DNA of 64,000 bases. It comes from a virus. This document shows positions 1 through 64,000 of this stretch, piece after piece. Within the stretch, counting starts at the first letter, position 1. Every line of letters begins with the position of its first letter. The stretch lies in the IMG/VR virus record IMGVR_UViG_3300032235_000653, positions 1-64,000 of that record; one strand, written 5' to 3'. The translations under genes and the position numbers were made by a program. The notes beneath the pieces were generated by a model. The model worked only from the letters and a program-made list of their open reading frames with translations, made no database searches and had not been told where the DNA came from.

Positions 1-1
1 T

Positions 2-1228
2 ATAGCTGATACAAAGGCTCCTGCCAAACGCACACCGCAACAAACTGACTATGCTCGACGCAGAGCACAAGAGAAAAAAACAGAGCAAGGTATGGCGGAA
101 GGCTTGCCGCAGACTCTACGCAAAGTTGTTCCTGGATATGCCAAGCGTGAAATAGATAAGAAGATGGATGCTGGAAAGTTTGGTAAGACTGATGCGGATA
201 AAGATGCCAACTTCCAACGCTATAAAAAGATTCAAGACAAGATTAAAGAAGGCGATAAAAAGCCCCATCCAAAGACTTGGCATGATGTTGATCCAAAGTT
301 AGGTAAACAAGTTGATAAAATGAGTCAGGCAGAAAAAGTTAAAAAAGGTTTAGCACATCCTGACACATTGAAGAAGAAAGGTGTGGCGGAAGGTCAAGCA
401 GACCAAGTTAAAAAGATTGTTAAGAAGAACGGTAAGCCCGTTGGCGAAATTGGCACAGATCCCGAAGCAAGTCCAGGCAATGGTAATTGGTATGTAAAAC
501 ACTATGCGTCAGGGTATGATGTAGTAGGTTTTGATAATGCAGAAGAAGCATTAGCAGAATTAAAACATTGTATGAAGCAAGGTGTGGCGGAAGGAGTTAC
601 ACGATCTTTTGATCTACAATTGATTGAAATTCTCAAACAGCGTGGCTTCAAAGGTCCAATGGCTGTAGGTCGAGCTAAAAAATGGATACCAGCCGTTAAA
701 GAGGTTGCCGCTAATGGAAATTTTTCTATCGGTGCCGATGATATTATGATGGTATCTGGCACAGACCCTGACTATGATCCATGGGTATTATATGTGCCTA
801 AAGTTGGCAAATATATCTACAATGAAGGAATGGCTTACAATCTACTTACTGCTAAACAGGTAGTAAAGTTTACAGTGCCCACAGATGATAAAGATTTTTA
901 TGAAGGTGTGGCAGAAGACGATTCAGCACTACAAGCGTTTTTAAGTAAAGGTGGAAAGATTCAACAACTGCCATATAAAAAACCTCGCAAAGCAGACAAA
1001 ACTGATTACGGCAGTAAACATATTGGCGGTAGCGGTGATAAAATGAAAGCCAGTCGTACTGGTACTGCTGCTAAAACACAGGGTAACAAGGTAGCAGGAA
1101 TGGCGGAAGAACAAGTTACTGAAACATCAGCAGGCAGTGTCGCTGGCGTAGTTAACCCTACTCCAAAGAACAAAGCCAAAGTTGGTACATTGTTTGGTGG
1201 CACATACAAACAGAAAAAATCCAAATGA
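2..1228 (+). CDS. Modular G[VM]AE-repeat protein, probable capsid-internal polyprotein (5' partial)
   Basis: Frame is open from the window start (IADTKAPAKR...EQGMAEG); the ATG at 92 lies inside a repeat motif. Five G[VM]AE motifs separate unrelated 64-108 aa modules. Confidence 0.7.
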   Translation: MADTKAPAKRTPQQTDYARRRAQEKKTEQGMAEGLPQTLRKVVPGYAKREIDKKMDAGKFGKTDADKDANFQRYKKIQDKIKEGDKKPHPKTWHDVDPKLGKQVDKMSQAEKVKKGLAHPDTLKKKGVAEGQADQVKKIVKKNGKPVGEIGTDPEASPGNGNWYVKHYASGYDVVGFDNAEEALAELKHCMKQGVAEGVTRSFDLQLIEILKQRGFKGPMAVGRAKKWIPAVKEVAANGNFSIGADDIMMVSGTDPDYDPWVLYVPKVGKYIYNEGMAYNLLTAKQVVKFTVPTDDKDFYEGVAEDDSALQAFLSKGGKIQQLPYKKPRKADKTDYGSKHIGGSGDKMKASRTGTAAKTQGNKVAGMAEEQVTETSAGSVAGVVNPTPKNKAKVGTLFGGTYKQKKSK

Positions 1229-2607
1229 AAAGCCTGCGACAATTACTAGACAGCATCGATGGTGTATCGGAACAACGAACGGCAATGGATTCTGATCTAG
1301 CTAAGTATCGAGCGGGCTTAATATCTTTTAAAGATTTAAAAAAATCTGAAGAATTTAGACGCATGCCAATTGAAGACCGTTGGAAGCAGGGATTAATGTC
1401 AATGAACGATTTAACCCCCATGGACAAGTATCGACTGGGAATGATAAATCAGGATCAACTTGCTAGATCACAAGCTATAGAGCCAGTTTATCCGGAGTTG
1501 GCTGCGGCTGGCGCAGGCGGAGCAATAAGAGCAGGTTTAGGTTTATTAGGCAGAAAAGGTGCCGAAACTACGGCCAGACAAGCAGCTACTAAAGTAGAAC
1601 CTACATTTACTGCACCTGCAACACAAGCACCAAAACCAAGAATTGAACGCAGACCTGGCGAATCAGTATCAGATGCTATTAAAAGAGCACAAGCTGAAAA
1701 GGGGGGAGCAGTATCCACACCTCCGGCGGCCCAAGGGCCCGCCGTATGGCGTAATCCAAGAACTGGCGAAGTCGGCAGTACACCCCCCGGAGGCGGAGCT
1801 GGTGCTGGTGCTTCTTCTGGAACAAGAGTGTCGACTGCACCAAGTACACCCTCAGCACCAGCTAGACCAACAGCTCCTAGTTCTACTACCGGAGATAGAT
1901 TAAGACAAGGCCGACAAGAAAAAGTCAGTTCTGGGCGTACGGCCCAACAGGATTCAAAGGATCGTAAAAAAGCCCTCGCGGCCAGTTTGGCAGGCCATGC
2001 TGGATTGGCATACCTCTTAAGTCCCGACGATAAAGCAAAACCTGCAGGAGGAGGTGGCACAGATGGAACCGCTGGCAGTGGGCCACTGCCAGCGACAATA
2101 ATAGATGCTCCTCGAGATGGGGCTCCAGCATCAGCAGATGGACCTGGTAGGGATTCAAATATAAGATTGCCGCAAGTAAACATCGATACAAGTAACGTAC
2201 CTGCCCATCCAGAAAACGGAGGTCGGCCATCTATTAGAATTATACCGGTAGAACCAGCAGCACCAACAGCTCAGCCAGCAGCACCAACAGCTCAACCAGC
2301 AGCACCAACAGCTCAGCCAGCAGCTCAACCAGCAGCCCAACCTCCCAAAGTTGAACCTCCTAAAGCACCGGCAGCCCAACCAGTAGCACCTGCTAATGCG
2401 CCGTCTAGCGGTACAGGTGGTGGCCAAGGATCAGGCAGCGGAACTGGAACTGGAACTGGAACTGGATCAGGACAAGGCGATGATCGATTCGACCCAGTCG
2501 AATATTTAAAAAAACAAAAAGTACCAGGATATAAATTCAATGAAAGTCGCAGCACAAAAAAACTAATGCGAGAATTTAGTAGACATTTGAATAGGGTTTA
2601 TAAATGA
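1225..2607 (+). CDS. Pro/Ala/Gly-rich low-complexity protein, putative virion-internal protein
   Basis: 460 aa ORF with overlapping start/stop. PAAPTAQ and GT repeats, and an N-terminal MKSLRQLLDSIDGVSE leader. Confidence 0.65.
   Translation: MKSLRQLLDSIDGVSEQRTAMDSDLAKYRAGLISFKDLKKSEEFRRMPIEDRWKQGLMSMNDLTPMDKYRLGMINQDQLARSQAIEPVYPELAAAGAGGAIRAGLGLLGRKGAETTARQAATKVEPTFTAPATQAPKPRIERRPGESVSDAIKRAQAEKGGAVSTPPAAQGPAVWRNPRTGEVGSTPPGGGAGAGASSGTRVSTAPSTPSAPARPTAPSSTTGDRLRQGRQEKVSSGRTAQQDSKDRKKALAASLAGHAGLAYLLSPDDKAKPAGGGGTDGTAGSGPLPATIIDAPRDGAPASADGPGRDSNIRLPQVNIDTSNVPAHPENGGRPSIRIIPVEPAAPTAQPAAPTAQPAAPTAQPAAQPAAQPPKVEPPKAPAAQPVAPANAPSSGTGGGQGSGSGTGTGTGTGSGQGDDRFDPVEYLKKQKVPGYKFNESRSTKKLMREFSRHLNRVYK
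2254..2340 (+). repeat. 21-nt tandem coding repeat (PAAPTAQ x3 plus partial copies)
   Basis: ccagcagcaccaacagctcar repeated directly; a ggaact (GT) run follows at about 2440-2466. Confidence 0.9.
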
Positions 2608-5039
2608 GCGATATCAAAAAATTATTAGAAACAATGGATCGCATGTCTACCGTAGAGCGTAAACCCTCAGGCCCAAAATTTCCTGGCTATTGGAAAGGTA
2701 CGGATCCTGCCAGCAAAGCCAAAGATAAAATGGTGGGCGGCTGCGAAGAAAGCATAATTAAGGATTTGAATAAAATATCTAAAGAAAAAGTCACCGAATG
2801 GCAACTGCAAGAAAAATTTGATAAATTTAAAGAACAGCAAAGTTATACTGGTATAGATCCCACTGTTCGTCAACGTATGGGTATGCCGGCGGCCACAGCA
2901 GATGAGATAAGATCTTACATTGAAAAAAATCCACCGGCAATAAAAGCAGGGGACGGATATCTTACAACTAACACCGGCGTAGGACTTGACCCCAATAAAC
3001 CAGTTGTTCCTGAACCTGTTCTATCTGGTGGTCAATTGGATGTTATTCGTGCAGCAGCTAATGCTGCCGGAATAGGCCCTGACAAAAAAGTTGATTTAAC
3101 CTCTACGCCATCTGCAGTCCCAACAGCAGCAGCACCACCACCAATTAGTAGAAATGCTCCAGTAGGTAGTGCAGCTTTAGATCCTACATTAAATCCAGAC
3201 TCGGCAACTAGTATCCCCGGCGGTCAGAGCGCAGGCGGTGCAGGCGTAGTACCTACAAAATCAATATCTTCAATACCAATCAGATCGCGAAACCCTACGG
3301 CAGGCAGCTGGCAAGATATTTGGAAAAATAATCCTAACATTAAAAATCCTAATTTAATTTATCCAGGACAAGAAATTAAATTACCTAACGGAACATCCGC
3401 TATTGTCGACAAAGGTGATACTTTAAGCAGCATTGCTGATAGATATAAACAAGGCGGTTATAATACTGGAACAGAAGTCGGCCCAAGTAATACCAGTCCC
3501 GCACCTGCTACAACTAGAGCTCCGGCAACTGCACCTGCTGCTAGATCGGCACCTGCTGCATCAAGGCCGCAACCAAGAGCAGTACCGCCAACAAGTTTTG
3601 ATCCGCCCGGGCCTGACACTGACACTAGTGATCGACCAGTACCTGCGGTTAGGAATCAGCCTGCTGCTCCTGCCAATGCTGCAACACCCAGAACAGCGCA
3701 CACCCCAGGCACTCGTGTAACTACTCAAATCAGAGATCCGCAGGATCCTAATAAGCCTTTAAGTATTCAACTAAAGAAAGGCGATGATGGCAGTTGGTAC
3801 GATGATCGTGGCCGCAAACTTAATTTTAATAAACCTGGTGATTTAGAGAAATTGGAAAATTTACCAGCAGATGCTCCCACGTTTATGGATAAAATGAAAA
3901 GAGTGCTGGGAGGTGAACTACCGTCTAGGGCATTTGGACAACCTAAGCCTCAGCAAAATCAACCAGCACCGGCAACACAGCCGCCGGCCAGGCCTGCAAC
4001 TCAACCAGCAGCTCCAAGGTCTAATTCATCATCTTCAAAAACTGATCAGTCAGGCATGGCATCCTATGCAACAAAAGGTGGTAGAGTTTATGCAGCCGAC
4101 TTTAACAATCCCAGTGGGCTAGGCTGGGATGGCAAAGGAAAGTATACCAGTTATAAAACTCCCGAAGAAGGTGTTAATGCTACCAAAGATTTAGTTTCGC
4201 GATACTTAACTGATCGAACTCCATACATTAAAGGACCTGCCACTCCGGAACAAGTAGTCAGTACATGGGTAACTGGAGGCAAAACACCAGCTGATAAAAT
4301 TCAAGGCGGCAGATACCTTCAATCAGTTAAAGACGAGCTAGCGGCAGCTGGTGTTAAATTAGATGCTAAAGGAAGAATACCACATTCACAGGCTGCAACT
4401 GATGCTATTACAAGAGCCATCGTTCGTCACGAAACTTCTCCTAAGCACATGGAAAAGTTTGCACCTTTTCTAACTGCGCCAAAAGATGGAAAAGGGTCAA
4501 TTGAGGAATCAAACAAAGAAGATGAAAAAATTGCAGGGCGCTATGATCCTGATGAATTTGATCTTATGGTTAAACGATTAGGTCAAAGAGCTCGAGAACA
4601 AGATCGTAAGCATGGACCTGTTGATATTGCTGCACTGGCAAAAAGATTACGTGCAATAGAAAAACGTGAACAGACCAAAGAACAAGAAGATCCTGCTGTG
4701 AATATGCAGGATCCTGATGTACAAAGAACTAGTCAAACCAGTCCACAACAAGATCCTGCAGCAGTTAGACAACAACAGCTAGATCAAACGGTTGATCTAG
4801 CCACTGCTAAAGGCACTATGAGTGGATTAAAAACAGCATTAGGACCTGACGTAGATACAAATGCATTGGCCAGTGCTGTTACGAAAATAAGCGACGGCAA
4901 ACCTTTGACAGGCCCCGAATCGACGTCAATGAGTGCTCTTACACCTTTGATAAGTAAAGCAGCAGAGACTCCACAAACTGCCATGGCACTTAAAACAGCA
5001 TTGAGTAATGCTGGTATGTTGGCCAAGCAAGGAAAGTAA
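2604..5039 (+). CDS. Virion protein with LysM-like and lysozyme/transglycosylase-like segments
   Basis: WQDIWKNNPNIKNPNLIYPGQEIKLP...VDKGDTLSSIADRY (LysM halves). NNPSGL...YKTPEEG...AIVRHE resembles phage virion muramidase-like domains. Confidence 0.6.
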   Translation: MSDIKKLLETMDRMSTVERKPSGPKFPGYWKGTDPASKAKDKMVGGCEESIIKDLNKISKEKVTEWQLQEKFDKFKEQQSYTGIDPTVRQRMGMPAATADEIRSYIEKNPPAIKAGDGYLTTNTGVGLDPNKPVVPEPVLSGGQLDVIRAAANAAGIGPDKKVDLTSTPSAVPTAAAPPPISRNAPVGSAALDPTLNPDSATSIPGGQSAGGAGVVPTKSISSIPIRSRNPTAGSWQDIWKNNPNIKNPNLIYPGQEIKLPNGTSAIVDKGDTLSSIADRYKQGGYNTGTEVGPSNTSPAPATTRAPATAPAARSAPAASRPQPRAVPPTSFDPPGPDTDTSDRPVPAVRNQPAAPANAATPRTAHTPGTRVTTQIRDPQDPNKPLSIQLKKGDDGSWYDDRGRKLNFNKPGDLEKLENLPADAPTFMDKMKRVLGGELPSRAFGQPKPQQNQPAPATQPPARPATQPAAPRSNSSSSKTDQSGMASYATKGGRVYAADFNNPSGLGWDGKGKYTSYKTPEEGVNATKDLVSRYLTDRTPYIKGPATPEQVVSTWVTGGKTPADKIQGGRYLQSVKDELAAAGVKLDAKGRIPHSQAATDAITRAIVRHETSPKHMEKFAPFLTAPKDGKGSIEESNKEDEKIAGRYDPDEFDLMVKRLGQRAREQDRKHGPVDIAALAKRLRAIEKREQTKEQEDPAVNMQDPDVQRTSQTSPQQDPAAVRQQQLDQTVDLATAKGTMSGLKTALGPDVDTNALASAVTKISDGKPLTGPESTSMSALTPLISKAAETPQTAMALKTALSNAGMLAKQGK

Positions 5040-5041
5040 TT

Positions 5042-7120
5042 ATGAATTTGTTTGATATGTTTGAATCTGGAAAAAAGCAAGACATAGAAGAAGCTTGCTG
5101 GAAAGGCTACCACAAAGAGGGTATGAAGACTATGTTTGGGAAACGCTATCCCAACTGTGTTAAGAACAAAAACGAAAGTCTAGAAACCTATGTCAACAAA
5201 GGTGAGTGTCCAGGCTGTGGCGGTGCTATGGTGTCCGAAGAACAGATCAACGAAAAACAAGATGCTTGCTATCATAAAGTAAAATCAAGATATAAAGTAT
5301 GGCCCAGTGCTTATGCCAGTGGAGCACTAGTGCAGTGTCGCAAAAAAGGTGCTGCTAATTGGGGTAACAAAAATGAAAGTATTACTCAAGAAGAATACGA
5401 TCAACTGGATGAAAATTTAAAACAATGGTTCAGTGATAAGTGGGTTCGATTTGGTCCTGACGGTAAGATTCGTGGGGATTGTGCCAGAGGTGATAGCAGT
5501 GAAGGTAAACCAAAATGCTTGCCACAGAGCAAAGCACACGCTTTAGGCAAAAAAGGTCGAGCCAGTGCTGCCGCACGTAAACGTAGAGAAGATCCTAATC
5601 CAGAACGTAGTGGCAAGGCCATTAATGTTGCCACTAAGAAAAAGAGTAATGAAGGTATGGCGGAAGGCTCTTTGGCAGAAATGGACAAAAGTGCTCCACA
5701 GCCTGGTCGTGATGGTAACGTTAGCCATAAAACTTACGGCAGTCGTGACAACTACAAACTAGGTGACCCAGAAAGAACGGGAAAGCAAATATCTGCAAAA
5801 AAAGCCAAAAAAGATGCACTTGACATTTTGAAGAAGCAAGGTGTGGCGGAAGAAAGAAATAAACAAGGCTATCATACCAGAGTACAAAAAGGCAAGTTCT
5901 TGCCTAGCAAATACGGTGAAGATCAATATAACTACTTACATGACCTAATGAACTCAAGTTATGATGGCGAAGGTCCAGTTTTGGTAACCATTGATGATAA
6001 AAAGATTGCTAGAGAAATTGCTGCCATGTACGGTGGAGATGTAGAACAAACTGGACTAGGAACATATCGTATCGTTCAAAGAAAAGGCGCTGCGCCAATT
6101 GGTAACAAGACTCCTGAACTAACTGGTGTGGCGGAAGGATTTGATGATGTTGTTAAGGGCGTAAAGCGTTTGGTAAAAGGTAAACCATCTAAGGGCGATG
6201 TTGCTATGAAACACACACTCAAAGCTTTAGGAGCAGCACAAGCTGGTGATATGAAAACAGCAGGCAAAGAAGCTACAAGATGGGAAAAAGTACAGAACTT
6301 GCCTAAGAAAGATGTGGCGGAAAGCTCGAACAAAAAACAAGAAGCAACACGCAGAATACAGAAAATGTTAAATGATAAGTTCGGTGCCAATTTAGATGTC
6401 GACGGAGTATTAGGACCACTTACACTTAAATCTATCAATAAATTTATGCCCAACGCAAAAGTCGGACCAGCGGAAGATCCAAATAAAACTACTGCTGTAC
6501 AGGGCAAAAAAGTTAAAAACGAAGACACAGATCAGAATCAATTAGCAGAAAAATGGAGTCAAAAATACAAAAGCAGTATTAATTGCAGTGACCCAAAAGG
6601 GTTTAGTCAGCGTGCTCATTGTGACGGAAAAAAGAAAAATGAAGACGTGGCTGAAACAGCAGAATATAACTATAACTATAGCAATATCAATGACGATGAC
6701 TGGTATGAATTTGATTCTGAAGGCAATGTAGTAAGACAATCTGGACCAAGAAGATACGAACTTCCTTTTGGTTCTAACAAAACAATTAAGTTACCTAATG
6801 GAAATATTGCAGCCAAAGGAATGACTGCTAAACGTTTAAAATTGTTTAAAAATCTGTCAGAAAGCCGGGAATATTATAATGTTACCAGCACTGACTCTAC
6901 ATCTTTACGCCAAGATTTTAACATGTCTAAAGATCGCTTCGGATGGTATCTCAGTGAAGGATCTACTCCAAAACATAAACTAGACGCATACAGAGCATTC
7001 GGTAGTCCCAAATTAAAAGAATACGATCTATCTGCATTCAGTGGTGGTACGCAGACCAAAGGTGAAGATAACGTTATTAGTCCTGTCGGATCTCAAACTA
7101 AATCGCAATACAAAAAATGA
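5042..7120 (+). CDS. Modular G[VM]AE-repeat protein with Cys-containing mini-domains and a peptidoglycan-binding-like module
   Basis: Five G/D[VM]AE motifs. Modules include ACWKGY..PNCVK, DACYHKVKSRYKVWPSAYASGALVQCRK, and IQKMLN..LDVDGVLGPLT (PG_binding_1-like). Confidence 0.7.
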   Translation: MNLFDMFESGKKQDIEEACWKGYHKEGMKTMFGKRYPNCVKNKNESLETYVNKGECPGCGGAMVSEEQINEKQDACYHKVKSRYKVWPSAYASGALVQCRKKGAANWGNKNESITQEEYDQLDENLKQWFSDKWVRFGPDGKIRGDCARGDSSEGKPKCLPQSKAHALGKKGRASAAARKRREDPNPERSGKAINVATKKKSNEGMAEGSLAEMDKSAPQPGRDGNVSHKTYGSRDNYKLGDPERTGKQISAKKAKKDALDILKKQGVAEERNKQGYHTRVQKGKFLPSKYGEDQYNYLHDLMNSSYDGEGPVLVTIDDKKIAREIAAMYGGDVEQTGLGTYRIVQRKGAAPIGNKTPELTGVAEGFDDVVKGVKRLVKGKPSKGDVAMKHTLKALGAAQAGDMKTAGKEATRWEKVQNLPKKDVAESSNKKQEATRRIQKMLNDKFGANLDVDGVLGPLTLKSINKFMPNAKVGPAEDPNKTTAVQGKKVKNEDTDQNQLAEKWSQKYKSSINCSDPKGFSQRAHCDGKKKNEDVAETAEYNYNYSNINDDDWYEFDSEGNVVRQSGPRRYELPFGSNKTIKLPNGNIAAKGMTAKRLKLFKNLSESREYYNVTSTDSTSLRQDFNMSKDRFGWYLSEGSTPKHKLDAYRAFGSPKLKEYDLSAFSGGTQTKGEDNVISPVGSQTKSQYKK

Positions 7121-7545
7121 GAAATTTAATTAATATTATGGAATCAGCTAGCAAAGGATGTCCTATTGCCACGCACGACATCGATGTTAATTTAAAAAAC
7201 AGACAGGCTGCTATAGATAACTACAATTATGGGCCAGCCAATCCTGATAAGCCCGGCGATTATTGGGATAAGTCTGCTAAAATTTTTAATGTAACTACAG
7301 CTACAGCAAAAACTATGACCTGTGGCAATTGTGCAGCATTTGATGTCAGTGATAGCATGAGACAATGTATGTCGGACGGTATTAAAGGCACAGAAAAAAA
7401 TATAGATGCAAATGCCAGTATCAATTTAGCTGATTTGGGTTACTGTAATTTTTTACATTTTAAATGTGCGGGCAGCAGAAGTTGTAAAGCTTGGGTCACT
7501 GGTGGTCCTATAACAGAAAAAGACAAAGGAAAAAAGGCAGATTAA
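7117..7545 (+). CDS. Hypothetical Cys-rich protein (CGNC...C..C...C), possible metal binding
   Basis: 142 aa ORF with N-terminal MRNLINIMES leader. Confidence 0.6.
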   Translation: MRNLINIMESASKGCPIATHDIDVNLKNRQAAIDNYNYGPANPDKPGDYWDKSAKIFNVTTATAKTMTCGNCAAFDVSDSMRQCMSDGIKGTEKNIDANASINLADLGYCNFLHFKCAGSRSCKAWVTGGPITEKDKGKKAD

Positions 7546-7546
7546 T

Positions 7547-7981
7547 ATGGATGAATTAATTAAAGCAATGAAGATAGCGTTTGCTACAGAGTTTAGTTTT
7601 TACCTAAAAGCACATTTCTATCACTGGAATGTAGAAGGACCGGACTTTCAAGAATATCACAGTTTATTCGGCGGTATCTACGAAGAAGTATATGGCAGCA
7701 TTGATGCATTTGCGGAAAACATTCGCAAGTTAGGCAGCTATACTCCAGGTAGCTATACTCGTTTTAGTATGCTATCACAGGTCAATGATGAAATTGAAGT
7801 ACAACCTGCTATGACTATGATTCAAGAATTGTTATCAGACAGCGATAAAACTGCCAAGTTATTTAAAATGGTCTACGATCTAGCAGAACGTGAAGGAAAA
7901 CATGGCATCAGTAACTTCCTAGCAGAACGCATGGACGCACATGATAAACACAGCTGGATGTTAAGAGCCAGTTTAAAATAA
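7547..7981 (+). CDS. dps: Dps/ferritin-like DNA-protection protein
   Basis: KAHFYHWNVEGPDFQEYHSLF...D.FAENIRKLG ferroxidase signature; C-terminal HDKHSWML. Confidence 0.93.
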   Translation: MDELIKAMKIAFATEFSFYLKAHFYHWNVEGPDFQEYHSLFGGIYEEVYGSIDAFAENIRKLGSYTPGSYTRFSMLSQVNDEIEVQPAMTMIQELLSDSDKTAKLFKMVYDLAEREGKHGISNFLAERMDAHDKHSWMLRASLK

Positions 7982-7986
7982 GCTCA

Positions 7987-8694
7987 ATGGCTGAATTTTT
8001 ATACCTTCTTATAGCAACCCATATTACCATAGTATGTGTTACTGTTTTTTTACATCGAGGACAAGCACATCGAGGATTAACTTTTAGTCCTGTGCTAAGT
8101 CATTTAATGAGATTCTGGTTATGGTTAACCACAGGCATGGTAACCAAGCAATGGGTGGCCATACATCGCAAGCATCACAAAGACACAGATGTAAAAGGCG
8201 ATCCTCATAGTCCATATATATTTGGAATTATCCCCGTGTTGTTTGGTGGAGCATTCTTATATCATCAAGCCAGTAAAGACAGTGTTATGGTAAATCAATT
8301 TGGTGTAGGAACGCCCGATGATTGGTTAGAAAAAAATGTCTATGCTAAACACAGTCGTTTAGGTGTTAGTTTGTTATTGGCTATAAATTTACTATTTTTT
8401 TCCTGGTGGGGATTGTTAATCTGGGCAATACAAATGATTTGGATACCTTTTTGGGCAGCAGGTGTTGTCAACGGACTTGGGCACTGGTGGGGTTACCGCA
8501 ACGGTAATTCCAAAGATCGCAGTACTAACATTAGTCCAATAGGGGTTATCATTGGTGGCGAAGAGCTTCACAATAATCATCATTTAGAACCTGGAAATCC
8601 TAAATTAAGTCGTCGTTGGTTTGAAGTTGACATGGGTTGGGTATGGATACAAATTTTTAAATTTACAGGTTTATTAAAAATAAGGGCACTGTAA
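7987..8694 (+). CDS. Membrane fatty-acid (delta-9 type) desaturase
   Basis: His boxes HRGQAH, HRKHH and ELHNNHH; hydrophobic segments. Confidence 0.92.
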   Translation: MAEFLYLLIATHITIVCVTVFLHRGQAHRGLTFSPVLSHLMRFWLWLTTGMVTKQWVAIHRKHHKDTDVKGDPHSPYIFGIIPVLFGGAFLYHQASKDSVMVNQFGVGTPDDWLEKNVYAKHSRLGVSLLLAINLLFFSWWGLLIWAIQMIWIPFWAAGVVNGLGHWWGYRNGNSKDRSTNISPIGVIIGGEELHNNHHLEPGNPKLSRRWFEVDMGWVWIQIFKFTGLLKIRAL

Positions 8695-9260
8695 TGAGAA
8701 TCAATGAAGTAAATTCTCTTTCTTTAAAAGGCAGTCTAGGCGTCAATCTGACAGAAAGCAAATTTTGGGCATTCACTGAGCTCAGCGAGATTAAAAATAA
8801 GTTTGATACTATTTACATATTAGGCAGTTGGTACGGCAATGCCGGTTTATTGCTTAGTATGGATCCCAGATTCGAATTTGACGAAATCATTAACGTTGAA
8901 AAAAATAAAAACATGTTAAAGGTCAGTGGTCAACTTGCAAAATTACAAAAAGATTCCAGAATAAAATCCATGCATAAAGACGCTAACCGTTTAGATTATA
9001 GACGCCTAGGCCCCGATGGGTTAGTAGTTAATTTTAGTTGTACTAATATTTCTGGCGATGATTGGTTTGAACGTATTCCCTCTGATACTATGATACTTTT
9101 ATCAGGAAGAAACAACGACTCAGGTGCTGTGCATAAATTCAATAGCGTAGAAGAATTTTCTTCTACTTATCCATTAACCAAAATTTTGTTTTCTGGTCAG
9201 AGAACTTTCGAAGATCCCGAAACTGAATACGATGCGTATTTGGTAATTGGAACAAAATAG
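8694..9260 (+). CDS. Class I SAM-dependent methyltransferase-like protein
   Basis: IYILGSWYG motif I-like, INVE, DAN and VVNFSC; N-terminal MRINE leader. Confidence 0.6.
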   Translation: MRINEVNSLSLKGSLGVNLTESKFWAFTELSEIKNKFDTIYILGSWYGNAGLLLSMDPRFEFDEIINVEKNKNMLKVSGQLAKLQKDSRIKSMHKDANRLDYRRLGPDGLVVNFSCTNISGDDWFERIPSDTMILLSGRNNDSGAVHKFNSVEEFSSTYPLTKILFSGQRTFEDPETEYDAYLVIGTK

Positions 9261-9340
9261 ACCTGTGCCTTAGGACCGGGTGGGCGGGAACCCTAGCCCT
9301 TATAAACAAATTCGCTACTTGTTTATGTTAATAGGGTTCA
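9261..9340 (+). ncRNA. Candidate structured RNA with segments antisense to 23S rRNA H69-H71
   Basis: GC-rich island. Stems gaacccta/tagggttc (9288-9295/9332-9339) and ataaacaa/ttgtttat (9302-9309/9319-9326). CCTTAGGACCG and loop TTCGCTAC are complementary to CGGUCCUAAGGUAGCGAA. Confidence 0.45.
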
Positions 9341-9920
9341 TTTTACATTTCTCACCATGCCATTGTAAGATATTAGATATTGAACATTCTTTATGACAGT
9401 GAATACAGCACATTCTTCTTTTAGGAACACCTAATTGCCATTTTGAGTGTTTCTTTTTATTTTCGAAATTCCATTTCCAACCACCTTTCTGCTTTTTCGG
9501 CGTCTGCTTTTTCGGGGTATTTTTGTCTTTTATTTTATAACCCTTTGCGGCATACGTTCGTTTAACCGATTCCGAAAGCTTTGCCTTATGGTCAGATGTC
9601 ATTGGTTTTAATTTTATACCCTTAACTCCTCCGCCCCAAAGACCGTCTTCTATTTTTAAATTTGCCCATTCATCCGACTCGACTATATTGTTTTCTATAG
9701 AGAATTTAGTTGCAAATTCTACTAATTCTTCTTTATCGTGAAATAACTGACACCACACAGTAGTGACATCATTGCCGTATTTGTTTAAATGTCTTGACCA
9801 TAGCTTACCTGATCCTTTATAATTAAGCACATTTGTTTTAACAGTCTTCCCGAAGTATTTTAACCCAGTGATATTGTGTTGTTTAATATAAAGGTAGGTT
9901 GATTTAAAATAAATACTCAT
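9315..9920 (-). CDS. GIY-YIG-type (Seg-like) free-standing homing endonuclease
   Basis: N-terminal YLYIKQHNITGLKYFGKT...YKGSG; basic NUMOD-like region and a C-terminal CIHC Zn motif; oriented opposite to its neighbours. Confidence 0.75.
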   Translation of the reverse strand: MSIYFKSTYLYIKQHNITGLKYFGKTVKTNVLNYKGSGKLWSRHLNKYGNDVTTVWCQLFHDKEELVEFATKFSIENNIVESDEWANLKIEDGLWGGGVKGIKLKPMTSDHKAKLSESVKRTYAAKGYKIKDKNTPKKQTPKKQKGGWKWNFENKKKHSKWQLGVPKRRMCCIHCHKECSISNILQWHGEKCKMNPININK

Positions 9921-9986
9921 GCTGATTGCTCCTTATAGCATTAGAGTAGTTGGGAATCGCCATTCCGCGAACTACACCTTTATTTA
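9921..9986 (-). promoter_or_regulatory. Late promoter (TAAATA) and structured 5' leader of the endonuclease
   Basis: Minus strand reads TAAATA, then hairpin GTAGTT-cgc-GGAAT-ggcg-ATTCC-c-AACTAC, then ATGCT-ataAGGAGcaatc-AGCAT-G enclosing the SD and start. Confidence 0.6.
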
Positions 9987-9996
9987 TTCAACTATT

Positions 9997-11091
9997 ATGA
10001 TAATTTGGTTCAATTGTAAAATTACAGATCAACGACTTAACCCCCAAAGTATAATTAGATATAATCTTAGAGACGACAACAGGTTTGATATCGCAAAGTA
10101 TAGTTTTGCCAGCTTTGCACCCTTAGAGCCTCTGACCAGCAAGTTTATTTTTAACCTCGAGCTGGCAGATAGCCACAGTGGCCGAGAATCGGAAATGGAA
10201 GCATGGCTTAAAGGAATTTTTCCTGCTGACAAATTAAGTATCCATTGGTATAGAGCAAACAACATTGCTCAATGGCAGGAAATTAAAGAAGAAATCGATC
10301 AAATTGATGACGATTTAATTTTCCCTGCAGGAAATGAAGATCATATTTTCTTAGACAGTAACATCGAAGTATTCAAACGTGGATTAGAACTTATTAAACA
10401 AGATCCCTATCCTTATGCTACATTGATGACCAGTCATTATCCAGAAAGCATCAGGGCTGCACATTATTTCAAAGGCACCCCCAGCAGTTGTGGCAACTAT
10501 GTCAGTTACGAAATGGTTAACAACGATGCTATTCGGGTTATAAAGAAGGAATATTTTGAATGGTATCTAGATACTGCAAAAAATTCTGATGCATTGCTTT
10601 TCAGATCTGAGCAGTGGAACAACATTGGTATTTTATCCAATAAGCTATATATTCCCACTAAAGAACAGTTTAGACACTTTGACGGATATGCACATGTGCA
10701 GGTAGGCGCAGATACTTGCCCCCCATTGGAGATTCCCGCAGGATTTTTTGATGGTATGACTATTCGTTATGGCTACAGCGACAGGCAGTCAGATGCAGTT
10801 AATATTAACCCAATGTCCGAACAACTTTATACAGTTGATCACGAAAAAGGTGCCGATTATCGATATACTCTGGATGAGTTACCTCTATTCTGGAAACAGT
10901 ATATTAAACAAACAGATATTTCCGCCGATGTTGACCAATCGAAAATGAATCAAGCCTACGATACCCATCTACTACAAATGACTAGAGTAAATGTAAATTG
11001 GTTTCACGTAGGCGCTCGGTTTGATGAATCTAATTATCCTCCGGCAAACTGGATCAACAATCACACAAAAGAATACTTGTTCTACGAGTAA
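9997..11091 (+). CDS. Hypothetical protein, possibly glycosyltransferase-like
   Basis: ATG 9997 (MIIWFNCK) is preferred over 9919, which overlaps the endonuclease leader. AGNEDHIFLD acidic motif. Confidence 0.5.
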   Translation: MIIWFNCKITDQRLNPQSIIRYNLRDDNRFDIAKYSFASFAPLEPLTSKFIFNLELADSHSGRESEMEAWLKGIFPADKLSIHWYRANNIAQWQEIKEEIDQIDDDLIFPAGNEDHIFLDSNIEVFKRGLELIKQDPYPYATLMTSHYPESIRAAHYFKGTPSSCGNYVSYEMVNNDAIRVIKKEYFEWYLDTAKNSDALLFRSEQWNNIGILSNKLYIPTKEQFRHFDGYAHVQVGADTCPPLEIPAGFFDGMTIRYGYSDRQSDAVNINPMSEQLYTVDHEKGADYRYTLDELPLFWKQYIKQTDISADVDQSKMNQAYDTHLLQMTRVNVNWFHVGARFDESNYPPANWINNHTKEYLFYE

Positions 11092-11105
11092 ATTTAATAT
11101 ATAAT
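11077..11105 (+). promoter_or_regulatory. Sigma70-type promoter
   Basis: TTGTTC-N17-TATAAT, followed by AGGAG and ATG 11124. Confidence 0.55.
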
Positions 11106-11123
11106 ACATTTTTAGGAGCATAT

Positions 11124-11390
11124 ATGAGCGATTACAATCGAAGTTTTAATGGCGACGCAAAAATCAAGTTGACCCAACTTATTAACGAGGGTATGACTGT
11201 TCTTCAAGAAATCGAAGACTTGAATACTGGTCTGAACGAAACTATCAAAGCCATTGCAGAAGAACTAGAGATTAAACCTGCTACATTAAAAAAAGCCGTT
11301 AAAATTGCACACAAAGCCAAACTAGGCGAAACTAATCGAGATCACGACGAACTTAACACTATTCTCGAAACAGTGGGCAAGACTCTTTGA
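11124..11390 (+). CDS. Small helical dsDNA-binding protein (T4 DsbA/GapR-like)
   Basis: 88 aa; EIEDLN...IKAIAEELEIKPATLKKAVKIAHK pattern; good SD. Confidence 0.55.
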   Translation: MSDYNRSFNGDAKIKLTQLINEGMTVLQEIEDLNTGLNETIKAIAEELEIKPATLKKAVKIAHKAKLGETNRDHDELNTILETVGKTL

Positions 11391-11674
11391 ACGATTTATT
11401 GTATCATACCTTTGCATGGATTAAAGATGATTGGAAGTCTAATCCTTTACGCTTTGTTGTCGAGTTGCTTGCTTGGGGGATTAGTATTGGCTGTAGTATC
11501 ACTATGGCAGTCACCGTCCCCAATCCACCGCTTATTATTCTTTATCCAATTTGGATTAGCGGTTGTGCTATGTATGCTTGGGCTGCTTGGACTCGCAGGT
11601 CGTTTGGGATGCTAGCTAACTACATACTTTTAACCGTCATCGACACTGTTGGACTAGTAAGGATGGTAATGTAA
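11387..11674 (+). CDS. Small membrane protein
   Basis: Three hydrophobic segments; translationally coupled to both neighbours. Confidence 0.65.
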   Translation: MNDLLYHTFAWIKDDWKSNPLRFVVELLAWGISIGCSITMAVTVPNPPLIILYPIWISGCAMYAWAAWTRRSFGMLANYILLTVIDTVGLVRMVM

Positions 11675-14340
11675 TGTCATATGTGGACGCACTATTCGAT
11701 AAACAAAAAGATCGTATTCACGTGGTAGAGCGTGTCAATGGCTCTCGCGAATATAAGGAATATCCAGTCAACTATATATTTTATTATGATGACCCTAAGG
11801 GAAAACATAGGACTATATACGGCACTCCTGTAACCAGATTTGCCACCCGTAACGGTAAAGAATTTCAAAAAGAATTACGGATGCAGAATGGTAAAAGACT
11901 ATGGGAAAGCGATTTTAAACCTGTATTTAGATGCCTTGAAGAAAACTATCTCGGTGCTGAACCACCTAGGTTGCAAACGGCGTTCTTCGACATTGAAGTT
12001 GACTTTGATCCGCAGCGAGGATTTAGTCCAGTCTCAGATCCATTTAACAAAATCACTGCTATCAGTATCTATTTAGATTGGCTAGATAAATTAGTAACAT
12101 TGGCCATCCCTCCAAAGTCAATGAGCTGGGAGACCGCCGAAGAAATTTGTGCTAAATTCAGTGACTGTTACATTTTCGACAGAGAAGAAGATATGTTAGA
12201 TACATTTCTTAATCTCATCGATGACGCAGACATCTTAAGTGGGTGGAACAGCGAAGGATATGATATTCCCTATACTGTTGGCCGTATTACTCGAGTATTA
12301 AGCAAAGACGATACTCGACGACTTTGTTTATGGGGACAATTTCCTAAACAGCGAGAATTTGATCGATTCGGCGCCACTAATATTACTTTTGATTTAATTG
12401 GCAGAGTTCATTTGGACTACATGCAATTGTATCGTAAGTACACTTATGAAGAACGTCACAGCTATAGTCTGGACGCAATTGGCGAATATGAACTAGATGA
12501 AAGAAAAACTGCCTACGAAGGCACATTGGACCAATTATATAATAAAGACTTTGAAAAGTTTTTAGAGTATAACAGGCAAGACACTCGCTTGCTTGCTAAA
12601 CTAGACAAGAAGCTACGTTTCTTGGATTTGGCGAATACCATTGCTCACGATAACACGGTGTTATTGCAGACAACAATGGGCGCAGTTGCAACCACAGAAC
12701 AGGCAATTATCAATGAAGCACACAGTCAAGGATTGGTCGTTCCTAATAGGAAGGGCAGAGAAGAAGATGGAGACACCCAAGCGGCAGGTGCCTATGTTGC
12801 TTATCCCAAAGTCGGGATGCACAAATACATCGGAGCAATTGACATCAACAGTCTCTATCCCTCGGCCATCCGATCGCTTAACATGGGACCAGAAACAATT
12901 GTAGGACAGTTGCGTCCTGTAATGACAGATCGTTACATCAAAGAAAAAATAGATGGGGGAGATAGCTTTGCGGCCGCATGGGAAGGATTGTTTGGTAGCT
13001 TAGAATACGAAGCAGTAATGCGTGGAGATCCCGGAGTAGAAATTACCATCGACTGGGAAGCAGATGGCACCAGTGATGTATGCAGTGCTGCCGATGTATG
13101 GCGTATTATATTTGACAGTAATAAGCCTTGGATTTTAAGTGCCAACGGCACTATTTTTACCAGCGAGCATAAAGGTATTATCCCAGGCCTACTAGAAAGA
13201 TGGTATGCTGAACGTAAACAGATGCAGGCCAAACTTAAAGAATCCGCCACGCCTGAAGATCAAGAGTATTGGGACAAGCGACAGCTAGTTAAGAAAATTA
13301 ATCTTAATAGCTTGTATGGTGCTATCTTAAATCCAGGATGCAGATTTTTCGACAACAGAATCGGTCAAAGCACTACACTAACTGGACGAGCTATTGCTAA
13401 ACACATGGACAGTTTTGTCAACGAATGTATATTCGGCAAATATGATCATATAGGAGATTCTATTATTTACGGTGACACTGATTCTGTTTACTTCAGTGCG
13501 TGGCCGGCCGTGCAAGCAGATGTCGAAGCTGGTCGCATGGAATGGAACAAAGACATTGCTGTTCAACTATACGACAGTATTGGAGAACAAGTTAATCAAA
13601 GCTTTCCGGGTTTCATGGAACGAGCATTTCATTGCCCCCGACAAAATGGATCTATTATTAAAGGTGGTCGAGAGCTTGTAGCCATTTCTGGTTTGTTTAT
13701 TAAGAAAAAGCGATATGCGGTTCTTATCTACGACAAAGAAGGCAAACGCCTAGATGTCAAAGGCGCAGAGGGCAAAGTAAAAGCCATGGGCCTAGACTTA
13801 AAAAGAAGCGATACTCCGAAAGTGGTACAAGACTTTTTAAGTGAAATTTTGTTGGACGTACTTACTGGTGCTGAACGTGAATCGATTATCGAAAAAGTAA
13901 AAGAATTTAAAATTAAATTTCAAGAGCGTCCAGCATGGGAAAAAGGAACTCCCAAACGAGTTAATAACTTAACCAAGTACACTGCCGATGAAGCCCGACA
14001 AGGTAAAGCAAACATGCCCGGTCATGTACGAGCGGCTATGAACTGGAACAATCTGCGTCGTATGCACAGTGACAACTATAGTATGCAAATCGTAGATGGT
14101 ATGAAAGTTATTGTTTGCAAACTGAAAAACAATCCTCTGGGATATACCAGCGTAGCTTATCCCACAGACGAAACACATATCCCTCAATGGTTTAAAGATT
14201 TGCCTTTTGACGACAACCTGATGGAAGAAGGCATTGTGGACCAAAAAGTAGAAAATTTATTAGGTGTATTGAAATGGGAAATTTCAGAAAATACAGATAT
14301 CAATAGTACATTTGATACTTTGTTTAACTTTTCAGATTGA
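11674..14340 (+). CDS. Family B DNA polymerase with 3'-5' exonuclease
   Basis: FFDIEVD (ExoI), GWNSEGYDIPY (ExoII), YNRQD (ExoIII), DINSLYPS, KINLNSLYG, YGDTDS and KKRYA. Confidence 0.97.
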   Translation: MSYVDALFDKQKDRIHVVERVNGSREYKEYPVNYIFYYDDPKGKHRTIYGTPVTRFATRNGKEFQKELRMQNGKRLWESDFKPVFRCLEENYLGAEPPRLQTAFFDIEVDFDPQRGFSPVSDPFNKITAISIYLDWLDKLVTLAIPPKSMSWETAEEICAKFSDCYIFDREEDMLDTFLNLIDDADILSGWNSEGYDIPYTVGRITRVLSKDDTRRLCLWGQFPKQREFDRFGATNITFDLIGRVHLDYMQLYRKYTYEERHSYSLDAIGEYELDERKTAYEGTLDQLYNKDFEKFLEYNRQDTRLLAKLDKKLRFLDLANTIAHDNTVLLQTTMGAVATTEQAIINEAHSQGLVVPNRKGREEDGDTQAAGAYVAYPKVGMHKYIGAIDINSLYPSAIRSLNMGPETIVGQLRPVMTDRYIKEKIDGGDSFAAAWEGLFGSLEYEAVMRGDPGVEITIDWEADGTSDVCSAADVWRIIFDSNKPWILSANGTIFTSEHKGIIPGLLERWYAERKQMQAKLKESATPEDQEYWDKRQLVKKINLNSLYGAILNPGCRFFDNRIGQSTTLTGRAIAKHMDSFVNECIFGKYDHIGDSIIYGDTDSVYFSAWPAVQADVEAGRMEWNKDIAVQLYDSIGEQVNQSFPGFMERAFHCPRQNGSIIKGGRELVAISGLFIKKKRYAVLIYDKEGKRLDVKGAEGKVKAMGLDLKRSDTPKVVQDFLSEILLDVLTGAERESIIEKVKEFKIKFQERPAWEKGTPKRVNNLTKYTADEARQGKANMPGHVRAAMNWNNLRRMHSDNYSMQIVDGMKVIVCKLKNNPLGYTSVAYPTDETHIPQWFKDLPFDDNLMEEGIVDQKVENLLGVLKWEISENTDINSTFDTLFNFSD

Positions 14341-14358
14341 ATTTTAAATTTATTAAAA

Positions 14359-15318
14359 ATGAAAATAAGCGAACTAGTAAGAATAAAAGAACAATTGTTG
14401 AAGTTTAAATCTCCGACTTTTTCAACTTTTATCGAATCTAAATTTAGAGAAACATCAATATATGTAGATAATATGCTGAGTTCTTTTGTGTTTGGAGACA
14501 TAAAAAACAATCTTGCCAATCAATTGATTCGATTGAATTCACATATAAAGCAAACAGACGAACTAATAGACAACTTAATTCAATATGTTGAAAAGTTAAT
14601 AGAAGAACAAGTTAAAGAGTTTTATAAAAGCGGTTATTTAATAAACGGTGTCGAATTTACCAGTGACACCGATGTTCAGAATGAACGACAATATAGAACT
14701 GCAATTTGTGACGAAAGCGTTAAACAAATCGTAACAGCAGATATAAGAAATCACACAAACTCTAAATATCCAGCTTTAGAAATTGGGCCCGGCGACGGAC
14801 AATGGACTGAATTTATGGTAGCAGGGGATCCTTTATATATCGTTGATATTCACCCAGAGTTCATTGAATCTACAAAATCTAAGTTTCCCATAGAATATCA
14901 AAGAAGATTACGATCATATCTATTAGGGTGGAACGGTAATCCTAAAGACGATTTAAGTATACTTCCACAAAATCAATTTGGGTTTATATTTGCTTGGCAA
15001 GTATTTGATTTTTTTCCGTTGGATAAAACTACATTATATTTAGAACAATGTTTTAATTTATTGCGCCCGGGCGGCGTAATGATGTTTAGCTATAATAATT
15101 GTGAATTTAGTAATGCCACTGTTTCGGCTGAAACTGGTTTTAAGAGTTGGATGACTAAAACATTGTTAATTCAGACTTGCGAAGGGATAGGATTTGAAAT
15201 AATGGAAACCAGAGATTCACTGTCAGGATTTCACTGGATTAAAATTAAAAAATCTGGCGAACTTAGAACGGTAAAAGTCGGGCAAGCCATGGGAGAGATT
15301 ATTCACCGCAAGACTTGA
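14359..15318 (+). CDS. Class I SAM-dependent methyltransferase with N-terminal coiled coil
   Basis: ALEIGPGDG, IVDIH and LLRPGGVMMF motifs. Confidence 0.8.
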   Translation: MKISELVRIKEQLLKFKSPTFSTFIESKFRETSIYVDNMLSSFVFGDIKNNLANQLIRLNSHIKQTDELIDNLIQYVEKLIEEQVKEFYKSGYLINGVEFTSDTDVQNERQYRTAICDESVKQIVTADIRNHTNSKYPALEIGPGDGQWTEFMVAGDPLYIVDIHPEFIESTKSKFPIEYQRRLRSYLLGWNGNPKDDLSILPQNQFGFIFAWQVFDFFPLDKTTLYLEQCFNLLRPGGVMMFSYNNCEFSNATVSAETGFKSWMTKTLLIQTCEGIGFEIMETRDSLSGFHWIKIKKSGELRTVKVGQAMGEIIHRKT

Positions 15319-15343
15319 TTTTTCTAAATAACTTGTATACACT
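15315..15343 (+). promoter_or_regulatory. Overlapping sigma70-like and TAAATA promoter elements
   Basis: TTGATT-N17-TACACT with TAAATA at 15325-15330; GGAG SD before ATG 15364. Confidence 0.45.
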
Positions 15344-15363
15344 AACACATTATCGGAGAACAT

Positions 15364-16095
15364 ATGAAAGACCACCTATTAGACATCGTGCAACATACCC
15401 ATGGACTAGGAGTTATTGACCTAGTTAAGATTGTTGGCACAGAAAACGAAACTATATTAGAAGCAATTGCAGAAAATCGCAGTGTTATTCTGCAAGCTAA
15501 ATTTAAAGGGCCAATTGCAGAATTTGTTGGCACATTTGGTATGCCGAATTTGGGCAAGTTAAACACTGTTCTTAATATTCCAGAATATAAAGAAAATGCG
15601 GTCATCACTGTCAGCACCCAAACCAAGAATGAAGAAACAGTTCCAGTAGGAGTTCATTTCGAAAACAAAACTGGCGATTTTAAAAACGATTATCGTTTTA
15701 TGAGCGCCGAGATTGTCAATGACAAACTTAAAACTGTGCGTATGAAACAGGTTGCATGGAACATAGATATTACTCCTAGCGCAGCCAGTATTCAACGTCT
15801 CAAATTTCAAGCCAGTGCAAACAGTGAAGAAAACAATTTCATTGCTAAAACAGAAAACAACGATTTAAAGTTTTACTTTGGTGATCACAGTAGTCATGCA
15901 GGTAACTTTGTTTTCCATTCTGGCGTTAGTGGTAAACTATCCAAAGCATGGGCGTGGCCGGTAGCGGTGGTTATTAGCATCCTTAGCCTGCCTGGTGACA
16001 AAACTTTTAAAATCAGTGACGAAGGTGCGGCAATGATTACTGTGGACAGCGGTATTGCAGAATACAACTATATTCTACCAGCACAGACCAAATAA
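15364..16095 (+). CDS. DNA polymerase sliding clamp (gp45-like)
   Basis: 243 aa beta-rich protein near polB. C-terminal KISDEGAAMITVDSGIAEYNYILPA is typical of clamp folds. Confidence 0.7.
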   Translation: MKDHLLDIVQHTHGLGVIDLVKIVGTENETILEAIAENRSVILQAKFKGPIAEFVGTFGMPNLGKLNTVLNIPEYKENAVITVSTQTKNEETVPVGVHFENKTGDFKNDYRFMSAEIVNDKLKTVRMKQVAWNIDITPSAASIQRLKFQASANSEENNFIAKTENNDLKFYFGDHSSHAGNFVFHSGVSGKLSKAWAWPVAVVISILSLPGDKTFKISDEGAAMITVDSGIAEYNYILPAQTK

Positions 16096-16991
16096 TGTTA
16101 TACGAAGTCAACAACTTAGACATTGTAATTACCAGAAACTGCCAGTTAGATTGTTCGGGTTGTTTGACTTTTAGTAATCATAATAAAGCAAAAGAACACT
16201 TAAACTTAGAAGACAACTTAAAATATCTAGACTTTTGGTCTGATAAGCTTGATGTGAATACCATTCATATTTTTGGGGGCGAACCTTTTATGCACCCAAA
16301 TCTCTTTGATTGGGTATATGCTGTACGAGATTCTTTTAGAAAAAAACAAACTAGTAAAAGTAAAGCCATTAACATACAGACAAATGGTATAAAAATTTCA
16401 TCATACGACATAGATAAATTGCAGATTTTAGTTAATGACTGTAGACTGAGTATCAATATTACCATTCACAGTAAAGAACAATGGTATCTTGAAAAAATTA
16501 ATGAGGCCATTGCTGTCATTGAAAAAATTTACGGAACTGGTCATTGGGAAAAAATTAATCAGACTGATAAACGTTACGTAAATGAAAAGCGTATATGGGT
16601 GAGTGTAAGTGATCAGACTGAAAAAACATGGATTAATCATTATTTAGGTCATGGGAAAACACTAAGACCTAGCTTCGAATTTGACCTTTCACATTACGTT
16701 GCAAATCATTCACATTGTGAAGCCAAAGAGTACGTTCAACTTTATAAAGGTAATTTATACAAATGTCCGCCGATGGCAGTACTAGGTGAAACCTTAAAAC
16801 TTTATGATTATCCCAATCAATCTCAGTGGCAACCTTGGTTGGAATATCAACCACTATTTGCAAATTCCACTGACGAAGAAATAAAAAGTTGGTTAGATAA
16901 GCAAAAAGTACCTGAAAAATATTGCAATATGTGTTTTGGTTCGGAAGAGAAAAACATACTACACAGAATTAAAGTAAAAAAATATGAATAA
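16095..16991 (+). CDS. Radical SAM protein
   Basis: CQLDCSGC (CxxxCxxC), FGGEP, QTNG and C-terminal Cys residues (YKCP, CNMC). Confidence 0.88.
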   Translation: MLYEVNNLDIVITRNCQLDCSGCLTFSNHNKAKEHLNLEDNLKYLDFWSDKLDVNTIHIFGGEPFMHPNLFDWVYAVRDSFRKKQTSKSKAINIQTNGIKISSYDIDKLQILVNDCRLSINITIHSKEQWYLEKINEAIAVIEKIYGTGHWEKINQTDKRYVNEKRIWVSVSDQTEKTWINHYLGHGKTLRPSFEFDLSHYVANHSHCEAKEYVQLYKGNLYKCPPMAVLGETLKLYDYPNQSQWQPWLEYQPLFANSTDEEIKSWLDKQKVPEKYCNMCFGSEEKNILHRIKVKKYE

Positions 16992-18552
16992 AAACACCAT
17001 AGATGATCTGACTAGTAAGCAGAATGACTATGCAGTCTTTTTGCCTGCACTGAGTAGCTTCTATGCAACTTATGTAGGCAAGCAACGTCACGATCCTACT
17101 TACATTGATGCACAGCGTTTGCCTGCAGATTTTGAAAACGGGGTCGAAGGACTAAATTGGCTTAATAATAAACAGGGTTATTTTCATTATAAGTGGGCAT
17201 TGTACAGTGCAGGTCATGCTAACTTGGACACTAACAAATCTGATCCAAAAGAGGATATGGTTCGTAACCGTGATCCTAACACATTCGTCCTAGGCGACAG
17301 TGGTGGATTTCAAATTGGTAAAGGTGTATGGGAAGGTAATTGGAAAGATCCAGCTTGTCCCAAAGCACAAAAGAAACGCGAGCAAGTGCTTGCGTGGATG
17401 GATGCTTACATGGATCGGGGAATGATCCTTGACATTCCTGCATGGGTTGCCCGTAGTCCTGCAGGACAAAAAGCCACAGGTATTAGCACCTATGCCGAAG
17501 CAGTTCAAGGCACATATATAAACAACGATTATTTTATGGCCAATCGAACAGGTCGTTGTAAATTCTTAAATGTTCTCCAAGGCGAAAATCATACAGAAGC
17601 AGATGACTGGTATGATCGTATGAAAAAATACTGCGATCCTAAACAGTATAGTCAACCATTTAACGGGTGGGCTATGGGTGGCCAAAATATGTGTGATGTT
17701 CATTTGCTATTACGTAGACTTGTAGCATTGCGTTTTGATGGTCTTTTAGAACCAGGCTTGCATGATTGGATGCACTTTTTAGGCACTAGTAAATTAGAGT
17801 GGGCTACATTGCTGACAGATGTCCAACGTGCAGTACGCAAGTATCATAATGAAAACTTTACAATATCGTTTGATTGTGCTAGTCCATTTTTAGCTACTGC
17901 AAATGGTCAAATTTACTATGATGTGGTTACTCCAGACCGATCCAAGTGGAGTTATCAAATGCAACCTAGTGTAGATAATAAAAAATATGCTACAGATACG
18001 CGGGCCTTCCGTGATGCAGTATTACAAGATAACATCTTTGATACATTTTTGCAAAGTCCTATCAGCGAACGATTGAAAATTAACGATGTATGTTATTACA
18101 AGCCTGGAGACTTAAATAAAATTGGTAAGGAAGGTCGTACTAGTTGGGACAGTTTTAGTTACACTTTGCAAATGGGTCATAATGTGTGGACGCATATACA
18201 TGCGGTTCAGGAAGCTAATCGTCAATACGATTCAGGCAAGTATCCTGAAATGTTAGTGTCTAGCACTGCTGACAAAAAGAGTTTTAGACAGTATGATCGC
18301 AACTTTTTTAGAGATATTGTTAATGATATTTTTGCTACCAGTGATCGGGGTCGAGCAGAAAACCTTATCGAACACTATAGTAAATATTGGATGAGTATTG
18401 TAGGAACTCGTGGCGCGGTGGGCAAAAAAACTGTTAATGCAGGAACTATGTTCAACAATTTATTTGAAATAAAAGATGAAGATTTATATCATCGTGATGA
18501 CAGCGGATTGGACGAATCTAAATTAGATATTTTGGAGATAGACAATGTATAA
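16984..18552 (+). CDS. dpdA: DpdA/TGT-family 7-deazaguanine transglycosylase
   Basis: VLGDSGGFQIG catalytic motif, MILDIP, LNVLQG, MHFLG and SFDCASP; clustered with folE, queD and queE. Confidence 0.75.
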   Translation: MNKNTIDDLTSKQNDYAVFLPALSSFYATYVGKQRHDPTYIDAQRLPADFENGVEGLNWLNNKQGYFHYKWALYSAGHANLDTNKSDPKEDMVRNRDPNTFVLGDSGGFQIGKGVWEGNWKDPACPKAQKKREQVLAWMDAYMDRGMILDIPAWVARSPAGQKATGISTYAEAVQGTYINNDYFMANRTGRCKFLNVLQGENHTEADDWYDRMKKYCDPKQYSQPFNGWAMGGQNMCDVHLLLRRLVALRFDGLLEPGLHDWMHFLGTSKLEWATLLTDVQRAVRKYHNENFTISFDCASPFLATANGQIYYDVVTPDRSKWSYQMQPSVDNKKYATDTRAFRDAVLQDNIFDTFLQSPISERLKINDVCYYKPGDLNKIGKEGRTSWDSFSYTLQMGHNVWTHIHAVQEANRQYDSGKYPEMLVSSTADKKSFRQYDRNFFRDIVNDIFATSDRGRAENLIEHYSKYWMSIVGTRGAVGKKTVNAGTMFNNLFEIKDEDLYHRDDSGLDESKLDILEIDNV

Positions 18553-18757
18553 AGGACGTATTAGACATTTGAAAGAAAGTCATCGTGTATTAGATGAGCG
18601 TATTATTGCACACGAGCGCGATCATCCTAATACTGAAAATCAATTAGTGCAGGAATGGAAAAAACAACAACTTGCACTCGAAAACGAAATCCGACGACTA
18701 GAACGGTTACAGTGGGAACATGATCATGACACTGTTGACTTTGACGATGATCGATAA
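18545..18757 (+). CDS. Small coiled-coil protein (DUF465/YdcH-like)
   Basis: LKESHRVLDERI...KKQQLALENEIRRLE pattern. Confidence 0.55.
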   Translation: MYKGRIRHLKESHRVLDERIIAHERDHPNTENQLVQEWKKQQLALENEIRRLERLQWEHDHDTVDFDDDR

Positions 18758-18769
18758 TTCTGTTATAAT
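18741..18769 (+). promoter_or_regulatory. Sigma70 promoter with extended -10
   Basis: TTGACG-N17-TATAAT with TG at -15/-14; ATG 18776 lies 6 nt after the -10. Confidence 0.65.
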
Positions 18770-18775
18770 CCAAGA

Positions 18776-19642
18776 ATGAAAAGTTTAATCATAGGAATGG
18801 GCATCGGTCAACTATATGAGTCGGTGCTAAAGGAACTTGGCCACACTGTCGTCACAGTTGATTTAGATCTATCTAAAGCACAACACAAAGATGTCGATAG
18901 TGCTCTTCGAATTCATGGTCAATTTGATACCGTACACATTTGTACTCCAAATTTTACACACGTTAGTATTGCTAGAAAAATTGCAGCTTGCAGTAAAATT
19001 GTATTCATTGAAAAACCCGGAGTTGCCACTGAAGAATCCTGGAAACAATTAGTCAAAGACTATCCCAAAACACGTTTTATGATGGTTAAGAATAATATGT
19101 GGCGTGACAACTTAAGTGAGATGCGAGCTCACTATGTTAGTTCTAAAAATATTAATTTAAATTGGATTAATAAAAATCGTGTGCCTAAACCGGGTAGCTG
19201 GTTTACTACCAAATCGTTGGCCTATGGCGGCGTAAGCAGAGACTTGCTGCCTCATCTATTGAGTTTATTCATTGCGTTAGAGCCTAACTATAAAAACACC
19301 AGTTGGGTTTATAAACAAGTATGGCAAAAGTGGACATTAGATGATCTCAGAGACAGTGATTACGGCGATGTTGATATGAACGGCACATATGATGTGGACG
19401 ACAGGGTCGAGATCGAAGGTCATGTCAGCGATCATAAATGGGTCATTCGAGCAAACTGGCGCAATAACAGTCACGACGATATTGCAATTTATTTCGATGA
19501 TTATGTTGTGCCTTTGGGTTTGTGTCCCGAAAGTGCTTATAAAAATATGATTTCAGATGCTGTTAATAATCTAAATAATGATAACTTTTGGAGAGATCAA
19601 TTTGAAATCGATTGCTGGATACACAAAAAAATTAATCTATGA
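18776..19642 (+). CDS. Gfo/Idh/MocA-family NAD(P)-dependent oxidoreductase
   Basis: IIGMGIG, VHICTPNFTH, FIEKPG and GGVSRDLLPH. Confidence 0.85.
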   Translation: MKSLIIGMGIGQLYESVLKELGHTVVTVDLDLSKAQHKDVDSALRIHGQFDTVHICTPNFTHVSIARKIAACSKIVFIEKPGVATEESWKQLVKDYPKTRFMMVKNNMWRDNLSEMRAHYVSSKNINLNWINKNRVPKPGSWFTTKSLAYGGVSRDLLPHLLSLFIALEPNYKNTSWVYKQVWQKWTLDDLRDSDYGDVDMNGTYDVDDRVEIEGHVSDHKWVIRANWRNNSHDDIAIYFDDYVVPLGLCPESAYKNMISDAVNNLNNDNFWRDQFEIDCWIHKKINL

Positions 19643-20544
19643 ATCGTATACTACAAACTGTCAGTAACGGTGAATTTACCGAAACTGCATATGACATCCC
19701 ATCATTGACATCTGACGAAATTCGTGTGCGTAGTGTTATGACAGGTGTATGCCGCAGCGATATTGATATGATGAACGGTGACTTCGGTCCGCTGCCTTTG
19801 CATATGCAAGGGCACGAAGGTCTGGGCTGTGTCATTGAGATTGGTGCTAATATCACAGACGTAAATGTCGGAGACTATGTTGCTACACGGGGAGAACCTG
19901 CATATGCAGATTATTATAATGTACGACATCGCGAATATGTTCCTGTGCCCGAAGCACACCCACGCTATATATTAGAGCCTGTGGCTTGTGGAATTAACAT
20001 TGTTCATCAGCCCTTACGGGAGATTGCTGAACGAGCAGGACCAGGACGAAGATTGTTAATAATTGGATCTGGGTTTCTTGCTTGGGTTGCTTACAACACT
20101 ATTAAGTTAAATCATTTAGATTTCGAAATTACAGTAGTAGGCAAGTCGAACAAAGAACTTTGGCAGGATAAATTAAGCAACGACTATTCTGGTACATATG
20201 ATGTTGTTATAGATTTGAGTAGCACCACGTATGTATTTGACTGTCCTATAGTAAACAATGAAGCATTGGTAGTATTTGGTTCTCAGAAACAAGTATCAAC
20301 GGATTTTGGTACACTTCTTTGGAAAGCCTGTACTATGATGTTTCCCAGTCCAAGAACAAACAAATTCTATGACTGTATGAAACAGGCCGAATATTGGATA
20401 ACTAACGGTGATATCAATATTGACAGTTTCTGGACAAAAGGTTATAATAGAAACACTGAATGGCAACAAGCGTTCAGCGACAGCAACAACCGGCCTGCTG
20501 GATATAGCAGAGGCTACATTTATTGGAAAAACGATGGCTCTTAA
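19639..20544 (+). CDS. Zn-dependent (MDR-family) dehydrogenase
   Basis: GVCRSD, GHEGLG, VGDYV, LEPVAC and IIGSG; lacks the structural-Zn loop. Confidence 0.85.
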   Translation: MNRILQTVSNGEFTETAYDIPSLTSDEIRVRSVMTGVCRSDIDMMNGDFGPLPLHMQGHEGLGCVIEIGANITDVNVGDYVATRGEPAYADYYNVRHREYVPVPEAHPRYILEPVACGINIVHQPLREIAERAGPGRRLLIIGSGFLAWVAYNTIKLNHLDFEITVVGKSNKELWQDKLSNDYSGTYDVVIDLSSTTYVFDCPIVNNEALVVFGSQKQVSTDFGTLLWKACTMMFPSPRTNKFYDCMKQAEYWITNGDINIDSFWTKGYNRNTEWQQAFSDSNNRPAGYSRGYIYWKNDGS

Positions 20545-21064
20545 TACAGATGCAAGACAACAAGTAGATTATTTTATTGGTGTTGAAGTAGAAAATACTA
20601 TTATGAAGGGTGAAAAGACCTTGTTTGTAGTAGGTATTAAACCCGCAGACGAAATTATCAAACTAGCAGAAGAACACAATATTCAACACATTTATTTTGG
20701 CACTAGTCAAAGTTTTCATCCCCAAAATCCATATGATTGGGCATCGTGGAATGAAATGATTAAACCCTTGCTAATTAAAGACTATTTTGTTACACTAGAC
20801 TTTGACGTACAATATTGTAAGGAAATTCACGAAGAATCGTGGTGTGAATACAAAACTTTCATTCCCATGATCAGTGTTAAGATTCCTTACATTAAGTTAT
20901 ATAATTATCATGCCACAGTTAAAATTGACGATAACACGTGGGGCGATACAAATTCCGGAGTATGGTGTCACCCACTCAATGAGTTATTAACACGTCAGGT
21001 ATATACTGACTGGAAAGACTATGTAGGCGATACTCCTGTTTTTCCTAAAGAGTCCGAGGAATAA
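20534..21064 (+). CDS. Hypothetical protein in the deazaguanine cluster
   Basis: ATG 20534 (MALNTDARQQ) overlaps the upstream stop; alpha/beta pattern. Confidence 0.6.
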   Translation: MALNTDARQQVDYFIGVEVENTIMKGEKTLFVVGIKPADEIIKLAEEHNIQHIYFGTSQSFHPQNPYDWASWNEMIKPLLIKDYFVTLDFDVQYCKEIHEESWCEYKTFIPMISVKIPYIKLYNYHATVKIDDNTWGDTNSGVWCHPLNELLTRQVYTDWKDYVGDTPVFPKESEE

Positions 21065-21068
21065 GATA

Positions 21069-21512
21069 ATGAATCAAGAAAATCGCGAACAAGCAAATTC
21101 TATTATGAGTCACGCAGAAAGAAAAATTTGGGTAACTTTTCGTAAAGAAGGAATTCATTGTTATCCGGCAGCAGCAACTGATCCCATGCTAGCAACTGGA
21201 GACGAATATGATGTAAGCTTTCTAGGCTCTCCCCATCGACATATATTTCATTTCAAAGTTTGGATTGATGTGCTACATAATGATCGAGACATAGAATTCA
21301 TTCAATTTAAACGATGGTTAGAAAATCTTTACAAAGACGGAACTCTTAAACTTGATTACAAGTCATGTGAAATGATGTCCGATGATCTTTATATTCAAAT
21401 TACTGCAAAATATCCAGGACGAGCAGTCTGGATTGAAGTCTCCGAAGACGGTGAAAACGGAGCCCTCATTAAATACGAAACTCACCAACCCATTCAACGT
21501 ATTAAAATTTAA
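21069..21512 (+). CDS. QueD-like T-fold protein (DpdL-like)
   Basis: LGSPHRHIF (LxxxHRHxF), DIEFIQFK, SCE and VSEDGENG; a second T-fold gene distinct from queD. Confidence 0.65.
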   Translation: MNQENREQANSIMSHAERKIWVTFRKEGIHCYPAAATDPMLATGDEYDVSFLGSPHRHIFHFKVWIDVLHNDRDIEFIQFKRWLENLYKDGTLKLDYKSCEMMSDDLYIQITAKYPGRAVWIEVSEDGENGALIKYETHQPIQRIKI

Positions 21513-21523
21513 GGAAAATTATA

Positions 21524-21733
21524 ATGGCGCAGCCTAAATATATCGAAAAATATCTTCGTATGAAACCAGAAGTTGATAGAATTTTTGCTGATCTCGACGG
21601 TTATCGAGATTATTGTAGGTTTAATATGTTAAAATTTGACGAGAGGGATTTGTATAAATCTGAACAATATCGCAAATTTGAAAAACATCGCAACTGGCAA
21701 AACAGACAGCTCGACAGACAACTTGATGCTTAA
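21524..21733 (+). CDS. Hypothetical protein
   Basis: 69 aa ORF with AAGGA SD. Confidence 0.6.
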   Translation: MAQPKYIEKYLRMKPEVDRIFADLDGYRDYCRFNMLKFDERDLYKSEQYRKFEKHRNWQNRQLDRQLDA

Positions 21734-21735
21734 CA

Positions 21736-22830
21736 ATGTCAAACGTATTTCTAATAGACTTAGAATCGGTTGAAACCAGGTACACTGCTCAATGGAAAAA
21801 GCATGTACCTGCTCTTTTACGAAAGGCAGGACACAATGTTCAAGTTATTAGTGGTCCTACGGATATTCCTAGTGCTACCACTCCAGGCGCTTTTCTTAAC
21901 TTTGGCGGGACTAATATCTATAAGTCTAGTCAAGTTGAACAGATTAGCAGATTATTTTGCCAGGGATCCATTAATGCTGGCGACCACTTTATTTTTACTG
22001 ATGCCTGGCATCCGGGTATTGTAAATCTAAAATACATGAGCGAACTATTGAATATTCCAGTAGTTACTCATGGCCTGTGGCATGCTGGCAGTTATGACCC
22101 ACAAGATTTCTTAGGACGTCTTGTAGGTAAAAAGAGATGGGTTAGACATGCTGAGAAAAGCTTCTATCATGCATTTGATCACAACTACTTTGCCACAGAG
22201 TTTCATGTAAAGTTGTTCTTTGATGAACTTCTTGAAGATGGCTACCCGTCGGAGAATCCTTGGTACGAAGAAGATTGGGCCGAACGCTATGACGGCGGTA
22301 AGATTGTACGCACAGGTTGGCCTATGGAGTATATGGTTGACGTTCTAGAAAACTATAATACTAATCCCAAGCGTGATCTTATTTTGTTCCCGCACCGAAT
22401 TGCGCCCGAGAAGCAAGTTGAAATCTTCCGTGACTTGGCTAAACAATTACCTCAATATGAGTTTGTGGTCTGTCAGGATCAGCAATTAAGCAAACATGAA
22501 TATCACAAGTTGTTAGGCCGTGCTAAGATTGTGTTTAGTTGTAGTCTCCAAGAAACACTGGGTATAGGTTGCTATGAAGGTGCGCTAGTAGACGCCATCC
22601 CCATGGTACCTGATCGGTTAAGCTACAAAGAAATGTATTCTGATATTTTTAAATATCCGTCAGAATGGACTGAAAATTGGGATCAATATATTACTAATCG
22701 GTCTAATCTGTGTTTTGCTATCATGCAACACATGGATCATTATGAAAATCGACTACCACAATTAAAAGTCTTGTCAAAGCATTTAACTGATAATTTTTTT
22801 AGTGCAAATGAACTCCTTAAACGCATTTGA
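21736..22830 (+). CDS. GT-B (family 1/4-like) glycosyltransferase
   Basis: FPHRIAPEKQ and SLQETLGIGCYEG (E-x7-E) motifs. Confidence 0.8.
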   Translation: MSNVFLIDLESVETRYTAQWKKHVPALLRKAGHNVQVISGPTDIPSATTPGAFLNFGGTNIYKSSQVEQISRLFCQGSINAGDHFIFTDAWHPGIVNLKYMSELLNIPVVTHGLWHAGSYDPQDFLGRLVGKKRWVRHAEKSFYHAFDHNYFATEFHVKLFFDELLEDGYPSENPWYEEDWAERYDGGKIVRTGWPMEYMVDVLENYNTNPKRDLILFPHRIAPEKQVEIFRDLAKQLPQYEFVVCQDQQLSKHEYHKLLGRAKIVFSCSLQETLGIGCYEGALVDAIPMVPDRLSYKEMYSDIFKYPSEWTENWDQYITNRSNLCFAIMQHMDHYENRLPQLKVLSKHLTDNFFSANELLKRI

Positions 22831-23419
22831 TAGAATCTATCAATTTGAACAAGAATTGGCAGAGTTCACAGGAGCTCCGTATGCTATCATGACTGATTGC
22901 TGTACCCATGCCATTGAGCTATGTTTACGGTATGATAAAGTAAAGACAGTTAGTTTTACACCCTATACCTACATTAGTATACCTATGCTGATGCATAAAC
23001 TTGGCATTAATTACACATACTTAAACCACGAATGGCAGCGGTGGGTCGGAGAATATCCTTTCATTAATACTAGGGTATGGGATAGTGCCAGACGTCTCGA
23101 AGAAGCAATGTACAGACCCGGGGCCATGCAGTGTTTAAGCTTTGGTCACGACAAACCGTTGCATATTGGCCGCGGCGGAGCTATTCTATTAGATGACAAA
23201 AATGCCTATGATTCAATTATTTTAATGCGTTATGATGGCAGGGACCTAAATAATAGACCATGGACTACTCAAAAAAAGTTCAAAGTCGGCTATCACTACA
23301 AGCCAACTCCTGAAGAAGCAGAATGGGGGTTGGCATTAATGAAGGGAATAAGAGTTGACAAACCCGCCCCTAAACATGTAGAATATGCTGATCTAAGGCA
23401 ATTTATTATCACGGATTAA
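22808..23419 (+). CDS. Short DegT/DnrJ/EryC1/StrS-family PLP aminotransferase
   Basis: FEQELAEFTGAPYA..DCCTHA, WDSA and SFGHDKPLHIGRGGAIL (PLP lysine); only about 203 aa. Confidence 0.75.
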   Translation: MNSLNAFDRIYQFEQELAEFTGAPYAIMTDCCTHAIELCLRYDKVKTVSFTPYTYISIPMLMHKLGINYTYLNHEWQRWVGEYPFINTRVWDSARRLEEAMYRPGAMQCLSFGHDKPLHIGRGGAILLDDKNAYDSIILMRYDGRDLNNRPWTTQKKFKVGYHYKPTPEEAEWGLALMKGIRVDKPAPKHVEYADLRQFIITD

Positions 23420-23420
23420 T

Positions 23421-24167
23421 ATGACAAACAAAAAAGAAACAGGACTGGACGCTATGTATGGCGACAGTGGATACTCAGAAGGCTACCTAGGTGGCGTTAT
23501 TCGTGCCAGAATGAAACGTGAAGGTAAACGTTTCTGGGCAGGTGACAACATCAGCGAATACATTAATGAATCTGAAAAAGAAGTGTTAATTAACGAAGCA
23601 ACAGAAGCATTTGAACTAGTGCTTGACCGTTTGCTTATTGATCGCAAAAACGATCCTAACAGTAAAGGTACAGCAAGGCGACTTGCAAAAATGTACTTTA
23701 ATGAAATAATGGCAGGCAGATATGATTCGCCTCCAGATTGTACAGCATTTCCAAATGACAGTGAGGATAGATATGAAGGCATGTTGGTTGTTCGTAGTGA
23801 GTTGCGTAGTATGTGTAGTCATCATCACCAACCCGTTGCTGGCGTTGCTTATATTGGTATTATTGCCGCTGAGAAACTTATTGGCTTATCGAAGTATACA
23901 CGTATCGCGCAGTGGTGTGCAAGAAGAGGCACTCTCCAGGAGGAATTGGCTAATGATATCGCTAGGGAAATACAAAAGGCCACCGGCGCGAAAGATGTAG
24001 GAGTTTACATTCAAGCGGTGCACGGATGTTGCGAAAATCGAGGAATTATGGCACATAGTAGTTTAACACAGACCACAGTGTTAAAAGGTGCTTTTAAAGA
24101 CGATGCAGGCACTAAGAAAGAGTTTTTCGACAATATTAAATTACAACAGGACTTTGCACCACGATGA
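23421..24167 (+). CDS. folE: GTP cyclohydrolase I
   Basis: SMCSHHHQP, IGLSKYTR, LQEEL and HGCCENRG. Confidence 0.95.
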   Translation: MTNKKETGLDAMYGDSGYSEGYLGGVIRARMKREGKRFWAGDNISEYINESEKEVLINEATEAFELVLDRLLIDRKNDPNSKGTARRLAKMYFNEIMAGRYDSPPDCTAFPNDSEDRYEGMLVVRSELRSMCSHHHQPVAGVAYIGIIAAEKLIGLSKYTRIAQWCARRGTLQEELANDIAREIQKATGAKDVGVYIQAVHGCCENRGIMAHSSLTQTTVLKGAFKDDAGTKKEFFDNIKLQQDFAPR

Positions 24168-24640
24168 GACCGTTAGCACACTTAGGTATAGGACCCGATT
24201 CTGTAGATTACGAATTATATTCTACAAACGAAACTTTGTATGATCTGCTGTCTGATCGCGGAGAACAACTTATAGAAGATGCTAAAAAAGCATACATGGG
24301 GCACTACTATAATAATCCTCCAAAGAAAACTCTTAAAGAGTTGCAAGAAGGTTGCGACAACTGGTTAAACCAAAAGAAAAAATTAGAGGAATTGAACGCT
24401 CCTAAATCTCTATTAGACGTGGCCGAAGAAAATATAATTGAATTATATCAAGATATTCAAAATAAAAATTATGGATCCGAGTCTGATCCTGTTTATAAAC
24501 AATATCTAGAAGCATACCGTAAAAAAGAAAACGACTGGCATGATTCAAACGAAAAAGAAACAGCATTGAATGAAATTTATGCTTACAATGAAGCAGAGTA
24601 TAACAAATTCAAACTACAACAGGACTTTGCACCTCGGTAA
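24138..24640 (+). repeat. Direct repeat of the folE 3' end (24138-24167 and 24611-24640)
   Basis: aaattacaacaggactttgcaccacgatga vs aaactacaacaggactttgcacctcggtaa, 26/30 nt; both encode KLQQDFAPR-stop. Confidence 0.9.
24164..24640 (+). CDS. Helical hypothetical protein ending in a copy of the FolE C-terminus
   Basis: 158 aa; ATGA overlap with folE; ends KLQQDFAPR. Confidence 0.65.
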   Translation: MRPLAHLGIGPDSVDYELYSTNETLYDLLSDRGEQLIEDAKKAYMGHYYNNPPKKTLKELQEGCDNWLNQKKKLEELNAPKSLLDVAEENIIELYQDIQNKNYGSESDPVYKQYLEAYRKKENDWHDSNEKETALNEIYAYNEAEYNKFKLQQDFAPR

Positions 24641-24686
24641 TTTTTAATAGTAAACAAGATAAATATCAGATATAAAGGAAATTGAT

Positions 24687-25028
24687 ATGCAATTTGAATG
24701 GAAAGTATTAAGTGATGTCAGAGTAGAAAACGGAATTGTACTATCTGCTTTGTACGGGTGTTTTTGCCGAAATGGGCAGTTTATGAAAGAATCATTGAAT
24801 ACTATGACTTTTTCGCATGATCCAAATAACTCAATCCCCTACGATCAAGTAACCAAAGAAATAATCTTAGAGTGGGTTTTGTCTAAATTAGGACCAGCAG
24901 AAGTTAATCGTATACAAAATTATGTATCAGATCTTGTTACTGCCGAACAGACATTATATGCAGAACAACTGGCAGCTCAACAAGCAGCAGAGTCAGTGAC
25001 TGACGACGATCAAAATATCGAAGAATAA
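24687..25028 (+). CDS. Hypothetical late protein (resembles small tail-fibre-associated proteins)
   Basis: TAAATA at 24660-24665 and AAGGA SD; IPYDQVTKEIILEWV motif. Confidence 0.55.
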   Translation: MQFEWKVLSDVRVENGIVLSALYGCFCRNGQFMKESLNTMTFSHDPNNSIPYDQVTKEIILEWVLSKLGPAEVNRIQNYVSDLVTAEQTLYAEQLAAQQAAESVTDDDQNIEE

Positions 25029-25063
25029 AGTTACATCAACTTTAACATCTGTCTTATCAAAAC

Positions 25064-25083
25064 TTGAGGCTATCTAGCCTCAA
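25064..25083 (+). terminator. Intergenic hairpin (terminator or processing site)
   Basis: TTGAGGCTA-tc-TAGCCTCAA perfect inverted repeat followed by ttgaatttt. Confidence 0.45.
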
Positions 25084-25110
25084 TTGAATTTTAATCAAAG
25101 GAAATCAATC

Positions 25111-25320
25111 ATGGTAACAAAAGCAGTAAGTAAACTCGGCGATAAATTAACAAAGATAAACGAATCATTTACAATTAATATGTATGACAATGGATTCATG
25201 GTAGAAGCTAGTGGTCGCAATAAAAAAGGCGACTATGTTAGTGCTAAGATTTTGTGTAACACATTAGATGAAATGCTGGCATTGGTCAAAGAAGCCGGTG
25301 AAATGGATAGGGATAGTTAA
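25111..25320 (+). CDS. Hypothetical protein
   Basis: ATG 25111 follows an AAGGA SD. Confidence 0.65.
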   Translation: MVTKAVSKLGDKLTKINESFTINMYDNGFMVEASGRNKKGDYVSAKILCNTLDEMLALVKEAGEMDRDS

Positions 25321-25322
25321 TA

Positions 25323-25607
25323 ATGACTAACTGGCTAAGACAAAAATTTAAGAATTTTTTATACCCCGAAGATGAAGTTGAATTAGTTTCTTCCAATAGA
25401 CTGTCGGTAACTAGTAGTGATGACTACAACGAAGACAATACGCTGAAATTTTCGGTTACTCCTGCAAGGGGAGGAATTATTGTGTCTGTTCGAAACTACA
25501 ATAGAAAAAAAGATATTTCTGAGAATACGGTTCATGTTATTCACGATGATGAAGATGTGGCGCAACGAGTCTCCGAAATCGTTAGCATGAGTTTGTTACG
25601 TAATTGA
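25323..25607 (+). CDS. Hypothetical protein
   Basis: 94 aa ORF in operon context. Confidence 0.6.
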   Translation: MTNWLRQKFKNFLYPEDEVELVSSNRLSVTSSDDYNEDNTLKFSVTPARGGIIVSVRNYNRKKDISENTVHVIHDDEDVAQRVSEIVSMSLLRN

Positions 25608-25632
25608 CATTAATCAAAATATTCAGTAAAAT
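25604..25632 (+). promoter_or_regulatory. Sigma70 promoter
   Basis: TTGACA-N17-TAAAAT. Confidence 0.6.
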
Positions 25633-25663
25633 ATCACAGTAATGTTTTATTGAAGGATGCATC

Positions 25664-26113
25664 ATGCTACTTAAATTACTCGAACGTCTTGACCGAAAAC
25701 GTATCGTAATGGATCGCGTTAACGATGAACCATATCTAGAACGATATTATTTGTTTCTTAAAGACCGAAAGCGTTTTCCTTTCAATGTATTTTTACATAA
25801 ATTTCTAAAGTCAGACCCCGACGATTTACACGATCATCCCTGGCCTTATTTTACGTTAATCCTTCGCGGCGGGTACTGGGAATGGATTCCTCAGTTTAAT
25901 TCAAAAGGCGAGAAATTCGGAGAAATTTCTGTATGGCGAGGACCAGGTCATTTTAGATTTTCTAAAGCATCTAGCTATCATAGAATCGAACTGGATCCAA
26001 CTGTAACTTGCTGGACTTTGTTTTGCCCGGGCCCACAACAAAAAGATTGGGGCTTTATGAGCAAAGGTCAATGGGTACAGTGGGAACAATACTTGGCCAG
26101 CAGAACTAAATGA
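25664..26113 (+). CDS. Cupin-fold hypothetical protein
   Basis: LHDHPW...ILRGGYWE...YHRIEL metal-binding cupin pattern. Confidence 0.65.
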   Translation: MLLKLLERLDRKRIVMDRVNDEPYLERYYLFLKDRKRFPFNVFLHKFLKSDPDDLHDHPWPYFTLILRGGYWEWIPQFNSKGEKFGEISVWRGPGHFRFSKASSYHRIELDPTVTCWTLFCPGPQQKDWGFMSKGQWVQWEQYLASRTK

Positions 26114-26448
26114 TAGCACTACCCCCAGGCTGTACTGTGGTTTATCCTATATGGATAGACATCGATAAATTAACCAAAGATATAATCGATTGGTACGAAC
26201 AAATAGATGGTCGTCAAAAAATCGACACTTACTGGACTCATCGCGGTCGCAAACAGTCTGATGTTTATGTAGCATATGGCCGCGGTAAATGGTGTCATCA
26301 TCATCAAAATGGCGAAGGTGGTACTAGGTTGCATTTTAATGGGGAAGATGCTAGTATTGCATCTATGTTTATTATAAAATTTTTAGATAAAATAACCAAT
26401 CACAATCTTAAAGAACACATGGAGAGAAAAGAAAATGAATGTTACTAA
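26110..26448 (+). CDS. Hypothetical protein (F-x-L-K-W-like family)
   Basis: IIDWY...LHFNGEDASIASMFIIKF. Confidence 0.55.
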   Translation: MIALPPGCTVVYPIWIDIDKLTKDIIDWYEQIDGRQKIDTYWTHRGRKQSDVYVAYGRGKWCHHHQNGEGGTRLHFNGEDASIASMFIIKFLDKITNHNLKEHMERKENECY

Positions 26449-26956
26449 CAAAGAATATCACGGTCTTGTTGCAAAAATTTGCAGGGATATTGCTAATAGT
26501 GGATGGCGACCAGACTACGTTGTAGGCATTGTTCAAGGCGGTCTTGTGCCAGCTGTAATGATCGGTAATTACTTTAATATTCCAGTGAATACTTTAAGCA
26601 AAGAAGAAAGTAACTTGTGGATGGCCGAGGATGCATTTGGGTATGTAACATCATCTACCACACCGCGTCCCGCTGGAGAAGTTACAACTGATCCTAGTAC
26701 ACGTAAAAATATTCTAATTGTCAATGACATCAACAACACTGGTAACACTATTAATAATCTCATGGAAGATTGGCGTTCCGGATGTTTACCCAACGATCCA
26801 ACTTGGAAAGACATTTGGAATAATAACGTTAAGTTTGCTGTAGTATACGACAATGTTAGCAGCAAATCAAAAGTTACTGTAGACTTCTGCGGAGAAGAAA
26901 TCGCTAAGAGTAAAAAAGAACGCATAGTATTTCCTTACGAAAATTGGTGGGTATAA
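26435..26956 (+). CDS. Type I phosphoribosyltransferase-like protein (XGPRT-like, altered motif)
   Basis: PDYVVGIVQGGLVPA, ILIVNDINNTGNT and IVFPYE. Confidence 0.75.
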   Translation: MNVTNKEYHGLVAKICRDIANSGWRPDYVVGIVQGGLVPAVMIGNYFNIPVNTLSKEESNLWMAEDAFGYVTSSTTPRPAGEVTTDPSTRKNILIVNDINNTGNTINNLMEDWRSGCLPNDPTWKDIWNNNVKFAVVYDNVSSKSKVTVDFCGEEIAKSKKERIVFPYENWWV

Positions 26957-27047
26957 ATACTTGCTCAAGAGGACTTTAATGGCATTCATCCCTCTATAAA
27001 AATTCTGCATGTCATCAAACTTGCTACTTACACAAAGGAGACTAGAG
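26952..27047 (+). promoter_or_regulatory. TATAAATA late promoter followed by a preQ1-I-like riboswitch candidate
   Basis: TATAAATA 26952-59; P1 AGAGG/CCUCU (26968-72/26991-95); CAUCCC at the loop end; AUAAAAA tail; pseudoknot AUGGCA/UGUCAU; directly upstream of queD. Confidence 0.6.
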
Positions 27048-27602
27048 ATGGCAAAATCCTCAACAGCTGATTTAATCAGACACTTAGAAAATAACCTTCC
27101 TTACATAGGCCCAGTCAGTTACAAATATACTAGCACTAAAGAGTATCATGATGCCTTTCCCTGTGCCTATCGTCAGTGGCGAGCAGACAGCCATTGTAAC
27201 TTAATCCACGGGTACAGCTTCTCAATGAAGTTCTATTTTGGTACAGACAACCTCGATGTTCGAAACTGGGCGGCTGACTACGGTGGACTCAAAGAACTTA
27301 AAAAAATCTTAGAAGATCAATTTGATCATACCTTGATCGTAGCACAAGATGATCCAGAACTGGAAACATTCAAGATGCTACAAGAAAAGAAAATGGCCAA
27401 GATTGTAGTGCTACCACGCCTGGGCTGTGAAGGACTTGCGGATCAACTCTACAAGTTTGTCAACGGTGTTTACATTCCGGAATATTGGGGCCCGGGTGAG
27501 GCAGAGCGTTTATGGTGCTACCGTGTAGAAGTTCGCGAGACACAGGCCAATATGGCTTTCCGCGAAGGTCATCGTGAATGGAACGAAGATTTATTTGAAT
27601 GA
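27048..27602 (+). CDS. queD: 6-carboxy-5,6,7,8-tetrahydropterin synthase
   Basis: HCNLIHGYS, DYGGLK, FDHTL, GCE and VEVRET; ATG 27048 follows AGGAG. Confidence 0.88.
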   Translation: MAKSSTADLIRHLENNLPYIGPVSYKYTSTKEYHDAFPCAYRQWRADSHCNLIHGYSFSMKFYFGTDNLDVRNWAADYGGLKELKKILEDQFDHTLIVAQDDPELETFKMLQEKKMAKIVVLPRLGCEGLADQLYKFVNGVYIPEYWGPGEAERLWCYRVEVRETQANMAFREGHREWNEDLFE

Positions 27603-28204
27603 AAAAAGTAGCCATAACTGGAACTACTCGGGGAATTGGTCTGAGTCTAAAACAAAAAATGATTAGACAATTTAATGTTTTAGACTTAAATCGGCCCATG
27701 TTTGATTTAGGCATCCCTTCCACAATAAACAATATCGACTTGTCAACTGTTGATGTATTGGTATTAAATGCTGGTCTAGCTAATAAGAATCTTATTCCCA
27801 ATAACTTTCGTGATCAAGACATAGACTATTGGCGCAACATTATATCTACACAGGTCATTGGTAATTTTATGCTAATGCAAAATTACCTGAAGGTGCGTGA
27901 TAACGGTGTGATTGTTGTGCTGAGTAGTATTGTCGTAGAACAAAGTAGGTTCAGCGGTAGAGCAGTTTACACAGCAGCTAAAACAGCGTTAAGCACTATG
28001 ATCGACGAATTGTCACACGAAATTAAAAGAACAAAACAAAATATTCGTCTAATAGAAATCAGACCAGGTTTAACTAGAGATCCTGGAGAAACGCCAGCAG
28101 ATGGTGAAGATCGGATTCCGACTACTTACGATCAAGTAGCCGATGCAATTATGTTTGCCATAGATCATCCAACTATGACAAAAGTCACTTTTAACAATTT
28201 ATAA
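27599..28204 (+). CDS. Short-chain dehydrogenase/reductase
   Basis: TGTTRGIG, LNAG, YTAAK (YxxxK) and IRPG. Confidence 0.88.
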   Translation: MKKVAITGTTRGIGLSLKQKMIRQFNVLDLNRPMFDLGIPSTINNIDLSTVDVLVLNAGLANKNLIPNNFRDQDIDYWRNIISTQVIGNFMLMQNYLKVRDNGVIVVLSSIVVEQSRFSGRAVYTAAKTALSTMIDELSHEIKRTKQNIRLIEIRPGLTRDPGETPADGEDRIPTTYDQVADAIMFAIDHPTMTKVTFNNL

Positions 28205-28218
28205 CAAATTAGTCATTG

Positions 28219-28404
28219 ATGAGACATCTATTGTTGATACCACTAATTAAATTTTGGCGATTATGGGCAAAAGCACTTGGTGAAAAAGCAGGCACTACTG
28301 ATACTGAAGCAGACCGTATTGCTTGCATTCGCACTGCGATTGTGCTATCATATATTATAACCAACTGCTTTATTATAGCAGGTGTAATTCGACATTGGAA
28401 CTAG
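28219..28404 (+). CDS. Small membrane protein
   Basis: WRLWAKALGEK...hydrophobic helix...IRHW. Confidence 0.55.
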   Translation: MRHLLLIPLIKFWRLWAKALGEKAGTTDTEADRIACIRTAIVLSYIITNCFIIAGVIRHWN

Positions 28405-28405
28405 T

Positions 28406-28702
28406 ATGTTTAAATTAAATCCGGGTAGCCACGAAGAAGCATTAGGTATTCTTCAAGAAGAATGTGCTGAAGTAATAGTTGAAGTCAGCAAGATTAGAAG
28501 ATTTGGTATTGGCTCAGTTCATTATAAAACTGGTTACAAGCATTCTGAAATGTTAGAAATGGAAATTGGTGATGTATTGGCCATGGTTGATATTTTATTA
28601 GAACAACAAATTATCAATTGGGAAAATTTAGAACTAGCCAAACATGCCAAAAAAGAAAAACTTAAGAAATGGTCTAATATATATGAAACTCAAAGTCAGT
28701 GA
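28406..28702 (+). CDS. MazG-like nucleotide pyrophosphohydrolase
   Basis: LQEECAEV...LEMEIGDVL (EExxE...ExxD). Confidence 0.75.
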   Translation: MFKLNPGSHEEALGILQEECAEVIVEVSKIRRFGIGSVHYKTGYKHSEMLEMEIGDVLAMVDILLEQQIINWENLELAKHAKKEKLKKWSNIYETQSQ

Positions 28703-29570
28703 ACTTTTCTATTCAGCACAAGGTGAAGGACGTTTTGTCGGAGTCCCTAGTGTATTTTTACGAACCTTCGGGTGCAACTTCACTTGCAGTGGATTTGGTT
28801 GTGCTCCGGGAGTTAAAAGCAATGAAGCAGATGAGGTTGCAAAAAATGTCCATTTGTACAAAGATTTTAACAGTCTTCCCTTAGTTAATACTGGGTGTGA
28901 TAGTTACGCAAGCTGGCACCCAGCTTTTAAAGAACTAAGTCCAACGGTCGACACTGGTCAATTAGTAGACAATATGTTAAAACTTACACCCAACAACAAA
29001 TGGATACAAGATAATGGGAACGATGTACATCTTGTTATCACCGGGGGAGAACCATTGTTGGGTTGGCAGCGAGCCTATGAAGAATTATTAAGCAATACTA
29101 ACATGTTAGATTTGCAAAATTTAACCTTCGAAACAAACGGTACTCAAAAACTACTGCCTTCATTTAGACAATACTTACTTAACTGGACATTAAATTCTAA
29201 ATTAAATTCTAAGAGTGAGCGCAGAACCTATAACAATCTCACCTTTAGTGTCAGTGCTAAATTAAGTGCCAGCGGAGAACGTTGGGAAGATGCTATTTGT
29301 CCCGATATTGTGGCTAGCTATCAAGACATAGGTCACACATATCTTAAATTTGTTGTTGAAACAGATGAACATTTTAAAGAAGTGGATAGGGCAGTAAAAG
29401 AATTTAGAGCTGGCGGATTTAAAGGTTCTGTATATGTGATGCCTCAAGGCGGTGTTGTCACTCCCTACGAAAAAAATCGTGTCAGAGTTGCTGATTGGGC
29501 CTGCAGTAAGGGATACTATTACAGCCCAAGACTACATGTCGATCTGTGGGGTAATGGGTGGAGCAAGTGA
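28683..29570 (+). CDS. queE: 7-carboxy-7-deazaguanine synthase (radical SAM)
   Basis: ELFYSAQGEG..G.PSVFLRTFGCNFTC...GCDS, ITGGEP, ETNG and SPRLH. Confidence 0.9.
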   Translation: MKLKVSELFYSAQGEGRFVGVPSVFLRTFGCNFTCSGFGCAPGVKSNEADEVAKNVHLYKDFNSLPLVNTGCDSYASWHPAFKELSPTVDTGQLVDNMLKLTPNNKWIQDNGNDVHLVITGGEPLLGWQRAYEELLSNTNMLDLQNLTFETNGTQKLLPSFRQYLLNWTLNSKLNSKSERRTYNNLTFSVSAKLSASGERWEDAICPDIVASYQDIGHTYLKFVVETDEHFKEVDRAVKEFRAGGFKGSVYVMPQGGVVTPYEKNRVRVADWACSKGYYYSPRLHVDLWGNGWSK

Positions 29571-29800
29571 TGGGTGTGGCTACTAGCGATGAAACGCCAC
29601 CATCGTACGATCCGTTCGATGATCGTGCGGTATTTAAATATAAGTATAGTTTCATACCCCGTCGTTGCTATACAACCAATCGTTGGATTTGGGGATTATC
29701 AATGCGTGGTCGTAGAGTAATCACAGGCCCGGGCGACCCATTAATCCAGGATCGTTGGTATCATCGCGATGAAGCAATTATTAAGATGTTAAAAGGATAA
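29570..29800 (+). CDS. Hypothetical protein
   Basis: ORF coupled to the queE stop. Confidence 0.5.
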   Translation: MGVATSDETPPSYDPFDDRAVFKYKYSFIPRRCYTTNRWIWGLSMRGRRVITGPGDPLIQDRWYHRDEAIIKMLKG

Positions 29801-29803
29801 TAT

Positions 29804-30226
29804 ATGGGAATATTCAATAAACTGTTTAATAAGGAACAGCCTGTTAAAGAAGAAACAACGTTGCCTGTACCTGAACCAGCACCTAAGGCACCTCGGGTTA
29901 AAAAAACTACACAACCTAAGAAAACACCCAAGCAAATTGCCACAGAAAAAGGCGAACCATGGGTTAATATTACCAGCGTGGAATTGGATCCTGACAATAT
30001 CGGAAACGGTGCATTTGAACTAGATTGGAATGATTTTTTTGTGGCCAAACTAGTTCGGTCTGGTTATAAAGGTAAAGATGATTCTCAGATTGTGGATCAA
30101 TGGTTCCAAGATGTTTGTCGTAATGTCGTTATGGAAACATTTGAACAATATGAAGCTAACAACCCCCGACCAGTTACTGGCGTAAAACGCAGAGATTTAG
30201 GGGACGGGCGTAGTGAGGTAAGTTAA
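29804..30226 (+). CDS. Hypothetical phage protein
   Basis: 140 aa; GAFELDWN motif; SD present. Confidence 0.65.
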   Translation: MGIFNKLFNKEQPVKEETTLPVPEPAPKAPRVKKTTQPKKTPKQIATEKGEPWVNITSVELDPDNIGNGAFELDWNDFFVAKLVRSGYKGKDDSQIVDQWFQDVCRNVVMETFEQYEANNPRPVTGVKRRDLGDGRSEVS

Positions 30227-30240
30227 TTATCTTAAAGAAG

Positions 30241-30269
30241 TTGACAAATATCGAATAAACTGCTATTAT
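30241..30269 (+). promoter_or_regulatory. Sigma70 promoter with extended -10
   Basis: TTGACA-N17-TATTAT with TG; ATG lies 9 nt after the -10. Confidence 0.65.
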
Positions 30270-30278
30270 TACTGTACT

Positions 30279-31250
30279 ATGCGATATCTTATTGTTGACA
30301 CAGCTAATACATTCTTCCGTGCAAGACACAGTGCCCATCGTCAAAGTGACACATGGGATAAACTAGGTTTTGCTATTCACGTAACTCTTGCCAGCGTAAA
30401 CAAAGCATGGCGAGATCAAAAAGCAGACCACGTAGTGTTCTGTTTAGAGGGGCGCTCATGGCGAAAGGATTTCTATGAGCCCTACAAGAAAAACCGCGCA
30501 GTCGCAAGAGCTGCACTCACAGAAAAAGAAGCAGAAGAAGACAAGTTGTTCTGGGAAGCTTTTGACGACCTTAAAACTTTCTTATCCGAACGCACCAATT
30601 GCACTGTTCTCCAGCACGAGCAATTGGAAGCAGATGACTTGGTGGCAGGATGGATTCAAGCACACCCGCAGGATCACCATACCATTGTAAGCAGCGACAC
30701 TGATTTTCATCAGTTACTGGCCGACAATGTCAATCAGTACAACGGCGTAGCAGATGAGTTGCATACACTGCAAGGTATCTTTGACAAAAAAGGCAAGGTG
30801 GTTATCGATAAAAAAACCAAAGAGCCTAAGATTATTCCTGATCCCGAATGGATCTTGTTTGAAAAATGTATGCGAGGCGACCCCACTGACAATGTGTTCA
30901 GTGCCTTTCCCGGTGTTCGTAAAACTAAACTAGAAGAAGCATACAAAGATCGTGCCAACCGGGGGTTTGCATGGAACAATCTTATGCTGCAATCTTGGAC
31001 TGACCATAACGGTGTAGATCATAAAGTACTCAACGACTATAACAGGAATCGTGTTCTGGTAGACTTGGCTGCTCAGCCCGACGATATTAAAATTAAGATT
31101 GCTGAAACCATTGCTAACGGCAGTGTGCGATTAAATCGACCAATGGTTGGGGCACAGTTCTTAAAGTTTTGTGGCAAGTATGAACTTAATCGTTTAAGTG
31201 AAAATGCCACAGCAATCAGCGATGTGTTGAGTGCCAGCTACCCAGAATGA
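30279..31250 (+). CDS. rnh: RNase H / 5'-3' exonuclease (T4 rnh, FEN-like)
   Basis: LIVDTAN, WRKDFYEPYKKNR, EADD, SSDTDFHQL and GDPTDNV. Confidence 0.88.
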   Translation: MRYLIVDTANTFFRARHSAHRQSDTWDKLGFAIHVTLASVNKAWRDQKADHVVFCLEGRSWRKDFYEPYKKNRAVARAALTEKEAEEDKLFWEAFDDLKTFLSERTNCTVLQHEQLEADDLVAGWIQAHPQDHHTIVSSDTDFHQLLADNVNQYNGVADELHTLQGIFDKKGKVVIDKKTKEPKIIPDPEWILFEKCMRGDPTDNVFSAFPGVRKTKLEEAYKDRANRGFAWNNLMLQSWTDHNGVDHKVLNDYNRNRVLVDLAAQPDDIKIKIAETIANGSVRLNRPMVGAQFLKFCGKYELNRLSENATAISDVLSASYPE

Positions 31251-31462
31251 TTAATATACAAGAATTATTAGATCAAGAAGCCGACTTGGCCAATGAAGGC
31301 TACGCAGACAGCGAACAAAGAAAAAAGATTCATACACTAATAAGGCTTGCAAGAAATGACGAAGATCGTCCTCATTGTTTTGGTGACGATGACTGTTCTA
31401 CTAGAATTTTATCCATGTGCCCGTGGCGAATGGATTGCGGAGAAAATCAAAATTATGAATAA
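31247..31462 (+). CDS. Hypothetical protein with Cys cluster
   Basis: CFG..DC......CPWRMDC. Confidence 0.5.
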   Translation: MINIQELLDQEADLANEGYADSEQRKKIHTLIRLARNDEDRPHCFGDDDCSTRILSMCPWRMDCGENQNYE

Positions 31463-31691
31463 AGAACTTTTAAAAAATCTACAGTTACAAGCGGGCGGTA
31501 GTCACTATCCCAGTATCAACCCAGACATGCAATTAACGTTTGCTCGGCTAGTTGTAAACGAATGTATCGAAGCTGTTCGCAAAACAGATACAACTCATGC
31601 TTACACTACATTTGACAAATCATTAATAGATGCTACAATTGAAAGATCTATTAAGTCAATTAAAGAGAAATTCAATTATAATGTCGTTTAA
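31455..31691 (+). CDS. Hypothetical protein
   Basis: ATG 31455 (MNKELLK); FARLVVNECI. Confidence 0.6.
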   Translation: MNKELLKNLQLQAGGSHYPSINPDMQLTFARLVVNECIEAVRKTDTTHAYTTFDKSLIDATIERSIKSIKEKFNYNVV

Positions 31692-31917
31692 AATTCATCA
31701 GAGTCGATTTCGTACTTTACGATCAAAAGATCCCAATTTCACGCTGACAGACGGACTACTAGTTACGCCAAGGGCTGGATTTGAAATCTCGTCTGGTTGC
31801 CCTTACAATTATCGAGAAATCATTCAGGAATGTGTTCGTCATGGTTGGCTTAAACCCGTGGCAAATGTATATGATCACGAATTAACTTTTGACGTATTAA
31901 AGGGAGTGACACAATGA
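31681..31917 (+). CDS. Hypothetical protein
   Basis: ATG 31681; overlapping operon organisation. Confidence 0.55.
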   Translation: MSFKIHQSRFRTLRSKDPNFTLTDGLLVTPRAGFEISSGCPYNYREIIQECVRHGWLKPVANVYDHELTFDVLKGVTQ

Positions 31918-32300
31918 AACTTATCGATGTAATTTTAGCCGCAGAAGGACGAGTCAGTGGGGGCAGCGAATATTGCTGGCACTGCTGGGGGCACAATGCA
32001 AGGTTCATGGAATTTGCCGACATCAATGGACAAGAATTTTGTACTGCGGTATTTGACTGTAAGACCTACGATGTCTACGACATTCAAATTTTTGTCCCGG
32101 GCCATGATCAATGTTTTATTTGGTGGAATCCTGAATTTAAAGAAGCTCATCACCATGAATCTAAGGTTCGCAATATCGACCCTCTAAGGGCCTATGATAA
32201 TATATTTTTTACCGAAGTAGACGAAAAAACTATTATAGAATATCTTAAAGATGTAACTGCTACAGTCTACGACCATTTGCCTATATTAGAAACTGTATGA
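31914..32300 (+). CDS. Hypothetical protein
   Basis: 128 aa with GGGAG SD. Confidence 0.6.
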   Translation: MKLIDVILAAEGRVSGGSEYCWHCWGHNARFMEFADINGQEFCTAVFDCKTYDVYDIQIFVPGHDQCFIWWNPEFKEAHHHESKVRNIDPLRAYDNIFFTEVDEKTIIEYLKDVTATVYDHLPILETV

Positions 32301-32455
32301 AGTCATTCAGAGATTGGCTTAAAGATTTATGGTATGAAAATCGCGAAGAACGTGCTTCCTGGGGCAACCCGACTCTGAGTCTTCAAGAATATTTTCAACA
32401 ATATAAATGGTGGCTTCGCCGAGAGTATAGATTTCAACAAAGGAATAACAAATGA
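32297..32455 (+). CDS. Small hypothetical protein (52 aa, not in ORF track)
   Basis: MKSFRDWLKDLWYENREE...YKWWLRREYRFQQRNNK; ATGA overlaps at both ends. Confidence 0.6.
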   Translation: MKSFRDWLKDLWYENREERASWGNPTLSLQEYFQQYKWWLRREYRFQQRNNK

Positions 32456-32820
32456 TTGAAACTTTTATTTTTATTCTTGTTTTGCTACAAATCAAACACT
32501 GGTACATTGATTTTGTAAATCAAAACGATGAAGAAGTAAAACACAAAGGCATTTATCTCGACTGGCTAGGAGTCAGGCACAGTCTTAAACACGGCATTGG
32601 GACTTTTGCTTGTTTATGGGCAGTAACCGGTTGGGGAACTATCGAGTTTGCATTTTTTATCGGCATGCTAGATTTTATCTTGCATTATCATATCGACTGG
32701 GCAAAGATGACCTATGGTAATCGAGATATTACCACTCCTCAGTTTTGGAATCATTTAGGACTAGATCAAATGGCACATCAACTTTGCTACATCGCATTCG
32801 CAGGACTTACAGTATTATGA
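32452..32820 (+). CDS. DUF3307-like membrane protein
   Basis: KHWYIDF..Q, HSLKHG, HYHIDWAK and GLDQMAH. Confidence 0.7.
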   Translation: MIETFIFILVLLQIKHWYIDFVNQNDEEVKHKGIYLDWLGVRHSLKHGIGTFACLWAVTGWGTIEFAFFIGMLDFILHYHIDWAKMTYGNRDITTPQFWNHLGLDQMAHQLCYIAFAGLTVL

Positions 32821-33287
32821 ATGAATTAATTGCTCGACCTATTGTTAAAAACAAATATTGGATTGTGGAGTCAGAAGGCAATAAAGTTGCCACTATACAA
32901 GCTGTTGAAGACGGTGGTTTTGTCTACGTCTACGACAACGCACGTGAACGTTTTACTACAATTAAACTACTAAGCAAAGCTCACAACGTGGTCTTTGACA
33001 GTGTTGTAAAAAAAGAAAAACTTACACCAGAATATCATGAAGTATACGGTTACCCTGTAAGTAATAAACCATGGAATCTGCTTTGGGACGTTAAGCATCA
33101 GTTTCCCATTTATACAAAAACCAACAAAAGTAAAAGTTATTATTGCGCTGGTTATTATATTATCAAATTTAATAATGGGTGGGTCAAAAGTTATTGTCCA
33201 AAATTTATTACATTAAATCGCTACGATTTCCAGGGTCCGTTTAAAACTAAAACAGAAATGCAGGATGCACTAAAGGCGATAAAATAA
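32817..33287 (+). CDS. Hypothetical phage protein
   Basis: ATG 32817 (MNELIARP); KSKSYYCAGYY...GPFKT. Confidence 0.65.
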   Translation: MNELIARPIVKNKYWIVESEGNKVATIQAVEDGGFVYVYDNARERFTTIKLLSKAHNVVFDSVVKKEKLTPEYHEVYGYPVSNKPWNLLWDVKHQFPIYTKTNKSKSYYCAGYYIIKFNNGWVKSYCPKFITLNRYDFQGPFKTKTEMQDALKAIK

Positions 33288-33517
33288 TGAATGAAGCTAA
33301 TCTAAGTCTGCATTTAAAAAATTTCAACGACAAAGTTAAATTGATGAATCAAACCGGTGGGAAAAATCTTATTTTGACTGCCAATGAAGCAAGAAGCCTT
33401 CATTCCGATTTGTTTGATTTGCTAAATCATTGTTCCACATTAAGCAAACAGCTTGCAGCAGCAAAATCAGGGGATTCAGTGATCAGTATTGCTGTAAATG
33501 GGGGTGGATTTAAATAA
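33287..33517 (+). CDS. Hypothetical protein
   Basis: 76 aa coupled ORF. Confidence 0.6.
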   Translation: MNEANLSLHLKNFNDKVKLMNQTGGKNLILTANEARSLHSDLFDLLNHCSTLSKQLAAAKSGDSVISIAVNGGGFK

Positions 33518-33559
33518 TCTGCGTACATTAAGAGATAAATATTATTAGTTGATAAATCT

Positions 33560-33847
33560 ATGAGCAGACCTAAACCAAATGTACTAATCGAATATGTAAA
33601 TAAATCTACCTACAAGAGTGAGCAAATTCTCAGTAGCGAAGGCATTTGGGCAGTATTTTATGATAATCAACCAATCAATTTGAAAAGCGGTAATATGCTA
33701 GTCAATTATCCAGGTCCTAAATATAAAAAGACTTCGTTCTCAAATAAAGGACATGCCATTAATCTTTGCAAAAAACTAAACACTTTATTCAAAACAGATT
33801 TATTCTCTGTAGTATTAATGAAAAGTGGTAACAAAATCTACCCTTAA
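33560..33847 (+). CDS. Hypothetical protein, probably late
   Basis: TAAATA at 33536-33541 upstream; starts MSRPKP. Confidence 0.65.
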   Translation: MSRPKPNVLIEYVNKSTYKSEQILSSEGIWAVFYDNQPINLKSGNMLVNYPGPKYKKTSFSNKGHAINLCKKLNTLFKTDLFSVVLMKSGNKIYP

Positions 33848-34202
33848 ACGATTTACACAAACTCAGCTGACTCAGATGTTTGCTGAAATGTCAAAGCAAC
33901 ATCCCAGTAAGTTAAGTTACATTATTTGGAATAATCCCAAAGACCCTAATAGTCTAAGATTAAGCCTTGCTGGATATAAATTTCTTTCCACAGATCTCAA
34001 ATTAAAATCCTATAAATTTGAATTCGATCAACCATTGGCCAATAAACATTTACTTCAACTTGAGAGATTCTTTCAAGGCATGTATTACCTTATCGGTGCC
34101 CATAAGATCGTAGTATTCGATGAGCAAGAAGCTGCTATGTTAAGTCTCATGGACGGCGATCTCAAAAAATACCTAGCTAATCTAGAAAATAATACTAATT
34201 AG
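33825..34202 (+). CDS. Hypothetical protein
   Basis: 125 aa; start uncertain. Confidence 0.55.
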   Translation: MVTKSTLKRFTQTQLTQMFAEMSKQHPSKLSYIIWNNPKDPNSLRLSLAGYKFLSTDLKLKSYKFEFDQPLANKHLLQLERFFQGMYYLIGAHKIVVFDEQEAAMLSLMDGDLKKYLANLENNTN

Positions 34203-34210
34203 TACTATAT

Positions 34211-34268
34211 TTGTTGTAAAAATACAACAAAAATTTTGGTTGCTCGAAAATCTCAATTTTGCTATAAT
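34211..34268 (+). promoter_or_regulatory. Early-type promoter with upstream palindrome
   Basis: TTGTTGTA-aaaa-TACAACAA, then TTGCTC-N17-TATAAT (extended TG). Confidence 0.7.
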
Positions 34269-34298
34269 ATTGATATTGTAGTTAACAAGGAGTTCAAG

Positions 34299-34583
34299 TT
34301 GAACCAATTGATTCAAATTCAGCAAGTTAATCAAGCTATCATGTTTGGTAACTTTACCGACACCGAACTGACTAGCATTCTTAGTGCCGTACAATTTGCC
34401 AAGTCTCAACTTCGCAAAGATAAAATCCGCTCTATCAAGTTGGGCGATAATGTTCGTTTTACTAGTACTAAACGCGGTATGACTATCACTGGCACTGTAG
34501 ACAAGATTGCTATTAAATTTGTAACAGTTCGTTCTCCGCAGGGCCTGTGGAAAGTGCCTGCTAACATGCTGGAAGTTGTGTAA
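34299..34583 (+). CDS. Small SH3/KOW-like beta-barrel protein
   Basis: TTG start after AGGAG; IKLGDNVRF...GTVDKIAIKFVTV..WKVPANML. Confidence 0.6.
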   Translation: MNQLIQIQQVNQAIMFGNFTDTELTSILSAVQFAKSQLRKDKIRSIKLGDNVRFTSTKRGMTITGTVDKIAIKFVTVRSPQGLWKVPANMLEVV

Positions 34584-34630
34584 AAACAACACATTTTTTG
34601 GTTGTCCGAAAATCCCATTTTTGCTATAAT
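34575..34630 (+). promoter_or_regulatory. Early-type promoter with upstream palindrome
   Basis: GTTG-N8-CAAC, then TTGTCC-N17-TATAAT; near-copy of 34211-34268. Confidence 0.7.
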
Positions 34631-34663
34631 AATGGCATACAGTAACAAAACGGAGTAAACGAA

Positions 34664-35089
34664 ATGGCTTATGTCTCTCAGGAACGTAAACAATCCCTAG
34701 CCCCAGCTATCAAGGCTGTACTTAAAAAGTATGGCGTTAAAGGCTCTTTGTCAATTCGGACTCATTCATCTTTGGTTCTGACTATCAAGTCGGGACAGAT
34801 TGATTTCATCGAAAATTTCATTAACACTGATGCGGACAAACCCTACGCTAAACATATGTCTGTGGATGAAATTGAACATCTTCGTAAGAATAAATGTGTG
34901 GATGTAAACCCTTATTGGTATCATGAGCACTTTTCAGGTAAGGCTAAAGAATTCCTGAAAGAGGTATTAACTGCCATGAACAAGGGTAATCACAATAATT
35001 CAGACGCTATGACTGACTACTTCGATGTGGGTTGGTACGTGGACGTGAACATCGGTCGTTGGAATCAGCCCTATGTCTATGTTGCATAA
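34664..35089 (+). CDS. Hypothetical phage protein
   Basis: GGAG SD; NNSDAMTDYFDVGWYVDVNIG motif. Confidence 0.7.
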   Translation: MAYVSQERKQSLAPAIKAVLKKYGVKGSLSIRTHSSLVLTIKSGQIDFIENFINTDADKPYAKHMSVDEIEHLRKNKCVDVNPYWYHEHFSGKAKEFLKEVLTAMNKGNHNNSDAMTDYFDVGWYVDVNIGRWNQPYVYVA

Positions 35090-35124
35090 TAACAACAGAC
35101 AATAATTCAAGTTTCAGATATAAT
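35080..35124 (+). promoter_or_regulatory. Promoter with palindrome overlapping the -35
   Basis: TGTTG-N8-CAACA; CAGACA-N17-TATAAT. Confidence 0.6.
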
Positions 35125-35153
35125 ATACTTTTACATCACAAAGGAGTTTTTAA

Positions 35154-36263
35154 ATGGCTAAAGAGACTGTAACCGAAAGCCGAACTGTTACCAGCGATGG
35201 TGCTCGTCGTGCTATTCTTAAATGTTTCAAGAAAAAGCGTCCAGCTTTTCTTTGGGGCCCTCCAGGCATTGGCAAGTCTGAGGTAATCGAAGGTATCGCT
35301 CGAGACTTGGGCGGTGCGTACATCGACCTGCGTCTTGCACAGATGGAGCCCACCGACCTGCGCGGTATTCCATACTTCAACAAAGAGTTGGGCAAAATGG
35401 ATTGGGCACCCCCCATCGATTTGCCTGACGAAGAGTTCGCTAAACAGTATCCCTACGTGGTCCTGTTTATGGACGAAATGAACAGTGCCGCTCCTAGCAT
35501 TCAGGCAGCAGCCTATCAGCTGATTCTTAATCGCCGAATCGGCAAATACATTTTGCCCGACAATGTTGTTATGGTTGCCGCTGGTAACCGTGAAAGCGAC
35601 AAGGGTGTTACCTTCCGCATGCCTGCTCCGTTGGCAAATCGTTTCATGCATTTTGAAATGCGTGTCGACCATGGCTCGTGGGAGACTTGGGCAGTTAACA
35701 ACAAAATCCACAAAGACGTGGTGGGTTACATCGGTTTTGCTAAACAAGACCTGTACGACTTTGATCCTCGTTCTAGCTCGCGTTCGTTCGCTACTCCACG
35801 TAGCTGGACCTTCGTCAGTGAAATTCTTGAAGATGAAGACACTTCAGATTCTGAATTGATCGATTTGGTTGCAGGTGCAGTTGGCGAAGGTGTTGCAGTT
35901 AAGTTTATGGCCCATCGCAAAGTTGCAGGGCAACTGCCTAAGCCTGCAGACATTTTGGCTGGCAAAGTCACTGAACTCAAAGTGAAAGAGATCAGTGCCA
36001 TGTATTCGCTGACTATTGCTATGTGCTATGAGCTCCAAGATGTTGCCAAGAAAGAAGGCGGCAAACCTTCCGCAGAATGGCATTCAATGAGCGACAACTT
36101 CTTTAAGTTCATGATGGATAATTTTACCACTGAGCTTACTGTTATGGGTGCTCGTGTTGCGTTGACTACTTACAACCTGCCCTTTGTTCCTGGCAAGTTG
36201 AAGAACTTCGACGAGTTCCATAAGCGTTTTGGTAAGTATATCGTGGCAGCTAGCCAGAAGTAA
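35154..36263 (+). CDS. MoxR-like AAA+ ATPase
   Basis: GPPGIGKS (Walker A), LFMDEMN (Walker B), AAGN, PLANRF and TPRSW. Confidence 0.9.
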   Translation: MAKETVTESRTVTSDGARRAILKCFKKKRPAFLWGPPGIGKSEVIEGIARDLGGAYIDLRLAQMEPTDLRGIPYFNKELGKMDWAPPIDLPDEEFAKQYPYVVLFMDEMNSAAPSIQAAAYQLILNRRIGKYILPDNVVMVAAGNRESDKGVTFRMPAPLANRFMHFEMRVDHGSWETWAVNNKIHKDVVGYIGFAKQDLYDFDPRSSSRSFATPRSWTFVSEILEDEDTSDSELIDLVAGAVGEGVAVKFMAHRKVAGQLPKPADILAGKVTELKVKEISAMYSLTIAMCYELQDVAKKEGGKPSAEWHSMSDNFFKFMMDNFTTELTVMGARVALTTYNLPFVPGKLKNFDEFHKRFGKYIVAASQK

Positions 36264-36315
36264 GTTTAGGGGCAGAGATTTCAAACTCCTTTGACTCGTA
36301 AGTCCCCAATTTATT

Positions 36316-36609
36316 ATGAAATTTAAAATCGAAAAGTTAGATGGAAGACATAAAGGCAATAGTTCCTTTACTCATCGAGCTGTGGTTTTAGGATTAACTG
36401 CGGACAGGTTTATCGACTTTTTAACTCTCAGAGAGTGGTGCTGGAATACTTGGGGACCTAGCTGTGAACGCGAAATTTATCTAAATTCTCATTATAATAA
36501 AGTTAGAAATAATCCTTGGGTGTGGCACTATAATGGTGATTATAGCGAGTGTTGTATCTACCTGACAGGATCCAAAGAATTAGAATTGTTTACCTTGAAA
36601 TGGTTGTAA
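36316..36609 (+). CDS. Hypothetical protein (F-x-L-K-W family)
   Basis: LREWCWNTWG...ELELFTLKWL. Confidence 0.6.
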   Translation: MKFKIEKLDGRHKGNSSFTHRAVVLGLTADRFIDFLTLREWCWNTWGPSCEREIYLNSHYNKVRNNPWVWHYNGDYSECCIYLTGSKELELFTLKWL

Positions 36610-36618
36610 AAATTGTTT

Positions 36619-36647
36619 TTGACAATAAATCCAATTTCAAATATAAT
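36619..36647 (+). promoter_or_regulatory. Consensus sigma70 promoter
   Basis: TTGACA-N17-TATAAT, followed by AGGAG and ATG 36672. Confidence 0.8.
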
Positions 36648-36671
36648 ATACGAATAAACAAGGAGTACTAA

Positions 36672-37970
36672 ATGGCTACTACATCAAGCGAAAAGAAAAG
36701 CGAACATAAACTTGCAGGTCAATTGACCGAGAATACAGACCCTCGCCTAGACGCCACAGTGCGTGAAAAACTTGTTACAGCCCGAATCGGTCTCCTTCTT
36801 CGTGCGCCCTTTTTCGGCAATCTTGCTACTCGCCTAAAATTGGTTAATGCAGATAGTTGGCTGGGCACTGCGGCCACCGATGGTCGTAACTTTTATTACA
36901 ATACTGAATTTGTAAACAAACTCAAACCCAAGGAAGTCGAGTTCCTTTTTGGACACGAAGTCCTACATAACGTATATGACCATATCGGCCGTACTGGCGA
37001 TTTCCGTGACCGTCGCCTGTTTAACTGCGCCGCAGATTTTTGCGTAAACAGTGACCTTATCGAACAAAAGATTGGTGATAAGATTACTCCTTGCCTGTAC
37101 GATCCAAAATACAAAGGTTGGAGTGCTGAAGAAGTCTACGACGACCTTTACGAAAAAGCAGAAAAAATCGACATCAGTGACCTTCTTCAGCAAGTGTTGG
37201 ACGAGCACATGGACGGAGACGAACAGTCCGACGGAGACGGTGAAGGCGAAGACGGCGATAAAAAAGGCAAAGGTCGTCCTCGCTTGAGCGAAGAAGAAAA
37301 GCGTCAGATCAAAGACGAAATTCGTGAAGCACTGTTGCAGGCTGCTCAGGCTGTGGGCACAGGAAACTTGCCAGGTGGTGTTAAGCGTCTTATTAAAGAT
37401 CTCACTAAACCCGTGGTGAACTGGCGTGAACTGTTGCAACAACAAATTCAAAGCACTGTAAAAGATGACTTTAGCTGGATGCGTCCTAACCGTCGTGGCT
37501 GGCACATGGATGCTGTCATGCCAGGCATGAAGCCAGGTACTCAAATTGATGTCTGTGTTGCCATTGACACTTCGGGTTCTATCAGCGAAAAAGACCTTAA
37601 AGACTTCTTGAGTGAAGTTAAAGGTATCATGGAGTCCTACGACGAGTATAAGATTCGTGTTATTACATGGGATACTTCAGTATATAACCCTGAAGAATTT
37701 ACCAGTGACAATATGTCAGATATTACCAGCTATACTCCCGGTGGCGGTGGTGGTACTGATCCACATTGTGTTTGGGAATGGCTCAAAGACAACGACATCG
37801 AGCCTAAGAAGTTGATTATGTTTACTGACTTCTGCTTCTTCGGCTGGGATCCTGCTAGTGTTCAAGACTACTGTGACACTGTTTGGGTTATCAAAGGCAA
37901 CAGAGATGCAGAACCTGAGTTTGGTGTTTGGGCTCATTACGAAGAGGCAAAAAAACATGCTCATGCATAA
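36672..37970 (+). CDS. Metallopeptidase-like (HEXXH) plus VWA domain protein (DUF2201-like), MoxR partner
   Basis: TAATDG, HEVLH, MIDAS DTSGS, GGGGTD and FTD. Confidence 0.88.
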   Translation: MATTSSEKKSEHKLAGQLTENTDPRLDATVREKLVTARIGLLLRAPFFGNLATRLKLVNADSWLGTAATDGRNFYYNTEFVNKLKPKEVEFLFGHEVLHNVYDHIGRTGDFRDRRLFNCAADFCVNSDLIEQKIGDKITPCLYDPKYKGWSAEEVYDDLYEKAEKIDISDLLQQVLDEHMDGDEQSDGDGEGEDGDKKGKGRPRLSEEEKRQIKDEIREALLQAAQAVGTGNLPGGVKRLIKDLTKPVVNWRELLQQQIQSTVKDDFSWMRPNRRGWHMDAVMPGMKPGTQIDVCVAIDTSGSISEKDLKDFLSEVKGIMESYDEYKIRVITWDTSVYNPEEFTSDNMSDITSYTPGGGGGTDPHCVWEWLKDNDIEPKKLIMFTDFCFFGWDPASVQDYCDTVWVIKGNRDAEPEFGVWAHYEEAKKHAHA

Positions 37971-38247
37971 AGATGTTACTACTGTCCACAAAGATATTGT
38001 TGAAAACATTTTAGATAAACTGGCAGATGATCTAGGAAAAGAAATTGACTTCAACATTATGGCAGAAGAGTTGTCCAGGTGCGGTTGGTCTAATGTAGAT
38101 CTTCCGCCATTTGATAATCGATACAATCTCAATGACATCTTAGATTGGGCATATCATCATTGTCAGGGCGGATTTGAAACTTGTGGTGTGCGTTATATTT
38201 TTGAAGATCAAAAGGATGCTACAATGTTTGCGTTAAAATGGTTGTGA
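37957..38247 (+). CDS. Hypothetical protein (F-x-L-K-W family)
   Basis: ILDWAYHHC...FEDQKDATMFALKWL. Confidence 0.6.
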   Translation: MLMHKDVTTVHKDIVENILDKLADDLGKEIDFNIMAEELSRCGWSNVDLPPFDNRYNLNDILDWAYHHCQGGFETCGVRYIFEDQKDATMFALKWL

Positions 38248-38292
38248 CATCTTACGTAAGACTTAAATATTTTTAGCTCATCAAAGGTATAT

Positions 38293-38589
38293 ATGAGTCA
38301 CGAACAAGACAAACTTAAGAACAGTAAACGCAGATTTGAAGATGAGAATGCCGTAAAGAAACAGACTAAGATTGCTAAAGAGCACGGTGCTCCTGTAAAA
38401 GAACCGCATCGGTTGCATAAAAAACATGCCATGGATTGTGGAAATCCAGAATGCTATCTCTGCGGCAATCCCAGAAAAACACATAAAGATAAGTTAACTA
38501 TTCAAGAAAAAAGATTCTATCAGGACACAGATAAAGTCACTGACAGGCATAGTAACGGAATTTCTTCAAATGAAACGAATGAAAATTGA
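38293..38589 (+). CDS. Basic hypothetical protein with C-x4-C-x2-C motif
   Basis: HAMDCGNPECYLCGNPRK; TAAATA at 38264-38269. Confidence 0.6.
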   Translation: MSHEQDKLKNSKRRFEDENAVKKQTKIAKEHGAPVKEPHRLHKKHAMDCGNPECYLCGNPRKTHKDKLTIQEKRFYQDTDKVTDRHSNGISSNETNEN

Positions 38590-38749
38590 TCTTCGAGACG
38601 TGATGGACGAAGATGAGTTTTACAGTAAAAATCATCGTGAAACAGACGACGACTTTTATAAGAAGTCAGATAAAAATTTAAACAATAAGAAATCGACTAA
38701 AAATCGACATGCTCAATATCGAGACGAAGACGACAAAGAGTTTCTATAA
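38579..38749 (+). CDS. Small charged hypothetical protein (56 aa, not in ORF track)
   Basis: MKIDLRDVMDEDEFY...DEDDKEFL fills the gap between its neighbours. Confidence 0.45.
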   Translation: MKIDLRDVMDEDEFYSKNHRETDDDFYKKSDKNLNNKKSTKNRHAQYRDEDDKEFL

Positions 38750-38769
38750 AATAACTTAGTGAGTAAACT

Positions 38770-38997
38770 ATGAGCAAAAGAGTTGGACCTATTACCCTTG
38801 ACAGTGACGCTGCGGATCGTATTACTTTGTTGAACTTAAAAGAGTATCGCGGCTTTCTTAAAAAAGAACTTAGAGATTGGAGGAAAAATCCTCTAACAGA
38901 TGATAATCCCATGGGACGTTGGTTGCACCCCGAAGATGTCGCACTTAACATCCGTGTAATTGACGCACTAACTACAGTTATTAAGCAATTCGAATGA
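38770..38997 (+). CDS. Hypothetical protein
   Basis: 75 aa ORF. Confidence 0.6.
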   Translation: MSKRVGPITLDSDAADRITLLNLKEYRGFLKKELRDWRKNPLTDDNPMGRWLHPEDVALNIRVIDALTTVIKQFE

Positions 38998-39461
38998 AGA
39001 AAATCTTTTACGAAAAGCAGGGTCGAAAATACGTTCCTGTATACGAGTATGATCAAAATCTACTAGATGCCTTTCCCAAGGGCACACACATTGTTATGTG
39101 TTATCCAGGTGGGCAAAGTCGCAGATACAACATCGACCCCAACTATGCTGCATTAATTGCTGCCGGGCGTGTGGCAGAAGAGGCCATGACGAAAGCTATT
39201 CGCGAAGCCAGTGAGATGCGGCCCCAACGAGCAATGCTGACTGAAGGTCAGCACAAGGCATGGAAAAAATTGGCAAAAGAATTTGGGGACGATTTGGCCA
39301 CACTGAGCATTAAAAGCGCACATGATATTGCCGAAGCTGGATTGGCTGCTCTCAATGAAGAAGCCGATAAACTGATGAAAAACGCAAGTGTGCGCGAAGC
39401 TTATAATCAGTTCATTATGATGTGTGAACTTTGTAAAGAACACGATGCTGAAGTACGGTGA
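38994..39461 (+). CDS. Hypothetical phage protein
   Basis: 155 aa; coupled start. Confidence 0.65.
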   Translation: MKKIFYEKQGRKYVPVYEYDQNLLDAFPKGTHIVMCYPGGQSRRYNIDPNYAALIAAGRVAEEAMTKAIREASEMRPQRAMLTEGQHKAWKKLAKEFGDDLATLSIKSAHDIAEAGLAALNEEADKLMKNASVREAYNQFIMMCELCKEHDAEVR

Positions 39462-39717
39462 AATTAATCCTTTGAATGTGTTCGGACTCCGACGGATGGA
39501 CCATTGTCCCCCACATTTCGAAAAAGTACATTTCGATTTACGCACCAGTGAAAAACATATCACTGATTGGATTTATGAGCACCTAATTGGAAGATTTTGG
39601 TTTGGTGATTTTTACGACGATAAAAATACTTTGTGTAAATGTGCTGCTTTTGAAACCAAAAGCGAAGCCAGTTATTTTATGCTGATGATAGACTCTTTTA
39701 ATGTTTATCAACAATAA
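39445..39717 (+). CDS. Hypothetical protein (distant F-x-L-K-W family)
   Basis: ITDWIYEHL.GRF...FETKSEASYFML. Confidence 0.6.
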   Translation: MLKYGEINPLNVFGLRRMDHCPPHFEKVHFDLRTSEKHITDWIYEHLIGRFWFGDFYDDKNTLCKCAAFETKSEASYFMLMIDSFNVYQQ

Positions 39718-39746
39718 ACATATTCATACTTAGATCTAAAAATTTT

Positions 39747-39788
39747 CTCCGGTGATGTAACAGGTTAAATAACTTTATATCACCGGAG
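39747..39788 (+). promoter_or_regulatory. SD-sequestering hairpin with a late promoter in its loop
   Basis: CTCCGGTGATGTAA / TTATATCACCGGAG 14-bp stem; TAAATA at 39766-71; GGAG SD in the 3' arm. Confidence 0.75.
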
Positions 39789-39793
39789 TAATA

Positions 39794-40000
39794 ATGACCA
39801 CTGAATCTAAACAAGTTCAAGTTCCTTCTAAAGAACTTCTTACAATCTTATCTAGTATGCAATTGGCCAGCAGCCGTGGTGCATTCAGGCCTGAAGAATT
39901 TACAGAAATCGGATCTGCATATCAGGCATTATATGCTTTTTTAGTTGATCTGAATGTTATCGCGCCAGCGCCAGCCGCTACAGAAACACCCAATCAATAA
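39794..40000 (+). CDS. Small late hypothetical protein
   Basis: ASSRGAFRPEE motif; lies under the hairpin and late promoter. Confidence 0.65.
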   Translation: MTTESKQVQVPSKELLTILSSMQLASSRGAFRPEEFTEIGSAYQALYAFLVDLNVIAPAPAATETPNQ

Positions 40001-40009
40001 GGATTTATT

Positions 40010-40696
40010 ATGATTAAACATGTAGGCAAACACAGTAACAAAAAATGTGTTATTTTATTTAAAACAGTACCAGGAGAAGAGCATATGTGTTTGGTCATAT
40101 ACCCTGATACATTACCCCGCCACATTCATGACGATGTAATGACTGCTCTAGAAAGCGAATCCGGGCAGCAAGCCAAAGAGTTCAGTGATTATCTATTTAG
40201 ATATACACTAAAAGATGGCAACAATGCATTAGAAACTTTACACAAAGAAGGCATGATTAAAAAAGTGCCAACTAATCAGGTTATTGTTACACCTAATGCC
40301 AAAAGCACTGTACGTTTAGATGAACTTAATTCAATTTTATCAAAGTTGGCGCAAGGAGAAGATGCAGTTAAGGCATTAGCTGAATTAGACAAAAACTCAG
40401 GCATGGTAAACCAACGTCGAGTTCGCGAAGGATTGGAACCTGGCGAAGTGCGGGCACCGCGTGAATCTCGCAGTACTCCTGCTCAGATTACAAACAACAT
40501 AAGTATTAATGATGTGCTGTCAGACGAAGACCTTGCCACACAACGTCTAGCCCAAGCACAGAAGCTGCAATCGGACGCCAAAGCATTGTTAGCAGAAGCA
40601 GCTCGTTTGCAAGAAGAAGCATTAAAACTTAACGGTCCCGCAGCAAAAAATGGCACAACAAAATCCAAAAAAACAGTCAAAGCCAAAGAAGCTTAA
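40010..40696 (+). CDS. Hypothetical phage protein with C-terminal coiled coil
   Basis: 228 aa; AAGGA SD. Confidence 0.7.
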   Translation: MIKHVGKHSNKKCVILFKTVPGEEHMCLVIYPDTLPRHIHDDVMTALESESGQQAKEFSDYLFRYTLKDGNNALETLHKEGMIKKVPTNQVIVTPNAKSTVRLDELNSILSKLAQGEDAVKALAELDKNSGMVNQRRVREGLEPGEVRAPRESRSTPAQITNNISINDVLSDEDLATQRLAQAQKLQSDAKALLAEAARLQEEALKLNGPAAKNGTTKSKKTVKAKEA

Positions 40697-40988
40697 TTTA
40701 AATTCAAAATCTATTTGGAAAAACATTCTTAAAGAAGTTGAAAAGAGGGAAGTACCTATACATGTTTTAGAAAAACTTATGGTACATCTTAAAGACGGTA
40801 CTATGGTCACAGTTGATATTAAAAAACTGTTGGCCGAAGGTGCAGATCCCGACGAAATAGAACAACATGTTTCTAGTAGACTCGATGAATTAGATTTATA
40901 TATAGACAACGTAGATTTTTTTGTAGACATCGATTTAGTAGAAAAAACAGTACAACCAGAAACAGACAGGCTATTATCTAAACTATGA
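40650..40988 (+). CDS. Hypothetical protein
   Basis: 112 aa ORF overlapping its neighbours. Confidence 0.6.
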   Translation: MAQQNPKKQSKPKKLNLNSKSIWKNILKEVEKREVPIHVLEKLMVHLKDGTMVTVDIKKLLAEGADPDEIEQHVSSRLDELDLYIDNVDFFVDIDLVEKTVQPETDRLLSKL

Positions 40989-41488
40989 TCAAGGCAATTT
41001 TTGCTGTAGATCACTGGGGAGGAATGGGGTTTAACGGTTCATTGCCGTGGCCTCATCATCCCGAAGATTTACAATATTTCAAAGAACAAACCATGGGAGA
41101 CATTGTCGTCATGGGAAGAAAAACATGGGATGATCCCAAAATGCCAAAACCGTTGCCTGGACGTATAAATTACGTAGCAACAAATAAACCCATTTTTGGT
41201 TATGGCATTACTACTATCCGCGGAGATCTGCAGGAAAATATTCGTAAAATTCAAAATGTATATCCAAAAAAAACAATTTGGATTATCGGCGGGCCTGACA
41301 TTTTGATGGAAACTCGAGATTTAGTAGATCAAGTTCATATTACTCATTTCAAAGGTCAGTTCAGAACTGACCGGCAAATTGACTTAAAAAAATATTTAAG
41401 TTTATTCAGAGCTACCAGTGCTGCAACTAGTTTAGACAAAAAATGTTCCTGGATGACTTATAAAAATATTGACATATTCCGTCAATAA
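40985..41488 (+). CDS. folA: Dihydrofolate reductase
   Basis: GMGFNGSLPW, DLQYFKEQT, VMGRKTW, PLPGR and IIGG. Confidence 0.93.
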   Translation: MIKAIFAVDHWGGMGFNGSLPWPHHPEDLQYFKEQTMGDIVVMGRKTWDDPKMPKPLPGRINYVATNKPIFGYGITTIRGDLQENIRKIQNVYPKKTIWIIGGPDILMETRDLVDQVHITHFKGQFRTDRQIDLKKYLSLFRATSAATSLDKKCSWMTYKNIDIFRQ

Positions 41489-41497
41489 AATTATACT
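41469..41497 (+). promoter_or_regulatory. Sigma70 promoter
   Basis: TTGACA-N17-TATACT; the thyA ATG lies 6 nt after the -10. Confidence 0.7.
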
Positions 41498-41503
41498 TGA
41501 TGC

Positions 41504-42409
41504 ATGGAACAACAATACTTAGATGCATTAAAATATGTGCTAGAAAATGGCACTAACAAATCCGATCGCACTGGCACTGGCACCATTAGCGTGTTTGGTA
41601 TGCAACAACGCTACAACTTACAACACGGATTCCCTGCCGTAACAACTAAGAAGCTCGCATGGAAATCTGTTGTGTCCGAATTGCTGTGGTTCATTGAAGG
41701 TTCGGGGGACGAAAAGCGGTTACGCGAGATATTACATGGTAGCACCGAGTCTAGCAAGACAACCATCTGGTCTGCCAATGCCACAGCACCTTATTGGACT
41801 AATAGATATAAAAAATTCCCCCCACGTGGTCCACAATTTGAAGGCGACCTCGGTCGTGTATATGGTGTACAGTGGCGACATTGGCGCACCAGTGAGAAAA
41901 AATTAAATGATAATAACAACGATATTGTCAATGTTGAAGTAGATCAACTCTTAGAATTAATTAAGGGAATAAAAGCAGACCCTCACGGACGAAGACATAT
42001 ATTATCTGCATGGAATCCAGGTGAATTACAAGACATGGCCCTGCCACCGTGCCACTGCTTTGCTCAATTTTATGTAGCAGATGGTAAACTAAGTTGCCAG
42101 ATGTATCAAAGAAGTTGTGACATGTTTTTAGGTGTTCCCTTTAACATCGCGAGCTACAGTTTGTTAACACACCTAGTGGCTCAAGTGTGCAATTTGGATG
42201 TTGGAGAGTTCGTTCACGTGCTGGGAGATGCACACATATATCTAAATCATGTAGAGCAGGTAAAAGAACAATTATCACGTGAACCATTGCCTGCCCCACA
42301 ATTGTGGTTAAACCCAGACATCAATGATATCGATAAATTTACCATGGCCGATATTCAATTAGACAACTATCAAAGTCATGGTACTATCAAAGCAGACATG
42401 GCTGTATGA
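41504..42409 (+). CDS. thyA: Thymidylate synthase
   Basis: DRTGTGT, ELLWF, YGVQWR, MALPPCH, YQRSCDMFLGVPFNIASY and HIYLNH. Confidence 0.97.
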   Translation: MEQQYLDALKYVLENGTNKSDRTGTGTISVFGMQQRYNLQHGFPAVTTKKLAWKSVVSELLWFIEGSGDEKRLREILHGSTESSKTTIWSANATAPYWTNRYKKFPPRGPQFEGDLGRVYGVQWRHWRTSEKKLNDNNNDIVNVEVDQLLELIKGIKADPHGRRHILSAWNPGELQDMALPPCHCFAQFYVADGKLSCQMYQRSCDMFLGVPFNIASYSLLTHLVAQVCNLDVGEFVHVLGDAHIYLNHVEQVKEQLSREPLPAPQLWLNPDINDIDKFTMADIQLDNYQSHGTIKADMAV

Positions 42410-42648
42410 AAGTAAAAGTACACGAGTTTACTATGAGTGATGTAGACGACTTTGCAATTTACGTCGCTGAACCTTTATATAATTGGGAAAAGAGCGAGCA
42501 AGGCCAGTGGGTTATGAATAATGCTGTCGGAGCACCTTCATGGCATTCGGGCTGGGATGCCAATACTTTTCAAAATAAGGTAACCATTATAGCAGACTTG
42601 CAAGAAAAAGATCTAACATATTTTACATTGAAATGGGGCATTAGATGA
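42406..42648 (+). CDS. Hypothetical protein (F-x-L-K-W family)
   Basis: GQWVMNN...EKDLTYFTLKWG. Confidence 0.6.
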   Translation: MKVKVHEFTMSDVDDFAIYVAEPLYNWEKSEQGQWVMNNAVGAPSWHSGWDANTFQNKVTIIADLQEKDLTYFTLKWGIR

Positions 42649-43613
42649 GATTCATAGTAACAGGCGGTGTAGGATTTATCGGACATAATGTAGTAAGACA
42701 GTTAGAACAGTTAGGTCATGAATGTTTTATAATCGACTGCGTCACTGATTATGGTTTTGTATCAAAAGACGAATTAGCTTATTTGGTTAAAGCTCGTAAA
42801 AATAGAATTCGTAGTTCCGTACATCATATCGATATTAGAGATCATTCTAACTTAGAAACATTTTTTAAAACTTTTGGACATACCTGCGATGCTGTCATTC
42901 ATTTAGCAAGTTTTCCTAGACAAAAAGTAGTCAATCAAAACCCAATTTGGGGCAGTGAAGTAATGAGTACTTCTTTGGTAAAACTATTAGAACTAACAAA
43001 AATTAGCCGAATCCCCAAATTTGTTTATATCAGCAGCAGTATGGTGTATGGAGACTTCACTGATCAAGTAACAGAGGACTTCAACTGTAAACCCCAAGGG
43101 CAGTACGGTATTATGAAATTAATGGGCGAATGGTTAGTTAAAGATTATTCGCGAAGAAAATGTTTTGATCATGTTATTATTCGACCCAGTGCTGTATACG
43201 GCGAGTATGATGTCGAGGATCGTGTGGTGTCTAAATTTATGTTATCCGCAATGAGAGGACAAACACTTAAAGTCAATGGCGCTGGCGAAACATTAGATTT
43301 TACATATGTCGAAGATGCCGCAATGGGTATAGTACAGGCTGCATCGAGTAGTAATGCTATTAATAAGACATACAATATCACAAAAAGTCATAGTCATAGT
43401 CTACTAGATGCTGCAAATTTAGCAGTAAAAATTGCAGGCCGCGGGTCGATCGAATGTAAAGACAAAGATGCCGACTTTCCCTCAAGGGGTGCATTAAACA
43501 TAGATGCAGCTCGCAATGATTTTGGCTTTGATCCCAAAGTAGATGTCGAAGAAGGATTTCGTCGATATCATAATTGGTTTTCTGAAAGTAAATTTTGGAA
43601 GTCAAAACTATAA
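42645..43613 (+). CDS. NAD-dependent nucleotide-sugar epimerase/dehydratase
   Basis: TGGVGFIG, HLAS, SSSMVYG, YGIMK and DFTYVED. Confidence 0.92.
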   Translation: MRFIVTGGVGFIGHNVVRQLEQLGHECFIIDCVTDYGFVSKDELAYLVKARKNRIRSSVHHIDIRDHSNLETFFKTFGHTCDAVIHLASFPRQKVVNQNPIWGSEVMSTSLVKLLELTKISRIPKFVYISSSMVYGDFTDQVTEDFNCKPQGQYGIMKLMGEWLVKDYSRRKCFDHVIIRPSAVYGEYDVEDRVVSKFMLSAMRGQTLKVNGAGETLDFTYVEDAAMGIVQAASSSNAINKTYNITKSHSHSLLDAANLAVKIAGRGSIECKDKDADFPSRGALNIDAARNDFGFDPKVDVEEGFRRYHNWFSESKFWKSKL

Positions 43614-44704
43614 TTCCATTTTTTGGAGTAAAAAGGCAATACGCCAATTTACGAAAAGAAATACTGGATGTAGTGGACACTGTCTATAGTACAGGTCAAG
43701 TCTTAGACGGACATTACACTAAAGAGTTTGAAAAGCAAATTGCGAAAAGATGTCATCGCCGATATGCTGTTGCAGTTAATAGTTGCAGTCAAGGTTTGCT
43801 GTTTGCTCAACAAGTTTTGTTCTTAGAGAATACAAAAATTCTCATTCCCACTATTAGCTTTGTTTCTACTATTAACAGTGTATTGCTAAATGGCAATGAA
43901 CCAGTGTTGTGTGACACGGATGATCAAGCGTTAATAAATTTAGAAAGCTTAGACTACGCTATTAAAGGGGCAGGGGTACAAGGTATTATGTATGTTAACC
44001 TGTTTGGCAATACAGTTGACTGGGACCGGTTTAAGATGACCACAGAATTCTTTAATCAAGATTTGAAAATCATCGAAGATGCGGCGCAGAGTTTTGGCGC
44101 TAGCTATAAAGGAATGCCCAGCGGAGCATTAGGTGATATCAGTGTATTAAGTTTTGACCCTACAAAAAATTTACCCAATTACGGTAGTGGCGGTATGATA
44201 CTGACAGATGATTTAGAAATAGCCGCTTCTCTGAGAGATCTACGAGATAATGGCAAAACCAGAGGACACGAAAACCCGGGCACTAACAGTAAAATGAGCG
44301 AAGCAGACTGTGCTCAGATGTTAGTTAAGCTTGAATATTTTAATGCCTGGCAATCTCGTCGAACACAAATTGCAGAATATTATAACGCCGAACTAAACGA
44401 TTGCGTTGACACACCTAAGACCACAGAAGGCACTGTTCATGCTTGGCACAAGTATGTAATTAAGCTGAATGATCGAAACGGATTAAAACATCATTTAGCA
44501 ATTAAAGGAGTAGAAACTAAAGTACACTACGAAGCTCCGCTATACGAGCATCCAGTGGGATATCCTTACATTAACTATGCGTCAGAACTATATAGAGAAG
44601 CCAGCGCATTTTGCCAAGAGTGTTTAAGTTTGCCTATCTATCCTGAATTAACAGATTCTGAAGTTGAATCTATTGTAGAATCTGTTAAAGAATTTAATTC
44701 TTAA
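43595..44704 (+). CDS. DegT/DnrJ/EryC1/StrS sugar aminotransferase
   Basis: IIEDAAQSFGA, SFDPTKNL..YGSGG and LSLPIYPEL; start uncertain. Confidence 0.92.
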   Translation: MEVKTIIPFFGVKRQYANLRKEILDVVDTVYSTGQVLDGHYTKEFEKQIAKRCHRRYAVAVNSCSQGLLFAQQVLFLENTKILIPTISFVSTINSVLLNGNEPVLCDTDDQALINLESLDYAIKGAGVQGIMYVNLFGNTVDWDRFKMTTEFFNQDLKIIEDAAQSFGASYKGMPSGALGDISVLSFDPTKNLPNYGSGGMILTDDLEIAASLRDLRDNGKTRGHENPGTNSKMSEADCAQMLVKLEYFNAWQSRRTQIAEYYNAELNDCVDTPKTTEGTVHAWHKYVIKLNDRNGLKHHLAIKGVETKVHYEAPLYEHPVGYPYINYASELYREASAFCQECLSLPIYPELTDSEVESIVESVKEFNS

Positions 44705-46425
44705 GTTTGATCTTCTTTAAATGCACTTCTTATTCTACTGAATAAGCTAGGTTTCATTTTAGGTTCTTCTGGTTTAAGTGCTACCGGTTTTCTAATTGAT
44801 TTATTTAATCCAGTCCACATACCTTTGCCCATATCTGTTTGCATAGCACTGGGCTGTATATCATTGCCCAATGTATCATTGGCATATTGATACATTAATT
44901 TAGCAAGCCCTTTGCCTCGATGTCTCGGAGAAACAAATACGTATGCAGCTTCTAAATATTTTTCACCATCTTCATGACGTTTTTTAACTAAAAAGTCTGT
45001 CCAGGCAAGTTCTTCGCGCTCTGGCGTATTGGTTAATACTCGTATATGTAAGACATTTACGTCAGTGTTATAAACTTTCCTGTCTTCTCCTTCAGCAGTG
45101 AGTAATAAATCCCCCACAACTTGTTGATCTCTAAATCCTGTCTTAACAGTTTCAGCATTTACATATTCGGTTATGCTGTCAGATTTCCATTTATCAGCTA
45201 AAAGCTCCACTAATTTTTTTACAGTAGATACATTGTTTCGACGCATGTAATTAATGATTTTAACTGCATTAGCTCTATCGGCGCCGGCACTGGGTTTTCT
45301 AGCATTGCTTAAATCTGTATTCAATCCTTGAGCAGCATTTTCTTTATCGTAAGTATAATTTAAACTGTATCGCAGATCGTCGGCTTTTTTACTTAACTGA
45401 CTTTTATTTTTGGCACTAATTAATTCTATCCACGGAAGCAAGTATTCTCGTTCAGGATAACTACGATAACTTGTATGTTCCGGACCTGTCAACAAACTGA
45501 CATCTCCTGGATTTCTTTGATCAAAATTTCGCCAAGCTTTAGGGTCGGTATAAAAATATGTATCAATGCCCAGACGTTTAGCTGCTATTAGTGCTTGTCT
45601 GGCTCTAGCACGAACTTCAGGATCAGATTTGGGATCAATATAAATGTGTACGGCCACAATTCCATCAATGGGTATAGTAGGTTCTCGACTGAACACTCGA
45701 TCTTCAGCTTCATGTTTTCGATGATGTGCCAAAGATGGGTTACGATTTTCCCAATAGTCCACTGGACGAGAAATATAATGATTGTTGAACCAGTTACCAT
45801 CTAATACAAACAACACAGCCTGATTACCAATATAGTCATGATACCCACCTTGTCTCGTGCGTGTAGTGCTTAAAAAGTAAAGGTGATCTTTAGGTGCGTA
45901 ACTTTGTTCGATACTACCCAACACACTGCTTAATTCAAACTGCCCAGAACTTAAAATTTTTAAAGCTGAATGAATATTAGTATAATGATATACTATACGA
46001 CTCAGACTTTCGTCTAATTTTTCTGGTTCCCAGAACATATTCTTAGAACCCTTTGTAGTAGGTTTAAATCCATGTCCTTTATAGAACTTAGTTAGTTTGG
46101 CTTGACTTACTTGCCCTTTGTCCCAAGGGTACAATGTTAATGCAATATTATCTTCTTTAGCCAAACGTTGAAGCTCAGCCATTGCTCGAGAACCCACGCC
46201 TTGACGTAGAGGATACGCTTGAAACCATTTAACTTCTACCGCATCGTGTTTAGACAAGCTAGGCACTAGTTCGAACATGGCAAACTGTTGTTCGTCACCT
46301 TCTCCCCATGTCATGACATGATTGTTTTGCCATACTTGTGGATATTTAGAATAAACTTTTTCTATCCATTCTTTTGCACGGCTACGATCTATATTAGATA
46401 ATTTGATAACTTCGTCAATACGCAT
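44701..46425 (-). CDS. GNAT / ADP-ribosyltransferase-like / GNAT multidomain protein
   Basis: GNAT1: RQGVGS..KFYKGHGF. Middle: YHYT...LSTTR...HEAEDR. GNAT2: VSPRHRGKGLA...QTDMGKGMW. N-terminal MRIDE leader. Confidence 0.6.
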   Translation of the reverse strand: MRIDEVIKLSNIDRSRAKEWIEKVYSKYPQVWQNNHVMTWGEGDEQQFAMFELVPSLSKHDAVEVKWFQAYPLRQGVGSRAMAELQRLAKEDNIALTLYPWDKGQVSQAKLTKFYKGHGFKPTTKGSKNMFWEPEKLDESLSRIVYHYTNIHSALKILSSGQFELSSVLGSIEQSYAPKDHLYFLSTTRTRQGGYHDYIGNQAVLFVLDGNWFNNHYISRPVDYWENRNPSLAHHRKHEAEDRVFSREPTIPIDGIVAVHIYIDPKSDPEVRARARQALIAAKRLGIDTYFYTDPKAWRNFDQRNPGDVSLLTGPEHTSYRSYPEREYLLPWIELISAKNKSQLSKKADDLRYSLNYTYDKENAAQGLNTDLSNARKPSAGADRANAVKIINYMRRNNVSTVKKLVELLADKWKSDSITEYVNAETVKTGFRDQQVVGDLLLTAEGEDRKVYNTDVNVLHIRVLTNTPEREELAWTDFLVKKRHEDGEKYLEAAYVFVSPRHRGKGLAKLMYQYANDTLGNDIQPSAMQTDMGKGMWTGLNKSIRKPVALKPEEPKMKPSLFSRIRSAFKEDQT

Positions 46426-48096
46426 TCAGTATTTAGCGTCATAGTACTGTTTGAGCCAAGCCCACTCGTAGGATAACATTAGCTTGTCGTAGTCGCCTTT
46501 AACAGATTCATAGTAATTGATAGCATCCTGGGCTCCAAGAATACTCCATTCACCGTACTGCCCGTTGCCCACTGTTAACCATTTTTTAAGTCTGAATTCA
46601 GTTTCAACACTGGGCTGTTCGATACTAAAATGTTTTAACTTAATAACTTCGCGAAATGCTGTACGCCATGTGGTCCAAGAGTCTTGATCATAATGTGCAG
46701 TGCCACTTAAAATGGGCACTACGTCGTGAGCTTTACTTAAAGTAAAATCTAGTCCACTGTTCACAGTTTCCAGTACCAAACGTTTATTGTAAGCAATCAT
46801 TGCCTGATGTCCGTAGACCAATCCATTTACTGGATTTCGAGCATGAAAAATGTAGTGTTTTGGTTCTTGAAAGTAGTCAGGTTGCCATGACCAATTAAAA
46901 TTAACGTCAACTTCTAATTTAGCAAACACAGCAAAGAACCACGGTGTTTCGCTTTTTTCAGCGGCAGTTTTGTATGCGGCCATACGACCGTCGACATTTT
47001 GGACACGTTTGATTGCATTACTGAACTTTAGTACAGGAAATCCAGGGTCTTCTTGATCCAAAACTTCACACAAATGATTATACCACTGTTCTGCTTCTGG
47101 TTCGCCGTTACTGATATAGACTATGTCTAAACAGTCTTCTGTGTGTATAGATTTGCCCCTTTTTTCAACGTTTACGTAAGGATAATCGTAGATTTGTGTG
47201 CGTAAATGTGTCTTAACGTCTCGGGGCACTACACAAATACTGTTGCTTTCTGTAAAACTTTCCACAGTCCTGTCTTTTTCAGTCCATAAGCAAATTTCAC
47301 TGTTAAGTAAAATACTGGGCCTATTCGAAAATGCAGCATAGGGGAATTTGAAATCGTGTTTACGAATTTCATCTACTAGATTGTCATGATCATAATGAAC
47401 TCTGGGACACATATATCGATATACTCTTTGATCTTCACAATAGTTAATAACATTAAACCAATCCAATAATTCCAAATCGACCATTTGCTTTTTGAATGAT
47501 TCTACATGAATATAAAATGTATCTCCACGTTTTTGATTATTGCTGGAAAAACAATGAATCATTTCTTCTTGCCACTGAGCAGGATGCCAAGTAAAGTCAA
47601 AATCTCGGTAATCGCAGACACTGCTAATCACCCACACATATTCTGTGGTAGCTAAATTTACTATACGTTTTAGTACGTTTAAATGATCCGACACATATCT
47701 GGTAGATTTAATCAAAGGATATCTTTCTTTAAGAGCAACAAGTTGTACTTGACTCTCTGGGTTCATAAAATCCATATAGAAAATATCAGTACTACCGGTA
47801 CGAGGAACACAATAATCATTTACAGGACAATGCCAGTGCCATTGATGCTCTTTTGTATTTTTTGGTATCAGATAAGTGCCACCATTTTGTTGCCATTGGC
47901 TGGGCCAAACATGTGTATACTCTGCTTCATAACTAATGGGTTTCCAATGAAAGTCAAAATCACTATAGTCATTGTGCCCGTCTACGTACCAAAAATATGC
48001 CGTACGACAAAGTGTATCAGCCTCTACTAGAGAGGCTGCCGGTTGTTCAAAGGCAAACAGGTTAGGCTTTGGTCCTTTGTAAAATATATCAAACAT
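46426..48096 (-). CDS. Glycosyltransferase-like protein with three internally repeated domains
   Basis: Repeats begin FDIFY, TDIFYMD and LDIVYISNGE, each with a DF.FxWxP-like motif; WRTAFREVIKL. Confidence 0.6.
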   Translation of the reverse strand: MFDIFYKGPKPNLFAFEQPAASLVEADTLCRTAYFWYVDGHNDYSDFDFHWKPISYEAEYTHVWPSQWQQNGGTYLIPKNTKEHQWHWHCPVNDYCVPRTGSTDIFYMDFMNPESQVQLVALKERYPLIKSTRYVSDHLNVLKRIVNLATTEYVWVISSVCDYRDFDFTWHPAQWQEEMIHCFSSNNQKRGDTFYIHVESFKKQMVDLELLDWFNVINYCEDQRVYRYMCPRVHYDHDNLVDEIRKHDFKFPYAAFSNRPSILLNSEICLWTEKDRTVESFTESNSICVVPRDVKTHLRTQIYDYPYVNVEKRGKSIHTEDCLDIVYISNGEPEAEQWYNHLCEVLDQEDPGFPVLKFSNAIKRVQNVDGRMAAYKTAAEKSETPWFFAVFAKLEVDVNFNWSWQPDYFQEPKHYIFHARNPVNGLVYGHQAMIAYNKRLVLETVNSGLDFTLSKAHDVVPILSGTAHYDQDSWTTWRTAFREVIKLKHFSIEQPSVETEFRLKKWLTVGNGQYGEWSILGAQDAINYYESVKGDYDKLMLSYEWAWLKQYYDAKY

Positions 48097-48523
48097 CGAT
48101 TTGTTCTACTGTAACTTTACACTTGTTTAAAAATTCAACACCGGACGTATCACGATAAGCTTGCCCAAAATACACATGAGATATGCCTGCTCCGTAAATA
48201 CTTTTAGCACACTCTAAACAAGGAGCATGGGTAATGAACATAGTAGATCCTAGCCCGCCCTCATTGCCTTTTGCTAACTTGTCTAGAGCATTTCGCTCTG
48301 CGTGGAGCACTTCTGGTTTTGTTTTTAATTCGTAATCGCCTGTTTCATCCCAAACTTTGGTTTCACAGTTGTTATCCCACCCGGCAGGCATGCCGTTATA
48401 ACCAATACTGATAATTCTATCATCTTTAACCACAATGGCGCCAACATGCAGTCGCCGAGCATGACTGAGTTCAGCAAATATTTTTGCAGTCTGCATATAT
48501 GCTTGAATTAATTTTTTCTTCAT
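48089..48523 (-). CDS. dCMP deaminase
   Basis: VGAIVVKD, GYNG, HAERNA and PCLECAK. Confidence 0.92.
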   Translation of the reverse strand: MKKKLIQAYMQTAKIFAELSHARRLHVGAIVVKDDRIISIGYNGMPAGWDNNCETKVWDETGDYELKTKPEVLHAERNALDKLAKGNEGGLGSTMFITHAPCLECAKSIYGAGISHVYFGQAYRDTSGVEFLNKCKVTVEQIDV

Positions 48524-49221
48524 TTTCTTAACCAAGAAATATTATCCCAGGCATCACCACTGGGATTAAATTTTTGAACAACTCTATTGTATAAATCAAT
48601 GTCAGGTAACAAATATTCCATTATTTTTTCATTGGGGGAAGACTTAAACTTTTCTTTTATATTTGCTTCGAGTTTCTTTTTTGACCCAGATGAAATATTT
48701 GACTTTCCGTCAGTTGCCCAATAACTATCTATATAAATTTTATATTTTTCTAAGAGTTTTGCAATCGCCCATTTAACCCCGTCGTGATTTTTTACAGATT
48801 CCATTGGAATCCAATCAATTTGATCACAGAAATTTTCGTAATAGTTATAAACATACCCGTATGAATGTATGTCTATTATAGGAGTACTCAAAACAAAGTT
48901 TTGCAATTCAACATTTTTATAATATTCAGATACTAGATTCTTTTGAAATAACCATTCTGCTATTGCTTTATAACGCCTAGTTAAAGGATCCGTCATCAAA
49001 GTAAAAACATGACTCTTATCCCAATTGATTTCTGAAAACGGTATTTTCCTCCATCGACAGTTTTGATTAAAAGTGGTCGTCAAAAAACTGGAGCCGCATT
49101 TTAAAGTTGCAATACAGGTCAATACTTCGCAGGTATACACTGCTGCTGTGGCCCCAGGACTTCTTTCAAATTTATTAAATTCTTCAACTTCTGAAAAATA
49201 GGGTAACAGATTCATTGACAT
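48520..49221 (-). CDS. Sulfotransferase-like protein
   Basis: LKCGSS (5'-PSB-like), DPLTRRYKA (3'-PB-like, degenerate) and DIDLY. Confidence 0.45.
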   Translation of the reverse strand: MSMNLLPYFSEVEEFNKFERSPGATAAVYTCEVLTCIATLKCGSSFLTTTFNQNCRWRKIPFSEINWDKSHVFTLMTDPLTRRYKAIAEWLFQKNLVSEYYKNVELQNFVLSTPIIDIHSYGYVYNYYENFCDQIDWIPMESVKNHDGVKWAIAKLLEKYKIYIDSYWATDGKSNISSGSKKKLEANIKEKFKSSPNEKIMEYLLPDIDLYNRVVQKFNPSGDAWDNISWLRK

Positions 49222-49248
49222 GAATTATAAATGTATAAATGATATAAG

Positions 49249-49473
49249 TCAATCTTTGTCAGTTACTATAACTGCAACTTGGTCCACCCAAATCATTCTG
49301 CCATGGCAAGCAATATTCCATTTTGTTTCACCATGCTCGTGTGTGCATTCAGTAAAAGTTTCTCCGATAAGTCGAACATCTTTAGCTAAATGTTCTACTC
49401 CGTTTTCGAATACACGCCAGACTAATTCACTGCCGTTGTGTTTAGTATTAAATCTGACGTGATACTTGTTCAC
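49249..49473 (-). CDS. Hypothetical protein
   Basis: 74 aa; RFNT..WRVFENG..KWNIAC. Confidence 0.6.
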   Translation of the reverse strand: MNKYHVRFNTKHNGSELVWRVFENGVEHLAKDVRLIGETFTECTHEHGETKWNIACHGRMIWVDQVAVIVTDKD

Positions 49474-50261
49474 TTTAGTCCTAGTTCTTTTCTAATTTTA
49501 GTGGCAGAAATATCGGTAATTGACTCATTAAATGTTTCTTCACCAGCAGAATATCCCACGCCACGACCCCAACCTATATGCACAATATTTGGAACTACTT
49601 GTATGTCGTACTGTCCTTGGTATAGTGGATCTAAGTCTCGACGGATAAATGATTTAACCTTTTCTACTTCGAAAGGATTGGACCCTTGCCAGCCCTGCAC
49701 ATCACGAACTTGAATAATAACTTGACCTGTACGTTGTAACAGTCTTTCAAATAATGCTCTATGACCATCGTGCCACGGTTGCCAACGCCCTAACATTTGG
49801 ACTGTTTCTTTTTTCCAATCAAAGACAGGTCGTCTACGATGGTCAATAATATGGTCAGCAATAAAATCTGCCCATTTTTCTGCATTTTGTTCCGTGACCC
49901 TAAAATCATAAACTTCGGGTTCAACAAACATTTTATTTGTATCAGCGTAACGACCTTCGCGTATAGTATCTACCCATACAGTCCAATCTGCTTTAAAATT
50001 ATTACGCATTTCTACTAATGGTGCAACGAAATCACATAGTGCATAATCTGTGTTGCACGACATTGATAATTCAAACATACGTTTACTTTGGCGAATCCTA
50101 CCAGCTTCGCTGAAATCCCAATCGTCGAATTGTTTTCTTACTTCATCTGCGTTAAACCAAGTAACTGTTTTGCCATTGGCTTCTAATAACTTCTTTAATT
50201 CTGTTGCCAAGAAGGTTTTTCCTGCTCCGGGCAGGCCCATAATCAAAATTCGTTGTGTCAT
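49470..50261 (-). CDS. Adenylylsulfate-kinase-like domain fused to an HxGH nucleotidyltransferase domain
   Basis: GLPGAGKT, NADEVR, DFSEAGRIRQ; then GRWQPWHDGH. Confidence 0.8.
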   Translation of the reverse strand: MTQRILIMGLPGAGKTFLATELKKLLEANGKTVTWFNADEVRKQFDDWDFSEAGRIRQSKRMFELSMSCNTDYALCDFVAPLVEMRNNFKADWTVWVDTIREGRYADTNKMFVEPEVYDFRVTEQNAEKWADFIADHIIDHRRRPVFDWKKETVQMLGRWQPWHDGHRALFERLLQRTGQVIIQVRDVQGWQGSNPFEVEKVKSFIRRDLDPLYQGQYDIQVVPNIVHIGWGRGVGYSAGEETFNESITDISATKIRKELGLK

Positions 50262-51733
50262 GATAGTACTTTTACTCCGTATAATTGTTCAAATCTGTTA
50301 GCGTCCTTACGGTCATTGACCATAGGCTCGCCTCGAATGTTTAGACTAGTATTTAATAGCATAGGGCACCCCGTCATAATAAACCATTTTTCTAAAAGTT
50401 GTCTGATTCCTGATCCATCCGGCGGCACAGTCTGAACACGACTAGTTCCGTCATAATGCACAACAGCAGGAAATAAGTCAGGATTCCTGCACTGACTGAT
50501 GACTTGCATATACCTACTGTTATTCCAATTACAAGGGATGTCGAAATAATTATCAGACAGTTCCTCCAAAATAACCGGCGCAAAGGGTCTGAATTTTTCT
50601 CTTTGTTTAATTTCATTTACTCGATCCTTGATATCACTGCCCCGTGGGTCAGCTAATAAACTCCTATTTCCCAATGCTCGGGGGCCAAATTCTGCTCTGC
50701 CAGATGCCACTCCTACAATACGATTAGATAATAGTTCATCTAATAGAGCATTAACAGGATAAGGCCCAGGTATGTTATGACCTAAATAAGCATTTTTCCA
50801 ATTTATCTTTTTTCCATATGCCAAAGCTGCGGCACCCAGACTGGAGCCAGCATCACCAGGATTAGGCATGACCCAAATGTTTTTAAAATATTCACCCAAT
50901 CTATCATTGACTTTACAATTTAAAGCAACACCGCCCATATAAACTAAATTGCTGCTCCAATTAAAATCTTTGGCGCGGCGCATTACATTTAGTATCAATT
51001 CTTCTGTTAAGTCTTGTGCGCTGGCTGCAATGTCCATATCCCCGACGTAGGACAAATACTTTTGTTCTATGCCAGCGTGAAGATTTTCTTTAAATTTAAT
51101 TTGCCATTCGTCGGATAAAAATTTAGATTTAAATAAATCAGTGAACACAGGTGCACCATATGCAGCCATGCCCATCATAATGTATTCTTCTTCATTGGGT
51201 TTTAGTCCTACCCGTTCTGTCATTGCACTATAAAATAATCCAATGCTGTGTGGATATTTTTGGCGCCATAATCTTTTATAAACGGCTTTTCCTTGATTGT
51301 ATTCTGCTGCCCAAATACTTATTGTGTCCCATTCCCCTATAGCGTCAATTACAACCACTGTGGCTTTAATAAAAGAGCTTGTTTGAAATCCTGCAGCCGC
51401 ATGGCATAGGTGATGATTGAAGTTGTACACACGCTCTGGATCGAGCTGGCCACCTAACTGCTGAGTTAATATTTGTCGAGTGGTAAGTTTGTTCCACTCA
51501 ATACCCTGTCCTGCATACCACTGACGCAGTTGTTTTGACCAAGGGCGCTCATAATATGCAATTACTCCTGGACCATAATCCGACACATCATCTAATAACC
51601 CTTGACAAAAGTTGGGATCGTTTTTCTTTTTCGAATAGCGTTCCGAATGCCCAGCAAACAATATCTCGCCGTCTGGTGAAACTACTGCGGCGGCTGCATC
51701 ATGAAATCCTGCAGATATTCCTAAAATATTCAT
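50258..51733 (-). CDS. Carbamoyltransferase (NodU/CmcH/TobZ family)
   Basis: GISAGFHDAAA, HHLCHAA, MGMAAYG, GGVALNC, EFGPRALGNRS, RPFAP and LNTSLN. Confidence 0.95.
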   Translation of the reverse strand: MNILGISAGFHDAAAAVVSPDGEILFAGHSERYSKKKNDPNFCQGLLDDVSDYGPGVIAYYERPWSKQLRQWYAGQGIEWNKLTTRQILTQQLGGQLDPERVYNFNHHLCHAAAGFQTSSFIKATVVVIDAIGEWDTISIWAAEYNQGKAVYKRLWRQKYPHSIGLFYSAMTERVGLKPNEEEYIMMGMAAYGAPVFTDLFKSKFLSDEWQIKFKENLHAGIEQKYLSYVGDMDIAASAQDLTEELILNVMRRAKDFNWSSNLVYMGGVALNCKVNDRLGEYFKNIWVMPNPGDAGSSLGAAALAYGKKINWKNAYLGHNIPGPYPVNALLDELLSNRIVGVASGRAEFGPRALGNRSLLADPRGSDIKDRVNEIKQREKFRPFAPVILEELSDNYFDIPCNWNNSRYMQVISQCRNPDLFPAVVHYDGTSRVQTVPPDGSGIRQLLEKWFIMTGCPMLLNTSLNIRGEPMVNDRKDANRFEQLYGVKVLS

Positions 51734-51831
51734 TTATAGATAAAAGGATCTCGCTTGCGTAATTCTTTAAGTTTTTTTCTATATCGAATTTCAAGCACTA
51801 TTCGGTAGTATAAATTTTTAATCCATTTCAT
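51730..51831 (-). CDS. 33-aa peptide coupled to the carbamoyltransferase (not in ORF track)
   Basis: MKWIKNLYYRIVLEIRYRKKLKELRKRDPFIYK; AGAGGA SD; ATGA overlap. Confidence 0.65.
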   Translation of the reverse strand: MKWIKNLYYRIVLEIRYRKKLKELRKRDPFIYK

Positions 51832-51846
51832 AGTTGAATCCTCTTA

Positions 51847-52947
51847 CTATTTATTGATCAAACTACTACTATAATCATAGCCAGGTTTTAATCGTTCAAT
51901 TTGTTGCTGGTAATAATCTTTGTCTGTCCATGTATAAGGATACACAGATTGCAAAATATTTTCCGACCCATCGTCGCATTGTATAGCATAAATGTCCAGA
52001 TATTTTGACAATATAGGCCACACTTCGCTATAGTTGGTTGTGCCAAAGCTTGTTTGTAGATCAACTTTACCAACTGGATGATATCCAAAATTATATTCAG
52101 GATTTTCTGGGTCAAAACCGTTTCTGACTAGCCATGGACGAAAGCCAGACATTACGTTATCGTACCATGGCGCCATACCGTTGTAGCAAATATCTTGTGC
52201 CCATTCGATATCAAATTCACCACTATAATAACGTAAATGGGTTATAGCTTCACAGACTGCTTTATCGATGTCTATGCCATTTTCATCTTTGAATACTTCG
52301 AATAGAGTTTTACCAATTTGAGACCAATGCAAATAAACTTCTCCAAATTTTCTATCATATCTTTTTTCATCGAAAGTTGTTTTGTATTCTGCAGGAAATT
52401 CATATCTTTGTGCATTTAAAAATGTGGTAATTTGACTGGGTCTAACCCACTCGGGTGCGGTTATTTTTTTACGCTGACTGAGCACCAGACTTTCTGCTTC
52501 GTGACACAGATTATTCAATTGTCTGATTGCAAACTTTGTTGTATAATCAGCTCTTTTATAATAGTCACTGAGTCCCCAAACCGTGCCTTGCAATATTTCA
52601 AAATGATTATGAAGTTTATTCATCAAATCATGATCGAGTTTTAAGGTATGGGAATCTCTGAGTGTGTCTGGCAGAAATACTTCTTTAATCTGATATTCTT
52701 CGCCGAAGAAACTGTTTATTTTGTTTACTGCCCACGCCAGCTCAGAACAAATAAATTGCAAATTTCGTTGACTGTCCGGAAATCCTAAAAAACAAAAATT
52801 CTTTTCTAGATACTTGTTTTGTCTTAATAAGTCTTGCAAGGCCACAAACCATTTCTGTGCCATGTTATGGTCATATACGTCGATTATATAATCTAGTGTA
52901 TCTGATTTAATCAACGGGTTACGCAGTGTTACTATTACTTTATTCAA
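51847..52947 (-). CDS. Hypothetical protein
   Basis: 366 aa; NKLHNHFE...LNNLCHEAE His-containing helices. Confidence 0.65.
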   Translation of the reverse strand: MNKVIVTLRNPLIKSDTLDYIIDVYDHNMAQKWFVALQDLLRQNKYLEKNFCFLGFPDSQRNLQFICSELAWAVNKINSFFGEEYQIKEVFLPDTLRDSHTLKLDHDLMNKLHNHFEILQGTVWGLSDYYKRADYTTKFAIRQLNNLCHEAESLVLSQRKKITAPEWVRPSQITTFLNAQRYEFPAEYKTTFDEKRYDRKFGEVYLHWSQIGKTLFEVFKDENGIDIDKAVCEAITHLRYYSGEFDIEWAQDICYNGMAPWYDNVMSGFRPWLVRNGFDPENPEYNFGYHPVGKVDLQTSFGTTNYSEVWPILSKYLDIYAIQCDDGSENILQSVYPYTWTDKDYYQQQIERLKPGYDYSSSLINK

Positions 52948-54229
52948 TCGAATTCCACCATTCTAATACTTCAGGTTTTGTTGAAAGTATATCACGCATA
53001 GTATAACTATCATTTCGAATTTGTTCAAGTCTTTCGATTCTTGCTTTTCCTTTACGCAAGCCAATTTGATAGTCATCGGGCCACTGTTCTGCAAATGTAG
53101 GTCTAGTTTTTAGCTGGGCAAGGATATCCTTTAAGGCGCCGCCTACTACGGGTACGAGTTCATCTATCCATGGATCTAATAGATTCCTGGGCAGTGATAA
53201 AGGTGACATAACTATGTCCGGACTAAAACTAAAAATTACTTTCGCGAGAATATCGACTTTTTCTTCTTCTGCAAGTCGCTGGATATTAATAACTTCGAAC
53301 ATGCCGGGCAAAGTGAGCGTAAAGTCAATTCGCATTTGACGTCGGTGACTAGCGATTTTAGTTCCTTGGCGGAAGTTCTCAAGCCATTCATTGTAGTTGA
53401 GACCTGTTCTAATGTATTCGCCAATCGGGCCTGTGCCGTCGATGCTTGCACAAATCTGCCAATCACGAAGCCTGTTGAGAATATCACTATAAAGATTAAT
53501 GCCTTTATAATTAATTCTTGATAAATTAGTGTTATACCTAGCATAGACATTTGGGCCATCTCCTAACTCTATTATTCTTTTCATGTAGCGCCAATGTTGT
53601 TCGTACATTAAAGGTTCGCCACCAACCCAATATACTTCTTCAACTCGATGCTCTTCGACAGCTTGGCTAAATTCTGCTTCGACTTGATTATCTTGAAATT
53701 GTTCAATTTGTTTTTTGATGTCAGGTTGCATCCAATTATTCTTTGGATCTGACCAATTGATCATGTTGTGCTGACGTTGTTCACTTTCCCATGAACTACT
53801 TAACATGTCTCCACACATTCGACATTTAAAATTACAAAGATTACTAAATCTGTAATCCCAACTCACAGGCTTCATATCTGTTGAGCCGTCGGGCTGTGTC
53901 TTTTCCATTGCCTCATTGTACTTATGGCCAAATAACTGATTAAAATAGCTACGGTAAACGCTGGTGTTTAGTAATTTGTCATTGCATACTTCACACTCAG
54001 GCAAAGTTTCCCCTGCCATCATGCGACGACGAACAGACTTCATATGCTCGCCATTCCAGTGCTCGTCTAAAGTGACAGGTATATACTTTCCTGTACCTGC
54101 ACTAGTATCAATATACTGTTGAAAATTTTGTGCAGGTTCTCGACTCGCGCAACACATCCTGCGTTCTGTTTGCGGACTTAGATATGTATGTGTCCATGGA
54201 GCCATGCACAGTGTCGCAGGTTTAGTCAT
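52940..54229 (-). CDS. Radical SAM protein with N-terminal Twitch/SPASM-like Cys cluster
   Basis: CMAPW..CC..CEVC; CNFKCRMC; GGEP; YNTN. Confidence 0.9.
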   Translation of the reverse strand: MTKPATLCMAPWTHTYLSPQTERRMCCASREPAQNFQQYIDTSAGTGKYIPVTLDEHWNGEHMKSVRRRMMAGETLPECEVCNDKLLNTSVYRSYFNQLFGHKYNEAMEKTQPDGSTDMKPVSWDYRFSNLCNFKCRMCGDMLSSSWESEQRQHNMINWSDPKNNWMQPDIKKQIEQFQDNQVEAEFSQAVEEHRVEEVYWVGGEPLMYEQHWRYMKRIIELGDGPNVYARYNTNLSRINYKGINLYSDILNRLRDWQICASIDGTGPIGEYIRTGLNYNEWLENFRQGTKIASHRRQMRIDFTLTLPGMFEVINIQRLAEEEKVDILAKVIFSFSPDIVMSPLSLPRNLLDPWIDELVPVVGGALKDILAQLKTRPTFAEQWPDDYQIGLRKGKARIERLEQIRNDSYTMRDILSTKPEVLEWWNSIE

Positions 54230-55358
54230 TTAAATCATTGACCCAGTAATTTTTAATTATGATATCATCTTCTAGTATTTCAGGCTGTCTTAATACGTCT
54301 AAGAATTCTTTATATTGTGGATGATTCTTATCGCTAACATTTCTTTCTTGAAATTCTTGTTGCGACCATGTATCCCAGTTCCACATTTTTCCTATTCTAA
54401 TAATATCAAACCCAAGCTGCTTGGATATCTGTACATAATCGGAAATTTCTTTGTAGTTATTTAACTGAGCAACAAAGTCTGCAGACACTTGAGTTTTAAA
54501 ATTATATTTTTTAATTAAATCAATTACCCAAGCGCAATTTTCTAATAGAGTTTGCCAGTTTCCGTTTACCCTGTTTTTCTCATATGTTTGTGCTGTTCCA
54601 GCATCAAAACTAATTCTTAATTCAGTTATGTACGGCAAAAACTCTATTAACAAATCTTCTTTCTTTTTTAAATAACTACCATTGGTCTGAATAATATTCT
54701 TAATAAATTTGTTTTTCGACTTGGCAATATATTCCCACAGCTCAACATATGCTTTGCTAATAAAGGGCTCGCCGCCTGCCCATCTAATTTGTGTGGGTGT
54801 CGAAATATTATCTATTAACAGCGTTTTAATTTTTTCGACTATTTTCTTATTAGTACTTGCCATCGGTCCTGTATTATTATTAACAAGATCGGTACGACAA
54901 GAAGGACATACAAAATTACAAGTATAGTCAAAATCAAAAATAATTTCTTTGGGTATTTTTTTTACTTTTGCTTTCTCTGTAAAGCTAACAGAATCCAGTA
55001 ACACAAACTCCGTAGTGTCAGACGCAGAATTAAATTCTGTCTTATCTAACTGATTAAAAAACATCCCGCATATATTTGAATTACAATACGAATATCGGTT
55101 ATTTAAAATTTCAGTTCTAATAGACATTGCCTCATGAGAATTCAACAAATCGTAAACATTATCATAATCTAAGATACTGCCAATGGACTTTGGTAACCAT
55201 GCAGGACTCAAACAAATATAACTTTCTCCAAATTGATTTACTACTAATGTTTCCCAAGGATAATTACATCTTCTAATAGATTTAACTTTTTTATCAAATA
55301 AAATTTGATTATTATTTTTTCTTTGATAATAGTCGGAAAACAAAATTACTCGTTCCAT
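54222..55358 (-). CDS. Radical SAM protein
   Basis: CNYPW..C..CNSNIC; CNFVCPSC; GGEP; QTNG. Confidence 0.9.
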   Translation of the reverse strand: MERVILFSDYYQRKNNNQILFDKKVKSIRRCNYPWETLVVNQFGESYICLSPAWLPKSIGSILDYDNVYDLLNSHEAMSIRTEILNNRYSYCNSNICGMFFNQLDKTEFNSASDTTEFVLLDSVSFTEKAKVKKIPKEIIFDFDYTCNFVCPSCRTDLVNNNTGPMASTNKKIVEKIKTLLIDNISTPTQIRWAGGEPFISKAYVELWEYIAKSKNKFIKNIIQTNGSYLKKKEDLLIEFLPYITELRISFDAGTAQTYEKNRVNGNWQTLLENCAWVIDLIKKYNFKTQVSADFVAQLNNYKEISDYVQISKQLGFDIIRIGKMWNWDTWSQQEFQERNVSDKNHPQYKEFLDVLRQPEILEDDIIIKNYWVNDLND

Positions 55359-55372
55359 CGATACTCCATAAA

Positions 55373-56578
55373 TTAATTGTAACCCATTGCTTTGGCTATT
55401 TCTGGATGAGTATCCATAAAGTTTTGTTTTCGATATGTATCTGTGCGCTTCATATTGTTTAAAAATACTTGCCCATCGCTGCCTGCACCATTTTCAATAA
55501 ATTTAATTACATTCTCAATTTCTTGATGATGTTCCTTTGTATTCCAAAAAGTTGTTTTGAGTTTATTTAAAACTAATTCTCTGGCTGCGGGCGTTAATTG
55601 CTGAATACTCATATGATCAGGGCTGTGCAACATATTAAAATAAATGCTGTCAAAAGGTTTAGTGCTTGCCCATGCCAGTAATTCATCTAAGTAATATACA
55701 TTTTGAATATTAATAGTGAAACAAAGTTGAGTAGTAATGTTAGGCGTGTCAACATCCCGTGCAAAATGAACTCCGTCGATTATTTCATTGGCTTTATCCC
55801 AGTCTGCACCGTATCGTTCATATTCAAATCTTACGCCAACATTGTCGATACTGAATGCAATATCTACACGGCCAAAATGATTCCATAAAGCTGATTTTTG
55901 TATGCCCAACCCGTTAATAGTTGCATTGGTGTTATAATGAATATCAATGTGTTTACTATGACCTGTAGCTACTGCATATCGCAGTAGCTCCCAATGTTCT
56001 TCGATTAACCAAGGCTCACCTCCGGTAAATTCAAAATACTTAATATTGGGCAGCAATGATTTTAAATTCTCCCAAAAATCAGGACTTTCCTCTGGCCATT
56101 TACCTTGTTTAAGCCAAGTATATGCAACATGTTTTTTCTTATCATATCCTTGCGGCAAATACTCCAATTCTTCTGCCGCCCACTTACTACTGCTCCAGCT
56201 GCCGCATATCCTGCACTTTAAATTACAAATGTTGCCCAGCTTTAAATCAATGAACCACAATTGATCAGGTACATCGTTTTGCCAATCAACCAATGGGTAT
56301 AACTCTTTGAGTCTGACTTGACTGTGAATACGTTTACTAGTCCTGTTTGCTGCTTCTTCATCCCAGCATAATTTACAGGTATTTGGTTTTTCGCCGCGGC
56401 GGAATTGTCTACGTAAGTTTTGCATATACTCGCTGGTATATGCATCTTGTAATGTATGTCTTCTAAGATCAATACTGGTAATATCTTCTCTTGCAAGACA
56501 ACAAGGTCTTGCGGTGCCCATTGGACTGGCTTCTATACTAATCCATGGCAACATACAAATACTATTAGGTAGTGTCAT
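55373..56578 (-). CDS. Radical SAM protein with Twitch/SPASM-like domain
   Basis: CMLPW..PCC..CKLC; CNLKCRIC; GGEP. Confidence 0.9.
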   Translation of the reverse strand: MTLPNSICMLPWISIEASPMGTARPCCLAREDITSIDLRRHTLQDAYTSEYMQNLRRQFRRGEKPNTCKLCWDEEAANRTSKRIHSQVRLKELYPLVDWQNDVPDQLWFIDLKLGNICNLKCRICGSWSSSKWAAEELEYLPQGYDKKKHVAYTWLKQGKWPEESPDFWENLKSLLPNIKYFEFTGGEPWLIEEHWELLRYAVATGHSKHIDIHYNTNATINGLGIQKSALWNHFGRVDIAFSIDNVGVRFEYERYGADWDKANEIIDGVHFARDVDTPNITTQLCFTINIQNVYYLDELLAWASTKPFDSIYFNMLHSPDHMSIQQLTPAARELVLNKLKTTFWNTKEHHQEIENVIKFIENGAGSDGQVFLNNMKRTDTYRKQNFMDTHPEIAKAMGYN

Positions 56579-57912
56579 TTATTTTTTAACTCGCTTAATT
56601 CAGGAAATGTATTCCAAAAGTTTTCTCCCCTAAGATTATCAATTAAATTAATTTCTTGTTTAAATTTATCCCAGTGCTGTGAGCCGTCAGTGGACATTAG
56701 GAAATTAATGACGCTCTTGAATCCGGTGGTTGCTCGTTTCAATGAGTCTTGAGGTTCTAACCATTCTATGTGTTGTTCATACGCAGGCTTAATTACACGT
56801 TCTTTAAATTCTTGTGGGAATATATCAATCCTATACCACTCAGGACTTTGGCAAATATTCACATTAAAATCCTTGGGTTTAATAAACCCCATGTCGACCC
56901 ATTCTTTATGAAAATCTAAGACGTGTAATACATTCATGGAACTAATAGTGCTGGCGATATAAAAATCTACATGCGGCACTTCTTCTAACATACGTTCACG
57001 ATTACGAACTGTTTGTTTCCAGTCTGTGCCTTTTCTCATTAATTCTGCTCTAGTACCGCTGGCATCCAGGCTGGCGCCTACCCCCACTGTTCTAAAATGT
57101 TTCCAATACTCGAATACGTGTTTATCTTTGAATGCTAATTCGCTAAAGTTTGTATTGTACTGAATGCATACGTCTGTTCGGCCTGCTTCAATAAGTTTTT
57201 CTAATAGATAATAGTGTTCCTTCATAATCAAAGGTTCACCGCCTGCAAAATAAACTTGTTCCAAGTAGGGAATATGTTCTTCCATTTGTGCAATCATATA
57301 ATCTTCGTCGCCGGCAGCATATTCAATTCTGGCCAAATCTTTGCCATTTACGTCAGGTACTCTATTGAATAATTTGACATGATCATTATACCAGTTACTG
57401 CTAAAAACAGGACCGCACGTTCTGCAACGAAAATTACACAGATTACTAAATCTAACGTCCCAATATCTAATCTTAAATTCTGGATGTGTTCCGTCTGGCA
57501 GTGTTTTATCTACGTCTGCAATGTTATGTCCGTAACTACGATTAGCATCATAGCGCATACTAAAGAATCCGTTTTCTTCCTGTTCGTAACATTTGGTACA
57601 TTGTTTGACTGGCTGATCTGCCATCATCAATCGTCTAATTTCTTTATAGCCTTCTTGATTCCACACTTCTTGCATTGAGTTCTTTTTTAAATTCCCAATT
57701 GGATGAAAATATTCTGCAAGGCAACAAGGATATACCCTGCCGTCCGGATAAGCATGTTGGTGAACCCATGGCAACATACAAAAAGATTTACTGTTCGTTA
57801 ATCTGTTGATTTGAGTTTCTGTTAGTGTTTCAGAATCTGCAAATAATGGTTTCCTACTATTGTAATCGTAACCACGTTTATAAAATCTATCAGTTTTTTT
57901 ATCTTCGCTCAT
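56575..57912 (-). CDS. Radical SAM protein with Twitch/SPASM-like domain
   Basis: CMLPW..PCC..CTKC; CNFRCRTC; GGEP. Confidence 0.9.
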   Translation of the reverse strand: MSEDKKTDRFYKRGYDYNSRKPLFADSETLTETQINRLTNSKSFCMLPWVHQHAYPDGRVYPCCLAEYFHPIGNLKKNSMQEVWNQEGYKEIRRLMMADQPVKQCTKCYEQEENGFFSMRYDANRSYGHNIADVDKTLPDGTHPEFKIRYWDVRFSNLCNFRCRTCGPVFSSNWYNDHVKLFNRVPDVNGKDLARIEYAAGDEDYMIAQMEEHIPYLEQVYFAGGEPLIMKEHYYLLEKLIEAGRTDVCIQYNTNFSELAFKDKHVFEYWKHFRTVGVGASLDASGTRAELMRKGTDWKQTVRNRERMLEEVPHVDFYIASTISSMNVLHVLDFHKEWVDMGFIKPKDFNVNICQSPEWYRIDIFPQEFKERVIKPAYEQHIEWLEPQDSLKRATTGFKSVINFLMSTDGSQHWDKFKQEINLIDNLRGENFWNTFPELSELKNK

Positions 57913-59258
57913 AGTGTACTATACCAATCTGCTAAAGCAGGAAATGTTTTACAGAAGTCTTTACCTCTGCGCTGATCGTACTGTGTATAAAATTGTTTGA
58001 AATCACTGCGTAATTTAGATAGTTCAAATGCATCGCTGTGTGGAGTTTTTACAACATCCAAGTAATCTACTAATCGTTGTAAATGATTTATTTCATGTTC
58101 GTGTAAATAGTTATTCCCTTTATGTCGAACAAGAAAATTAACTAATTGATCTTTATATTTTGATTTAATGTCATCAGGCAGCACTAATGGGCTTTGAAAA
58201 CTAGGAAAACGTAAAATATTTAAAGTAAAATTAGGATAATCTCGGCCGAATTCTTTCTTTAAGTCTACTAAAGTATCTAAGAAATCAGGCAATGTGTCCA
58301 GACATAATGCATTAATTGTACACATCACATGCAGTCCGCGAAACTTTTTACTTTTTGCAAGCTTTATAACATTTTCTAACCACAAAGTATAATTTAACCC
58401 ATCTCGTATATATTCTGCTTGAACATGATCGCTTTCGTTGCTGGTATATAAATCCATTTCTAAACCATCTATGCTATCAATCAATCTGTCGATATCAACT
58501 TGATAACCTAAATTACTATTAATGGCTAAACGGGTTTGGCTTTTGCCTTTGTTAGATTTAAACCAATCAATTAGCTTCCAAGTCTCTGCACTCATTAATG
58601 GTTCCCCGCCAGTGATTCGCAATTCTTTAAGAGTTCTATGTAAGTCGCTTTCCCACCATTTGTGAAATGCTTCTGCATACGGATTAGTTTCGCCAAATTT
58701 ATATAATTGACTGCTGTCGTGCGTATGAGTAAAATGATTTCTGCCGTCACTGACAAGATTGGTATAAGGCCCGTTACGCTTTATATCATTTACCCAGGTA
58801 CTACTGAACGCAGGATTGCAGTAACTACAAGCAAACTGACAAGTACGATCAAACGCAATTTCGAGAGTTTTGAGATCAAAATCTTCTCGGGCAGGTGTTC
58901 TGTATGCATATGCCAAGTCTTCATCATTGTAAATTACAGTTTTGTATACACGATCACTTACTGCATCTCGGCCCATGTCTTCGATCTTCCAGCAATACTC
59001 ACAACCAGATGGACGCTCACCTTTTTGCATTTGTTCGCGTTCCATCTTTTTCTTTTGAGTATTGTGTAATGCCTTGGGATTTCGTTCGACATCATCGATA
59101 TCTACTTTGTGCGGCAAAGGATGGTGGCAACTAGTAGTCATTCCGCTACCTAACCATATAGTAGCATTATACCACTTAGCTCCGCAAAAAGATTTCGATT
59201 TAATATCGATTACTCTGCGTTTGTAATCTAAATCTGTTTCATTGTTTATTCTTGGCAT
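57909..59258 (-). CDS. Radical SAM protein
   Basis: CGAKW..SCHH..CEYCW; CQFACSYC; GGEP. Confidence 0.9.
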   Translation of the reverse strand: MPRINNETDLDYKRRVIDIKSKSFCGAKWYNATIWLGSGMTTSCHHPLPHKVDIDDVERNPKALHNTQKKKMEREQMQKGERPSGCEYCWKIEDMGRDAVSDRVYKTVIYNDEDLAYAYRTPAREDFDLKTLEIAFDRTCQFACSYCNPAFSSTWVNDIKRNGPYTNLVSDGRNHFTHTHDSSQLYKFGETNPYAEAFHKWWESDLHRTLKELRITGGEPLMSAETWKLIDWFKSNKGKSQTRLAINSNLGYQVDIDRLIDSIDGLEMDLYTSNESDHVQAEYIRDGLNYTLWLENVIKLAKSKKFRGLHVMCTINALCLDTLPDFLDTLVDLKKEFGRDYPNFTLNILRFPSFQSPLVLPDDIKSKYKDQLVNFLVRHKGNNYLHEHEINHLQRLVDYLDVVKTPHSDAFELSKLRSDFKQFYTQYDQRRGKDFCKTFPALADWYSTL

Positions 59259-59409
59259 AGTTGTTAAATTTAGTTATAAAATCATTTATTAGTTGTTTAT
59301 GGGCGGGTGTGAATGTCATTGCATTCTCACTATATCATGCTCTATTATTTCGAAATAATCAGGATACCAATTAAAGAATTCTAAATCATTGTCTTTTAAC
59401 GAGTTAATT

Positions 59410-60555
59410 TTAATCTTTTGCATTTAAAAGATCCTTAACTTTGTCAGGAAGAGTTATATTTTTTCTATCTTCCCATTGTTTTAAAAAGTGTAAAAATTCT
59501 GAAAATAAAGTTTTATTAAATTTGGTTGAAGACAATATACTTAACACCACATCAACATTCTTTATATTCTTATTATCTAACAAAGTTAATAATACAGTCT
59601 CTGCTTGTTTTTTAATATTGTCCGGAGTTGCTTCAATACTTTGAATTCTTGGATATTGACAATAAGATAATGCCCAAAGAAAATTATCTTTGTATTTTTC
59701 TATTCGAGGCATTATTACACTAGATAAAAAGTTTTCAATATCGCAGAGAGTTATATTAGTCATCAGACTTAATATATTAATTTTGATATTTCCTTCACTG
59801 TTTTCTAATAGATAGTCCAAATTTTTCAAAAATAAATCATAATCGATTCCGTATCTAACAAATTCTGATATTTCTTTACAAGAATCCAGACTGACATTTA
59901 TCACAATGTATTTGAATTTATTTCTATAGGTTAGCAATTTATCAATTGATTTTTTATCAACCATTAGATTTGAAACCAGAGTTAAAACGCCTTTATGATC
60001 TATTGTATCTAAGATATTAAAAAATTTTTTATTTATTAATGGTTCGCCTCCTATTATCCTTAAAGTTTCAAATTGCAGAGTATTCAACAATTCTAAATTT
60101 TCATCCACTAACTGTTTATTTTTAACATCCACACTGTAAATATGTCGGTCTGTAAATAATTGATATTTTCGATCTTGTACGTCTTTTTCCCATTGACTAC
60201 TAAATTTTGGATTGCAATACATGCACTGCATATTACAAGCATTGCCGACATTAATTTCAACTAATTTGGGAATTTTGTTATTTTTATATTCATTAAATGT
60301 CGATATTTCAAATTTTTTTAATAATTGAGTTCTGAGACTGGCCCCGTTTGTTTTCTCAGAATTCCAACAGTACGAACAACTGGGATCTTGTACGTTGTTT
60401 AATAAATTTTGTTTTTGATAATTAATAATTTCGGTATAATCGTTGACAAATTTTTCTGGTCTTGCTTTACAACAACCATATACATAATTATAACTAGTAT
60501 TAATAACTAGCTCGTCCCATTTAGCTGGACAAAACGTGTCAGGTAGTTGTTGCAT
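59410..60555 (-). CDS. Radical SAM protein
   Basis: CPAKW..GCC..CSYCW; CNMQCMYC; GGEP. Confidence 0.9.
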   Translation of the reverse strand: MQQLPDTFCPAKWDELVINTSYNYVYGCCKARPEKFVNDYTEIINYQKQNLLNNVQDPSCSYCWNSEKTNGASLRTQLLKKFEISTFNEYKNNKIPKLVEINVGNACNMQCMYCNPKFSSQWEKDVQDRKYQLFTDRHIYSVDVKNKQLVDENLELLNTLQFETLRIIGGEPLINKKFFNILDTIDHKGVLTLVSNLMVDKKSIDKLLTYRNKFKYIVINVSLDSCKEISEFVRYGIDYDLFLKNLDYLLENSEGNIKINILSLMTNITLCDIENFLSSVIMPRIEKYKDNFLWALSYCQYPRIQSIEATPDNIKKQAETVLLTLLDNKNIKNVDVVLSILSSTKFNKTLFSEFLHFLKQWEDRKNITLPDKVKDLLNAKD

Positions 60556-61936
60556 AGTATTTGCATTCCTTCCAAAAATCTACCATTTCTGGAAATGCCA
60601 AAATAAAGTTAGTGCCGCGGCGGCGATCATGTTCATTGAAAAATTTATAAAAATTTGCTTTTTGCATTTTAACATATTCAGGATCTAATTTGCTACCTTC
60701 TCTCATCCAATCAATGACTCTTTGTAAACGGTGAACTTCGTAATCTTTGAAACCGTGAAATGGAGTTTCAGGTTGTTCCATTTTTGTAATCATAAAACTC
60801 CACGATGTTTCTAAACTGTCTATATAACTTTCTGGTAATAGTTGTAAACTTTGCCATTCTGGTTTACGAAGAATTGGAGTATCAAACCAAACACGTTGAT
60901 ATGTTTTGCTGTGTATTTGCCTAAGTCCCAGTATACAGCCCAATAAATTTTGAAGGCCGGCCACATTTAAATTATTCATAGTAATTATAAATGTCAAGCT
61001 ACTACGATTGGGCACTTCATATAAAAATCTGTTGATGTTATCCCAAAATCTTTCAAAATTTAATCCGTGTCTGATATATTCGGCCTGCATAAAAGTGGCA
61101 TCTATACTAACATACTGCATGAAATGCTCAATTTTTTTATCTTCATTGCTGCATAGTCGTTTTACATAATCCAAATACTTGTCAAACAATGCAGGCTCAA
61201 CACTGAAATTAGAAGTCACATTTAAGTGTAAGTTGGGACTAGGATTTTCTAATACATAATCAAATACACGATATGTATTCTTATCCATGAGAGGCTCTCC
61301 GCCAGTCATTCTAAAATGTTCCAATTCTGGATATAGCGTGGGCCACCAAGACCAGAACGCATCAACATAGGGATTATCTTCCCTGGCAGGAATAATTTTT
61401 CTTTCTCCGATAAAATGACTGGGATCGTTGTGCAATGGACTTGTAGGAAAAGCGCCATTGCGCTCTACGTCACTGGCCCAACTACTGGAGTACTGAGGGC
61501 TGCAATAACTACAAGACAAGTTGCAGGCATTATTGAAATTGACTTCTACATAAGAAGGAAGAACGTCTTCGTCCCCAGTTGAATTAACTATTGTTTCAAA
61601 ATCTTTTGCAGCCCACGGCTCACCACTGCGATAATGTCGATCGCTTAAGTTGCCTAAATCTTCTTGAGTCCAGCAATAACTACATTCTTGTGGGCGCTCA
61701 TTACGCAGCATAATCTTACGCTGCTCTTTTTTATAAGGTGTGTTGTGCAATGCACCAGGATTATCTTTTAACAGCGTCGAGTCAATTTTATGCAACGGTG
61801 GATGGTAGCAACTGTTATTAAGGCCTGTGGGCAAATGTAAGCTAACTTGTTTCCATTTAGCTAAACAAAGTGAGGGACCTAATTTAGATTTTGCTTCTTC
61901 TGCGGAATTTAAAAATACGCTTTTAGTCATTACCAA
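60539..61936 (-). CDS. Radical SAM protein
   Basis: CLAKW..SCYH..CSYCW; CNLSCSYC; GGEP; probable ATG at 61930. Confidence 0.9.
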   Translation of the reverse strand: MVMTKSVFLNSAEEAKSKLGPSLCLAKWKQVSLHLPTGLNNSCYHPPLHKIDSTLLKDNPGALHNTPYKKEQRKIMLRNERPQECSYCWTQEDLGNLSDRHYRSGEPWAAKDFETIVNSTGDEDVLPSYVEVNFNNACNLSCSYCSPQYSSSWASDVERNGAFPTSPLHNDPSHFIGERKIIPAREDNPYVDAFWSWWPTLYPELEHFRMTGGEPLMDKNTYRVFDYVLENPSPNLHLNVTSNFSVEPALFDKYLDYVKRLCSNEDKKIEHFMQYVSIDATFMQAEYIRHGLNFERFWDNINRFLYEVPNRSSLTFIITMNNLNVAGLQNLLGCILGLRQIHSKTYQRVWFDTPILRKPEWQSLQLLPESYIDSLETSWSFMITKMEQPETPFHGFKDYEVHRLQRVIDWMREGSKLDPEYVKMQKANFYKFFNEHDRRRGTNFILAFPEMVDFWKECKYYATTT

Positions 61937-62856
61937 CCTTCAACTCGTCTAATAACATCTAATTCTGTCATTGTTGTTCCCATATTACGATGCACTGCTT
62001 TATAGTGATGTTTAAAGAATGCACTTTGATCTGCGTTCATATCAACTATAGGCAATCCCAATCGTGTACGCAATGTTTGTCCGATATTTTCACAAGCAGA
62101 TTCTTCGTCTTTACCAAAGCTATTCCAAAGATATGCAAGGTGATCAAAATCTTGTACTTGTCGATAATCCCACTCTCTTAACATGGTCATATAAGTGCCT
62201 AACCGAGCACCGTATATAGCCCACTGACCATTTTCTACATCTTGCCCGACACTTTGCCAAATACATAAATGGTCGTAGTTCCGAGCATGAACTTTTTGTT
62301 CAAACTCTTGCAAGCTGGGTTTCTTCCCGCGATCCAAACACATTTTAACACCTTCACGGAATCCTGCACGCCAAGCTTGAAAAGGAGTTGCATTAGGAAA
62401 TGTAGTACTATAGCAGTCATGCATAGGGATGTATTTTGGATCAAAACAAAACTCTATAACAGTTTCATCTCTACCGTCAGTGGCTTCGTGCGTTCGCATT
62501 TGATTTACAAAGTCTTTGGTCCAACAACTTATTCCGCCATTACCGTACATCAGTCCGTTAATGTGATTACGAGCCTTCCATCTGAACACACAGTCATGAT
62601 TGTTGTCGTCCAGCTTAAGCTGAAGATTAAAAAATTCAGCGTCTGGTATATTGTCCCCATCTATTAGCACGAACCTATCAGTGTCACTGGCTGCTGCTGC
62701 TGCTTTGTGTGCAGCATCACTGCCTTTTATTCCATCAACACGTTTAGCCCATGGTATTAAATTTTGAATCTTAATCCAAAACTCTTCTTTTTTTGGTTCG
62801 TCGTAGGTTAAAAATATGCAATCAAGATCTGCAATATCAACGATTTTTGTAGTCAT
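61930..62856 (-). CDS. GT-A-like glycosyltransferase (paralog of the last domain of 46426-48096)
   Basis: DCIFLTYDE, IDGDN (DxD), ARNHINGLMYG and WRAGFREGVKM. Confidence 0.65.
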   Translation of the reverse strand: MTTKIVDIADLDCIFLTYDEPKKEEFWIKIQNLIPWAKRVDGIKGSDAAHKAAAAASDTDRFVLIDGDNIPDAEFFNLQLKLDDNNHDCVFRWKARNHINGLMYGNGGISCWTKDFVNQMRTHEATDGRDETVIEFCFDPKYIPMHDCYSTTFPNATPFQAWRAGFREGVKMCLDRGKKPSLQEFEQKVHARNYDHLCIWQSVGQDVENGQWAIYGARLGTYMTMLREWDYRQVQDFDHLAYLWNSFGKDEESACENIGQTLRTRLGLPIVDMNADQSAFFKHHYKAVHRNMGTTMTELDVIRRVEGW

Positions 62857-63262
62857 AGTGTTCTACATCTTTATAAGTTTCGCCGTCTTCTAAAATTATA
62901 CCAGGAAGATTTTTTACTGTTTTGAACCCTGTTTGACTTTTTTCAAGTTGAGGTGTTTGCGTAGCATTGTTGTTTTTAATTGTGATTTTATTATTATGTA
63001 CAATATACTTGTGTACTTCTGCAAATACACTTTTATAAGTATTTTCATCTACTATGATATAATCGCCGGTAAACCCATACATCTCTGCATCTTTTACAGT
63101 AGGGGATGTAGCTGTGATATTTCCTAAATTGTCGTAGTAGATTCGATATTCGTATTCAATTGCTGAAGGTTTATCTATTAGACCCAACTCGTCTAATTGT
63201 CTAATTATTTCTTCTAGTGTGGTATCTTCGTTAACTGTTATGGTAGGTTCGTTCATATTCAT
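62837..63262 (-). CDS. Hypothetical protein
   Basis: 141 aa; YRIYYDNLGNI. Confidence 0.6.
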   Translation of the reverse strand: MNMNEPTITVNEDTTLEEIIRQLDELGLIDKPSAIEYEYRIYYDNLGNITATSPTVKDAEMYGFTGDYIIVDENTYKSVFAEVHKYIVHNNKITIKNNNATQTPQLEKSQTGFKTVKNLPGIILEDGETYKDVEHYDYKNR

Positions 63263-64000
63263 TTATTAATTCCCCTGTTACATAAGATTTATCATAGTAA
63301 TGCACTGGACTATATTGATTTAAGTTATGAATGTTAATCATATGATTATCTCTATAATGCATTACTATGTCCTGCCAGGATTGATCTGTATTGCCCCACC
63401 CGTTGATACCAGGTTTCAAATGTACAAAATTAATGAAATCCATGGTTGGTATGGTACACAATTCAACCCCTATAGTTTTTGCTGTTAACGCATACAGTAC
63501 ATCAGTGCTAGGCGTGTCTTCTCGACAATTTTTTAGAACATTATCTCTAAAATATTCCCAATTTCTTAAAATTCGTTGAGCTGTTAAAAAGAAATCATTG
63601 GCTACTTTGCTATATCTAAAATACATTAAACCGTTGTAAATGTCCGGTAACTCGTTGTCATCAAAAAATTTTCTATAAAGTCTAGTTGTAGCTAGTTCTT
63701 GCCTATATGTTTTACATCCTGTACTTAATACAACGTCCCGCAGTCTAAACGCATTCCACCAATGGTCTATATTTCTAGTGAATAACAAATCGCTTTCTAA
63801 TTTAATAGTTTCTTTAAAAGGACTCAGTGAAAAAACTTGGTATTCATTGGATAGTTTCCATGTACTGTCTTTATCATTTTCGTCATAGGGTATTTCGATT
63901 ATATGATCAAATACTTTTTTATGTTTATCCGTGATTTGCTCGATAGTATTTTTATCGCAGATCACTGCATACTTGGCGGTTGGATGCAGGCTTTTTACAT
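63231..64000 (-). CDS. GT8-like glycosyltransferase (5' partial)
   Basis: Frame open to the window end; SPFKETIKLESDLL, YNGLMYF, TDVLYA, VHLK and VHYY. Confidence 0.6.
   Translation of the reverse strand, partial: VKSLHPTAKYAVICDKNTIEQITDKHKKVFDHIIEIPYDENDKDSTWKLSNEYQVFSLSPFKETIKLESDLLFTRNIDHWWNAFRLRDVVLSTGCKTYRQELATTRLYRKFFDDNELPDIYNGLMYFRYSKVANDFFLTAQRILRNWEYFRDNVLKNCREDTPSTDVLYALTAKTIGVELCTIPTMDFINFVHLKPGINGWGNTDQSWQDIVMHYRDNHMINIHNLNQYSPVHYYDKSYVTGELINEYERTYHNS

Follow-up and report, generated by a model that had tools for sequence, protein, structure and literature searches.

Two genes near the beginning of a lake-phage contig encode strings of small, unrelated protein segments, and one short DNA sequence recurs between the segments. 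The question raised by this locus is what this sequence does, and why it is kept at the DNA level. The stretch of DNA that we analysed, the window, comprises 64,000 nucleotides of a contig of 99.8 kb (28% complete) from an uncultured giant T4-type lake phage. It starts at base 1 of the contig, inside the first of the two genes.

The linker repeat and its codons

The first-pass annotation had counted ten in-frame copies of G/D-[VM]-A-E, and all ten are present, with their V/M codons at 92, 383, 584, 908 and 1100 in gene 1 and at 5657, 5843, 6128, 6314 and 6647 in gene 2 (Table 1). The module lengths given there, 97, 67, 108 and 64 aa in gene 1 and 62, 95, 62 and 111 aa in gene 2, were reproduced, and the identity of 29/32 nt between 361-392 and 5821-5852 is exactly as it had reported. 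Gene 1 contains six segments and gene 2 six or more, and ORFs of relatives carry up to nine linkers. A search with a 13-nt pattern, allowing at most two mismatches, returned 10 matches against 1.05 expected, a number that 0/100 shuffles reached. Of these, nine correspond to linker copies and one, at 39168, probably arose by chance; the linker at 6647, with too many mismatches, was missed.

The proposal that the motif uses unusual codons was borne out by a comparison with the remainder of the contig. Val is encoded by GTG in 7/7 copies, with ATG (3 copies) as the sole alternative, and Ala by GCG in 8/10, against 14.8% GTG among Val codons and 7.1% GCG among Ala codons in the rest of the contig (binomial P 1.6e-6 and 2.6e-8, respectively). 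As controls, L-A-E triplets in both cassette genes use GCA, GCG is found in 0/8 of the V/M-A-E triplets located elsewhere in the contig, and in the head genes of two relatives 2/27 [VMLIF]-A-E triplets have GCG and Val is never written GTG. No tRNA gene that might read GCG or GTG was found in the window.

The same codons recur in related viruses. The consensus of 105 linker copies from about 50 related viral contigs is GAG CAA GGT GTG GCG GAA GGC, and in these copies, each in a unique context, GTG was found in 87/93, GCG in 91/105, GGT in 90/98 and CAA in 72/105, where the background in the same ORFs is 17.5% GTG and 6.8% GCG. This first set of loci was gathered via module peptides, and the main statistics rest on it; a second set was gathered via the DNA motif itself and is biased towards canonical copies. 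At identical residues the codon was kept in 85-95% of cases at linker positions versus 67-78% inside homologous modules. Linker copies with unrelated flanks have a median of 17 exact nucleotides in common, and at least 120 stretches of viral contigs contain the linker 17-mer. The repeat is strand-specific, with no reverse-strand copy in the window or in 55 loci, and is confined to one gene cluster per genome.

Table 1. Features of the cassette locus in the window
Feature	Position	Strand	Remarks
Cassette polyprotein gene 1	2..1228	+	5' end cut by contig end; five linkers
Linker 1, G-M-A-E (GGT ATG GCG GAA)	89..100	+	homology breaks 77-98; loose ends 82/84/106
Decayed linker, K-I-K-E-G followed by D-K-K	239..262	+	KEQ-GVAE-G in relatives; breaks 241-262
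Linker 2, G-V-A-E	380..391	+	in-frame copy; opens 67-aa module
Linker 3, G-V-A-E	581..592	+	breaks 591-598; loose ends 576/594
Linker 4, G-V-A-E, GCA variant	905..916	+	in-frame copy; protein matches
Linker 5, G-M-A-E, GGA variant	1097..1108	+	in-frame copy
Pro/Ala-rich low-complexity protein	1225..2607	+	N-terminal leader MKSLRQLLDS...; without linkers; same operon-like run
811-aa protein	2604..5039	+	leader MSDIKKLLE, LysM domain; without linkers
Cassette polyprotein gene 2, 692 aa	5042..7120	+	leader MNLFDMFE; five linkers
T4-CTS-like N-terminal leader, ending M-F-E	5042..5065	+	start of gene 2
Degenerate linker N-K-N-E-S-L-E	5165..5185	+	homology breaks cluster here too
Degenerate linker N-K-N-E-S-I-T-Q-E	5366..5392	+	homology breaks cluster here too
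Linker 6, G-M-A-E	5654..5665	+	other contigs end at 5668; homology breaks
Linker 7, G-V-A-E	5840..5851	+	loose ends 5852/5858
Linker 8, G-V-A-E	6125..6136	+	in-frame copy
Linker 9, D-V-A-E	6311..6322	+	loose ends 6309/6313 in three runs; homology breaks
Linker 10, D-V-A-E, GCT variant	6644..6655	+	in-frame copy; homology breaks
142-aa protein, leader MRNLINIME	7117..7545	+	last gene of leader-bearing run

The part of gene 1 beyond the contig end is represented by a 99%-identical full-length protein of 731 aa (P0003). Because the first ~250 nt of the window run through a module that is duplicated in P0003, the 5' end of the contig may be a collapsed repeat. Gene 1 closes with a conserved C-terminal tail that begins, after a Glu, with TSAGSVAGVV...GTLFGGTYKQKK. 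The decayed linker of gene 1 looks like the product of a 15-nt in-frame loss, and a variant contig has an intact linker before 248, where the window has the decayed one.

Module exchange among related contigs

We then asked whether relatives gain, lose and reorder modules at the repeat, as the claim that it is a recombination joint would have it. The comparison with relatives supported this claim. Near-identical copies of the 55-aa and 67-aa modules occur in many loci, and beyond the linker on either side the sequence is unrelated. The 67-aa module after linker 2 belongs to the commonest module family in relatives, whose 14 copies in the motif-gathered loci have 13 different left and 10 different right neighbours. 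Among 76 unique blastn ends, 37% lie within 15 nt of a linker versus 9.4% at random (maximum 22% in 10,000 draws of random placement), and most of the remaining ends coincide with linkers that are degenerate or decayed. Divergence from the window is seen in contigs of four lake metagenomes at 82/84, 106, 576, 594, 5668, 5852/5858 and 6309/6313, and three lake contigs lack 5852-6309 yet have both flanks; the joints 594 to 5831 and 5360 to 6591 were left out on account of their short sides (20 and 28 nt). No back-joints (joints that go back) were present in the assembled contigs from these metagenomes.

At the protein level, 662 clusters (50% identity) match gene 1 module by module, with the matches ending near residues 25-29, 83-85, 118-128, 198-205 and 300-306. 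One protein, P0004, keeps one gene 1 module and the tail and has other modules between the same joints. Junctions between modules are seamless and of constant length, and the 639 modules fall into 475 families. These data confirm that the two genes are chains of small unrelated modules, joined by a linker at which relatives swap modules.

Modules found in relatives include GNAT, GH19, deaminase, ParB_N, NT5C and cytidylyltransferase domains. For the modules of the window's two cassette genes, DUF5872 and phrog_727 were the only matches in Pfam, PHROGs and NCBIfam apart from sub-threshold hits to SutA-RBD and a muramidase. A Foldseek search of the PDB with the model of the 67-aa module returned nothing below E 0.5, the 55-aa and 108-aa modules gave no usable lead in the protein atlas, and a PDB sequence search with the C-terminal part of gene 3 gave only a weak lectin-repeat hit. 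No cultured relative of gene 1 was detected by tblastn among 50,697 phage records. Cyanophage homologues are mosaics of the same small modules and lack this DNA linker; their joints are K-K-E-E-V-like and of low complexity. We found no paper in the literature describing a codon-locked linker joint.

A possible head-cargo role and a proposed mechanism

The linker resembles the I-A-E cut site of T4 internal proteins. In T4, the capsid-targeting sequence is MKTYQEFIAE and the cut falls next to it (PMC8442874), and all T4-type prohead proteases cut after Glu (PMC5694885). Short leaders ending in aliphatic-x-Glu are found in the genes starting at 5042 (MNLFDMFE), 2604 and 7117 and in P0003 (MKSEHFLKE), and leader-type starts (MRAQEFITE, MRAHEFIVE, MNLFDMFE) occur in 55/118 modular ORFs versus 4/75 control ORFs (P=1e-10). 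The window's contig, at 28% completeness, contains no protease or capsid gene, and therefore we infer both from the relatives. A gp21-family prohead protease (PF03420) is encoded in both complete linker-bearing relatives (E 9e-28 and 4e-26), as is the gp23 capsid protein, and the relatives' capsid proteins have L-A-E just before a mature-like N-terminus.

In an AlphaFold model (pLDDT 74), the 67-aa module has four strands and a helix, and both linker ends score below 50. The small Cys modules of gene 2 (DUF5872, phrog_727) are shared with cyanophage virion proteins; the annotation of a cyanophage homologue of the gene 2 modules is that of a virion or structural protein, and virion proteins of the cyanophage S-SCSM1 were identified by mass spectrometry. 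Pfam and PHROG scans gave no match to an internal-protein or Alt family, that is, no homology to T4 IPI, IPII, IPIII or Alt. Several hints, independent of each other but all indirect, thus make it plausible that the linker is a protease site releasing capsid-packaged modules, as the first-pass annotation had suggested.

Of 122 modular ORFs, only 4 are preceded by an exact T4 late promoter, TATAAATA; ATAAATA, a looser form, is enriched upstream of modular ORFs.

We consider it fairly probable that genes 1 and 2 encode cargo polyproteins of a T4-type giant myophage, in which the linker serves both in exchange and as a protease site. Each polyprotein would be a chain of independently folding modules of ~50-110 aa, some of them enzyme-sized in relatives, joined by (E/K)-Q-G-[V/M]-A-E-G. 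The ~17-nt DNA form of this linker, A CAA GGT GTG GCG GAA GG, identical between otherwise unrelated junctions, would mark the points of in-frame module exchange, duplication and deletion, both from one gene to another and among phages infecting the same cell. The pattern of exchange is observed in the contigs, and for its mechanism we infer general recombination or template switching on a short GC-rich homology, with no dedicated recombinase; the complete relatives (352 and 400 kb) have a RecA/UvsX homologue. Silent positions would be fixed because a cassette with mutated joints drops out of the exchange pool, much as one might say of the terminal repeats of mobile elements. At the protein level, the polyprotein would be directed into the prohead by its N-terminal leader, which resembles the capsid-targeting sequence of T4, and there the T4-type protease would strip the leader and cut every linker after the Glu of its aliphatic-x-Glu motif. 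Once released, the modules would remain inside the head until injected along with the DNA, to act in the host as early effectors, like T4 IPI and Alt. Against this explanation, 17 shared nucleotides are short for UvsX-type homologous recombination, the assembled contigs contained neither a recombination intermediate nor a circle, and selection on random recombinants would also yield breaks at domain boundaries.

A broader reading is possible, and we put it forward tentatively. The linker may be a self-maintaining in-frame joint in which selection for mobility preserves the rare, GC-rich codons, so that head-cargo genes would form a shared and continually reshuffled pool of injected mini-effectors, with the linker's six residues ensuring that the head protease cuts each new combination correctly. 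This pool would span a clade of giant lake phages, possibly with excised circles as for PeSLs, and would be a protein-level analogue of the integron that needs no integrase.

If these proposals are true, the virus would have made the shuffling of protein domains safe and frequent. One short sequence would provide the reading frame, the homology for exchange and the processing signal, and therefore any order of modules would still yield correctly released products. It would be a concrete case of Botstein-type linker sequences acting inside genes, and would account for the very large module diversity noted above. Hundreds of small proteins from abundant giant phages of fresh water would become candidates for injected effectors or for factors that counter host defence, and the linker could guide the design of T4-type capsids loaded with several cargo proteins.

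Alternative explanations and known systems

The linker might matter only as a peptide, a protease site or flexible spacer, with the breaks representing surviving domain-boundary recombinants and the DNA identity a by-product of recent spread or conversion among copies. The conservation of Q(-1) and G(+1), as in a peptide recognition motif, the disorder of the linker ends in the model and the breaks at degenerate linkers without fixed DNA would all agree with this. Selection on the peptide, however, could not hold rare synonymous codons constant at ~100 junctions whose flanks are unrelated, homologous modules show codon changes at 22-33%, the same tripeptide elsewhere is written in ordinary codons, and the junctions are seamless and constant in length; we regard this explanation as unlikely. 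It has also to be asked whether translation can begin internally at the GTG or ATG of the linker, so that each module is made on its own as well. Val would then be replaced only by Met because both codons are bacterial starts, and a purine-rich GAG CAA GG does precede them. We compared the linkers with real gene starts: in the window, ATG was used in 37/37 trusted starts inspected, none of them ATG GCG GAA, and among them the starts with a recognisable RBS have AAGGA/GGAG 5-8 nt upstream, in an A/T-rich leader, whereas the AAGG of the linker ends 1-2 nt before the codon. A change from GTG to ATG is, moreover, a mere transition between two hydrophobic residues at the P3 position, and we judged internal starts very improbable.

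Hardly more credible is an RNA-level signal, in which the fixed bases would act as an SD-like AGGUG pause, a rare-codon folding pause or an RNase site. The linker does contain AGGUG, and GCG is the rarest Ala codon. The linker is not made up of rare codons, since GGT, CAA and GAA are common and the rarest Val codon is GTC rather than GTG; with only GCG the rarest of its set, the rare-codon pause was rejected. There is no complementary copy with which a structure could form, and such a signal would leave the exchange breakpoints at the linker unexplained. The least probable of the explanations weighed here is a dedicated site-specific enzyme, integron-like or a nuclease, that moves the cassettes, perhaps as circles. 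A sharply defined, strand-specific repeat limited to one cluster per genome would suit such an enzyme, and the PeSL mini-circles of T4-type phages are a precedent, though one that arises by homologous exchange (PMC2839356). Against it, the tyrosine recombinase profile PF00589 had no match in the window's own contig or in the two complete relatives (controls 14/14), the serine recombinase profile PF00239 had none in the two complete relatives, the inspected loci had no enzyme gene as a conserved neighbour, and back-joints are missing from the contigs. The linker contains neither a palindrome nor a stem-loop. The integron-like mechanism proposed in the first-pass annotation was rejected, there being no IntI-type match and no attC-type inverted repeat, and short-homology recombination at the linker is more likely than such a mechanism.

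In an integron, exchangeable cassettes form an array in which a repeated site bounds each of them, and the two genes are alike in this respect. They differ from an integron in having no IntI and no attC hairpin, and in carrying in-frame protein modules, not promoterless genes.

The T4 internal proteins IPI, IPII, IPIII and Alt (PMC8442874, PMC9958956, PMC5694885) share with the present proteins an MKTYQEFIAE-type leader, an aliphatic-x-Glu site, which is cut after Glu in T4 and would be so here, and a T4-type protease, found here in the complete relatives. They are carried in the head and injected in T4, a role that would by analogy apply here. Unlike the modular proteins, they are single proteins cut once; here a chain holds up to ten or more unrelated modules, the repeated internal site is fixed at the DNA level, and the sequences are not homologous to those of T4.

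Polyvalent proteins (Iyer et al. 2017, PMC5512222) likewise have many unrelated domains per polypeptide, and it has been proposed that these accompany the DNA and are set free by proteolysis. Polyvalent proteins comprise two to fifteen unrelated domains, a range into which the six segments of gene 1 and the six or more of gene 2 fall, and characteristically bear conflict domains (ParB-like, lysozyme, peptidase, methylase and others). Relatives have ParB_N, GH19, GNAT, deaminase and NT5C modules, and thereby ParB_N, lysozyme-type and acetyltransferase domains; the window's two cassette genes have only DUF5872 and sub-threshold hits. That paper proposes autoprocessing by a built-in metallopeptidase, and the terms linkers and shuffling joints each occur 0 times in it. 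The linker-joined modules, by comparison, are mostly tiny and without a family match, and their joint is one fixed sequence.

In the gp38 adhesins of T-even phages (Trojet et al. 2011, PMC3157838), conserved glycine-rich motifs also separate interchangeable variable segments in frame. There, however, the motifs together build the structural core of a single domain from which the segments emerge as loops, whereas here each unit is a whole domain unrelated to the others and the motif serves as a flexible linker.

In PeSL cassettes (Arbiol et al. 2010, PMC2839356), as here, a short conserved DNA repeat flanks non-essential cassettes, and where related phages differ by an insertion, deletion or replacement, its ends lie at the repeat. 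Exchange relies on the recombination system of the phage itself, as it probably does here; mini-circles have been shown for PeSLs (PMC2839356). The end points of indels and replacements between our relatives lie at a conserved repeat in the same manner. PeSLs, however, lie between genes, combine an early promoter with a stem-loop terminator and mobilise whole genes, whereas the linker is coding and in frame, spans ~17 nt without a hairpin, and moves protein modules within a gene.

Gene layout and linker codons

The window comes from a viral contig in IMG/VR (99.8 kb, completeness rating 28%) and covers its first 64 kb. The nearest matches to its family-B DNA polymerase came from Phosso-, Atu_ph07- and GAP32-type giant myophages (42-52% identity), and the sequencing runs that hold parts of the window were mainly lake and freshwater metagenomes. 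Five abutting genes, all in the same orientation, occupy bases 1-7545; gene 1 and gene 2 are the two modular polyprotein genes.

Genes of the five-gene run at the start of the window
Feature	Position	Strand	Remark
Gene 1	2..1228	+	Truncated by contig end
Pro/Ala-rich gene	1225..2607	+	
Gene	2604..5039	+	
Gene 2	5042..7120	+	
Gene	7117..7545	+	Last of the run

The contig begins within gene 1, and bases 1-262 hold a single copy of a 55-aa module. Because P0003, a full-length relative of the gene 1 protein (731 aa, 99% identity), carries this module twice with another module between the copies, and because the depth of the source run was about 36 at bases 1-262 versus 13 elsewhere (about three times higher), what looks like a cassette deletion at the left end may instead be a collapsed repeat. 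In other lake samples, the Pro/Ala-rich gene had in-frame length variants at 1608/1609, 2058 and 2317, where three runs had 33 nt inserted and 9-nt insertions also occurred.

The first-pass annotation had described ten in-frame copies of a G/D-[VM]-A-E linker, and we found all ten in place, with the same module lengths between them. The codon bias it had reported was also recovered: valine is GTG in 7/7 linkers and alanine GCG in 8/10, whereas GTG makes up 14.8% of Val codons and GCG 7.1% of Ala codons in the remainder of the contig (P = 1.6e-6 and 2.6e-8, respectively). The 29/32 match between linker copies of the two genes was reproduced exactly, a 13-nt linker pattern occurs in the window at ten times its shuffle frequency, and linker G+C is 65% versus 38% for the genome. 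As controls, L-A-E triplets within gene 1 and gene 2 use GCA, V/M-A-E triplets elsewhere in the contig use GCG in 0/8 cases, and similar triplets in head genes of two relatives have ordinary codons.

Linkers and module exchange in related phages

Searching IMG/VR with peptides from module interiors yielded 55 loci, most of which contained the DNA motif, on the coding strand every time. The consensus of 105 unique-context linker copies was GAG CAA GGT GTG GCG GAA GGC (E-Q-G-V-A-E-G), with GTG in 87/93, GCG in 91/105, GGT in 90/98 and CAA in 72/105; outside the linker, the same ORFs used GTG at 17.5% and GCG at 6.8%. Between loci, identical residues kept the same codon in 85-95% of cases in linkers versus 67-78% in homologous modules. 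Linker copies with unrelated flanks on both sides had a median of 17 exact bases in common, and the 17-mer by itself was found in at least 120 more stretches of viral contigs. Nearly all copies in the two complete relatives (352 and 400 kb) lay in one gene cluster per genome, 6/6 in one and 4/7 in the other, whose three outside copies each bore a mismatch.

Module breakpoints in relatives fell at the linker, as the first-pass annotation had supposed. The 55-aa and 67-aa modules were near-identical across many loci, and sequence past (E/K)Q|GVAE(G) was unrelated on either side. An enlarged set, gathered with the linker motif and biased to canonical copies, comprised 183 ORFs, 456 linkers and 639 modules in 475 families among the matches listed; the commonest family there occurred 14 times, with 13 distinct neighbours on its left and 10 on its right. 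Among 76 unique blastn match ends within gene 1 and gene 2, 37% lay within 15 nt of a linker, against a random expectation of 9.4% (maximum 22% across 10,000 draws), and the remaining ends mostly clustered at K-N-E-S-x-x-E joints, which are degenerate, or around 248, where a linker has decayed. As independent evidence, contigs assembled from four lake metagenomes diverged from the window at 82/84, 106, 576, 594, 5668, 5852/5858 and 6309/6313, and three of them had both flanks with 5852-6309 missing. Among 1.84 billion protein representatives, 662 clusters matched gene 1 module by module, at widely differing positions in proteins of 144-1648 aa. One protein, P0004, has one module and the C-terminal tail in common with gene 1 and other modules between the same joints.

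The linker GTG or ATG could be an internal start codon, but this is unlikely: 37/37 real starts inspected use ATG, recognisable ribosome-binding sites sit 5-8 nt upstream of them, and none resembles the linker. Nor does a rare-codon or Shine-Dalgarno-like translational pause fit, since the codon pattern is mismatched and the breakpoints would be left unexplained. A linker acting as a peptide only is compatible with the conserved residues, but it cannot fix silent sites, judging from the codon counts, the codon retention in linkers versus modules, and the tripeptide controls.

The integron-like mechanism first proposed was not supported, because no tyrosine or serine recombinase was found in the two complete relatives, the linker is not palindromic, and no reverse copies occur in the window or in the 55 loci. 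Both complete relatives encode a RecA/UvsX homologue. We infer that modules would be exchanged through the short GC-rich homology supplied by the linker, by the phage's own recombination or by template switching. Since recombination itself repairs no mutations, the fixed silent positions need selection; its simplest source would be that cassettes with intact joints go on spreading while mutated joints freeze.

Putative protease sites and head cargo

It is plausible that the linker is also a T4-type prohead protease site and that the modules are head cargo. Such proteases all cut after Glu (PMC5694885), and the T4 capsid-targeting sequence MKTYQEFIAE is cut adjacently (PMC8442874). The V-A-E and M-A-E of the linker are consistent with this rule. 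Many modular ORFs open with a leader of the type MRAQEFITE, MRAHEFIVE or MKANEFITE (MNLFDMFE in the window), present in 55/118 modular versus 4/75 control ORFs (P = 1e-10). The complete relatives have the gp21 protease and the gp23 capsid protein, with L-A-E immediately before a mature-like N-terminus in their capsid proteins. AlphaFold predicted a confident fold for the 67-aa module (pLDDT 74), with both linker ends below 50. The small N-terminal Cys modules of gene 2 (DUF5872, phrog_727) recur in other orders in T4-like cyanophage proteins whose annotation is 'structural protein' in S-E7 and 'virion protein' in S-SCSM1; for the latter phage, mass spectrometry identified virion proteins (PMC9602691). 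Enzyme modules between linkers in relatives include GNAT, GH19, deaminase, ParB_N, NT5C and cytidylyltransferase.

In the 352-kb relative (L047:1984-4128), linker-joined modules are fused to a cytidylyltransferase/NMNAT-like domain; in cyanophage P-TIM68 (L009:654-4892), this domain sits immediately upstream of the modular protein. NMNAT-like proteins have repeatedly been found in cyanophage virions (PMC9602691). P0004 has a conserved copy of the gene 1 tail (1118-1228, E|TSAGSVAGVV...GTLFGGTYKQKK). This tail resembles both the sequence after several N-terminal leaders (IIE|TTTAGSVA; L047 and other loci) and capsid protein AE|SSAGTT, a likeness that may reflect a common P1' context of the putative protease. 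Upstream of its portal gene, the 400-kb relative encodes a 1019-aa protein (L072:195-3254) with tandem acidic repeats and F-A-E-D and Y-V-A-E-A motifs in ordinary codons; this protein may be a further substrate.

Within the module after linker 9, GANLDVDGVLGPLT (6383-6424) resembles a peptidoglycan-binding (PG_binding_1-type) motif, its sole search support being a sub-threshold muramidase match (E 0.018). At 926-973, ALQAFLSKGGKIQQLP gave a match to the SutA RNA-polymerase-binding domain that fell below the cut-off (E 0.003). In 23/120 modular ORFs (L011-L194), the 70 nt before the start contain ATAAATA, mostly as GATAAATA(C/A)T (background 0.6% of windows). This motif also precedes a structural gene adjoining the capsid gene of a relative (L047:7360-7406) and may represent a T4-type late promoter in variant form.

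Relation to known systems

In the literature searched, we found no paper pairing GVAEG with phage, and the paper on polyvalent proteins is silent on both linkers and shuffling. Papers on giant-phage head proteolysis describe multi-site processing but not cassette arrays. The closest known systems are T4 internal proteins, PeSLs, gp38 glycine-rich motifs (PMC3157838) and polyvalent proteins. In T4-type phages, PeSL repeats are sites of modular shuffling and give rise to mini-circles (PMC2839356); the exchange proposed for the linker would be parallel, except that the linker joint lies within the reading frame.

What the first reader, a model, noticed from the sequence alone, without database searches (positions are those of the whole stretch)
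9261..9340. Candidate phage RNA with two segments complementary to adjacent parts of 23S rRNA helix 69-71
Seen: a GC-rich structured element. CCTTAGGACCG (9268-9278) is the exact reverse complement of CGGUCCUAAGG. TTCGCTAC (9311-9318), displayed in the loop of a perfect 8-bp hairpin, is the reverse complement of GUAGCGAA. An outer 8-bp stem (gaacccta/tagggttc) closes the hairpin. Known: CGGUCCUAAGGUAGCGAA is the highly conserved 23S segment at E. coli ~1920-1937 (H69 3' strand into H70/H71, intersubunit bridge region; also the I-CeuI site and a group I intron hotspot). The two guides abut on the target but are in permuted, padlock-like order. G9267 could add a G-U pair with U1931. Inference: a phage sRNA that clamps or remodels the ribosome, guides modification or repair of rRNA (a methyltransferase-like gene is directly upstream), or acts as an rRNA decoy on the minus strand. 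Caveat: an 11-mer match to rRNA alone is expected by chance in 64 kb. The case rests on target adjacency, intergenic position and loop display.
Basis: partly seen in the sequence, partly recalled or inferred. Interest (0 to 1): 0.85.

Follow-up and report, generated by a model that had tools for sequence, protein, structure and literature searches.

The report
Phage RNA antisense to 23S rRNA
This huge lake phage carries one copy of a small folded RNA, shared by hundreds of uncultured phages and absent from RNA catalogues, whose exposed loops complement the helix 69-71 part of bacterial 23S ribosomal RNA, so it probably pairs with host large-subunit rRNA, though no experiment has tested this.

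Summary
The element (9260-9342, + strand) belongs to a large structured-RNA family that is not in Rfam. The family has a P1 hairpin, an H-type pseudoknot (S1/S2) and a P3 hairpin, all with strong covariation. Two pattern scans of IMG/VR each stopped at the 120-stretch limit. Five near-complete (92-100%) 320-374 kb genomes hold 1, 2, 0, 1 and 1 copies.

The host phages are uncultured freshwater jumbo myoviruses related to Rak2 and Atu_ph07. The RNA starts at an upstream stop codon and usually lies upstream of a dsbA-like gene and PolB.

Loop 1 (core CCUUAGG) is antisense to 23S 1924-1930. The P3 loop comes in interchangeable versions. Class A (this window) is antisense to 1930-1937. Classes C and D are antisense to 1968-1978, the opposite strand of the same rRNA helix (H70). 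An antisense scan of all E. coli rRNA peaks only at H69-H71 (46 against 25.3 ± 3.0).

Other phages carry contiguous antisense to the same stretch in 3' UTRs. Selection for 23S complementarity is therefore well supported, but the effect on ribosomes is untested.

In this window a GIY-YIG-like homing endonuclease cassette has replaced the RNA's 3' two-thirds while keeping its fold and loop.

This scan has flagged the same RNA theme in at least eight other genomes.

The parts
9260..9342 (+). Whole structured RNA element, a member of the family
   Evidence: Covariance model R1 scores 59.8 bits, E 3e-13. It is the only significant hit in the window and in the 99.8-kb record.
9258..9260 (+). TAG stop codon of the upstream gene; its G is the first base of the RNA
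   Evidence: ORF 8694-9260. In 130 loci the RNA nearly always abuts the stop codon of a same-strand ORF.
9261..9265 (+). P1 5' strand (ACCUG)
   Evidence: MFE fold. Family stems ACUCG/CGAGU, ACACG/CGUGU, AUUUGG/CCGAAU and ACCUG/CGGGU covary.
9277..9281 (+). P1 3' strand (CGGGU)
9268..9278 (+). Loop 1 / guide 1, CCUUAGGACCG, antisense to 23S C1920-G1930; the family-invariant core is CCUUAGG
   Evidence: In sets chosen without reference to this loop, CCUUAGGACC is found in 25 of 36 members and the UUAGG core in nearly all.
9282..9285 (+). Pseudoknot stem S1, 5' strand (GGGC)
   Evidence: Covariation GC/CG/AU/GU at alignment columns 40-44 with 52-60.
9296..9299 (+). Pseudoknot stem S1, 3' strand (GCCC)
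   Evidence: model alignment.
9288..9295 (+). Pseudoknot stem S2, 5' strand (GAACCCUA), inside the S1 loop; this is the endonuclease-associated allele
   Evidence: Other members pair GCU/AGC, GGU/ACC, GCUAC/GUAGC or GCCAC/GUGGC at the same places.
9332..9339 (+). Pseudoknot stem S2, 3' strand (UAGGGUUC)
9302..9309 (+). P3 5' strand
   Evidence: The three apical P3 pairs are 94% paired across the family, with changes on both sides in all three.
9319..9326 (+). P3 3' strand
9310..9318 (+). P3 loop AUUCGCUAC (class A); 9311-9318 is antisense to 23S G1930-A1937
   Evidence: Class A makes up 89 of 128 members in a set not selected on this loop.
9315..9920 (-). GIY-YIG-like homing endonuclease ORF (201 aa); its last 9 codons are the 3' arms of P3 and S2, and its stop codon lies in the P3 loop
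   Evidence: phrog_655 homing endonuclease, E 3.4e-4. N-terminal YLYIKQHN...KYFGKT motif. 43 relatives sit in varied viral contexts. Close relatives L002-L011 lack the ORF.
9288..9918 (.). Inserted cassette: sequence that differs from endonuclease-free close relatives
   Evidence: The window and L002-L011 are identical up to 9287, then unrelated until the downstream gene. The same S2 allele (GAACCC / GGGUUC) travels with the endonuclease in L012 and L217.
8694..9260 (+). Upstream gene, class I SAM-dependent methyltransferase fold, substrate unknown
   Evidence: AlphaFold pLDDT 87. Foldseek top hits are KsgA, PH1948 RNA methyltransferase, METTL5 and NodS, E about 1e-7, TM 0.5-0.67. No Pfam hit.
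11124..11390 (+). dsbA-like small DNA-binding protein, the most constant downstream neighbour of the RNA
   Evidence: phrog_12534 at 2.5e-18; Phage_DsbA weak. 75 homologues lie downstream of the RNA in 130 loci.
11674..14340 (+). T4-type family B DNA polymerase, a synteny and taxonomy anchor
   Evidence: Pfam DNA_pol_B, phrog_262 at 4.8e-196. 52% identity to Sinorhizobium phage Phosso and 47% to Atu_ph07.

Best explanation
Positions 9260-9342 encode, on the + strand, one member of an undescribed family of 80-115-nt phage RNAs. A conserved scaffold holds two loops out in single-stranded form. The scaffold is a P1 hairpin, an H-type pseudoknot (in most members CGGCUGCUG ... AAAGUGAGC) and a P3 hairpin. 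The loops have been selected to be antisense to domain IV of bacterial 23S rRNA. Loop 1 matches the 3' strand of H69 plus the linker (1920/1924-1930). The P3 loop matches either strand of H70: 1930-1937 in this window, 1968-1978 in other members.

The RNA is made as the tail of the upstream gene's transcript. It most likely acts by base-pairing with 23S rRNA while those strands are still unpaired, that is, on nascent or late-assembly pre-50S particles. Pairing would keep H69 and H70 from forming and so interfere with or remodel maturation of the subunit-interface bridges.

Shown here: the fold, the family, the strand and the non-random complementarity. Inferred: that pairing actually happens, at which stage, and what it does to the ribosome.
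For: (1) Structure. Across 106 distinct sequences 86.8% of cells are paired, against 63.3% in shuffles. The covariation score is 0.62 against 0.20 shuffled and 0.04-0.10 for slid partners. 14 of 15 pairs show changes on both sides.

(2) Close relatives keep both loops, apart from an A-to-G change in the P3 loop of some that would keep pairing to U1931 as G-U, while both P3 and S2 stems are completely rewritten with compensation.

(3) Strand. G-U pairs outnumber A-C 81 to 20. The RNA is on the same strand as its flanking ORFs.

(4) Target. Loop 1 gives an 11-nt match and the class A loop an abutting 8-9-nt match to 23S.

(5) Independent replicate. In sets not selected on the P3 loop, classes D (ACGCCAUUC) and C (UUACGCCAG) complement 23S 1968-1976 and 1971-1978. 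This is the strand that pairs with 1933-1941 in H70.

(6) Scan of all 868 75-nt windows of E. coli 16S, 23S and 5S with the six loop consensuses. The antisense score is 46 at H69-H71, against a mean of 25.3 (sd 3.0) and a best of 31 elsewhere. The sense control peaks at 30 and the reversed control at 34.

(7) Other phage contigs carry contiguous or re-joined antisense to the same stretch in intergenic or 3'-UTR positions, some followed by intrinsic terminators: L361, L362/L363, L358, L384, L392.

(8) The 59-nt target sequence is identical in E. coli and in a genome of the order of the Haliscomenobacter (Bacteroidota) assembly, one of two Bacteroidota assemblies that hold the RNA.

(9) Synthetic PNA antisense to H69 blocks translation and growth of E. 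coli (Kulik 2017, as cited in PMC12828698).
Against: No expression or binding data exist. In mature 50S the target strands are base-paired (H69, H70) and lie at the subunit interface, so pairing would need unfolded rRNA or a helicase. Class B loops (AGUCGUGC, 19%) match 23S 1964-1971 only with one mismatch (shuffle p about 0.06). Class E (3%) has lost the loop, so loop 2 is dispensable. In many members the outer bases of 'guide 1' are paired inside the RNA, in P1 or an inserted hairpin. Class C carries an internal GGCGU that can pair with its own P3 loop in 6 of 6 members. One complete relative genome lacks the RNA, as do the cultured relatives Phosso and Atu_ph07. No natural precedent for an RNA that pairs with 23S rRNA was found in the papers searched.
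Confidence: 0.5

Rival explanations
1. A cis-acting element of the polycistronic mRNA, such as a 3'-end stabiliser, processing site or atypical terminator. A phage or host protein reads its conserved loops, and the rRNA complementarity has no function.
For: The RNA always starts at the stop codon of the upstream ORF. It is followed by promoter-like TTGACA or TAAATA boxes, or in many members by a U-tract after S2. The pseudoknot core is more constant than loop 2.
Against: This requires the unique antisense peak at H69-H71 and the contiguous-antisense RNAs in other phages to be coincidences. The window member has no canonical terminator.
Confidence: 0.17
2. A cis ribosome tether. After termination at the adjacent stop codon the RNA holds the 50S or 70S by pairing with H69-H71, to favour re-initiation on the next cistron. 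This would be a large-subunit analogue of the calicivirus TURBS.
For: The stop codon abuts the RNA in nearly all loci, and the next ORF starts 0-60 nt downstream in most. From established knowledge, H69 is moved by RRF and EF-G during ribosome recycling.
Against: The distance to the next start varies and promoter-like boxes often intervene. Re-initiation needs the 30S subunit, not the 50S. At termination loop 1 would lie inside the mRNA channel.
Confidence: 0.1
3. A guide or splint for an enzyme acting on 23S domain IV. Examples: it directs RNase III-type cleavage, blocks or directs methylation at nearby m5U1939 or m5C1962, or shields the site from a single-strand-specific toxin RNase.
For: A methyltransferase-fold gene is adjacent here and within two ORFs upstream in 29 of 130 loci. 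Its weak, non-significant best sequence hits are to RlmI, the m5C1962 enzyme. In class A the two duplexes would stack into about 18 bp.
Against: No protein partner is consistently linked, and the neighbours vary. Classes A and D would give different geometries at the target. No C/D or H/ACA features and no Rfam match were found.
Confidence: 0.1
4. The functional strand is the minus strand or the DNA itself: an rRNA-like decoy, or a homing-endonuclease target.
For: The minus strand carries 23S-identical words, and a homing endonuclease gene has inserted here.
Against: G-U pairs outnumber A-C 81 to 20, which favours the + strand. The rRNA words are split and permuted. Most members have no endonuclease nearby.
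Confidence: 0.03

Closest known systems
Loop-presenting antisense RNAs (CopA/CopT of plasmid R1, RNA I/RNA II of ColE1, Sok/hok); from my own knowledge
   Same: Short conserved complementary tracts are displayed in hairpin loops on a stable scaffold, which suits fast 'kissing' initiation.
   Different: Those RNAs are cis-encoded against their own replicon's transcript and are fully complementary to it. Here the target is host rRNA, two separate loops address adjacent or neighbouring segments, and the scaffold is a pseudoknot.
3'-UTR-derived trans-acting small RNAs (CpxQ, SroC, MicL type); from my own knowledge
   Same: Lies at the end of a protein-coding transcript, directly after the stop codon. 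Related phage versions end in intrinsic terminators (L361, L384).
   Different: The target would be rRNA, not mRNA. This member has no terminator or U-tail. Hfq dependence is unknown.
Viral mRNA elements complementary to rRNA: calicivirus TURBS motif 1 (18S h26) and the BYDV-like translation element (18S); from my own knowledge
   Same: A short invariant rRNA-complementary tract inside a structured viral RNA next to a stop codon.
   Different: Those are eukaryotic, address the small subunit, use single-stranded accessible rRNA sites and act in cis. Here the target is bacterial 23S, on strands that are helical in the mature subunit.
Synthetic antisense PNA against 23S H69 (Kulik et al. 2017, cited in PMC12828698)
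   Same: Same target helix. It shows that antisense to H69 can inhibit translation and growth of E. coli.
   Different: It is an artificial oligomer aimed at H69. The phage RNA covers only the 3' strand of H69 plus H70.
   Same: Small RNAs proposed to act directly on ribosomes rather than on mRNAs.
   Different: Those are host-derived fragments not known to bind by extended rRNA base-pairing. This is a dedicated, structured, virus-encoded RNA.
Group II intron EBS2/EBS1 recognition of IBS2/IBS1; from my own knowledge
   Same: Same 'padlock' order: the 5' loop pairs with the 5' target segment and the 3' loop with the adjacent 3' segment, and both guides sit in loops.
   Different: No intron domains, no reverse transcriptase, only about 80 nt. 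There was no Intron_gpII or Intron_gpI hit.

Membership tests
Any Rfam 15 family | Covariance-model match at or near the gathering score | tested here: not met
   No hit overlaps 9260-9342 even at E <= 10. There were none on seven other members' loci at E <= 1.
tRNA / tmRNA | Cloverleaf or tmRNA architecture detectable by ARAGORN | tested here: not met
   No tRNA or tmRNA gene in the 64-kb window.
Rho-independent terminator | G+C-rich hairpin directly followed by a U-tract | tested here: not met
   No + strand terminator-like site at 9260-9350. The tail after S2 reads AUUUUACAU. Some other members do have U-tracts.
Box C/D or H/ACA guide RNAs | C (RUGAUGA) and D (CUGA) boxes, or a pseudouridylation pocket plus an ACA box | tested here: not met
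   No such boxes in the sequence. No snoRNA-type Rfam match on the element. The guide order is the reverse of an H/ACA pocket.
Group I / group II intron guide regions | Catalytic core domains next to the guide sequences | tested here: not met
   No Intron_gpI or gpII match. The element is about 83 nt and bounded by ORFs.
The new family itself (model R1) | P1 with a CCUUAGG loop, S1/S2 pseudoknot and P3 hairpin, lying directly after a stop codon on the coding strand | tested here: met
   59.8 bits, E 3e-13, full-length match. All helices are present. The S2 allele differs (GAACCCUA/UAGGGUUC) but still pairs.
Trans-acting base-pairing sRNA | A discrete stable transcript and demonstrated pairing with its target | not testable with these tools
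   No RNA run holding this DNA was listed. The evidence is complementarity only.

The most novel reading that the evidence does not exclude
A modular, 'programmable' viral RNA device against the ribosome. A constant pseudoknot scaffold carries exchangeable guide loops that address different strands of 23S H69-H71. It might work as a trans-acting ribozyme, as a guide for a nuclease or modifying enzyme, or as an assembly trap that shuts down production of new host 50S subunits. If so, it would be the first natural RNA known to target large-subunit rRNA by base-pairing.
Probability: 0.3. Interest if true: 0.95.

Novelty: categorically new. Interest (0 to 1): 0.85.

Why it matters
No natural RNA, viral or cellular, is known to act by base-pairing with 23S rRNA. 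The target is among the most conserved and functionally central parts of the ribosome: H69 forms bridge B2a and H71 forms bridge B3, beside the decoding centre. It is also a known hotspot for mobile elements and a proven target for synthetic antisense.

A family present in hundreds of large aquatic phages, with interchangeable guide loops, would reveal a new route of host takeover. It would also offer a natural blueprint for rRNA-directed antisense design and a probe of late 50S assembly. The idea is directly testable with a roughly 85-nt RNA and a standard E. coli ribosome toolkit, because the target sequence is identical in E. coli.

Tried and rejected
Rfam and ARAGORN found nothing.

BLASTN of the region against cultured phages gave no match. 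Model R1 gave no significant hit in the complete genomes of the nearest cultured relatives, Phosso and Atu_ph07 (best E 0.2).

The look-up of sequencing runs listed no RNA holder. Only DNA runs from freshwater and lake metagenomes hold the stretch.

No sense copy of the 23S target exists in the window that could serve as a phage-encoded partner.

The S1 loop CGGCUGCUG is a perfect 9-nt complement of 16S 519-527 (the 530 loop). With two G-U pairs it also matches 23S 1902-1910. I do not count this as a guide. The loop is the 5' strand of pseudoknot stem S2. Its variants (GGCUUCUG, GGGUGCUG, GCUAC, and GAACCCUA in this window) follow the S2 partner, not the rRNA.

Energy-based RNAduplex scans of single loops are not decisive. 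Loops A, C and D have near-equal alternative sites, and B and E do not point to H69-H71 at all. Class B (p about 0.06) and class E (p about 0.29) give no significant match on their own.

The 15-mer TTACGCCATTCGTGC found 49 viral stretches. Almost all looked like chance or coding matches; only L384 and L392 were informative.

L364 and L365 are true rDNA in IMG/VR contigs. L359 looks like a 23S gene interrupted at about position 1920. All three were excluded.

The assemblies holding the RNA had no 23S contig to compare. Only 1 of 31 relatives held the rRNA stretch.

PDB sequence searches for the endonuclease, the 390-aa downstream protein and the methyltransferase-fold gene gave nothing significant.

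The paper cataloguing 8,495 IMG/VR candidate structured RNAs (PMC10690425) may contain this motif as an unnamed entry. Its supplementary files are not held, so this could not be checked.

Full-text searches found no description of the RNA.

Full report
**What is at the coordinates.** CCTTAGGACCG is at 9268-9278. TTCGCTAC is at 9311-9318, in the 9-nt loop of a perfect 8-bp hairpin (9302-9309 / 9319-9326). GAACCCTA (9288-9295) is complementary to TAGGGTTC (9332-9339). The first 40 nt are 70% G+C in a roughly 35% G+C region.

The element starts at the G of the TAG stop codon of a + strand gene (8694-9260). Its last 26 nt overlap the 3' end of a minus-strand ORF (9315-9920), whose stop codon lies in the hairpin loop. 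No tRNA and no Rfam family matches.

**The genome.** The window is part of a 99.8-kb IMG/VR virus record estimated at 28% complete. It has a T4-type family B polymerase. The best cultured relatives of that polymerase are the 350-490-kb jumbo myoviruses Phosso (52%), Atu_ph07 (47%), 121Q, GAP32 and CBB. DNA runs that hold the stretch come from freshwater and lake metagenomes.

Ten contigs encode a 93-97% identical upstream protein but lack the minus-strand ORF. They keep the first 28 nt of the element unchanged. They keep the loop as AUUCGCUAC, or as AUUCGCUGC, a change that would keep pairing to U1931 as G-U. Both downstream stems are replaced by different, still complementary sequences.

Laid side by side, they show a common architecture:
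- P1, a hairpin or internal loop carrying CCUUAGGACC, sometimes with an inserted hairpin.
- S1, a 4-5-bp stem whose loop is usually GGCUGCU.
- P3, a hairpin carrying the second loop.
- A tail, usually AAAGUGAGC, that pairs back into the S1 loop. This makes S2 and so an H-type pseudoknot.

On the MAFFT alignment of 109 members, 86.8% of cells pair, against 63.3% in shuffles. The covariation score is 0.62, against 0.20 shuffled and 0.04-0.10 when partners are slid. 14 of 15 pairs show double changes. P1 also covaries: ACUCG/CGAGU, ACACG/CGUGU, AUUUGG/CCGAAU, ACCUG/CGGGU. G-U pairs outnumber A-C 81 to 20, so the + strand is the folded strand.

In this window it is 8 bp long, with a sequence found only in endonuclease-carrying alleles.

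**Copy number and context.** A covariance model (R1) finds one copy in the window and in the whole record. Five near-complete (92-100%) 320-374-kb relatives hold 1, 2, 0, 1 and 1 copies. The second copy in one genome lacks P1. Phosso and Atu_ph07 have none.

In 130 loci the RNA nearly always abuts the stop codon of a same-strand ORF. The next ORF usually starts 0-60 nt downstream. The most constant neighbours are downstream: a dsbA-like 86-102-aa protein and the polymerase. Variable proteins of about 365 aa, one family of them radical SAM, are sometimes inserted between.

Two hits in genome assemblies are both in Bacteroidota bins, Lishizhenia and Haliscomenobacter. This is a weak hint at the host.

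**Is the rRNA complementarity more than chance?** E. coli 23S contains the 32-mer around the site in all 5426 genomes searched. The 18-mer begins at annotated 1914, which is C1920.

The first scan forced both loops to be exact, so I built two sets that did not. One used 78 loci fetched through the dsbA-like protein; 38 of them carry the RNA. The other used 128 distinct members fetched through the S1 loop and tail only.

In these sets loop 1 is CCUUAGGACC in most members, with an almost invariant CCUUAGG/UUAGG core.

The P3 loop falls into classes:

| Class | Loop | Count of 128 |
|---|---|---|
| A | core CGCUAC, mostly AUUCGCUAC | 89 |
| B | AGUCGUGC | 24 |
| C | UUACGCCAG | 6 |
| D | ACGCCAUUC | 4 |
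| E | loop deleted | 4 |
| other | - | 1 |

Class A is antisense to 1930-1937. Class D is a 9-nt antisense to 1968-1976 and class C an 8-nt antisense to 1971-1978. Class B matches 1964-1971 with one mismatch.

In the accepted secondary structure (my own knowledge), positions 1933-1941 and 1968-1976 are the two strands of H70. An MFE fold of the E. coli stretch reproduces this. Different members therefore address either strand of the same rRNA helix, next to the H69 3' strand addressed by loop 1.

I scanned every 75-nt window of E. coli 16S, 23S and 5S with the six loop consensuses. The antisense score peaks uniquely at H69-H71: 46, against a mean of 25.3 (sd 3.0) and a best of 31 elsewhere. 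Sense and reversed controls reach only 30 and 34. Shuffle p-values within the region are 1.5e-4 (loop 1), 6e-3 (A), 1e-3 (D), 6e-3 (C), 0.06 (B) and 0.29 (E).

**Other architectures.** The contiguous antisense 18-mer occurs in eight IMG/VR contigs. Three of these are true or interrupted rDNA. The others are intergenic or 3'-UTR tracts of 19-44 nt antisense to 23S, on the coding strand. One is directly followed by an intrinsic terminator: L361, L362/L363, L358.

Two more contigs join antisense to 1964-1978 with antisense (partly diverged in L392) to about 1920-1937, skipping H71. Both are followed by terminator-like hairpins: L384, L392.

Antisense to this one rRNA stretch therefore recurs on unrelated scaffolds. 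That is hard to explain except by selection for pairing with it.

**What weakens the idea.** Nothing shows expression or binding.
- The target strands are helical in the mature subunit.
- Loop 2 can be replaced by a poorly matching sequence (B) or lost (E).
- The outer bases of guide 1 are often paired within the RNA.
- Class C carries an internal GGCGU able to pair with its own loop in 6 of 6 members.
- The 9-nt complementarity of the S1 loop to the 16S 530 loop is probably incidental, because variation there follows the pseudoknot partner.

**Mechanism.** The best-supported reading is a loop-presenting antisense RNA, produced as the tail of the upstream transcript, that pairs with 23S domain IV while H69 and H70 are unformed. 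That means nascent or late-assembly pre-50S. Pairing would interfere with maturation of the interface region. Synthetic PNA against H69 does inhibit E. coli translation and growth (Kulik 2017, cited in PMC12828698).

I put about 0.7 on 'the loops are selected for pairing with this 23S sequence' and about 0.5 on the fuller statement. The rivals are in their own sections: a protein-binding cis element, a post-termination tether, an enzyme guide or shield, and a minus-strand or DNA role.

**The endonuclease.** The minus-strand ORF has a weak homing-endonuclease profile match and a GIY-YIG-like N-terminal motif. Its relatives sit in many unrelated viral contexts.

Identity with endonuclease-free relatives ends at 9287. 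From 9288 on, the S2 5' strand, S1 3' strand, P3 and S2 3' strand all belong to the inserted allele. Even so, the pseudoknot, the P3 hairpin and the AUUCGCUAC loop are rebuilt, and the ORF's last nine codons and its stop are written in them. The same allele accompanies the endonuclease in L012 and, on a different P1 background, in L217. The RNA gene is thus a homing site, and the RNA is evidently worth preserving.

**The methyltransferase.** The upstream 188-aa protein has no Pfam hit but folds confidently (pLDDT 87) as a class I SAM methyltransferase. Its best structural matches mix rRNA and small-molecule enzymes. Its weak best sequence hits to RlmI are not significant. The family lies within two ORFs upstream of the RNA in 29 of 130 loci, so a functional link is unproven.

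**Novelty.** The RNA is not in Rfam 15 and not in any paper found by full-text search. It may be an unnamed entry among the 8,495 IMG/VR candidates of PMC10690425, which could not be checked.

Earlier notes of this scan report the same theme in at least eight other genomes. They are not independent evidence.
- the P3-loop classes that address both strands of H70;
- the whole-rRNA scan with controls;
- the re-joined antisense variants;
- the endonuclease-borne allele.

Noticed in passing
window 9288-9920: A GIY-YIG-like homing endonuclease cassette has replaced the 3' two-thirds of the RNA gene. It carries its own compensating S2 and P3 strands, and the ORF's last 9 codons and stop codon are dual-coded with the RNA. 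The same allele is seen in L012 and L217.
   Followed up: partly
window 8694-9260: A 188-aa protein with no Pfam hit folds as a class I SAM methyltransferase (pLDDT 87). Its weak best sequence hits are to RlmI, the 23S m5C1962 enzyme, and are not significant.
   Followed up: partly
window 9285-9293 and most family members: The usual S1 loop CGGCUGCUG is a perfect complement of 16S 519-527 (the 530 loop). With two G-U pairs it also matches 23S 1902-1910, the H69 5' strand. This window's allele lacks it, and variants track the pseudoknot partner.
   Followed up: partly
L361:835-852; L362 and L363; L358; L384:9680; L392:9488: Unrelated phage contigs carry contiguous or re-joined antisense to 23S 1920-1978 in 3' UTRs or intergenic regions. 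Several are followed by intrinsic terminators. These are other architectures of the same theme.
   Followed up: partly
L357:1501-1578 (G034:C1:76943-77020): A second, shorter paralogue in one complete 353-kb genome. It has S1/S2 and P3 with a UCGCUAC loop, but no P1 hairpin and a degenerate loop 1 (CCUUAAAC).
   Followed up: no
L215, L184, L261, L268, L284 (class C members): Class C RNAs have extra hairpins after P1. They also have a conserved single-stranded GGCGUCA that can pair with their own UACGCCAG loop. This could be a self-masking or mimic element.
   Followed up: partly
window 4829-4848: AAAAACAGCAUUAGGACC resembles the 5' flank plus loop 1 of the family (7.7 bits, E 2.5). It is probably a chance match.
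   Followed up: no
window 7547-8694: A ferritin-like gene (7547-7981) and a compact fatty-acid desaturase (7987-8694) lie just upstream. These are auxiliary metabolic genes also noted by earlier readers in related phages.
   Followed up: no
L359:143-160; L364; L365: Some IMG/VR 'viral' contigs contain true 23S rDNA. One 23S-like sequence breaks off exactly at position 1920, as if interrupted by an intron or insertion.
   Followed up: no
L350, L351: The only two genome-assembly hits for the RNA are in Bacteroidota bins (Lishizhenia and Haliscomenobacter). They may be mis-binned phage contigs and give a weak host hint.
   Followed up: no

Follow-up and report, generated by a model that had tools for sequence, protein, structure and literature searches.

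A short leader 5' of a queD-like gene of an uncultured lake jumbo phage was confirmed, by comparison of related sequences, to hold a real and conserved cis-acting structured RNA, placed between a promoter-like element and the QueD-like gene. The RNA resembles the class I preQ1 (preQ1-I) riboswitch and yet matches no catalogued RNA family. We consider that it is probably a riboswitch-type translational switch at the start of the queD-like mRNA, in which a preQ1-I-like aptamer would turn translation ON when ligand is bound. Literature searches returned no description of the element, and none of the listed public RNA sequencing runs contained its locus.

The window is the whole stretch of 64,000 nucleotides analysed, positions 1 to 64,000 of record IMGVR_UViG_3300032235_000653. 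The features of the locus, numbered from the first letter of the window, are the following.

26435-26956, plus strand: upstream gene, a phosphoribosyltransferase (HGPRT/XPRT-like; Pfam Pribosyltran 6e-09, weak NCBIfam HGPRT/XPRT matches)
26952-26959, plus strand: TATAAATA, a T4-late-promoter-like element by sequence and position, overlapping the TAA stop codon (26954-26956) of the phosphoribosyltransferase gene
26968-26972, plus strand: P1 5' strand, AGAGG, pairing with 26991-26995
26973-26978, plus strand: L1, ACUUUA, with a variable first base (never G), an invariant C-U and then a spacer of variable length
26979-26988, plus strand: P2 5' strand, AUGGCAU-U-CA, from covariation; U26986 faces C27008 in a conserved U-C mismatch
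26989-26990, plus strand: L2, UC; C26990, unpaired and invariant, lies where P1 and P2 join and is the candidate ligand-pairing base
26991-26995, plus strand: P1 3' strand, CCUCU, from covariation
26996-27005, plus strand: L3, AUAAAAAUUC, an A-rich 10-nt loop with the consensus W-U-A-H-A-W-A-Y-U-C from per-position counts
27006-27015, plus strand: P2 3' strand, UG-C-AUGUCAU, from covariation
27010-27016, plus strand: anti-start helix 5' arm, UGUCAUC, from the MFE fold, sharing 27010-27015 with the P2 3' strand
27036-27040, plus strand: Shine-Dalgarno sequence AGGAG, 7 nt 5' of the start codon and enclosed in the anti-start hairpin of the MFE fold
27047-27053, plus strand: anti-start helix 3' arm, GAUGGCA, including the start codon (27048-27050)
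27048-27602, plus strand: putative regulated gene, encoding a QueD-like 6-carboxytetrahydropterin / 6-pyruvoyl-tetrahydropterin synthase family protein of 184 aa with a CxxxHGY motif

The product of the queD-like gene matched Pfam PTPS (5e-14) and the PHROG QueD-like family (1.4e-36) and, weakly, the 6-carboxy-tetrahydropterin synthase structure 7v0f in the PDB. The gene belongs to a cluster with the order FolE...QueD-SDR-MazG-QueE, and the phosphoribosyltransferase gene is a conserved neighbour of the element, the order phosphoribosyltransferase-motif-queD being found also in one relative (L239). Pfam QueC and TGT were not found in the record, and in five relatives nothing scored above the family cut-offs for QueC/TGT; since the complete relatives lack a recognisable QueC, these phages may not make preQ0 or preQ1. 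A 522-aa ORF considered as DpdA-like had no Pfam, PHROG or PADLOC match. A coding reading of the leader, with the ORF extended through the element from the in-frame ATG at 27009, was also rejected, because the Shine-Dalgarno sequence is spaced for ATG 27048, the proteins of relatives align from 27048, the variation in the element is compensatory with indels that are not multiples of three, and the ATG at 27009 is missing in other platform types.

The original prediction had likened this leader to the B. subtilis queC aptamer, a likeness that is in keeping with what is known of that aptamer. All of the sequence parts that it had listed (TATAAATA, AGAGG, CCUCU, the A-rich tract, UGUCAU at 27010-27015, AGGAG and ATG 27048) are present, and 26968-27015 forms an H-type pseudoknot with P1 at 26968-26972/26991-26995 and P2 at 26979-26988/27006-27015. 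The 6-bp pairing of loop and tail that had been thought possible exists and covaries, but it proved to be longer, consisting of seven pairs, the U-C mismatch and two more pairs.

P1 was paired in 100% of 111 distinct homologous leaders. Compensatory changes were seen in 3 of its 5 pairs (AU/UA, GC/CG/UA and CG/AU/UA), and the two top pairs were invariant G-C (111/111). P2 was 81% paired in these leaders and had changes on both sides in 6 of 9 pairs; pair 25-50 of alignment A2, for example, was UA in 49, AU in 22, CG in 15 and GC in 11 sequences, and the CA/UG pairs switched in step to CG/CG. The covariation score for both helices in the 111 distinct relatives was 0.289, compared with 0.101 for shuffled sequences (0 of 500 reached 0.289) and no more than 0.068 when the pairing partners were slid. 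The covariation across phage queD leaders that had been suggested as a check was thus obtained for both helices. The conserved core pattern matched once in the window and not at all in 100 shuffles. The energy of the nested (MFE) fold of the leader was unremarkable (z = +0.8), so the evidence for structure is comparative and not thermodynamic.

The unpaired positions were kept better than the stems, in a manner typical of a ligand pocket. In leaders collected through their proteins, which gives an unbiased set, the first base of L1 was only A, C or U, and the second and third bases were C and U in 100%. The junction position equivalent to C26990 held C without exception in these leaders (49 + 16 + 3 distinct ones), and a change to U was seen in one lineage only of the whole viral collection; the base 5' of it was U in the majority and otherwise C or A. 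L3 was 10 nt long; its positions 3, 5 and 7 were always A, and its 3' end was Y-U-C, not A-A-C.

A single copy per genome was seen, both here and in each of five relatives (286-383 kb), of which four are at least 95% complete. Of 80 loci reached through the protein, 79 carried the element, as did 77 of 80 from a marine class of QueD. At least 120 pattern matches were obtained in viral contigs from freshwater and marine habitats, almost all of them 20-40 nt 5' of a PTPS/QueD gene of 28-95% identity. Hundreds of uncultured phages maintain the knot through compensatory changes, and public viral contigs hold several hundred to a thousand copies of the element, or more. The linkage to the queD family is strict. 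A bacterial origin was considered and rejected: 185,579 species genomes gave 50 pattern matches, of which only about 7 were genuine, and these were all on short or phage-like MAG contigs with a QueD gene following the match, none in a bona fide chromosome context. Among cultured phages, BLAST of two motif variants gave no relevant match (one weak match was unrelated), and the covariance model found no element in eight queD leaders, most of which were without any leader.

A rival reading is a protein-binding translational operator. Here the choice between P2 and the anti-start helix would be governed not by a metabolite but by a protein of phage or host, possibly QueD, that recognises the pseudoknot, much as gp32 binding is nucleated by the 5' pseudoknot of the T4 gene 32 leader. 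We regard such an operator as rather improbable. It would suit the T4-like look of the phage, with its late-promoter-like element, the placing of the pseudoknot where the leader begins, the constant company of QueD and the hypothetical status of the ligand. Against this, the RNA loops hardly vary, although the QueD proteins linked to them share as little as about 30% identity and fall into CxxxHGY and CxxxHGH subfamilies, and the conserved positions match the layout of the preQ1-I ligand pocket. No one partner protein suggests itself, since the element was found in both freshwater and marine lineages and behind promoters of late-like as well as sigma-70-like type.

A late promoter 5' of queD had been proposed from TATAAATA, and here the position was borne out while recurrence was not. 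TAAATA or TAAGTA ending 3-20 nt (mode 8) 5' of P1 was found in 98 of 213 distinct leaders (46%), versus 11 of 213 shuffled ones (5%). The octamer itself was seen once in the 64-kb window, below the 6.9 occurrences expected by chance, and the late-promoter reading accordingly depends on position and not on recurrence in the window. Because TATAAATA ends 8 nt 5' of P1, the aptamer would lie at the very start of the transcript.

The 3' strand of P2 has a second partner. The ribosome-binding site (RBS) was paired with this strand in 163 of 163 distinct leaders, and at least four different platform designs use it as the anti-RBS strand. Relative to AUG, the anti-start pairs were C-G in 44 and U-A in 14 at -1; C-G in 12, U.G in 31 and U-A in 13 at +4; G-C in 56 at +5; and U-A in 34 and A-U in 9 at +6. 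The helix of the tail with the start codon or Shine-Dalgarno sequence covaried at -1, +4 and +6. Pairing with the RBS was observed in 97.5%, compared with 61% when the tail was shuffled; as this control discriminates only moderately, the position-specific covariation was relied on instead. The mean energy of the tail:RBS duplex was -8.0 ± 2.2 kcal/mol and that of P2 was -6.3 ± 1.5 kcal/mol, and a slightly stronger tail:RBS duplex on average fits a default-OFF state that needs added stabilisation.

Since 27010-27015 is shared by the P2 3' strand and the anti-start arm, the two helices are mutually exclusive, and formation of the knot should turn translation ON. The feedback control of the deazaguanine pathway put forward in the original prediction, which would imply repression by the end product, is not supported by this arrangement, in which the P2 3' strand is also the anti-start strand. 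Two marks of a riboswitch were found: the 5' leader holds a conserved, structured aptamer whose helices covary and whose unpaired nucleotides are kept, and mutually exclusive structures control access to the RBS in all 163 leaders and in several platform designs. In the switch that we favour, the tail (27010-27016) would pair with 27047-27053 in the ligand-free state, hiding the start codon while the Shine-Dalgarno sequence is shut inside the hairpin. When ligand is bound to the aptamer at 26968-27015, the same tail would dock on the loop strand as P2, freeing the RBS and turning QueD translation ON. In this preQ1-I-like pseudoknot the A-rich L3 would lie along the 5-bp P1, and the unpaired C26990 at the P1/P2 junction would offer the place at which a guanine-faced ligand pairs and stacks.

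Several points weigh against this ligand-ON switch. Its ligand is a prediction, and the Rfam PreQ1 model does not recognise the element; the nested-fold energy is ordinary, and shuffled tails still pair with the RBS in the majority of cases. Control in the ON direction of a biosynthetic gene by the product of its pathway would be unusual, so the ligand should be something other than the end product, unless the logic has been misread. P2 is also long enough that it may form without ligand.

This last point raises a structure that works independently of any ligand, namely a 5'-end stabiliser, a constitutive unmasking of the start codon on a short promoter-proximal transcript, or a temperature switch, which we think unlikely. 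In its favour, the 8-10 positions of P2 may pair unaided, the aptamer begins a few nucleotides past the predicted transcript start, and T4-type phages use transcript-specific RBS masking. The invariant unpaired bases, with a junction C and G excluded opposite it, and the fixed A-rich L3 are not what such a structure usually needs, nor does it readily explain why the element is strictly confined to a single gene family. The promoter, moreover, lies 5' of both P1 strands, so the whole element would be carried by long and short transcripts alike.

Within the ligand-ON switch, the shifted ligand specificity raised in the original prediction is possible. We tentatively propose, at somewhat less than even confidence, that the element represents a new riboswitch class, so far of uncultured phages, in which a preQ1-I-like pocket would bind a guanine-faced metabolite other than preQ1 and turn QueD translation ON. 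Candidate ligands for such a class are a 7-deazaguanine intermediate such as CDG or preQ0, released guanine, or a pterin substrate from the phage FolE.

The preQ1-I riboswitches (types I-III, for example B. subtilis queC, T. tengcongensis, C. antarcticum and E. coli) are H-type pseudoknots of about 35-50 nt, with a 5-bp P1 that has a conserved G-C closing pair and an A-rich L3 of about 10 nt (PMC11625349). Their specificity C lies directly 5' of the P1 3' strand and is preceded by U in type I or by A in types II and III (PMC11625349). In preQ1-I the A-rich L3 runs in the minor groove of P1, and an adenine close to its 3' end touches the ligand. The element shares the H-type pseudoknot, the P1 of about 5 bp and its conserved G-C closing pair. 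It also has the invariant unpaired C that adjoins the P1 3' strand on its 5' side, with U as the usual preceding base, like type I. Its L3 is likewise A-rich, about 10 nt long and closed by a C, although the last three bases are Y-U-C and not A-A-C. In both, the 3' tail docks as P2 and the associated genes are of 7-deazaguanine/queuosine biosynthesis. The differences are in L1, P2 and output. A conserved uridine (U6) opens L1 in preQ1-I, whereas the element begins L1 with A, C or U, the window having A, and L1 is N-C-U plus 1-8 extra bases in place of the UU or U-C-type loops of 2-3 nt. The P2 of the element has 8-10 positions with a conserved U-C mismatch and is two to three times longer than the 3-4 pairs of preQ1-I. 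In preQ1-I, P2 buries the Shine-Dalgarno sequence or favours a terminator (OFF); in the element, P2 lies more than 20 nt 5' of the Shine-Dalgarno sequence, and a third strand (start codon or Shine-Dalgarno sequence) competes for the tail, with a predicted ON output opposite to the OFF output of known preQ1 switches. The element has so far been found only in uncultured phages, unlike preQ1-I.

Membership of RF00522 was judged by the gathering threshold of 39 bits of the Rfam covariance model. No Rfam model, PreQ1 included, matched the element at gathering threshold in a search of the window. The PreQ1 search that had been recommended as a check likewise failed to detect it, giving nothing at E ≤ 10 in a 221-nt segment that includes it and nothing at E ≤ 5 in five other instances; no other Rfam family gave a relevant match in these relaxed searches. 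In five phage genomes searched at E ≤ 10, RF00522 gave chance matches elsewhere (≤17 bits) and none at the queD leader, while one control genome scored above cut-off in the same search. The proposed preQ1-I-like character is upheld for the H-type layout, the 5-bp P1, the invariant C and the length and A-richness of L3, and not for RF00522 membership, the L1 uridine, P2 length or output. That the element is an ordinary, divergent preQ1-I member which binds preQ1 and represses queD in an OFF feedback appears very unlikely. The same topology, P1 length, specificity C, A-rich L3 and pathway association would be expected of such a member, but the model found no match at the leader in genomes searched together with a positive control, L1 does not keep a uridine where preQ1-I has one, P2 formation releases an RBS whose Shine-Dalgarno sequence is outside P2, and the complete relatives have no recognisable QueC.

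Phage 7-deazaguanine DNA modification protects phage DNA from host restriction. To our knowledge, riboswitches are rare in phages, none is known for 7-deazaguanine DNA-modification pathways, and all known preQ1 riboswitches are OFF switches. If the new class tentatively proposed above is real, no ON-type relative of the preQ1-I fold would precede it, and it would also be the first case of a riboswitch that serves a phage pathway of DNA hypermodification. One of the smallest known aptamer folds is apparently wired inversely here, as its docking tail doubles as the anti-RBS strand. The identity of the ligand would reveal what these phages monitor while rebuilding DNA bases, and also the product of a FolE-QueD-QueE pathway lacking QueC. 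At about 50 nt, abundant and rich in natural variants, the element lends itself directly to the search for a ligand, to structural studies and to service as a compact ON switch.

Other known systems resemble the element in part. SAM-II and SAM-V, the latter from marine bacteria and metagenomes, are small riboswitches with an H-type pseudoknot and a loop-helix triplex, and are OFF switches. They are compact classical pseudoknots like the element, but they differ from it in conserved nucleotides, gene context and OFF output, and the element had no Rfam match to these families. In T4, a 5' pseudoknot nucleates gp32 binding on the gene 32 leader, and the RBS of genes e, soc and I-TevI is unmasked in late transcripts. 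The T4-type phage setting, the pseudoknot at the 5' end and the hairpins that hide the RBS are shared with the element; the T4 leaders act via gp32 or promoter choice and have no conserved loops resembling a metabolite pocket, whereas in the element both strands of every helix lie 3' of the promoter. The Vibrio vulnificus add adenine riboswitch is a translational ON switch with an alternative helix that sequesters the RBS. Its aptamer is a three-way junction with a known ligand, whereas that of the element is a pseudoknot. Its logic is that of our model for the element: the Shine-Dalgarno sequence or start codon is masked in the ligand-free state, the aptamer withdraws the masking strand, and control is purely translational.

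The RNA element in the queD leader is a real, widespread and uncatalogued phage pseudoknot, most likely an ON-type riboswitch of a design related to preQ1-I. The record, a 99.8-kb fragment from an uncultured virus, has an estimated completeness of about 28%. The octamer, AGAGG, CCUCU, A-rich stretch, AGGAG and ATG described in the original prediction were all found in place.

Features of the queD region and of the pseudoknot (P, helices; L, loops)
23421-24167: FolE, in the window
26435-26956, plus strand: upstream phosphoribosyltransferase gene (Pfam Pribosyltran)
26952-26959, plus strand: octamer TATAAATA, overlapping the phosphoribosyltransferase stop codon
26968-26972 (AGAGG) with 26991-26995 (CCUCU), plus strand: P1, its strands flanking an 18-nt loop
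26973-26978, plus strand: L1
26979-26988 with 27006-27015 (UGCAUGUCAU), plus strand: P2, seven pairs, a conserved U-C mismatch (26986/27008), then C-G and A-U
U26989 and C26990 (the junction C), plus strand: L2
26996-27005, plus strand: L3, A-rich
27036-27040, plus strand: AGGAG (Shine-Dalgarno), from sequence
27048, plus strand: ATG start of the queD-like gene, from sequence
27048-27602, plus strand: downstream PTPS/QueD-family gene (Pfam 5e-14; PHROG 'QueD-like' 1.4e-36)

Relatives were found by a protein-based search with the QueD-like protein (>598 viral contigs). Of 80 loci fetched, 79 had the element directly upstream of the gene, and the single exception was truncated. Two alignments of distinct aptamers (n = 53 and n = 111) were made. 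P1 was paired in 100% of cells in both, with compensatory changes in three of its five pairs (AU/UA; GC/CG/UA; CG/AU/UA); P2, the loop-tail helix, was 78-81% paired in a fixed register, with two-sided changes in 6-7 of nine pairs. The covariation score was 0.29-0.32 versus 0.10-0.12 in shuffled alignments, none of 500 shuffles reaching the observed value, and it was at most 0.076 with partners slid by 1-3 columns. These controls bear out the loop-tail pseudoknot that had been suspected, and the pairing and covariation of both helices establish the structural conservation among related queD leaders that had been set as a check. The core pattern occurred once in the window and never in 100 shuffles. 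The nested-fold energy of the leader was ordinary, with no unusual stability, so the case for the element is comparative.

Loop conservation was scored on leaders chosen via their protein and is thus free of RNA-pattern bias. In these leaders the junction C was invariant, L1 started N-C-U and never with G, which could pair with the junction C from that position, and L3 followed the pattern W-U-A-H-A-W-A-Y-U-C. Conservation is higher in the unpaired bases than in the stems, as in ligand pockets. This weakens the view of the element as a ligand-independent structural element. It also counts against a protein-binding operator such as the T4 gene 32 leader pseudoknot, a reading weakened further by how widely the linked proteins and promoters diverge. 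The invariant junction C argues for a guanine-faced heterocycle as the putative ligand.

In the minimum-energy nested fold, 27010-27016 in the tail pairs with 27047-27053 (the anti-start helix); this masks the start codon and shuts the Shine-Dalgarno inside the hairpin. Because six of these seven tail bases are shared with the P2 3' strand, P2 and the anti-start helix are mutually exclusive. When the tail-to-start region was folded, the tail paired to the ribosome-binding site (RBS) in 163 of 163 distinct leaders; the tail-shuffle control for this pairing discriminated only moderately (61% shuffled versus 97.5% observed). At least four designs of the RBS-masking platform use the tail.

Platform designs
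G-Y-C-A-U-C with G-A-U-G-G-C
G-Y-C-A-U-U-G with C-A-A-U-G-G-C
A marine version with eight pairs
'Type B', a C-C-U-A-U-G / C-A-U-A-G-G hairpin masking the Shine-Dalgarno, often lengthened by pairing of U-G-C-Y with G-G-C-A after AUG

The anti-start helix covaried at positions -1 (C-G 44, U-A 14), +4 (C-G 12, U.G 31, U-A 13) and +6 (U-A 34, A-U 9). Duplex energies were similar for P2 (-6.3 ± 1.5 kcal/mol) and tail:RBS (-8.0 ± 2.2 kcal/mol), consistent with a leader that is OFF by default and tips over when the knot is further stabilised. In the ligand-free RNA the tail would pair with the start-codon region and mask the RBS; ligand would stabilise docking of the tail in P2, freeing the RBS and turning translation ON. 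We infer both the ON direction and the existence of ligand control. The original prediction had proposed feedback control; a platform in which P2 excludes the anti-start helix predicts the opposite sign. The same architecture contradicts a plain preQ1-sensing OFF switch, as does the failed test with the Rfam preQ1 model (RF00522), which never matched the queD leader in five phage genomes at E ≤ 10.

In 46% of 213 distinct leaders, versus 5% in shuffles, TAAATA or TAAGTA ended 3-20 nt before P1, at a modal distance of 8 nt that is also the distance in the window; other leaders carried sigma-70-like boxes, such as TTGACA-17-TATACT in locus L433. Since these boxes stand shortly before P1, the aptamer probably begins within a few nt of the transcript 5' end. 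The octamer TATAAATA, labelled a late promoter in the original prediction, occurred once in the 64-kb window versus 6.9 times expected by chance; the label leans on the box placement, not on recurrence, and is plausible. Each of the four plus-strand ATAAATA sites in the window had an ORF start, from a crude ORF call, within 110 nt downstream (11% expected). In L013 (429-453) and in the majority of 'type B' leaders (among them L012, L020 and L030), the loop of the CCUAUG...CAUAGG hairpin has the form TG-N-TA-N-N-A-T and resembles an extended -10 box (TGCTATAAT, for example); a second, leader-internal promoter could there give transcripts without the aptamer and anti-SD arm.

The degenerate core pattern matched at least 120 viral contigs. 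Among the matches listed with P1 and P2 intact, nearly all were followed after 20-40 nt by a PTPS/QueD gene, and the linked proteins, including CxxxHGY forms and one canonical CxxxHGH form, were 28%-95% identical to the window protein. In two exceptions the element heads a small operon, being separated from queD by a 113-aa cupin (L224, 6409-6750, minus strand) or a 243-aa methyltransferase-like ORF (L239, 4432-5163). With a covariance model derived from the alignment, the record and five related contigs (286-383 kb) each gave exactly one copy, always at queD. The model detected the element at 77 of 80 loci in a marine QueD class (the remainder truncated), at only 10 of 80 in a canonical QueD class, and in none of eight queD regions from cultured phages, which mostly lack a leader. 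Across 185,579 prokaryote species genomes there were only ~7 genuine matches, all on MAG contigs with a QueD gene directly after the element and probably binned phage DNA. Genuine copies with queD lay on contigs L087, L093, L101, L113 and L129 in Bacteroidota bins (Chitinophagales, Crocinitomicaceae, Haliscomenobacter and an unclassified Bacteroidetes bin), and L099 and L115 belong to a marine 'Rickettsiales' MAG; these are probably phage contigs, and such binning is at best a weak hint of host. The copy at L010 (67-193) keeps the P2, L3 and P1 3' parts and has no complementary P1 5' strand; it may be degenerate or mark a recombination break.

The phages carry FolE, QueD and QueE; in the window the queD-like gene is followed by an SDR, a MazG-like protein and a QueE-like radical-SAM enzyme. 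Five related jumbo phage genomes with QueD behind the element (G001-G005, 286-383 kb, four ≥95% complete, reached via L011, L049, L020, L080 and L176) gave no Pfam QueC or TGT/DpdA match above family cut-offs; preQ1 is thus no obvious product, and their pathway may end at CDG or run on unrecognised enzymes. Candidate ON signals include the FolE product or another pterin, CDG or preQ0, and guanine; the first would act as substrate feed-forward and would spare the folate pathway. In one lineage the junction C is U with all else kept and a PTPS gene downstream (three contigs, identical sequence), which may differ in specificity or may be decaying, and offers a natural test case for ligand specificity. 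This variant (L433, 6700-6860, minus strand; also L429 and L430) retains P1, P2, L3 and an 8-bp anti-start helix between a TTGACA-17-TATACT promoter and a 194-aa PTPS-family gene. A purine-type phosphoribosyltransferase gene recurs directly upstream of queD in the window (26435-26956), in L239 (3783-4331) and in the cultured Synechococcus phage BUCT-ZZ01 (L265), which lacks the RNA element and where it is annotated xanthine-guanine PRTase; this recurrence is a hint that the deazaguanine pathway includes a step at the nucleotide level. A 522-aa ORF in the window (16984-18552) had no match in Pfam, PHROG or PADLOC.

No Rfam family matched the element, here or in five other instances, at gathering thresholds or permissive E-values, and no description of it was found in a literature search. 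The preQ1-I aptamer is an H-type pseudoknot with P1 closed by a conserved G-C pair, an L1 that starts with uridine, a cytosine that is strictly conserved and lies immediately 5' to the P1 3' strand (following U in type I and A in types II/III), an A-rich L3 with one adenine touching the ligand, and a short P2 in which Shine-Dalgarno bases are sequestered (PMC11625349). The proposed kinship holds for topology, P1 floor, specificity C and the A-richness of L3. It fails for the L1 uridine position, P2 length, Shine-Dalgarno burial and model score, and for these reasons the element was not filed under RF00522. In our reading it would work in the manner of a preQ1-I aptamer, with ligand promoting docking of the tail on the junction C, and with the output inverted.
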